27,793 nt of DNA from an uncultured virus (IMG/VR IMGVR_UViG_3300030116_001948) (lineage: Duplodnaviria > Heunggongvirae > Uroviricota > Caudoviricetes), in IMG/VR virus record IMGVR_UViG_3300030116_001948, positions 62,001 to 89,793 of that record. One strand, 5' to 3'. The notes under the pieces were generated by a model. It was not told the origin of the DNA and ran no database searches. It saw only the letters and a program-made list of their open reading frames with translations. How positions within the stretch are numbered: position 1 is the first letter of the stretch; the number at the start of each line of letters is the position of its first letter. A program made the translations under genes and the position numbers. Shown here piece by piece: positions 1 to 27,793 of the stretch.

Positions 1-11
1 AATTACTTCTA

Positions 12-61
12 TTATTTGCAGTATGTTACGGCATATTATATGCTTGTAATTATGTAAATAA
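12..61 (+). other. Long imperfect hairpin in the leader of the replication module
   Basis: TTATTTGCA(12-20) pairs with TGTAAATAA(53-61), GTTACG(25-30) with TGTAAT(45-50), and GCATA(31-35) with TATGC(39-43) around a TTA loop. There are G-U pairs and single-nt bulges. Confidence 0.45.
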
Positions 62-84
62 ATCTGATAAAAAGTAGTAAAAAC

Positions 85-127
85 GCTTGGATAATTGAGT
101 TGGGAATACTAACTTAGTTATCCAAGC
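85..127 (+). promoter_or_regulatory. 19-bp RNA hairpin (3 G-U pairs, GAATA loop) upstream of the first gene; possible processing or regulatory stem
   Basis: GCTTGGATAATTGAGTTGG(85-103)-GAATA-CTAACTTAGTTATCCAAGC(109-127) pairs without interruption if G-U is allowed on the + strand. Confidence 0.65.
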
Positions 128-136
128 TAACCAATA

Positions 137-156
137 TAAACAAATAAACGGAGGAA
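137..156 (+). repeat. 20-nt direct repeat copy 1 (TAAACAAATAAACGGAGGAA) containing the Shine-Dalgarno of ORF 161
   Basis: Exact match to 3545-3564. GGAGG lies just upstream of ATG161. Confidence 0.85.
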
Positions 157-160
157 CCTT

Positions 161-742
161 ATGGGATTTAATCTGAAAGATTATGCCTTAGTTAACGATC
201 GTATTAAAGAGTTTCATAATATGTATCCATACGGCATGATAGTGACTAAAGTAATAGAAGTCACACAAGTAATAGATACACCAACTGGAGAACAATGCAA
301 TGAATACAGAATCCAAGCAACGGTCACGCCTAATGTACTCGAAGTACCAGAAAGATATTTCACTGGAACAGCAGCTGAGCGAGACAATACTGGCTTTGTT
401 AATAAGACGAGTGCTATGGAAAATTGCGAGACGAGTGCCGTCGGTAGGGCACTTGCCAATATGGGTATTGGTGCAGATTTTGCCATTGCTAGCAAAGAAG
501 AAGTTGAGAATGCTAAGGCAAAACAAGCAGTATTCAAACCTAAAGTTAAGGAACTTACAGAAATTGACACGCTTGCAAAAAAGTGTGAAAAGGCTCAAGT
601 AATTCCCGAAGAAGCTTATCTAGCATATACTAAAAAACGTGAAAGCGGATTTTATGATACTGTTGCTAGAGTAAAAACAGCTAAGAAATACTTCGAAGAT
701 CAACTTAAGGAGGCAGAGAATGTCAAAAAAGAAAATGCCTAG
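161..742 (+). CDS. Probable single-strand annealing protein (Rad52/Sak-like phage recombinase)
   Basis: 193 aa with GGAGG RBS. Motifs DYxxVxDRI and NKTSAMENCETSAVGRALANMGIG are recurrent in phage SSAP-like proteins. It sits upstream of an SSB. Confidence 0.65.
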   Translation: MGFNLKDYALVNDRIKEFHNMYPYGMIVTKVIEVTQVIDTPTGEQCNEYRIQATVTPNVLEVPERYFTGTAAERDNTGFVNKTSAMENCETSAVGRALANMGIGADFAIASKEEVENAKAKQAVFKPKVKELTEIDTLAKKCEKAQVIPEEAYLAYTKKRESGFYDTVARVKTAKKYFEDQLKEAENVKKENA

Positions 743-974
743 TGAACATAGAATAGGTTCTATGGAACCTGGCGAAACAAAACATATAGTAAACGACTTT
801 GGTACTTTTGTTTTAATTAAAATACCATTCGAGAAAGACGAATTACTAGATGTAGAGTTAGCAGACTATGCTAAATCAATGGATGCACTTAGCACTTATA
901 TTGAAAATATCAATCAAGGGCTAATTGACGGTGCATCAGAACGTAATCAAGATCACGCTAATGACCAAAGATAA
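720..974 (+). CDS. Hypothetical protein (84 aa)
   Basis: GGAGG at 709-713 precedes ATG720. The ORF fills the gap between the SSAP and SSB genes. Confidence 0.75.
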   Translation: MSKKKMPSEHRIGSMEPGETKHIVNDFGTFVLIKIPFEKDELLDVELADYAKSMDALSTYIENINQGLIDGASERNQDHANDQR

Positions 975-985
975 GGAGGTATCAT

Positions 986-1510
986 ATGGCAATTACGGGT
1001 ACTAAGGTAAAGTCACAAGGTGGCGGAAATAAACCTTATTTCATTAACAAATGCTTCATTGTTGGAGCAGAACAAATCGAATCACAGTATACTGATACAA
1101 CAGTTAAATTAGAACTTGAAGACTCTACTAACGGATACAAGTCTAATTTATTCCTAAATCAAAACTATGAGAAAGATACAAACGGTGTAGTATTGGATTT
1201 AAAATATCCAGACTTAGTAAACACATTGTATCTTGCAGCTGGTAAAGATTTAGAAGTATCTGATACTGGTGACATTAATTTAGATGTCTTAGCAAATGCA
1301 AAGATTGCAGTATTAAGTTATCAGTCTACTGGTAAATACAAACGTAATCTTTGGAACAGAGTTTCTTCTTGGGAAGATACAGATCAACTTGAGAAAGACT
1401 TTGAAAAATCACTAAAACAAGGTTATCCACAAAACTTTCGTAAAGGAACATCAGAACCTGCCGTACCTGAAGTTCAAGAAAGTGTAAGTGTAGATGACTT
1501 ACCATTTTAA
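986..1510 (+). CDS. Probable single-stranded DNA-binding protein
   Basis: AAGGAGGT RBS. 174 aa with a beta-rich N-terminal part and the acidic C-terminal tail ...SVSVDDLPF typical of SSBs. Located between the SSAP and the primase-helicase. Confidence 0.7.
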   Translation: MAITGTKVKSQGGGNKPYFINKCFIVGAEQIESQYTDTTVKLELEDSTNGYKSNLFLNQNYEKDTNGVVLDLKYPDLVNTLYLAAGKDLEVSDTGDINLDVLANAKIAVLSYQSTGKYKRNLWNRVSSWEDTDQLEKDFEKSLKQGYPQNFRKGTSEPAVPEVQESVSVDDLPF

Positions 1511-1776
1511 TGACTGCTAAAACTATTGTTATCAATTGGCTTGACTCTTTAGAAAACGGTGAAGTATTCTTTACCTGGAACTTTGAGAGTCAAGTACCAC
1601 ATTATGGTAAAATCAAGTATAACAAAATACATACGGCAAGTACATATTCCAGAGCATTTAGAAAGTTGCGTGAAGAAAATATATTTACCGACGAGCTTAT
1701 GGGATTTGCACTAAAAGAAGTTAAATCGGCAACTAATGGGAAAATAAAAGGATGGAAGAAAATAAATACTATCTAG
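1510..1776 (+). CDS. Hypothetical protein, possible winged-helix DNA-binding protein (88 aa)
   Basis: TAATG coupling to the SSB gene. The helix STYSRAFRKLRE is followed by short beta strands; the fold is inferred. Confidence 0.65.
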   Translation: MTAKTIVINWLDSLENGEVFFTWNFESQVPHYGKIKYNKIHTASTYSRAFRKLREENIFTDELMGFALKEVKSATNGKIKGWKKINTI

Positions 1777-3590
1777 AACTAGTAGAAGGTAGTCTATCCA
1801 AACGTAACTCTATTGCTGATGTCGTTACTTATCAAAAGAAAGTTATAGACAATGCGTGGAAAGGAACAGAAATGTATCGTTCTTATTTCACATTTGGTCA
1901 AGACTTTAAAGATCACGTTGAAGAAACAGAGTCCGTAAAAGGATTTAATGGTATTGCATATATCGATTACATTATACTTGACATCGATAAAGGCGATATA
2001 CCTGACGACCATTTTATAGGATATGTTCAACAATGTATATCTGAAATGTTTGATAAGGGCGTAATGGAAGAAGACATAAACTTATGGTTTAGTGGTAGTG
2101 GTTTCCATATTGAGATGAAGAATGTTTTTGGTTTACAACCAAGCAGAGACATACACGAAAAGCTTAAACTAACAATGAATAAGCATTTCGACTTTGCAGA
2201 TAGCATCTATGATAAGACAAGGATCATTCGATGCAAATGGTCGTTAAACACAAAGACAAACCTCCACAAGATATGGATTCCACTACAACTACTATCAGAC
2301 TTAGATATGGATATGATACAAGAAATATCATCGTCTCAGTCAAGCTATATGAGTTATGTCAATAAAACTCAATCAGCTATGAATACTAGTTTCTTTGCTA
2401 CATTATTTACAGAACCTACAGTAGAACCTTATTTACAATCTATGGTAGTTGCATCTCCTACGATTCAGTATACAAACAAGAATACCAACACGGATTCTGA
2501 TGTTACATCCGTAGTATCTTGTATGCAACACGTATTTAACGAAGGTCCTATGAAAGGTTCTAGAAATATGAAACTAATGCGAATGGTTAGTGCATATAAA
2601 AGAGCTGGTGTTCCTATGTTAGTTGCCCTTAATGGTATGTTTACCTGGGCAGATAACACAATGTCTGAAGAAGAAATAAAAAGAACAGTAACAAATGTTT
2701 ACGAAGGTTCATATCAATACGGTTGTGATGACCACATTATGGCAGAATATTGCGATTCAAAATGTATTTATTACAAACGTAAAGATTATACTCTTGATAT
2801 TAAAGGTGTAGATGCGTTAGAAGATGCACTAAGAACCTATGTAACAAAACAACTAGAGCAAAACTCTATCAAGCTGCAAGATATATATGGTTGTAATCCA
2901 TATCAATTTAGTCCTGGTGAGTTAGTAATATTCTCTGGTGATACTGGTCTTGGTAAGACAGCTTTTATACAAGACTTAATTGTAAAAGCAAAACAACAGA
3001 CATTGTTTTTGTCGTTAGAAATGAACGAACAACTTATTTTTAGACGATTTGTACAAATTGCTACAAACAAATCTAAAGAGTGGGTTCTTGAACAATACAA
3101 GACTAATCCAGACTTTAGTATTAAAGATAAGTTAGATCATGTCCAAGTAATGACAATAGCACCAAGGATAGAATCTATCAAGAAAGTAGTAGCAGAATAT
3201 GAACCTAAGGTTCTTGTTGTAGATACTACAGACGAAGTTGAAGTTGATTTTGTTAAAGGTGAAATTGAAAAACAAAATGTAGTTATTGGTGCATTAAAAC
3301 AAATAGCACAGAAAACTAATATAATAATTATAGCAATTCATCACTTAAACAAAACATCGGCAGCTAACAATGTTATTAACTTGCATTCTTTAAAAGGTAG
3401 TAGTAACGTTGTACAAAAAGCAGATAAGGTTGTATTGATTAAAGGCAACAGAAACGATCCAGCAAGAGAGATTACATCAGTAAAATCTCGTGACGAAGGT
3501 CAGTTCAAGATGTTAGCAGCATTCAATGCAACTAATATGACATTTAAACAAATAAACGGAGGAAATACATATGTTGAAGAAGTTGTTTAG
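1752..3590 (+). CDS. Fused AEP primase(-polymerase) / four-Cys domain / SF4 (DnaB-like) helicase
   Basis: AEP motifs are hhhDID (D77/D79), SGSGFH (114-119) and DKTRIIR. The middle domain has C257, C325, C334 and C338. Helicase motifs are Walker A GDTGLGKT (396-403), LSLEM, Walker B VLVVD, IHHLNK, LKGSSNVVQKAD and a KSR finger. Confidence 0.9.
   Translation: MEENKYYLELVEGSLSKRNSIADVVTYQKKVIDNAWKGTEMYRSYFTFGQDFKDHVEETESVKGFNGIAYIDYIILDIDKGDIPDDHFIGYVQQCISEMFDKGVMEEDINLWFSGSGFHIEMKNVFGLQPSRDIHEKLKLTMNKHFDFADSIYDKTRIIRCKWSLNTKTNLHKIWIPLQLLSDLDMDMIQEISSSQSSYMSYVNKTQSAMNTSFFATLFTEPTVEPYLQSMVVASPTIQYTNKNTNTDSDVTSVVSCMQHVFNEGPMKGSRNMKLMRMVSAYKRAGVPMLVALNGMFTWADNTMSEEEIKRTVTNVYEGSYQYGCDDHIMAEYCDSKCIYYKRKDYTLDIKGVDALEDALRTYVTKQLEQNSIKLQDIYGCNPYQFSPGELVIFSGDTGLGKTAFIQDLIVKAKQQTLFLSLEMNEQLIFRRFVQIATNKSKEWVLEQYKTNPDFSIKDKLDHVQVMTIAPRIESIKKVVAEYEPKVLVVDTTDEVEVDFVKGEIEKQNVVIGALKQIAQKTNIIIIAIHHLNKTSAANNVINLHSLKGSSNVVQKADKVVLIKGNRNDPAREITSVKSRDEGQFKMLAAFNATNMTFKQINGGNTYVEEVV
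3545..3564 (+). repeat. 20-nt direct repeat copy 2, inside the helicase 3' end, containing the RBS of ORF 3571
   Basis: Identical to 137-156. Confidence 0.85.
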
Positions 3591-3834
3591 CGCACAATAT
3601 GTAGATAAAAACAATATACAAAAAGCAGAATTACGTTTGCTTAAGTTTATTGTATTGTCCACACGAATGGATAATAATTTCGGTAACCACTTATGGTTCG
3701 ATACCAGATTCGGTCCAATGGAGTTTTCATTTGGTCTAAGATACTGGGACGAGTCACCAGAAGCTATTAAGAAATACGAGGAAGATTTCAACATCGTTAG
3801 TATGCAAGGAAATCTTGGCGGAAGTGACGCATAA
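3571..3834 (+). CDS. Hypothetical protein (87 aa)
   Basis: GGAGG RBS before ATG3571. It overlaps neighbouring genes in operon fashion. Confidence 0.75.
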   Translation: MLKKLFSAQYVDKNNIQKAELRLLKFIVLSTRMDNNFGNHLWFDTRFGPMEFSFGLRYWDESPEAIKKYEEDFNIVSMQGNLGGSDA

Positions 3835-4168
3835 AAATAAAGTACGTGGTAACAATCTCGAACGTGAGATAGTAAACACAGCTAAGGACATGGGCATGTA
3901 TGCAAAACGTGCCTATGCTTCCGACGGTAGATCGTTAGGAAAATCAGAAGTAGTTGATGTGATAGTAGAAGATACTACAATACAAGCAAAACGAAAAAAG
4001 AAAGTTGCTCAATGGTTGTATCCAGACTATCACGGAGACGATGTTGATGCAGTTGTTACACGTATGGATAGAAAAGAAGCTCTTGCTATAATACCATTAA
4101 AGAGATTCTTAAGACTATTACAAATTGAAAAGGAGAATCGTGATGGATTTGAACAAGAAAGAAGCTGA
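3815..4168 (+). CDS. PD-(D/E)xK nuclease, Hjc-like Holliday junction resolvase
   Basis: The pattern RGNNLEREIV...VDVIV...IQAK matches the small Hjc-type motif (G..xE.E, D, Q/E-x-K). The start is uncertain (TTG3815 or GTG3824). Confidence 0.75.
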   Translation: MAEVTHKNKVRGNNLEREIVNTAKDMGMYAKRAYASDGRSLGKSEVVDVIVEDTTIQAKRKKKVAQWLYPDYHGDDVDAVVTRMDRKEALAIIPLKRFLRLLQIEKENRDGFEQERS

Positions 4169-4319
4169 AGCTATACTATCAATAGCTAAGAAAATTATTG
4201 TTGCAATAGAAAAAAATAACAATAAAATTGTAAGATCAACCGAAGATAGGCTTGATCACGATGATATTGATTTGACTGGTGTTAGAGCACCAGAAAAATG
4301 TGAAGAATGTAACGATTAA
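4143..4319 (+). CDS. Hypothetical protein (58 aa) ending in CEECND
   Basis: AAGGAG at 4130-4135 supports ATG4143 rather than the track's TTG4125. Confidence 0.7.
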   Translation: MDLNKKEAEAILSIAKKIIVAIEKNNNKIVRSTEDRLDHDDIDLTGVRAPEKCEECND

Positions 4320-4342
4320 AGTTGTTATTTACCATATAACAA

Positions 4343-4463
4343 AACTGCCCGCTTATGAAAATACATGTTTGGTTGGCTACTAAAACAAGACATAACTTAG
4401 TCGCTATGTCTTCGTATTTATGTATAAATAATCTTAAAGAGATTATAACGTAAGCGGGCGGTT
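4343..4463 (+). ncRNA. Candidate branched structured RNA or cis-regulatory element
   Basis: A 15-bp closing stem (4343-4357/4449-4463, two G-U) encloses AAATAC/GTATTT and three hairpins at 4366-4387, 4388-4411 and 4428-4446. Confidence 0.55.
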
Positions 4464-4479
4464 CGAAAGGAAAGCAAAT

Positions 4480-4611
4480 ATGGACAAAAAAGAAAAAGAA
4501 ATGTTTATAAATGAAACGAAAGAACTAATAAGTTTGACTGAACAAGCAATAAATCTTTTGACCACAAAACATAAAAGGTTAAAAGATTTGTTGCGTATTT
4601 TAAAAAAATAA
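4480..4611 (+). CDS. Small helical hypothetical protein (43 aa, MDKKEKEMFINETKELISLTEQAINLLTTKHKRLKDLLRILKK)
   Basis: Translated by hand because it is not in the ORF track. AAAGGAAAG lies upstream. It is the last + strand gene before the convergence point. Confidence 0.55.
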   Translation: MDKKEKEMFINETKELISLTEQAINLLTTKHKRLKDLLRILKK

Positions 4612-4635
4612 TTCCTATGCCGTATGAAAAAGACG

Positions 4636-7600
4636 TCAAGTCGTTGGATCTTCGTTTATCTCTCTCTGCTCGGCTTGACGTCTGACCTTTGCCATATGCC
4701 ACTTAAAGCTATTATATGGTAATCCAGTCTGATATTCCACAGCGTATTTTGGATTGTTAACAGTCTTATATACATCTCTAGCAAATCTACCACCTGGTAC
4801 ATAAGTCCAAGCAGTATACTTCCAGAATGCTTCATAGTCACCATTAACCATACCATTAATGTGTGGTAATATAAATCTACTTGCTGGTGGTGTTATAATT
4901 TGCAATGGTGCTAATGCTTGTATTGGATACTGATTAAAAAATGCTTTTTTTCTAGTTTCTTCATCGCCAAATAAAAACTCCGCAGTTTCTTTCATCCAAG
5001 ACATTGGTGGTGATAATGCATATTCAAATATAGAATAAGCAAACAATGTACCTAGTGCCATTGTCATCATATCATTAGCTACTTGTCTTTGGAATCGTTT
5101 TGTAACCTCAAAGTTTGGATGACCTTCTGCTGCCATCATATCTTCAAAGATCACCTTTCTTCTACGTATACTATTCCACGCATACGGCTGAAAACGTGTC
5201 ATAATACGTCCAAAAGCTGTATTACTAAAGTTAGGTCTAAATGTAGCGTGATAAATAAACTGAGACGCTTCTACGCCTTTTCTAGCACTATCTACTAAAA
5301 ACTCATCTGTTACTCTTACATTTCCTTCAAGATCAGAATAAATTTCTCTAGCTTTTAAATAATGTGCTAAGAATGCTTTACGTCTCAAATGTTTTTCAGT
5401 AGAAGACATAAAGAAACTACCTTTATCCATTACTGCTTTATTAACGTTATATTTTTTAGCTAACTCACCTACAGTAGTATTAACGTATTTATTAATTTTA
5501 TCGTTTACTTCTTTACTATTACCATATAGTTTTTCAGCTCTAGTATGTGCAGTAACTTTCTTTACTAATTCTTTTAAAAACTTTTTAGCCTGCACAGGTT
5601 CATTTGCTTGTATATATGCCAACTCTTGTAATAGATTACCTTCAAGTAATCCTAATGAATCAATCATTTCATGTATATCTTCTCTATTACGTAGTTCTCT
5701 AAATTCAAACTTACCTGTTTGTTTATTAAATAATTTAAACTTTTGACCAGCAAATACTTCTTTAATTAAATAATTAGTGTCTCCTGATTTAAAGAAATGA
5801 TCAAACCCTGTATCAGTAATAATGTTTTGATAACCACCATAGATATTTGTAATAGCTGCTTTAGGACTAAACAATAATGATAACAATTCAAATCTACCTT
5901 CAAGATCAGAAATATACTGTGCACGATCTACTAATGCTTTATGTCTAGCTTGTACATTGTCTGGTAATGACGGAAATAGTTTCTTCCCTGTAATACCACC
6001 ATATACTTTAGATATTCTATTTTCTAGTTTTAATCCTAGATTACCAACACTTTCATCACTAAACCATTGTCTTGGTGTATTATTAATATTGAGTTTGTCT
6101 ATATTTTCATCTTTAATAAACTCGTTAAGATTCTTAATAGTTTGTGTTTCTAAATATTTAGCAAACTGTTTCTTAACATTTTCATACATTTTTTGTTTTA
6201 AGTTTGCCATTTCTACTATTATTTCTTCTTTACGCTGCTCACTTTTAACAGTTTTTAATTCTTTACGTAATGCATTTAATTTATTACCATTAGTAGACTT
6301 ATACGCTCTAACAATTAATTCACGTTTTTTCATACGTTGTTCACTAGTAGTAGGTATTGATTGCTGCTCTAGATCATATAATAGTTTTTTACTTACTACA
6401 TCTAGCTTACCAACTTTCCATTCTTGGTCAAAGTTTGCTTTTTGCCAATCTTTTAATAGTTGCATTTCTTTAGCTGTAACACCGTGTACTTCTAATACTC
6501 TTGTTGAAGGGAAACCCATATACCCTCTAGTAAAATCAATCATTGTAGCGTGCCATTTTTCAGCGTTTTCACGCATACGTGGATTCTGTTTAGATTGTGT
6601 TAAAAACTTATCTAAATAAATTCTACTATACATAGCACCAATGTTTTGCATTAAACCTCTACTTAAACTATTCATATAGTCTAATGGTACATTACCATCA
6701 CTTCTCCAACCAGGCATAGAACGTTCTAAACGTGAACGTGCGTGTGTTGTAGTACCCATACCAGGATAAGGATTCTTACCTTTTCTAGTGCTAATCTGAT
6801 TTAACATGTCCATAGCTTCTGGATCTATATATGGATTCTCATACTTGTTTTGCTCAAGAACTTTATTCTCAAGTCTTTGGTATTCTAATTCTTTTGCTTC
6901 CTTAAATGTAATTAATCTATCTCTAACATCTTCTGCAAGCTTAGCATCAGTAAGCTGCTTGTAGTTTGTTTTAGCCATAATACGTTCTTTTTCAGTTGGT
7001 AGCCATTCTTCTTGAATAAACTTTCTATTAAGTTTTGTATCCATTTGTCCCATTTGTGGAAAGAATCTATCAGATACACCATCTTCTGCAAACTTACCAA
7101 CTTCACTTGACCATTCACCATACTTACCACTAAATGCTCTAATGTCTCTACGAACTTTGTCAGCCATACTAATAGTTTTCTTACCTTCTTTTATTTTTGT
7201 TCTACCTAATGCATTCCAATCTAACGAACCGTTGTTGTTTACATAGTCAGAATACTTATCAAGAATGTGATCACGTAGATTCAAATGAAACTTAATCCAT
7301 ACCATATCATCGTAATGGAAGTGATTCTTTTGTACATCAAACCCAGTTTGTTTATCTGCTTGTAATCGAACAGTTTTATCAAACCATAACAATCTACGTA
7401 CTTCAATTAATCCGTGTTTGTTTAAAAACAATTGTGCCATACGTTGTTGCCAATACTTTGGATGACCTTCTGGTAATGTAGTATTAGAAAAAAACTCTAA
7501 TGGAAATGTAGTTTGCTGCTCAAATAATTTACCAATGTTTTTATAATTACTCTTAATCATACTATTTAAAGAGTATTCCATAATAGGTTGTATTACTTCA

Positions 7601-10600
7601 GTTCTAATTATATCAGCATACTCTAAAGGTTCTACGTATACACGATCACCTTTTGAGTTAGTATAATAAAATTTTTGGTTGATTTTTTTAATTTCAGATT
7701 CTGCTTTTTCTAAACGTTTAATTAAATCTACCTGCTCTTCAGCAGTTGTTTGACCTTTCTTTGGTCCAAGATTATCTTCACCCAATGTATGTTTTACTGC
7801 TGCGTATTCCCACAATGCATTACCGTGATCTTTATAACCTTTCTGAGATTCGTTTAATACTTTTTTTACTAATCCAATATACTTAGTATTAAAGTCTGAT
7901 AGCTGATTAGCATTTACGTGTAAACGATATATTGTTTCTGCTACAGTCTTTAACGTAGATGTAGGTACAGTAATACCATACTCTTCCATTTGACCAGTCT
8001 TTTCGTTGAATTTTAATACTCTATCAAATTGTAAACGTTGTTCAAACGGTGCTAGTTCTTTATTAAGTCTTTGATAAATACCAAGCACTTGGTCTAATTT
8101 TTTAGGATCACGCAAGTGTGCTCTACTAGGATTTAATGCATTAATTTCATTGGTAATTAACTCAGATAATCTAAAAGGTTCTAGTTCTTGTATATATGGA
8201 TACTTATTGTTTTTCTTTTCAAAACTTTCTCTGCTTTTATACTTTTGTATTTTTTGTGTTTTTTCATTGTATCCATAAATAATAGTATCAGAATCTTTTA
8301 ATATCTTAGCCTCAGTTTTATCTGCAACTTCATTTACTAATTTAGAATTACCCTTAGCCCAGCTATCTACATACACTTTGTATTGCTGTGATATATTCAT
8401 AAACTCTTCTTTTGTATTTTCTTTAGCACGTTTTTTATAGAACTCATCAAAAGTATCTAACGGTATATCTTTAGTAATATCAGCTTTTAGAGTGTTTTCA
8501 GCTTCTTGTAACAACTCTTTATTACGTTTAATTTTTGTTAACACATCTTCTTTACCATACTTATTATTCATCATCTTCATAAAAAATCCAAAACGAGTAC
8601 CATCTATATTTTGTATAAAGTCTGATGTTCTATCAATACGTTTTAAGAAAAATGAATACTCACTTGGTAAATTAAACAATAGCTTTTCATTACCAACTGC
8701 AGTCTGTGAATAAATTAAATTTTTAAACTCATTTAAATTTTCTTTTAGTAGTGGCGTCTGTGATTTCTTTAATGGTTTTAAACTATCTATCAAAGCATCT
8801 AACTTAGCTGGATCTGTAAGAACATCTAAATCGATTAAATCGGGAACCATTTTTTTTGTTTTGAGTACAACTTCTTGACCAGGTTTTGCATCTACTTTAG
8901 ATTGCCTACCTTTTGGTGGTACATTCAAATCGTCCATTATAACTTCTTCAAACTTATCTAACTCTAATTCTTGACGTAATTTATCAATACGTTGTTGTCT
9001 AGATTCTTGTGATAGCTTCAATGTTTCATATCTAGCTTTAGACATATACTCTTTATTTCTAGCACGTATTGCCCAAGTCTGTTCACGATCAGGTAACTGT
9101 CCAGTAAATTCAGCTTGTAAAGAACCTCTAAGTGCGTATAGCCCTTCTAATCTATTTGATTTGTTAAAAAACTCACCAAGTTTTTCTTTTTGTTCTTTCT
9201 CTTTTAATAGTTCATTAATTCTACTATTTACTCTTCTTAAAAACTCAAAACGATTCTCACCTCTAAATCCTACAAAGTCTGATTTAATTAATGGTGTTGC
9301 TATATAAAATACATCAAACAAATCTTCTACTCTATTAAATGCTTCTTCTGGTAATGGTTTACCTTCTTCTTTTCTTCTATTAGATAACTGTTCTAACTGT
9401 TCTCTAAGTATTATTTTAGTGTAAGCTATTTGATCACCGTAAGAACGTCTGTTATGTTTTTTGAAATACTTTTGGTCGTTCGTAAATGATTGGTATAATC
9501 TATTACGCTGCTCAAATGTAAGCTCTACTACTTGTGTAATAAAATCATCTACAGACTCACTAGTCATTTCTAATTCTTTCATTGCATATTGTTTAAAGTC
9601 ATTAGACTTTTTTAATGCAGAAGACAAATCAATAACCTGATTTAGTTTATTCCATAAAAATGTTTCATATTCTACAATGTTATCAAACTCTTTAGGGTTT
9701 AATCCTTTCATAAAATGTTCTGAAAAATCTTTTATACCTACTTTACGATATATTGGATGACTAATAATTTGTTCAGAAATATCTTTTAACAATGCTACGC
9801 TTTGCTCTTTACTAAATCTATTCCAAGGATTTAACTCCAAACGTAATCCAATGTATTGATCTGCAATCAATCCTAAATATGATTTAGCATCTTGTGTTTT
9901 TTCAAGGTAATGTGTAGCAGTTTCTTGAACATCTAAAGGCATATCTGTTTTACGTCTACTACCAAATACAAGTTTATGCATATTTTTAATAGCTTGTCTA
10001 CGTGCTTCCATTTCACCAGTCTCAGCACCTTCATACATCCATTCATATCTAGCACGCATTTTACGTAACGCAACAATAGGTAAATCTATATTAGACAAAT
10101 CTGCAGCGTCAATGTATGTATTCAACATAACATTTCTATCAATAATTAATTCATTAAATGCATTTAAATAATTATCACGCATTTTACCTTTTGTTTTAAC
10201 ATCTGTACGTGGCGTATTGTCTTCGAGCTGTCTATTAATATCTAACTCTAATGCAATCTGATTAACACCATTAGTAATTAAACCAATAGAATCTTGAGAC
10301 ATAGTTGATATTTTACCATTTCTTAACTTAGCTCTTGTATCTAATATGTCTGCTAAATGTTGTTTTTTTCCTTTACTTTCTGATGGTTCTGCATTTGCTA
10401 ATTCTCTACCACGTTCTGGATCTTTCAAGTCTACTGTATCTTTTTTACCATTCTTTCTACGAACTAATTGGTCTTGTATAAAAGATTGTTTATATGCAGT
10501 AGTTAATTCTTTTGGCAATCCCCAGAACATATGTGCAGAGTCAATATCTTTATCAGCACCAGACATCATAAAATCATTATATTCGTTGGTAATTAATGAA

Positions 10601-13600
10601 ATACCTTCACGTGTCTTAGCAAATCCAACAAACTCTCCTATACGAAAACCACCATTACTAATCATAGGTGAACGTATAAATCCTACGTTTTTACGTACAA
10701 AATCATATTCTTCAAAGTCACGCTGTGCTCTTTTTGTTGTAGGATTCTCTTTCATTTCTACCCAAGTATCCCAAAACTTACCAAGTGTCATTGTTTTTTC
10801 GTTTTTCTTACCTTCGTATACAGTAACCTCTATAACATCTCTTGCACCCTCATTCATCATAAATTCGTTGTTTGCTAGACCTTTCTTAGCTTTAGAGTAC
10901 TTTTGCTTACGTCCACTAATTAAAACGTCATATAAGCCCAATTTAGAGCTATATGAGTGCCTAATACGTGGTCTAGTAAGTCTTTTAGCTACATATTGCT
11001 TAACTCTTTCATTAATATATTCTCTAACGCCAGGTCTTAAATATGTACCAGGATCAAAATTTGTATCAATTAAATAATCTTCTACTAGTTGTCTATTGTA
11101 TGTATTAGTTCTATAATCAGTCCATTCTTGCATCGCTTGTTTATCAAAATCAGATAAACGTTCTATTTCTAAAATTTGTTTAATAATACTTTGTGCTGCT
11201 TTACTATCAGGTCTTTCAAATAATATTTGATCTAGTAGCTTAATGCTTATATCGTCTATCCTACCTGATAATTCTTTGTTGCCTAAGTATTCTTTTTCAG
11301 CTAATGCTGTAGCTTTAGGATCACCAGCTGCTGCTTTAGAAACTAATTCTTCCCATTTATTCCAATAATCTCTACCTACTTTGGTATTTGGGTCCATTTC
11401 AAATGTGTTTATATTAGACATAACCTGCTGCAATAGTTTTTGATTACCTATCTTTTCAAAGTTTTCATACACATTTAAATTCAAATAGTTATCTTCTATT
11501 TTAGATTTAAATACATTCAACTTACCAACCAGCTCAAACTCTTTGGTTTTTTCATTCCAACGTACTTTTGTTGGTTCTACTCCAGTCATTTCTTTAATAC
11601 CAGAAACGTAATGTATTTTATCTAAATTGTGTTTTTCTGCAAATGCTTGCCAATAACTATCCATTTTAAAATCAGCTGTTTTATTAATAATCTGTCCACG
11701 AACACCGTACTCTGGTCTAAATAATCCCAACGTTTTAAACACGCCTGTACGAGGATCATATCCATAATTATCTTTTACAATTTCAAATAACTTTTGATGT
11801 GTCATAGTTACACCATCTGTACCTGAATTGTTTTCTTTCAATGCTTTACCCATATTTTTTACGCTACTTGGTAAATCTTCTATAACGATATGGTTAAATG
11901 TATCTCCTTCAAATCGTGAAAATCTACTCATAGATATTTGACTTAAAGGTTCATATTCTGGTATAGCTCCTAACTTGGCAAATCCTATATCATTAAATTT
12001 ATCTTGTAAACGATAAGTACCAGATTCAATACTTTCTAAAACTTTTTTATTGTGTGCCTCAACACGTTGTATTAACTCTGGATTATCTTTAGCAAACTGT
12101 TCATACAAATCATTGTTAGCTTTACTAGAACGTTTACCATACAAAGTAATATAAGTATTCTCAAATATTGGTGTCATATCAATATCTGTATAACGCTTGT
12201 CATTTAAAAATCTTTCTATTACTAAAGGATCTAGAGATAATTTAATATCAGTAAAATTCTTAGGATTGAATACGTCCATATCTACTTGACGTGTTCTTGT
12301 TAAGTTTTTGTATCCAGCAAAGTATTCTGGATTTAATGCTATTTCAATACCAGAATGATGTTTAGTACGTTTCTGGAATTTAGTTACACTTTCATACGGT
12401 TCTGTTTTTACCCACTCACGTATTAAATCTTTAGTAGGAATTTCACCTAATCTAATTAATCCTGTTTCTTGCATACGCCACATTAATGTAGCAATATTAC
12501 TTTTATATCTACCTTTAGTAACTGGTATCTTTAATTCATTAATTAAAAAGTTATTTAATGCTTTAATATCTTTTAACTTTGTGCCTCTTGCCCAAGGATA
12601 TGCTCTGACTTGTATTCTACCAGTCTCACCATTAGCAGCGTAAATAAATGCACCTTCTTTTTCTAGCTGCTTAGCCATATTATTTAACTGTTTATCAGTC
12701 ATATGTTCTGCTAATTGCAATGGTCTAATACGATTACCTTTGCTATCTGTTTTACCTTCAGGTATATATCTAAAAATATCTACAGATAACGGTGCAACAT
12801 TTTTGACTCTTGGTCTATTCTTGTATGAATTAGATGCGTAATCCCAATAACGTTCTAAAATACGTGCAGTTAAATACTCGTAATCATAATGTAATGTATT
12901 ACCCTCTTTGACACTAAAATTGTTATTTTTATTTACACGACTAGAACCATGTGTAGGATTACCAGCTTTACTACCACCAATAGGTTTATCATAAGAATCT
13001 GTTTCAGGTGCCTCTTTTTCTAATGTAGGTTCTAGATTTTTATCTTTTGATAATGCACCTTCTCCTACAATGTAAATTCTAGCAATAGGAAAACGATCTA
13101 TTTCTTTTAAATAATGCGCAGTTTGTATTAACTCTCTTTTTTGTTTATCACTTACAGTAATTCTATATTTACCAGATACTTCTTTAACAAAAGCGTTAAT
13201 ATCATAGTTTACATCATCAATAGTTTTTTTAAACATATTGTGTAGATCTTGCACACTAGCGTCTTTGTTTCTACGCTTTACATCTATAAAAATATTTTTC
13301 AATGATTTTTGTTTCGGTAAATGTTCAGACAACGGATCAACTTCTTGTACTTGATACTCAATAGTTCTACCGTCTTCTAATGTAATAGAATCTAATCTAA
13401 ATTTTTTCTTTTCAATATCTTTAGCAACTTGCTCTGTATCGCCTATTTGGTTTTCTGTACGATTAGCTATAATGCTTTCTTCTATTTCAGCCTTTTGTTT
13501 ATCTAAAGCATCGTACATTTCTCCTAGTATTTTCTCTTTAGCTTTACGATCTGTTTTAGCTTTCTGCTCCATTTCAGAGGTAATAATACCTTTTTCTTTT

Positions 13601-14970
13601 AACTCTTTATATGTTTCTGCATATGCTAATATAATATCGTTGTATTGATTTACAGTATAATCTATCTGCTGTTGTTGTATATTTTTTAAATATCTACTCC
13701 AGTATGCTTGATACTCAGGACTTTCATTTTGATACCAAGGTTGTTCAGTAAGCCAGTTTCTAGCTTTTTTCATATTGTAATCTCTTGGTATTGCATTCAT
13801 AGAATTATAAATATCTCTTGTAGCTCTATTTTCAAATGATGCTCTACTATTTACACTAAAGAATGCAGCCATTAATGTTTCATATATTTGGTCTTCTAAT
13901 GGTAAATCGTTTAACTCAGAAGTAACAGTACCATAAGAAACACCTGCACCACCACGCATAATAAAGTTAATGGTATTATATTGATCTATTCTATTAGGTT
14001 GCGTTCCTAATGCTTTAGCAAATCCACGAACTACTCTTTCTCCAGAACCACGAACTACTGCGTTACTACTACCTAACATTCTACCAATACTTACATACTC
14101 ACCAATAGTACCAAATATACTACCTGCTACGGCACCATGTACACCAGCCATAGCCATTCCTTTAAATCCTTCACCTCTAGTACCATAAGGTTGTGCAGAC
14201 ATAGCCATTAGCAAACTTAAGTGTATAGATTGATTTACAATATTTTCTACTGCTGCTTTATCTATATACTTGCTTTTGAGTATACCTTTGTTCATATACT
14301 CTAAAATTCTTACGTTATTGTTATGTAAACCTTTTGTAGCTTGTTTCTGTATAAAGTTAGCTGCTAATCCAGGTATAGATACTACACCATATAGTTTTTG
14401 TCCAGTAGCAGGATCAATACCTGTTGGTGTAGGTGATGCTAATTTTGTAGCTCTAGCAAACCTATCCATAGCTTTTTGTATTTTTAGATTACTGTTTTGC
14501 CAATCTTGAGATTTGAGTTCTATACGTTCTGCTACTTTTTCTAAACGTTTGTTGCCGCTTTTCTTAGCTTTTTCTTTCAGTCCACGACTTACGACACCAG
14601 CAGCAGCTCTACCACCAGTAATAGTTGATACTACTAAACTTGGTGCTAATCCAATCAAATGTCCTATGTTATTAGCAATACGTTCTGTAGATGTGTCAGG
14701 TGTATCTGCAAAACCAAAAGTTGTAAAACCTTCAATCAATCCAGATACGGTCTGTGCTAAAACTCCGTCACTACGCCCTTGTCTACCTTCCGTAAGGGGT
14801 AAGCCTGCCTCATTGATTTTAGTCTCCATAAAACGTAAACTACGGGTGTCAAATGACGTAGGAGAACGGTCATAGAATGATTTAAGTCCTCTTGCAAACT
14901 GAAATTCATCTATTCTACCGCCTTCAAGTTCTTTTTGAAGTAGCGTTATTCTGTTATCTAGTTTAAACAT
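4636..14970 (-). CDS. Giant 3444-aa virion/ejection protein with a probable two-barrel DNA-dependent RNA polymerase domain
   Basis: Ordered motifs are SGTDGV (D1052), Lys in VFKT and NKTA, FIRSP (R1433) and SGADKDIDS (D1473-D1477). The N-terminus has Gly/Ala hydrophobic helices. The C-terminus (SQFIYHATFRP...RFQPYAWN plus a hydrophobic segment) resembles large podoviral internal virion proteins. It is the last gene of the structural operon. Confidence 0.75.
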   Translation of the reverse strand: MFKLDNRITLLQKELEGGRIDEFQFARGLKSFYDRSPTSFDTRSLRFMETKINEAGLPLTEGRQGRSDGVLAQTVSGLIEGFTTFGFADTPDTSTERIANNIGHLIGLAPSLVVSTITGGRAAAGVVSRGLKEKAKKSGNKRLEKVAERIELKSQDWQNSNLKIQKAMDRFARATKLASPTPTGIDPATGQKLYGVVSIPGLAANFIQKQATKGLHNNNVRILEYMNKGILKSKYIDKAAVENIVNQSIHLSLLMAMSAQPYGTRGEGFKGMAMAGVHGAVAGSIFGTIGEYVSIGRMLGSSNAVVRGSGERVVRGFAKALGTQPNRIDQYNTINFIMRGGAGVSYGTVTSELNDLPLEDQIYETLMAAFFSVNSRASFENRATRDIYNSMNAIPRDYNMKKARNWLTEQPWYQNESPEYQAYWSRYLKNIQQQQIDYTVNQYNDIILAYAETYKELKEKGIITSEMEQKAKTDRKAKEKILGEMYDALDKQKAEIEESIIANRTENQIGDTEQVAKDIEKKKFRLDSITLEDGRTIEYQVQEVDPLSEHLPKQKSLKNIFIDVKRRNKDASVQDLHNMFKKTIDDVNYDINAFVKEVSGKYRITVSDKQKRELIQTAHYLKEIDRFPIARIYIVGEGALSKDKNLEPTLEKEAPETDSYDKPIGGSKAGNPTHGSSRVNKNNNFSVKEGNTLHYDYEYLTARILERYWDYASNSYKNRPRVKNVAPLSVDIFRYIPEGKTDSKGNRIRPLQLAEHMTDKQLNNMAKQLEKEGAFIYAANGETGRIQVRAYPWARGTKLKDIKALNNFLINELKIPVTKGRYKSNIATLMWRMQETGLIRLGEIPTKDLIREWVKTEPYESVTKFQKRTKHHSGIEIALNPEYFAGYKNLTRTRQVDMDVFNPKNFTDIKLSLDPLVIERFLNDKRYTDIDMTPIFENTYITLYGKRSSKANNDLYEQFAKDNPELIQRVEAHNKKVLESIESGTYRLQDKFNDIGFAKLGAIPEYEPLSQISMSRFSRFEGDTFNHIVIEDLPSSVKNMGKALKENNSGTDGVTMTHQKLFEIVKDNYGYDPRTGVFKTLGLFRPEYGVRGQIINKTADFKMDSYWQAFAEKHNLDKIHYVSGIKEMTGVEPTKVRWNEKTKEFELVGKLNVFKSKIEDNYLNLNVYENFEKIGNQKLLQQVMSNINTFEMDPNTKVGRDYWNKWEELVSKAAAGDPKATALAEKEYLGNKELSGRIDDISIKLLDQILFERPDSKAAQSIIKQILEIERLSDFDKQAMQEWTDYRTNTYNRQLVEDYLIDTNFDPGTYLRPGVREYINERVKQYVAKRLTRPRIRHSYSSKLGLYDVLISGRKQKYSKAKKGLANNEFMMNEGARDVIEVTVYEGKKNEKTMTLGKFWDTWVEMKENPTTKRAQRDFEEYDFVRKNVGFIRSPMISNGGFRIGEFVGFAKTREGISLITNEYNDFMMSGADKDIDSAHMFWGLPKELTTAYKQSFIQDQLVRRKNGKKDTVDLKDPERGRELANAEPSESKGKKQHLADILDTRAKLRNGKISTMSQDSIGLITNGVNQIALELDINRQLEDNTPRTDVKTKGKMRDNYLNAFNELIIDRNVMLNTYIDAADLSNIDLPIVALRKMRARYEWMYEGAETGEMEARRQAIKNMHKLVFGSRRKTDMPLDVQETATHYLEKTQDAKSYLGLIADQYIGLRLELNPWNRFSKEQSVALLKDISEQIISHPIYRKVGIKDFSEHFMKGLNPKEFDNIVEYETFLWNKLNQVIDLSSALKKSNDFKQYAMKELEMTSESVDDFITQVVELTFEQRNRLYQSFTNDQKYFKKHNRRSYGDQIAYTKIILREQLEQLSNRRKEEGKPLPEEAFNRVEDLFDVFYIATPLIKSDFVGFRGENRFEFLRRVNSRINELLKEKEQKEKLGEFFNKSNRLEGLYALRGSLQAEFTGQLPDREQTWAIRARNKEYMSKARYETLKLSQESRQQRIDKLRQELELDKFEEVIMDDLNVPPKGRQSKVDAKPGQEVVLKTKKMVPDLIDLDVLTDPAKLDALIDSLKPLKKSQTPLLKENLNEFKNLIYSQTAVGNEKLLFNLPSEYSFFLKRIDRTSDFIQNIDGTRFGFFMKMMNNKYGKEDVLTKIKRNKELLQEAENTLKADITKDIPLDTFDEFYKKRAKENTKEEFMNISQQYKVYVDSWAKGNSKLVNEVADKTEAKILKDSDTIIYGYNEKTQKIQKYKSRESFEKKNNKYPYIQELEPFRLSELITNEINALNPSRAHLRDPKKLDQVLGIYQRLNKELAPFEQRLQFDRVLKFNEKTGQMEEYGITVPTSTLKTVAETIYRLHVNANQLSDFNTKYIGLVKKVLNESQKGYKDHGNALWEYAAVKHTLGEDNLGPKKGQTTAEEQVDLIKRLEKAESEIKKINQKFYYTNSKGDRVYVEPLEYADIIRTEVIQPIMEYSLNSMIKSNYKNIGKLFEQQTTFPLEFFSNTTLPEGHPKYWQQRMAQLFLNKHGLIEVRRLLWFDKTVRLQADKQTGFDVQKNHFHYDDMVWIKFHLNLRDHILDKYSDYVNNNGSLDWNALGRTKIKEGKKTISMADKVRRDIRAFSGKYGEWSSEVGKFAEDGVSDRFFPQMGQMDTKLNRKFIQEEWLPTEKERIMAKTNYKQLTDAKLAEDVRDRLITFKEAKELEYQRLENKVLEQNKYENPYIDPEAMDMLNQISTRKGKNPYPGMGTTTHARSRLERSMPGWRSDGNVPLDYMNSLSRGLMQNIGAMYSRIYLDKFLTQSKQNPRMRENAEKWHATMIDFTRGYMGFPSTRVLEVHGVTAKEMQLLKDWQKANFDQEWKVGKLDVVSKKLLYDLEQQSIPTTSEQRMKKRELIVRAYKSTNGNKLNALRKELKTVKSEQRKEEIIVEMANLKQKMYENVKKQFAKYLETQTIKNLNEFIKDENIDKLNINNTPRQWFSDESVGNLGLKLENRISKVYGGITGKKLFPSLPDNVQARHKALVDRAQYISDLEGRFELLSLLFSPKAAITNIYGGYQNIITDTGFDHFFKSGDTNYLIKEVFAGQKFKLFNKQTGKFEFRELRNREDIHEMIDSLGLLEGNLLQELAYIQANEPVQAKKFLKELVKKVTAHTRAEKLYGNSKEVNDKINKYVNTTVGELAKKYNVNKAVMDKGSFFMSSTEKHLRRKAFLAHYLKAREIYSDLEGNVRVTDEFLVDSARKGVEASQFIYHATFRPNFSNTAFGRIMTRFQPYAWNSIRRRKVIFEDMMAAEGHPNFEVTKRFQRQVANDMMTMALGTLFAYSIFEYALSPPMSWMKETAEFLFGDEETRKKAFFNQYPIQALAPLQIITPPASRFILPHINGMVNGDYEAFWKYTAWTYVPGGRFARDVYKTVNNPKYAVEYQTGLPYNSFKWHMAKVRRQAEQREINEDPTT

Positions 14971-16194
14971 TTATCGTTGTAATGCCTGTATCCAGGTATT
15001 TAACATCTTAATAGAATCACCGTAATACTGTTTGTAGTTTTCTATATTTTCTTTAGAAGTGCTGCCAAACTTAGTATCTTTCATTAAACGCTCTGCTAAT
15101 GTTTTAGCTTCAATTAGGTCTTTCAAAGCTTCTTTTTGTCTTGATCTGTTAATACCACCGAACTTGTCTTCCAATGCATATTGTGCTTGCATAGTAGCTA
15201 AGCCTAAAGATGATGAATATGCATTCTTTGTAGCAGTTGCTAGCTCCATTCTTTGCTCAGGAGAACGACCAAAAAATCTATCTCTTTTAGTATTTTTGCT
15301 AACATTCCCTACAATTTCATTAATATCAAACTCAGGAGTTGCTCCGCTTTGTAAAACATTTCTCATAGCAAATCCTTTTTGATTATCAACTACCATTTGT
15401 GCATACAAACCATCGTTTTGCATATTTAATAAATTTCTAGCAGCTAACATACTTGCTGGATCTTGCATATTTAATCCACCGTACAAAGCATTAAATCCTT
15501 GTTGTGTAGAAGAATGTTCTTCTTGGAACTGAGGACTTACACCAGATGCTTCATAAATAGCTTTTAAAACTTCTTCTTGGTTTCTTCTTTGGTCAAATAA
15601 AGTATCACCTCTTCTCACCATATTTCCAGTTTCAAAATCATATTCTCTTGCACCTAATTGTTGTCGTTTTCTTTGCATACCAGCACCTTCTGGTGCAAAA
15701 AAACCACGAGATGCATCAAATATAAGATTTCCAAAAAATCTACCTTTTTCATAATCATAATTATTTTCATCAAGAAACTTTTGAAATTTAGTTTGACTAT
15801 CTGCTATTTTCTTTGCATTGTTAGCAAACCATTCTGTATCATTGTCTCTTCTTGCTTGCCTCATTTCTTCATCAAACTTTTTATCTCTTTCGTTTAATCC
15901 TTGATTATATTCATTAATAGCATTTGTTGATTTTGTAGTTACAATACCTTGAGTGCTTATTCTTTCAAGAAAATCTTTCTGACCTTCATCCATTTCTGTT
16001 AATCTAAAGTCTTGTCTATCTTCCAACTCCTCCATTTTAAAATCTTGAAGTTGTTGATTAAGTCTCATTTGAGATTGTTCTTCAATTTTAACTCTTTCTT
16101 GAAAATCGGGTTCACGTATATCACGCATCAATCCCGACAATGATTGACTCGTAATACTTAGTGCATTTAAAAAATCTGTTTGATAGTTACTCAT
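14971..16194 (-). CDS. Probable internal virion (ejection) protein, 407 aa
   Basis: Helical, Q/E/R-rich and Cys-free. It abuts the giant gene with a 0-nt gap, and its position is typical of ejection proteins. Confidence 0.6.
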   Translation of the reverse strand: MSNYQTDFLNALSITSQSLSGLMRDIREPDFQERVKIEEQSQMRLNQQLQDFKMEELEDRQDFRLTEMDEGQKDFLERISTQGIVTTKSTNAINEYNQGLNERDKKFDEEMRQARRDNDTEWFANNAKKIADSQTKFQKFLDENNYDYEKGRFFGNLIFDASRGFFAPEGAGMQRKRQQLGAREYDFETGNMVRRGDTLFDQRRNQEEVLKAIYEASGVSPQFQEEHSSTQQGFNALYGGLNMQDPASMLAARNLLNMQNDGLYAQMVVDNQKGFAMRNVLQSGATPEFDINEIVGNVSKNTKRDRFFGRSPEQRMELATATKNAYSSSLGLATMQAQYALEDKFGGINRSRQKEALKDLIEAKTLAERLMKDTKFGSTSKENIENYKQYYGDSIKMLNTWIQALQR

Positions 16195-16682
16195 TATCCT
16201 ACATTTCCTTTCTTAATATTGTCTTGCATTTGTAAAGCTTCTACAGAAGGAAGACTAACTCCTTGCTCTAGTGCTTGTGCTCTTAATTGTCTTTCAGCTG
16301 CATCTATAGTACCTAAACGTTGTTCAAGTGCTTGTGACTGCTGTAATAAACTTGCTTCACCTTGTAATCCAATAGCTGCTAATCTAGACGTTGGATCTCC
16401 TAACGCTGGATTTGAATATCCTGCTAAACCAGCTCTACCATAACCAGACATATCAGCCATATATCCAGCTCTAGCTTGATCTACTTGCAATCCTTGTTGA
16501 TCAAATCTTAGTCCAGCCATTGTAGCCGCATCTTGTCTATACTGACTATACAATGGTTGTAAATCTAAAATACCCTTACTAGTCTCTGATGCAACTCTAC
16601 GTTGACGTGCTTGTTCTCTTTTTTTAGCATCGTGTGCTATTACACCACCAACTAATGCTCCTATTGCATATCCCCAAGCCAT
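16194..16682 (-). CDS. Probable small ejection protein (T7 gp14 / P22 gp7-like architecture), 162 aa
   Basis: An N-terminal hydrophobic Gly/Ala segment (MAWGYAIGALVGGVIA) is followed by Q/A/R-rich helices. GAGGAGGT RBS and TAATG coupling. Confidence 0.6.
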   Translation of the reverse strand: MAWGYAIGALVGGVIAHDAKKREQARQRRVASETSKGILDLQPLYSQYRQDAATMAGLRFDQQGLQVDQARAGYMADMSGYGRAGLAGYSNPALGDPTSRLAAIGLQGEASLLQQSQALEQRLGTIDAAERQLRAQALEQGVSLPSVEALQMQDNIKKGNVG

Positions 16683-16894
16683 TACTTTACCTCCTCTTGG
16701 TTGCCAAATGGTTTAAATTCTAAATTAGGAGAAATAGCCTTTAACCAATTTAATTCTTTAAAATATGGTGCATACTCTTTTGACATCTCTCTTTTTAAAG
16801 AATCTAATTCATCCATTTGTTGTATAAAAACATCATCTTCCTGCTTCGGTTGTTCAGCAGGTTGCACCATTTCTTTATTCATTTCTTCAGCCAT
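16682..16894 (-). CDS. Hypothetical acidic protein (70 aa)
   Basis: AAGGAGA RBS. Coupled to its neighbours. Confidence 0.7.
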   Translation of the reverse strand: MAEEMNKEMVQPAEQPKQEDDVFIQQMDELDSLKREMSKEYAPYFKELNWLKAISPNLEFKPFGNQEEVK

Positions 16895-17390
16895 TATCTA
16901 TCTCCTTTAATCTTTTTATTGCTGTTACAAAATCTTCTACACGTACTGGTGTTTGTTTATACCAACGTGAATGTCTACCCGAATCCTTGTCTGCATACAT
17001 TATTTCATCAATAGCACGATCATATTCTTTATGACATAAACATTTCCAAGCAGTCGGAAACTTCTTAGTCCAACTTCTACCTAACTGATAATTAACAGAT
17101 GTTAATGCTATAACAATATGTTCATCGTCTGTAGATAGTATACTAGCTTGTTTTTTAGCTGCTTGTAAAGCAGTGGTTATATCTTCCATATACCATTCTT
17201 TAATCTTGTAGTCATCTACTTCAGTTCCAACAGGGAAATCTTCCTGTTCTTGTTTTGTAAGTAAATGCCCAATACCACAAGTAGGTTTATTTAATGTATC
17301 AAGATATACTTCGTTTTTATATCCTTCACGAAGTTTCATATGTTCATACAATTTTTCTTCAAATGTTTTTTTATTTATTGCCAAAGCCAT
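16887..17390 (-). CDS. T4-type lysozyme (glycoside hydrolase family 24)
   Basis: EGYKNEVYLDTLNKPTCGIGHLL has the E-x8-D-x5-T triad of T4 lysozyme, and SRWYKQTPVR matches T4L SRWYNQTPNR. The start is taken at ATG17390 (MALAINKK) but is uncertain. Confidence 0.92.
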   Translation of the reverse strand: MALAINKKTFEEKLYEHMKLREGYKNEVYLDTLNKPTCGIGHLLTKQEQEDFPVGTEVDDYKIKEWYMEDITTALQAAKKQASILSTDDEHIVIALTSVNYQLGRSWTKKFPTAWKCLCHKEYDRAIDEIMYADKDSGRHSRWYKQTPVRVEDFVTAIKRLKEIDNG

Positions 17391-18276
17391 ATCCAAATCT
17401 TGCTCCCATATAGTTTCTAGTAACATTATTTACTGCTTGTCTATTATTCATATAAAAATCGTACATATTATTAAAATAACCCATTCCTTGCATAAATATA
17501 TTTCTATTTACAAAATCATCATTTGTATTAGGTTGAGTCATAGCTTGAGTGCTAACAACTGGCGGTTGTTGACCCATTACTGGACCAGGAGTAACGCTAT
17601 TTTGTTGATTAATAACATTAGGACTTATCATTCCTCTTCCCATAAATCCACCAGGCATTACTGGAGCTTGTGGATTGTACTGATTAATTAATCCAGTAGG
17701 ATTTTGATATGTATTAAAACCTTGAGATGTAAACATATTTCCTACATTTACAGTAGGAGTATTTTGAACCGTTCTACCTTCATTGTCTATTGAATAGTCT
17801 TTCATGCCATTTAAATAAAAAGCTCTCAGCTTTATTCTGTCTTGAAAGTTTTTCATTTTTCTTTCACCAAGATTTTGACCATCTATAATTATATCATCTC
17901 CAGCTTGAAATTGACGTAAAGATCTTTGAGTAGGTTGTCTAAGAGTTTGTCTAATATATCTTCTAAAGTTTCCATAACCTCTTTTTTCATCGTCTGGCAA
18001 AGCGTTCCATTCAGCTCTTTTTGCTTTTCTTTGAGAAAACATTTCTTTTAAACCTTCAAATCCTTCCTGCAATCCTTCTTGTATAGCAGGAATAGTTTCT
18101 GCTACTTGCCCACCTACTCTAGCACCCATAATCATACTAGGTATATAAAATAACGCTTTACCTAATGCACTATCTTGAAACTCTCTTCGTTCTGCTAAAT
18201 TGCCTTCACCAATACGCAGCATTGTATCGCCAACAACACTATTAGGTGTTACTCTTTCATCACTACCATTTGCCAT
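17371..18276 (-). CDS. Hypothetical, probably virion, protein (301 aa) with an N/Q/M/G/P-rich low-complexity C-terminus
   Basis: GGAGG RBS and TAATG overlap support ATG18276 (MANGSDER). One hydrophobic segment (ALFYIPSMIMGA). Confidence 0.75.
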   Translation of the reverse strand: MANGSDERVTPNSVVGDTMLRIGEGNLAERREFQDSALGKALFYIPSMIMGARVGGQVAETIPAIQEGLQEGFEGLKEMFSQRKAKRAEWNALPDDEKRGYGNFRRYIRQTLRQPTQRSLRQFQAGDDIIIDGQNLGERKMKNFQDRIKLRAFYLNGMKDYSIDNEGRTVQNTPTVNVGNMFTSQGFNTYQNPTGLINQYNPQAPVMPGGFMGRGMISPNVINQQNSVTPGPVMGQQPPVVSTQAMTQPNTNDDFVNRNIFMQGMGYFNNMYDFYMNNRQAVNNVTRNYMGARFGYGFGNK

Positions 18277-18491
18277 TATACTTCCTCCAAATCTGTTTTC
18301 ATCCATCTATCAGCAACTTTAATATATAAAAAACTACCAGCATCGTTTTCCACCACAACACGATCACCACTAAATCCATCTCCGTTATCTGGTACTTCTG
18401 ATTGTACCTTTATAGGTGTTTCCATAGAATTTTCTACTTCACTTACCTTAGAAGATTGTTCTTTTAAAATATCTAATATACTTTGTCTCAT
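18276..18491 (-). CDS. Hypothetical protein (71 aa), possibly a small tail-associated protein
   Basis: TAATG-coupled on both sides. The C-terminal G.SGD...LYIKV..RW pattern is seen in small phage tail modules (inference). Confidence 0.7.
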   Translation of the reverse strand: MRQSILDILKEQSSKVSEVENSMETPIKVQSEVPDNGDGFSGDRVVVENDAGSFLYIKVADRWMKTDLEEV

Positions 18492-18730
18492 TATCTAAAA
18501 CTCTTAGTTTTTTTAGCAATTTTTTTAGGTTGCTTACTATGTTGCTTACCTTTTTTAGTATCTTTTCTTTTTTTACGAGTAGTTGCAGCATACTCTGCAC
18601 TACTCAAACTTTTTATAGCAGCATCTGGTAAATAACGTTCACCAGTCTCAGCAGACGGTTTGCCAGACTTTGTACGCCATTTTTGTTTAGTCCATTTATC
18701 TAAACTTTGTTGCGATTTAGCCTTAGCCAT
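18491..18730 (-). CDS. Small basic protein (79 aa), resembling the C-terminal half of DUF5872-type proteins
   Basis: Motif SQQSLDKWTKQKWRTKSGK...RYLPDAAIKSLS...KGKQHSKQP. TAATG coupling. Confidence 0.8.
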   Translation of the reverse strand: MAKAKSQQSLDKWTKQKWRTKSGKPSAETGERYLPDAAIKSLSSAEYAATTRKKRKDTKKGKQHSKQPKKIAKKTKSFR

Positions 18731-18906
18731 TATTTATATCCTCCGCCTGCTGCTTTGTATCTTCTAGCTAATAATTGTGCTTTACGTGCAGACCATTGTC
18801 CTGGTTTGCCTCCTTTACTACCAGCTTTAATTTGCTCAAACAAACGTTTACGCATACCTGGTTTGGTATAATTACCAGCTTCGTTTACTCTACTTTTTTT
18901 TGCCAT
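18730..18906 (-). CDS. Small basic protein (58 aa), DUF5872-like
   Basis: Hand-translated as MAKKSRVNEAGNYTKPGMRKRLFEQIKAGSKGGKPGQWSARKAQLLARRYKAAGGGYK. Its TAA overlaps the ATG of the next gene. Confidence 0.85.
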   Translation of the reverse strand: MAKKSRVNEAGNYTKPGMRKRLFEQIKAGSKGGKPGQWSARKAQLLARRYKAAGGGYK

Positions 18907-19063
18907 TTTTTTTCTTTTTCATTATTGCGTTTTGTAATTTCTTAGGCAACTTCTTTTGTTTAGCAGTTAATCCTTTGCCGTTCATTTTCTTTCTTCCAGC
19001 AGCTTTTGCTTTTTTAGAAGGTCTACCTCTTTTACTTCCGTATGTTCCTTTTCCGTAAGGCAT
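18890..19063 (-). CDS. Small very basic protein (57 aa, 23 K/R, no D/E)
   Basis: Hand-translated as MPYGKGTYGSKRGRPSKKAKAAGRRKMNGKGLTAKQKKLPKKLQNAIMKKKKNGKKK. AAGGAG RBS. Confidence 0.8.
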   Translation of the reverse strand: MPYGKGTYGSKRGRPSKKAKAAGRKKMNGKGLTAKQKKLPKKLQNAIMKKKKNGKKK

Positions 19064-19074
19064 ATTTTACTCCT

Positions 19075-19362
19075 TTACCATTTTACTTTATGCGACCAAT
19101 ATCTAGCACTTAATTTGCTTGGTTTAGCATCTTGTGCATTGTGTCTAGCATAATATGATTTACGTCTTGCTTTATCTTTTTTACTCTTTGGATTTTTACC
19201 AGCTCCTCTTACGCCTTGCTGTCCAAATCTTATTAACTTTGTTTTATCTCCAACTTTAGCTACCACTACGTGTGATTTCTTAGGATGATTAGGTGTTCTT
19301 TTAGGTTTATTATAACCAGACACACCTGCTCTTGCTAGTTTAGGATCTTTCTTCTTAGCCAT
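19075..19362 (-). CDS. Small basic protein (95 aa) with RFGQQG...RRKSYYARH...SARYWS motifs
   Basis: This motif set is recurrent in small phage proteins (possibly DUF5754-related). TAATG coupling. Confidence 0.8.
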   Translation of the reverse strand: MAKKKDPKLARAGVSGYNKPKRTPNHPKKSHVVVAKVGDKTKLIRFGQQGVRGAGKNPKSKKDKARRKSYYARHNAQDAKPSKLSARYWSHKVKW

Positions 19363-19493
19363 TACTTTTTTCCTTTTTTAATAGTTTTAATTTTACCATT
19401 TTTAGTTCTAGCATATTTATGTGTTTTAGTTTCACGAATTAAAGTTCCTGAATAACGTTTGCCTTTCCACATCCAACTTACAGTTTTAGCCAT
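19362..19493 (-). CDS. Small basic protein (43 aa), possible minimal SH3/Tudor-like fold
   Basis: Hand-translated as MAKTVSWMWKGKRYSGTLIRETKTHKYARTKNGKIKTIKKGKK. TAATG overlaps at both ends. Confidence 0.8.
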   Translation of the reverse strand: MAKTVSWMWKGKRYSGTLIRETKTHKYARTKNGKIKTIKKGKK

Positions 19494-19633
19494 TATCCTT
19501 GTCCTCTTTTACGTTTTTTATAATACTTCTTGCTTAACTTATTACCGTATTTAGTACGTTTGCCACGACCTTGTCTAGTTTTTTTCTTTGTAGGTTTTCT
19601 AACCTCTACAGATCCAAAACCTTTTCTTCTCAT
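19493..19633 (-). CDS. Small very basic protein (46 aa, 21 K/R) ending RGQG
   Basis: Hand-translated as MRRKGFGSVEVRKPTKKKTRQGRGKRTKYGNKLSKKYYKKRKRGQG. ATGA overlap with the nozzle gene stop. Confidence 0.8.
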   Translation of the reverse strand: MRRKGFGSVEVRKPTKKKTRQGRGKRTKYGNKLSKKYYKKRKRGQG

Positions 19634-22110
19634 CTAGCAACCTTTTCTCTAAATACTATTTGTATATCATTTACAGTAAAATCTTTATGTATTGTACCAC
19701 TACTATCTGCATATAACTCAATACCAAAAGAAGTAACATTCTTAAATAATGAATTACTTACTTTTATTTTTTGTGTCTGAAAATTTGCAGTAGTATTTGT
19801 TAATTCTTGGGTTTGACCAGAAACTAAATTATCACTAATCTCTGCACCACTAGCACGTACACCAAATCCTTTAATTAATACATTTTCACCACGTTTGTAG
19901 GTAATGTATATGTTTACAATACTTTTATTAACACTAGGACTGTCCATATCATATTCTTTAGATTTAAACAATACTTGTCCATTAGCTGTAAAAGCAGCAG
20001 GATTGTTATTCCATTTACGCAATCTAGATCCATCATTAGGAGAGTTGGAGTTGCGTTCTATAGCATATACCAAGTCTCCATTGTTTATATTTACAAAATT
20101 AGTTATATCAGCATCTGATGCTCTTGATACAACATTAGAAGAGTTAGCATTGCTATCAAAGTTTTTACCTTCACTCCAACTTTCTGATTTCATATCATAC
20201 TTTAATATTTGACCAGACGGATTGCTAATTACTAATTCTTTAGATTCAGGTAAATATCCTATAATACTTTCTGTAAATCCAGCATCTACTGTAGAACCTC
20301 CTAATTTGTCGTATACGCTCGTAAAACGACCTTGCCCTAGCTTAGATAAGTCTAAGTCTAACAAACGTTGACCATCGTACATATAAACGCCTTGTCGATT
20401 AAACCAGGCAACAAATCCAGGACCAGTTGTTACGTGATATGAATGTTCACATCCTTTATACTCTAATTCTACTTCTAAAAACTCAAGATCTCTTTGACAA
20501 TTTACTACAAATAATTTATTCTTTTTAAATTGTAGCAATTTACTGTTTATTGCAGCTAAATGTATTATTTCATCACCATCTTCTACTGCAACATCTAAAA
20601 AACTATTAGTAGGAAAATAATCAAATTTATTTGGCAAAGATTTCAAAACTCTGTCATTTTTAGTAATTAAATTATTATGTTCATCATAATAAGTAACATT
20701 ACCAGCATAAACTCTTCTATTTAACATAACGCTAGTTTCAAATGTAGTTCCTTGTCTACCAATACCACTTGGTTTTTTAGATCCTGTATATGGTTCTGTA
20801 ACTGCCAAAGAAGATATAGCTAAAGGTTTTAAAACACTGTAAGCAGAAGTACTTGTTGCAGTTCCATTCCAACCATCTTCTGGAAAAATAAATTGATTAT
20901 TGCTAGTAGTAATATCTTTTACTCTAAATGAAGCATAATCTTGTTCTCCTCCCAATCTTAATCCTTTTTCGTAATCTACTTCGCATAATAAATACTTAGC
21001 TCCTACATTACCAGTATCATTTGAAGTAGCACCTACATTAACATAATTATTAATTCTAGCCCAATACACTTTAAATCCTGCTACTCTATTAGCACGTTCA
21101 CCCATTCTACCAACAACATGGATATATAATTTTTGATTTCTGTCTGTGCTACCAGCTGCCGTAATACTTTGTTTTGCTATTCCTATAAACACTGGATAAG
21201 ATTCTTGAGAAATTAATCCATCCTGAGACTTATAAACTAAAGAACAAAATAATCCATATCTAAATGTATGACTTACTAAAATAGAACCACCAGTATCATC
21301 TGATGTCGAATCAGTAAAATGAGCCATAAATGCCATAGAACCTTTATCTGTTCCATGACTTGGATAACTATCTAGTTCTCCGTATAAACTATCAGAAGCG
21401 GAAGTATCAAATAAATTAGCATTACTTATTTGTTGTACATTATTTACACTGTAATTATCAAATAAAAATACTTCGCTTTTATTTGTTGGATCAAAAAAGT
21501 TAGAAAAATGCAAATCTTCTACATCGTAATTTGATGTATTCCCTTTTAAAGGAGCTAAATCCATATTAGAAGTATCGTATAGTTCTTGAGTATTTGTAAT
21601 TGCATCTGTACTAGTAGTTCCCAACTTTCTTTCATAATTATAATATTCAAAAATTTTTGATTGATTTGTACCTGAAGTTGACTTTGGTATTATTCTTGTT
21701 GATCCGTCAATTGTGTACATACTTATATTACAAGCACTATTTCCATATTCAATAGTTTTTGTAGCTAAACTACCAGTCGAAGTAATATCTACAATACGTA
21801 CTTTAGAATCTGAAAAATCATTTATAAATAAATATTGATTAGGACCTACAGATTCGTCATCTACATCTCTATCTAAATTAATATGATGTAATCCAGTTCC
21901 ATGTTTTAAAAGTGTTATATAGTCGTTACTAGGACCTATATTACCAGTAAATGGTCCATTTACAGACTCTCCAAATACTGTTAACTTACCAGGAATTTCA
22001 TTGTTCATATTATCTGCACGTTGAAACTCATTAGGTGCTAAGTCTCTTGGAGTAGTCTTTTCATTAAGACCACCACTAAAGTTATTTATATTTAATATCT
22101 TTTTTGGCAT
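19630..22110 (-). CDS. Probable tail nozzle / DNA stabilisation protein (P22 gp10 / T7 gp12-like role)
   Basis: 826 aa and beta-rich. The N-terminal I..FSGGLN...P.DL..NE...ADN motif is typical of podoviral stabilisation/nozzle proteins. It lies upstream of the ejection genes. Confidence 0.7.
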   Translation of the reverse strand: MPKKILNINNFSGGLNEKTTPRDLAPNEFQRADNMNNEIPGKLTVFGESVNGPFTGNIGPSNDYITLLKHGTGLHHINLDRDVDDESVGPNQYLFINDFSDSKVRIVDITSTGSLATKTIEYGNSACNISMYTIDGSTRIIPKSTSGTNQSKIFEYYNYERKLGTTSTDAITNTQELYDTSNMDLAPLKGNTSNYDVEDLHFSNFFDPTNKSEVFLFDNYSVNNVQQISNANLFDTSASDSLYGELDSYPSHGTDKGSMAFMAHFTDSTSDDTGGSILVSHTFRYGLFCSLVYKSQDGLISQESYPVFIGIAKQSITAAGSTDRNQKLYIHVVGRMGERANRVAGFKVYWARINNYVNVGATSNDTGNVGAKYLLCEVDYEKGLRLGGEQDYASFRVKDITTSNNQFIFPEDGWNGTATSTSAYSVLKPLAISSLAVTEPYTGSKKPSGIGRQGTTFETSVMLNRRVYAGNVTYYDEHNNLITKNDRVLKSLPNKFDYFPTNSFLDVAVEDGDEIIHLAAINSKLLQFKKNKLFVVNCQRDLEFLEVELEYKGCEHSYHVTTGPGFVAWFNRQGVYMYDGQRLLDLDLSKLGQGRFTSVYDKLGGSTVDAGFTESIIGYLPESKELVISNPSGQILKYDMKSESWSEGKNFDSNANSSNVVSRASDADITNFVNINNGDLVYAIERNSNSPNDGSRLRKWNNNPAAFTANGQVLFKSKEYDMDSPSVNKSIVNIYITYKRGENVLIKGFGVRASGAEISDNLVSGQTQELTNTTANFQTQKIKVSNSLFKNVTSFGIELYADSSGTIHKDFTVNDIQIVFREKVAR

Positions 22111-22240
22111 TTCTAGTTACGTCCATCATTGTCTTTAACTTCTTTACTTTTTTCTTTTTAGCAGTAAAATTATACTTTCTTCTGCTGTTATTTGTAGAAG
22201 TGCCTTTTACACTATCTGATATGGTATTACTTGTTTCCAT
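22082..22240 (-). CDS. Small basic hypothetical protein (52 aa, METSNTISDS...KKDIKYK)
   Basis: Hand-translated. It fills the gap between the phosphoesterase and nozzle genes, with GGGGTGA upstream. Confidence 0.45.
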   Translation of the reverse strand: METSNTISDSVKGTSTNNSRRKYNFTAKKKKVKKLKTMMDVTRNAKKDIKYK

Positions 22241-22994
22241 CTATTACTTCACCCCACACAGTTGTCTTACCGTCAATTATCTCTACAATTTCTACTTTGA
22301 ACTCACCATTTGTAAACCAATCTACAATTGCAAATGCGTGTGCCCAATTATGTAATCTACCACGTAGCCACTTATTATCTTCGTGTGACATATTCTTCAA
22401 ACATCCTAAAGACCAAGCTGCTATATTACCACCTAGCTTTGTCTGTGTATGTCTTTGAAGATCGTGCGTATGTCCATACATTACATTCTCTCCATACGTT
22501 TCTAAATGTTTCTTTGCATGATACGTTGTTGCAAACGCACCGTGAAAGAAAGCTAACTTACCTACCTGGATAGGCAAGTTATACTCCGTATATTTATATC
22601 CTCTTTCTTTTATTTTACACGCTTTAAAAAAAGTGTAATCAGAAAGGTAAGGATATTTATTAGCAAAATTATCCAACCAGAGATCGTGGTTACCTTGGAG
22701 TAAATACTTTTCTTTACATCCCACTTTTTTAAGCACTTCATCCCACTCATCCAGTCCATTGTTTACTAACCTTATTTCTTCATCTACTAATGGAAGTTGA
22801 AACTCAAGTGGTGGTAATTTCTTATCTTTATATCTCCAGGCAGATACAGAATCCCACTCCCCCACATCACCAAGATTTACAAACACTTTTGGTTTTATTT
22901 TCAGTATTGCTTTTTTAACACACTCTACTGCAGCTCTATCTTCTAATGGATAATGCTGGTCTGGTATTACGATACCACGTTTTTTAAGTTTCAA
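22227..22994 (-). CDS. Calcineurin-like metallophosphoesterase
   Basis: All five motifs occur in order: PDQH, LGD, GNHD, FHG, GHTH. TTG start with an AGGGGG RBS. Confidence 0.9.
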   Translation of the reverse strand: MKLKKRGIVIPDQHYPLEDRAAVECVKKAILKIKPKVFVNLGDVGEWDSVSAWRYKDKKLPPLEFQLPLVDEEIRLVNNGLDEWDEVLKKVGCKEKYLLQGNHDLWLDNFANKYPYLSDYTFFKACKIKERGYKYTEYNLPIQVGKLAFFHGAFATTYHAKKHLETYGENVMYGHTHDLQRHTQTKLGGNIAAWSLGCLKNMSHEDNKWLRGRLHNWAHAFAIVDWFTNGEFKVEIVEIIDGKTTVWGEVIDGNK

Positions 22995-23003
22995 TGAAAC
23001 CCC

Positions 23004-23162
23004 CTATTTTTTTTCTAAAGCTTTTTTAACTTCAGCCCAAAGCTTGTCATCTAGCTTATTAGAAGATTTAGCTACTAACCAATCTCCTAAATGCATAATA
23101 ACAGCTTTAATTAGTTTTTCTGTTCCTAAACTAGTTAGAACTTTACCTAATATTGGTCCCAT
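23004..23162 (-). CDS. Small amphipathic hypothetical protein (52 aa, MGPILGKVLTSLG...SSNKLDDKLWAEVKKALEKK)
   Basis: Hand-translated. GAGGT RBS and TAATG coupling to 23162-23359. Confidence 0.75.
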   Translation of the reverse strand: MGPILGKVLTSLGTEKLIKAVIMHLGDWLVAKSSNKLDDKLWAEVKKALEKK

Positions 23163-23359
23163 TATTTAACCTCGCAATCTTTTTCACAAGCTTCAAGACC
23201 TTTCACATATCCCTGATGCTCTATGATCATTTGTTTAACTTCTGCTAATCTTTCGTTAGCACTTTGTATTTCTTGTACAAGTTGATTATGCTGCTCAACT
23301 AAAGTATCCATTTTAGTTTTAGCTTCTTGTTTTAGATCTACTTTTTTTTCTTTTGACAT
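23162..23359 (-). CDS. Small coiled-coil protein (65 aa)
   Basis: Heptad pattern and GGAG RBS. Confidence 0.75.
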   Translation of the reverse strand: MSKEKKVDLKQEAKTKMDTLVEQHNQLVQEIQSANERLAEVKQMIIEHQGYVKGLEACEKDCEVK

Positions 23360-23423
23360 TATGTCTCCGTGTTTATTTACATTAATTAAACTTATTAAAT
23401 TTCTATAATATAAATCAATAAAT

Positions 23424-23804
23424 CTATTTTATCTGTTTTTTGATTTTATCAAAAACTTCTCTTTCGTCGAATCTCATTGATATACCTGGCTCATATCTTT
23501 CAATTTCTTTGCCTTCTTTAAGAATAATAATAGTAGGTACAACCTTAATATTCCATTCTTTTTGAATAACTGCACCTATAGCTTTATTCGTTAAATCTAT
23601 TTCTGCTACATAACAAAGATCTGCTAACTTTTCTACTTTAACTCTATTGTTATAGTTCCATGCAGCATTTACTTGTACTACAGCACATTTTTGTATATTC
23701 AATGCTTGTATCTCTTGAAAACTATCCAAAGATACTGATTGCGATAATAGCGATGATGTAAAGAGTCCAAGACCCAATAACCACGTATTTATCCATTTTT
23801 TCAT
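23424..23804 (-). CDS. Secreted thioredoxin-fold protein lacking CxxC
   Basis: Signal-peptide-like N-terminus (MKKWINTWLLGLGLFTSSLLSQS). VVQVNAAWN replaces WCxxC, and the cis-Pro motif IKVVPTIIILKEGKEIER is retained. GAGGT RBS supports ATG23804. Confidence 0.75.
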   Translation of the reverse strand: MKKWINTWLLGLGLFTSSLLSQSVSLDSFQEIQALNIQKCAVVQVNAAWNYNNRVKVEKLADLCYVAEIDLTNKAIGAVIQKEWNIKVVPTIIILKEGKEIERYEPGISMRFDEREVFDKIKKQIK

Positions 23805-23816
23805 AATCAAACCTCA

Positions 23817-24113
23817 TTATTTATTATTCATATCTATAAGTGTTTGAGTAATAGCTTTTGTGTCTTCTTTAATATCATCTACTTTCTCTTCTAACTTATC
23901 TACTTTATTTTCAGTATTTAATATAGAATCACGAATCATTTGATCTTTCAAATCATACTCCATACGTGAAACCTCAGGCTCTGGTAATTCTTTAGCAAGT
24001 TCTATTTCTGCTTGTAAAGAATACCACATACCTATAATCATACCTATAGTAACTACGATACTAATACCTGTTTCTACAGATAATGTAAATTTAGTGTCTT
24101 TACCTACTTCCAT
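23817..24113 (-). CDS. Single-TM plus coiled-coil membrane protein (possible holin/spanin-like)
   Basis: A TM segment (GISIVVTIGMIIGMWY) is followed by a coiled coil (ENKVDKLEEKVDDIKED). Confidence 0.65.
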   Translation of the reverse strand: MEVGKDTKFTLSVETGISIVVTIGMIIGMWYSLQAEIELAKELPEPEVSRMEYDLKDQMIRDSILNTENKVDKLEEKVDDIKEDTKAITQTLIDMNNK

Positions 24114-24129
24114 TATTATCCCCTATTGT

Positions 24130-24477
24130 TTATCTACCTGGTCCACCACCGCCACCACCAATGTCAGCGTGTTGCCCACCAAAGGTGTGACTCATATTAA
24201 AAGGTGCTGATCCTATATTGTTTAATAAAGTAGCATCAGGATTATCTATTGATGTACTTTGTATAGGATTGTTTGTACCACCTAATCTATTAAATGTATC
24301 TGCTGGTCCACTATCATCGTTGTTAGGAAAGGTATTTTGTATTCCATTAAAAGAATCTCCGCTACATAAACTAGACAAACTTATGTCTGTACTTTGTTGT
24401 ACGCCTGTAGCTTCTCCTAAAGCACTACCTATTGCACTTAGACCTACATTACTTGTTCCTACTGCTGGACCTGCCAT
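24130..24477 (-). CDS. Small Gly/Ser-rich tail-fibre-associated protein (115 aa) with a C-terminal polyglycine
   Basis: Located downstream of the fibre gene. N-terminal VGLSAI...DISLSSL and C-terminal IGGGGGGPGR. Confidence 0.65.
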   Translation of the reverse strand: MAGPAVGTSNVGLSAIGSALGEATGVQQSTDISLSSLCSGDSFNGIQNTFPNNDDSGPADTFNRLGGTNNPIQSTSIDNPDATLLNNIGSAPFNMSHTFGGQHADIGGGGGGPGR

Positions 24478-24480
24478 TTA

Positions 24481-24726
24481 CTACTCAGCGTCTTTAATTG
24501 CTTTATATTCTACTAATTCAGCTTCTACTTCTGCTAACGATGCTTCTAAACTTGCTTTTTGAGCTTCTGCGTCTGCTATAGCAGTATCAACATCTTTAGT
24601 TTCTTCATAATCCATAACAGTAACATCGTTACCATTTGCATTTTGCATAACTCTAGTATGTTTAATTGACACCATTTTTGTTGATGCAGATGTTTCTTCT
24701 GACATTGCACTTATTACTTTAGCCAT
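24481..24726 (-). CDS. Hypothetical protein (81 aa), possible tail fibre assembly factor
   Basis: AAGGAG RBS. It overlaps the fibre gene stop and has a C-terminal coiled coil. Confidence 0.7.
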   Translation of the reverse strand: MAKVISAMSEETSASTKMVSIKHTRVMQNANGNDVTVMDYEETKDVDTAIADAEAQKASLEASLAEVEAELVEYKAIKDAE

Positions 24727-27646
24727 TTAACTTCTCCTTAAGATCGTTTATTTGTTGTTGTTGTTCTTGCACTGCTTTTATTAATACTGAAGTTAGTTTA
24801 GCATAGTCTACAGTCTTATGAGTATCTTCACTATTTAATGTATCTACTTCTACTACCACTTCAGGTATAATCTTTTCTATCTCTTGTGCTATCACACCAA
24901 TATCATGTTTTCCATCTCTTTTATCTATCCAATCAAATGATACTGGTCTAATATCTAACACATCTTTTAATCCATAATTTAAATCTTTTACATTTTCTTT
25001 TAATCTAGCATCTGATGCAATGGTAGTTGAGTATGCCACTACATCACCATCAAACAATCCATTACCATTTTCATCTACTCTCATACAAACATCAGTCATA
25101 GGGGCTGTTGCTGAATTATCTATATCCCCAGTAACCAAATTATCTCTACCCCAAAATAAATATTTATCACTATTTATTAACATACCATGAGTAGTAGTAC
25201 TATTACCACTTGCTTTTAGATATACATAATCACCCAAGTTGCTTGCATAGGCATTATATATAACATCGTGCGTTTGTTGTCCACTGGTCCAAGTACCTAC
25301 ATATCTTCTTAAAGTAGTACCATTACTATTTACTTGATATTCGCTAGTTACCCTGTGTTGTCCACTAGTTAAAGCTCCACTTGCGTCTACTCTAAATTCT
25401 TCATTGTTATTTACAATAACTCTTGTATAACTACCTGTTATGTCTATTCTATGGGCACTACTATTAGCTCTTCTTAAAACTAAATCTTCGTCATAAGATT
25501 GAACAATACCTTCGTCAACCGTAATTCTTTTGTTAAAATAAAAACTTGCTCTATCAGTATTTATATGACCCCAACCACTATTTTGTGGACCAAATTCTAT
25601 ATGTCCATGGTCAGTTAAAAATCTATGTGTTGTTCCATGAGCATGATGATAAAAAGCGTGAGTATCATTTACATATAATTCTAAATAATCACTTGTATCG
25701 CCATTTTGATATAATCTTAAATAATTGTTACTTTGTAATTGCATAGCAAGACTTTCTGTACCGCCTTGTCTTGTCCAAAATCTTAAATGTCCAGCTCTAT
25801 TAGCTTGACTACCATCTGTTAAGTAAGATGATATTCTTGCTACACTATTTGTACCGCTTTGACTATGTCCAAATGTTAAACTTGAACCACTACCAGCACT
25901 TGTAGCTGTATTTCTAAGTTCTAACTCAGGATTAGAGTTATATCCTAATTTTGCACTACCAGTTTCAGACATTAAGAATAATACTTTACTTGTTGTTCTA
26001 TTGTAAAAATATAATTGAGAACTATCTTGTTCTATACTTACTACATCAGCACCACTTCTGGAAAACCTTAACATTTGGTCTCCATTACCTTCTAAATATA
26101 AAACATCTTGAACTCTAGCATCGCCTGCAACATCTAATTTGTAACTTGGTGATGCAGTATTAATTCCGACATTTTGCCCACTTTCCTCGTTTATAGCTAA
26201 TGAACCTCTTAATGAGTTCATTCTCACATTGCCATCATAATGTTCAATTCTAAATTGTTCTGGATTACCTGTTGCAGAAGAATTTTGAGTACTTAAAATA
26301 TAAGAATGATCATAACCTCTTATACGCATAGCAATAGGATTACCACTTGATGTACTTTCGGTAATATTAAATCTACCGCCTAACCCACTTCCGTTAATAG
26401 CAACTATATCTGCAGAAGCATCTACAAATAACATTTTATCTCTACCGTCAGACTCTACTCTGAAATCTGTATTTAATTGAGAGTCGTTAACTACTACTTC
26501 TCCGTTACCTTCGTGAAGTCTAAGCATATTTCTACCACCAATATAAAACATTACATTATCAGCAGATTCTTCCCAAATATAACTATTACCTCCTCCGTCT
26601 AAAAATAGTTTCTTACCAGCTTTTACCCTTGTGTCTTGTAATAAATCTATAGCAGTAGCACCACCATCAATAACCATATAATTAGTAGTTCCACCACTAC
26701 CATTATCTGATTTAAATATAATATCGCCATCGTCTTGATTGTTAATGATATTAAATTGTCCAGTATAATTATCAATATAAGTATTACTTCCGTCGTGGTT
26801 TATTTGTAAATCTTGACCAGCACCTATTGCTAGTCTTTGATTGTCATAAGGCAATTTGACTCTTGCATTATCACTTGCATCAATGCTAATAGCAGTTTTA
26901 TTTGTTCCACCATCATTAACTCTTAATAGTAAATCGCCATCTTGTACATTGTTAGCTAAATATAAATTTGTACCACTATCTTTTTCTATAAAACTATCTG
27001 CTGTACTATTTACGTTAATAACTGCATTTGTTCCACCAGTAAGTGTTAGTTGTCCTCCACCGCCTATTGTTAGATTGTTGCTTGAGTTAATAGTAACATT
27101 AGATTCACCTCTAATGGTTGTAGAAGAATTACCAGTAACAATTCTATCATTAGCCATATTAGAAATAGTTGGTATTGTATTTCCTTTATAAGAAATACTT
27201 GAACTATTAAAAGCTAATAGATTGGTAAAACTTCCACCAGTTTTATATCTAAATTTAAATTCAGATTGGTCACTATCATTGTCATTATCGAGGTCAACAT
27301 ACAATCCAAAATCATCTAAATGTAAATCGACAATATCATCTCCATCAGTAGAACCAGAATTTCTTTTTATTCTAAGTTTACCTCCACCTGTACCAGATAA
27401 GATGTGTACGCCACCATTTAATGTTAGTAGTCCAGTTGCTGTATCTGCAGCATCACTTCTAAGAAATGAGGTAGAGTTAATACCGTCTAAAGTATCAGCA
27501 TCTCCACCACCACCAACAGCAGTTATGGTGCTACCTACTTTAGTATATAGTTGATTATTAGTATAATCATATACTAATTCGTATTCATCTATACTACCTG
27601 AAACAGGTGCACCATCACCTCTTTTTATTAATAACTTACTAGCCAT
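24719..27646 (-). CDS. Tail fibre with C-terminal peptidase S74 intramolecular chaperone
   Basis: C-terminal SDARLKENVKDL...IRPVSFDW...GVIAQEIE...VDYAKL plus coiled coil (24719-25015). Typical fibre motifs are DADTLDG...FLRSD and NVGINTASPSYKLDV. N-terminal IKRG..P...EL attachment motif. Confidence 0.92.
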   Translation of the reverse strand: MASKLLIKRGDGAPVSGSIDEYELVYDYTNNQLYTKVGSTITAVGGGGDADTLDGINSTSFLRSDAADTATGLLTLNGGVHILSGTGGGKLRIKRNSGSTDGDDIVDLHLDDFGLYVDLDNDNDSDQSEFKFRYKTGGSFTNLLAFNSSSISYKGNTIPTISNMANDRIVTGNSSTTIRGESNVTINSSNNLTIGGGGQLTLTGGTNAVINVNSTADSFIEKDSGTNLYLANNVQDGDLLLRVNDGGTNKTAISIDASDNARVKLPYDNQRLAIGAGQDLQINHDGSNTYIDNYTGQFNIINNQDDGDIIFKSDNGSGGTTNYMVIDGGATAIDLLQDTRVKAGKKLFLDGGGNSYIWEESADNVMFYIGGRNMLRLHEGNGEVVVNDSQLNTDFRVESDGRDKMLFVDASADIVAINGSGLGGRFNITESTSSGNPIAMRIRGYDHSYILSTQNSSATGNPEQFRIEHYDGNVRMNSLRGSLAINEESGQNVGINTASPSYKLDVAGDARVQDVLYLEGNGDQMLRFSRSGADVVSIEQDSSQLYFYNRTTSKVLFLMSETGSAKLGYNSNPELELRNTATSAGSGSSLTFGHSQSGTNSVARISSYLTDGSQANRAGHLRFWTRQGGTESLAMQLQSNNYLRLYQNGDTSDYLELYVNDTHAFYHHAHGTTHRFLTDHGHIEFGPQNSGWGHINTDRASFYFNKRITVDEGIVQSYDEDLVLRRANSSAHRIDITGSYTRVIVNNNEEFRVDASGALTSGQHRVTSEYQVNSNGTTLRRYVGTWTSGQQTHDVIYNAYASNLGDYVYLKASGNSTTTHGMLINSDKYLFWGRDNLVTGDIDNSATAPMTDVCMRVDENGNGLFDGDVVAYSTTIASDARLKENVKDLNYGLKDVLDIRPVSFDWIDKRDGKHDIGVIAQEIEKIIPEVVVEVDTLNSEDTHKTVDYAKLTSVLIKAVQEQQQQINDLKEKLNG

Positions 27647-27655
27647 TATAATCTA

Positions 27656-27793
27656 TTAGTTAGCGTATGTTCCTAGATCTATTGTAACATTTGTCATGGT
27701 AGAATTATCTATATTAGCTACTAAAGCTCCTTTAGTAAATCCACTCATATTACCAGTGCTAGAAGCTGTTGCTGTTGTAGTTCCTAAAGTCCA
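27656..27793 (-). CDS. 3' end of an upstream tail/fibre protein (partial)
   Basis: Open frame WTLGTTTATASSTGNMSGFTKGALVANIDNSTMTNVTIDLGTYAN* runs in from the window edge. The terminal D-x-G-T-Y/F motif is common in tail proteins. Confidence 0.7.
   Translation of the reverse strand, partial: WTLGTTTATASSTGNMSGFTKGALVANIDNSTMTNVTIDLGTYAN

Follow-up and report, generated by a model that had tools for sequence, protein, structure and literature searches.

In the early mRNA of phage T7, the intercistronic RNase III sites and the 3'-stabilising stem-loops are single irregular hairpins without invariant loops. The put sites of phage HK022 and the nut sites of phage lambda are located just 3' of promoters, consist of two simple stem-loops, and act as antitermination RNA. 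The pRNA of phage phi29 (Rfam Phage_pRNA) has a length of about 120 nt, paired 5' and 3' ends, and a three-way junction; two of its hairpin loops are complementary to each other, and its structure is conserved with variable stem sequences. Phage genomes also contain many conserved RNA structures that have no known role, and 10,006 candidate structured RNA motifs were predicted in IMG/VR viruses by Fremin, Bhatt and Kyrpides (2023; PMC10690425).

The RNA element described here shares features with each of these. As in the case of the T7 sites, it is found in the spacer of a replication operon of a podophage-like virus, from a stop codon to the next ribosome-binding site (RBS), or at the end of the operon, and it could plausibly serve as a protective 3' end. 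Unlike the single hairpins of T7, it is a three-way junction that is clamped by an outer helix (P1) and carries invariant loop motifs. The features of pRNA listed above, including the size and the two mutually complementary hairpin loops, are all seen in the element; however, it has no Rfam match, and the phage possesses a classical packaging apparatus, with an ordinary large terminase (TerL; phrog_38, E = 3.3e-79) and a portal protein, rather than one of the phi29 type. With put and nut it has in common that a structured RNA is encoded in cis in an early phage operon, with conserved loops and sometimes with two copies per genome, the action of a protein on the loops being that of put and nut. 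Unlike these sites, the element is far larger and has a distal position in the operon. Like the candidates of PMC10690425, it is a covarying intergenic RNA motif of uncultured phages from IMG/VR without an assigned function. Its comparative support is unusually strong, with 23 of 34 pairs compensated, and this support and its modular architecture exceed those of the usual structured RNA motif of phages.

Genetic context of the element

The window, i.e. the whole stretch of 27,793 nucleotides analysed here, forms the terminal 27.8 kb of a virus record of 89.8 kb in IMG/VR (G000:62001-89793). Positions without the prefix G000 or a locus number are those of the window. The features of the region are collected in Table 1. 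The homologues of the small protein encoded directly upstream of the element are ten unnamed hypothetical proteins. For the giant 3444-aa ORF on the opposite strand, neither a PHROG family (E up to 1e-3) nor a Pfam family above the cut-off was found; its counterpart in the other half of the record has 3182 aa. None of the scanned phage genes was recognised as coding for a protein that binds or processes RNA.

Table 1. Features of the element and its surroundings (window coordinates)
Feature	Position	Strand	Remarks
Primase/DnaB-like helicase	1752-3590	+	Replication block
RusA-like resolvase	3815-4168	+	Replication block
Small ORF, 64 aa from TTG (relatives called 58 aa), C-terminus ..CEECND (stop)	4125-4319	+	Final ORF of the replication block before the element
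5' flanking hairpin UUGUUAU/AUAACAA	4322-4342	+	In the closest relatives only; stem shifted, still paired (by eye) in L003 and L005
RNA element	4343-4463 (121 nt)	+	Between replication block and 3444-aa ORF
P1 5' arm, outer clamp helix, 15 bp	4343-4357	+	11 of 12 modelled P1 pairs change on both sides
P2 5' arm AUACAUG (family motif CAAAUAC)	4361-4367	+	6 of 8 P2 pairs change on both sides
P3 hairpin UUUGGU-UGGCU-ACUAAA, motif UUGGUUGGCUAC	4368-4384	+	5 of 5 pairs never vary (0 of 5 compensated)
P4 hairpin AAGACAUA/UAUGUCUU, conserved UUAGUC-containing loop	4385-4415	+	6 of 9 pairs change on both sides
J4/2 joining strand (C)GUAUU(U)	4413-4418	+	Conserved; alternative pairing with 4379-4386 possible
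P2 3' arm UAUGUAU	4419-4425	+	Fold and covariation
P5 hairpin, optional module	4428-4446	+	Absent or different in many homologues
P1 3' arm	4449-4463	+	Fold and covariation
RBS-like AAAGGAAAG and 43-aa ORF (4480-4611, ATG at 4480)	4467-4611	+	Inconstant neighbour of the element
3444-aa ORF	4636-14970	-	Converges with the + strand replication block

In appearance, the 89.8 kb record is a head-to-tail join of two related phage genomes, each about 44.8 kb long. The order of the genes and the sizes of the ORFs recur in it (giant ORFs of 3182 and 3444 aa, TerL, portal, and tail fibre), and G000:1-177 is nearly repeated at G000:44770-44894. Because of this appearance, the stated size of the record and its 100% completeness should be taken with caution. 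In the early block of the first genome half, a gene for a JAB-domain protein (Prok-JAB, E = 3.6e-8) adjoins one for a ThiF/E1-like protein (E = 2.4e-23) at G000:16275-17815 (L099, + strand); no counterpart of this pair was seen in the window's half of the record.

Fold of the element

A branched structured RNA had been proposed at this place in a first-pass annotation, and all the helices named there occur in the sequence: the outer stem 4343-4357/4449-4463 pairs over 15 bp with two wobbles (U4346.G4460 and U4356.G4450), and the hairpins at 4366-4387, 4388-4411, and 4428-4446 as well as the flanking one at 4322-4342 were found. The assignment of the inner closing helix had to be changed. It had been placed at AAATAC (4359-64)/GTATTT (4414-19), whereas the minimum-energy fold and the covariation of the family give P2 as listed in Table 1; GUAUUU at 4414-19 is a conserved joining strand and no part of P2.

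The folding is far better than that of shuffled sequences. The free energy of the 149-nt stretch as + strand RNA is -46.0 kcal/mol, as compared with a shuffle mean of -24.3 (z = -6.36; none of 200 shuffles was as good), and that of the 121-nt core is -41.6 kcal/mol (z = -7.17). The - strand RNA of the core folds more weakly than the + strand (-34.0 kcal/mol, z = -5.3). With DNA parameters, the values of the core are -23.3 kcal/mol (z = -6.0) for the + strand and -19.2 kcal/mol (z = -5.0) for the - strand.

The element consists of the G+C-rich clamp P1, a long helix, and of the parts enclosed by it, namely a three-way junction of P2, P3, and P4 and the optional hairpin P5. About 30 unpaired nucleotides in its core are near-invariant. 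The P3 motif UUGGUUGGCUAC is invariant in the version of the element represented by the window (variant A) and is partly common to a second version (variant B, described below), and the P4 loop is UUAGUC in 18 of 19 alignment rows. The 3' half of P5, GAGAUUA, is conserved even in homologues that have no P5 hairpin. It should be mentioned that the P3 loop (GGCUA) and the P4 loop (UAGUC) are complementary and, as judged by eye, might form a loop-loop pairing; this complementarity is invariant. A 32-aa ORF inside the element (4355-4453) was rejected: conservation does not extend to its ATG, and neither the indels nor the substitutions, which occur by pairs, are those of a coding sequence.

Relatives of the element and covariation

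The neighbouring RusA-like protein was used as a handle for relatives, and 78 related IMG/VR loci were fetched. The DNA 3' of the RusA-like gene in these relatives has a conserved core within a variable and visibly compensating outer stem. The family core is CAAAUAC..UUGGUUGGCUACUAAAACAA-[hairpin, loop UUAGUC]-UUCGUAUUU..GUAUUUG. A covariance model, which was built from seven homologues with the structure drawn by the authors, matches the + strand of the window and 21 of the 78 loci, in the same place. A scan of a metagenome collection for the exact 18-mer core gave 36 loci, 21 of which hold the full element according to the covariance model, the other 15 being unrelated chance matches.

Covariation was counted in a model-fitted alignment of 29 matches with 19 distinct sequences. 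Standard pairs occupied 97.0% of the cells in the 19 distinct sequences, as compared with 80.8 ± 0.9 after shuffling. Both sides had changed in 23 of the 34 pairs (11.9 ± 1.7 in shuffles) and in 103 cells (28.3 ± 5.2 in shuffles); the observed values were reached by none of 500 shuffles, and are to be read with the fact that an alignment fitted to the model structure favours that structure. When the partners were slid by 1-3 columns as a control, 32-49% of the cells were paired and at most eight pairs were compensated. The compensated pairs are distributed over P1, P2, and P4 (Table 1), and the invariance of P3 is partly by construction, since 7 of the 19 sequences were retrieved via the exact 18-mer. 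The counts do not include L006, L007, L008, L056, and L073, five distinct sequences of variant A that carry an additional hairpin on the 5' side and to which the covariance model gave a wrong P1 (E = 2e-5 to 0.018), nor alignments made with MAFFT only, which misplaced the outer stems.

RNAalifold proposed a long hairpin that extends P4. This pairing is possible in most sequences; however, none of its nine extra pairs is compensated, and for this reason the three-way junction is preferred. The helices of the element are kept by matching mutations in related phages, which means that the element is a real RNA element. A conserved + strand RNA structure, belonging to a family outside Rfam 15, is thus very probably present here.

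The distribution of wobble pairs indicates the strand. In a 12-sequence alignment, 32 cells were G.U as compared with 6 that were A.C or C.A, and the series C-G/U-G/U-A was seen within single pairs. This means that the folding molecule is the + strand, most simply the RNA of the operon, and it agrees with the selection at the RNA level that had been read from the G-U positions of the outer stem. The branched structured RNA read from the + strand is accordingly supported. In four RNA-library runs from two studies, contigs of low depth, which may include DNA, cover parts of 3300-4468. One of them (X16 record 3; 4234-4468) begins in the upstream ORF and takes in the element completely, with the same low depth and possible DNA carry-over. 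The region 4469-4838 was covered in none of the four runs. Contigs end at 4350 and 4468; as contig ends cannot show transcript ends, no conclusion is drawn from these positions.

Variant B and further copies

Among the 57 loci without variant A, 51 have variant B and three have further diverged versions; one (L040) has no element and two are cut short. Variant B is a differently built element that occupies the same slot after the same small ORFs. It shares with variant A the motif GCAAAUAC..UUGGUUGGC, in which GCAAAUAC precedes a hairpin with a varying stem and the loop UUGGUUGGC(A/G). Two other hairpins have a loop of the AAGGA type, with compensating stem changes as judged by eye, and a UAUCCAAU or UGAAAAU loop, respectively. 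The clamp helix, which has at least 6 bp in all 41 variant B sequences folded, also covaries by eye (for example, CCCCCC/GGGGGG, GGCCUAC/GUAGGCC, or GCCCUC/GAGGGC). No Rfam match was obtained for the variant B loci.

Between the CxxC-ending small ORF and the element, the variant B loci possess another conserved ORF, which encodes about 50 aa (..ALLNFKKAPW/F..; e.g. L036:3034-3189). This ORF has no Pfam family and is missing from the variant A loci, including the window.

A variant-B-like element is found in the first half of the window's record (G000:22540-22680). A further P1-clamped copy is located outside the window, at G000:57140-57235 on the + strand. It has the clamp UUUUAUAGCCAAGU/ACUUGGCUAUAAAA, GCAAAU..GUAUAC, and GGUUGGC in a hairpin loop; an RBS follows 12 nt downstream, and a strong hairpin lies upstream at about G000:57113-57138. 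Clear conservation of this copy was not seen in five other records.

Known families and distribution

No Rfam 15 family reached its gathering score anywhere in the window, and ARAGORN found no tRNA or tmRNA gene in the window or in 11 related loci. The view expressed earlier, that the element is neither a tRNA nor a known riboswitch or ribozyme, therefore holds. When the Rfam 15 search of 4200-4720 was relaxed to E up to 10, bglG-cis-reg (16.1 bits; cut-off 80) and PK-repBA (13.9 bits; cut-off 45) scored highest over the element, both at the level of noise. The setting is not of the riboswitch type: the downstream ORFs are unrelated, the RBS is outside P1, and 15 of 17 variant A loci have no terminator-type U-rich tail. 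Nor is the element a MITE-like repeat, as its P1 arms covary, its interior loops are conserved, and BLAST finds it as a single copy in the 89.8 kb record.

The sequence ACUAAAAC..UUAGUCC resembles the anti-repeat and nexus of a Cas9 tracrRNA. A tracrRNA or CRISPR identity is not supported, since the 18-mer is present as a single copy in all 36 metagenome loci, which means that there are no arrays, and no Rfam tracrRNA or CRISPR-DR match was found. Neither strand of the 89.8 kb record contains GCCAACC, which is complementary to the loop motif; a trans target within the phage itself was rejected on this ground.

The members of the family that were found are about 100-135 nt long, and all of them come from one clade of marine tailed phages, which are uncultured and have genomes of about 45 kb. 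The variant A pattern is present in 18 IMG/VR contigs, all of the same clade, and the 19-base shared motif in 35. A blastn search of an isolated-phage collection with 4100-4800 gave no match at the DNA level, and for the primase-helicase and TerL the relatives were distant only (at most 26% identity). Among 185,579 prokaryote genomes (596 Gb), the 19-base motif AAGCAAATAC..TTGGTTGGC had 20 matches, in unrelated contexts and many phyla. This is about the number given by chance (estimated by the authors at about 26), and a host counterpart was rejected. A literature search for GGUUGGC gave nothing relevant among the matches listed. The motif and two contig names are absent from six of the nine supplementary files of PMC10690425. 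The family is absent from Rfam 15; it may be one of the 10,006 motifs of that study.

Position relative to the neighbouring genes

The distance from the end of the upstream ORF to P1 is 1-24 nt (median 6) in all 17 distinct variant A loci and -3 to 44 nt (median 2) in 28 of 35 variant B loci. On the other side, 10 of 17 variant A loci have an RBS and a start codon no more than 45 nt behind P1; for variant B the figure is 26 of 35, with one case that is apparently spurious. The ORFs found there are unrelated to each other; they include the 43-aa ORF of the window, a Cpn10/GroES-like protein (E = 1.2e-12), and several others. The other 7 variant A loci have no ORF behind the element, where the converging gene just ends; loops and compensated stems are nevertheless kept in them. 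As the element is intact without a downstream ORF, it is no leader of the 43-aa ORF. The RBS-like sequence that had been pointed out immediately 3' of the structure is indeed present; the link of the element with the 43-aa ORF, however, is incidental.

A U-rich tail (at least 6 T in 10 nt) follows P1 in two of 17 variant A loci (L015 and L045) and in none of the 35 variant B loci; in the window there is no T within 10 nt after P1. A terminator scan within the element gave a single terminator-like site, which is on the - strand at P4. The element is, in general, not an intrinsic (Rho-independent) terminator: its G+C-rich stem is not followed immediately by a U tract.

Proposed role and alternatives

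The reading that we tentatively prefer, with a rough probability of 0.45, is that the element is an autonomously folding RNA domain, located distally in the replication operon, which would provide a protected 3' end or be trimmed to a stable RNA, and whose invariant loops would bind a specific partner. In this reading the element is produced by + strand transcription within the operon of the replication genes (primase-helicase, RusA-like resolvase, and small ORFs). It folds independently, with P1 clamping the P2/P3/P4 junction and, where present, P5. Thereafter it may stay as the nuclease-resistant end of the replication message, either 3'-terminal or intercistronic; alternatively, trimming may release it as a stable RNA about 120 nt in length. 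In either case the loops UUGGUUGGCUAC and UUAGUC might hold a specific partner, either a protein or an RNA.

Several observations stand against this reading. A plain hairpin is enough for the protection of a 3' end, so that the invariant loops are explained only via an assumed partner. Among the scanned phage genes none for an RNA-binding or RNA-processing protein was recognised, the record has no complement of the loop motif, and the relative L040 has no element at this place. The strong covariation, the fixed place at the operon end, and the swapping of sub-domains between phage lineages with a constant GGUUGGC loop point to a specific molecular partner. They make the element a clean target for work on the organisation, protection, or processing of early phage messages. 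The RNA can also serve to mark this clade of marine phages, which is abundant and uncultured.

The RNA might instead act in trans, as a phage noncoding RNA that is released from the operon transcript and captures a factor or an RNA of the host in the manner of a decoy or sponge. This is considered unlikely, although several features agree with it: invariant loop motifs are mounted on variable, compensated scaffolds, sub-domains are swapped between the variants with the GGUUGGC hairpin retained, and a further P1-clamped GGUUGGC copy exists in the same genome (G000:57140-57235). As the phage genome lacks a target, any RNA target would be that of the host. However, the element has no evident promoter of its own, the count of promoter-like sequences being that of shuffles, and no evident terminator, given the rarity of the U-rich tail described above. 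Furthermore, no target can be named, and the additional copy is not clearly conserved in the other five records. It should be noted that a trans-acting RNA overlaps with the stable domain proposed above and differs from it just in the site at which the RNA acts.

Still less probable is a cis-regulator of the next gene, in the form of a riboswitch, a protein operator, or a device for translational coupling or "shunting". In the coupling form, a ribosome that terminates 1-6 nt before P1 would melt the clamp and free, or reach, the RBS after P1. The geometry is suggestive of this: 9 of 17 variant A loci, and 24 of the 28 variant B loci with an upstream ORF, have the stop codon within 6 nt of the base of P1, and the RBS that follows is often directly against P1. 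In addition, a second, mutually exclusive pairing of UACUAAAAC with GUAUUUGGUA is possible in most sequences. This alternative pairing, however, has no compensated pair out of nine. The RBS is outside P1, the downstream ORFs are unrelated to each other, no riboswitch of Rfam is matched, and the element is conserved in the seven variant A loci in which there is no downstream ORF to be regulated. A bacterial counterpart of viral ribosome shunting, in which a terminating ribosome is passed over the insert of about 120 nt to the RBS while the loops hold the ribosome, seems very improbable; the copies at operon ends would then have to be relics or have a second role.

Little weight can be given to a function at the level of single-stranded DNA, where the displaced + strand would fold as a priming or initiation signal for the adjoining primase-helicase. 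As in the ssi and sso signals of plasmids, a strand-specific fold adjoins replication genes, the element being directly 3' of them, and the fold of the + strand is significant with DNA parameters. The wobble asymmetry is also compatible with DNA, because G.T is the best-tolerated DNA mismatch. On the other hand, the stepwise C-G/U-G/U-A series and the content of 8% wobble pairs are typical of RNA helices, the element lies in a transcribed spacer of the operon, with a stop codon on one side and an RBS on the other, and an RNA-library contig spans it; neither adjoining repeats nor an AT-rich unwinding region were noted.

Least probable of all is a new ribozyme, small and self-cleaving, that would sever the transcript of the operon between its cistrons, for although the compact multi-helix junction with its near-invariant unpaired nucleotides, the possible GGCUA/UAGUC pairing (by eye), and the intercistronic position in a phage would suit it, no ribozyme family of Rfam 15 is matched, half of the conserved core is replaced in variant B, which is unusual for one catalytic fold, and there is no evidence of a cleavage site.

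Hairpins in the vicinity and elsewhere in the window

A 10-bp inverted repeat, AGACGUCAAG/CUUGACGUCU (4631-4640/4674-4683), within the window segment 4620-4686, overlaps the final codons of the 3444-aa ORF. On the - strand it is followed by a run of five U, and it looks like the terminator of this ORF. The inverted-repeat sequence of 4620-4686 is directly 3' of the element in L011 and L015. A perfect 19-bp hairpin at 85-127 (+ strand; -28.3 kcal/mol, z = -8.4) occupies the spacer before the ORF at 161-742. In two further loci, L060 (about 3330-3390) and L062 (about 3300-3350), a hairpin with runs of A and U at its flanks (AAAAAAAGAUAGCGAGG..CCUUGCUAUUUUUUUUU) is found within about 20 nt after the element, and it looks like a bidirectional terminator.
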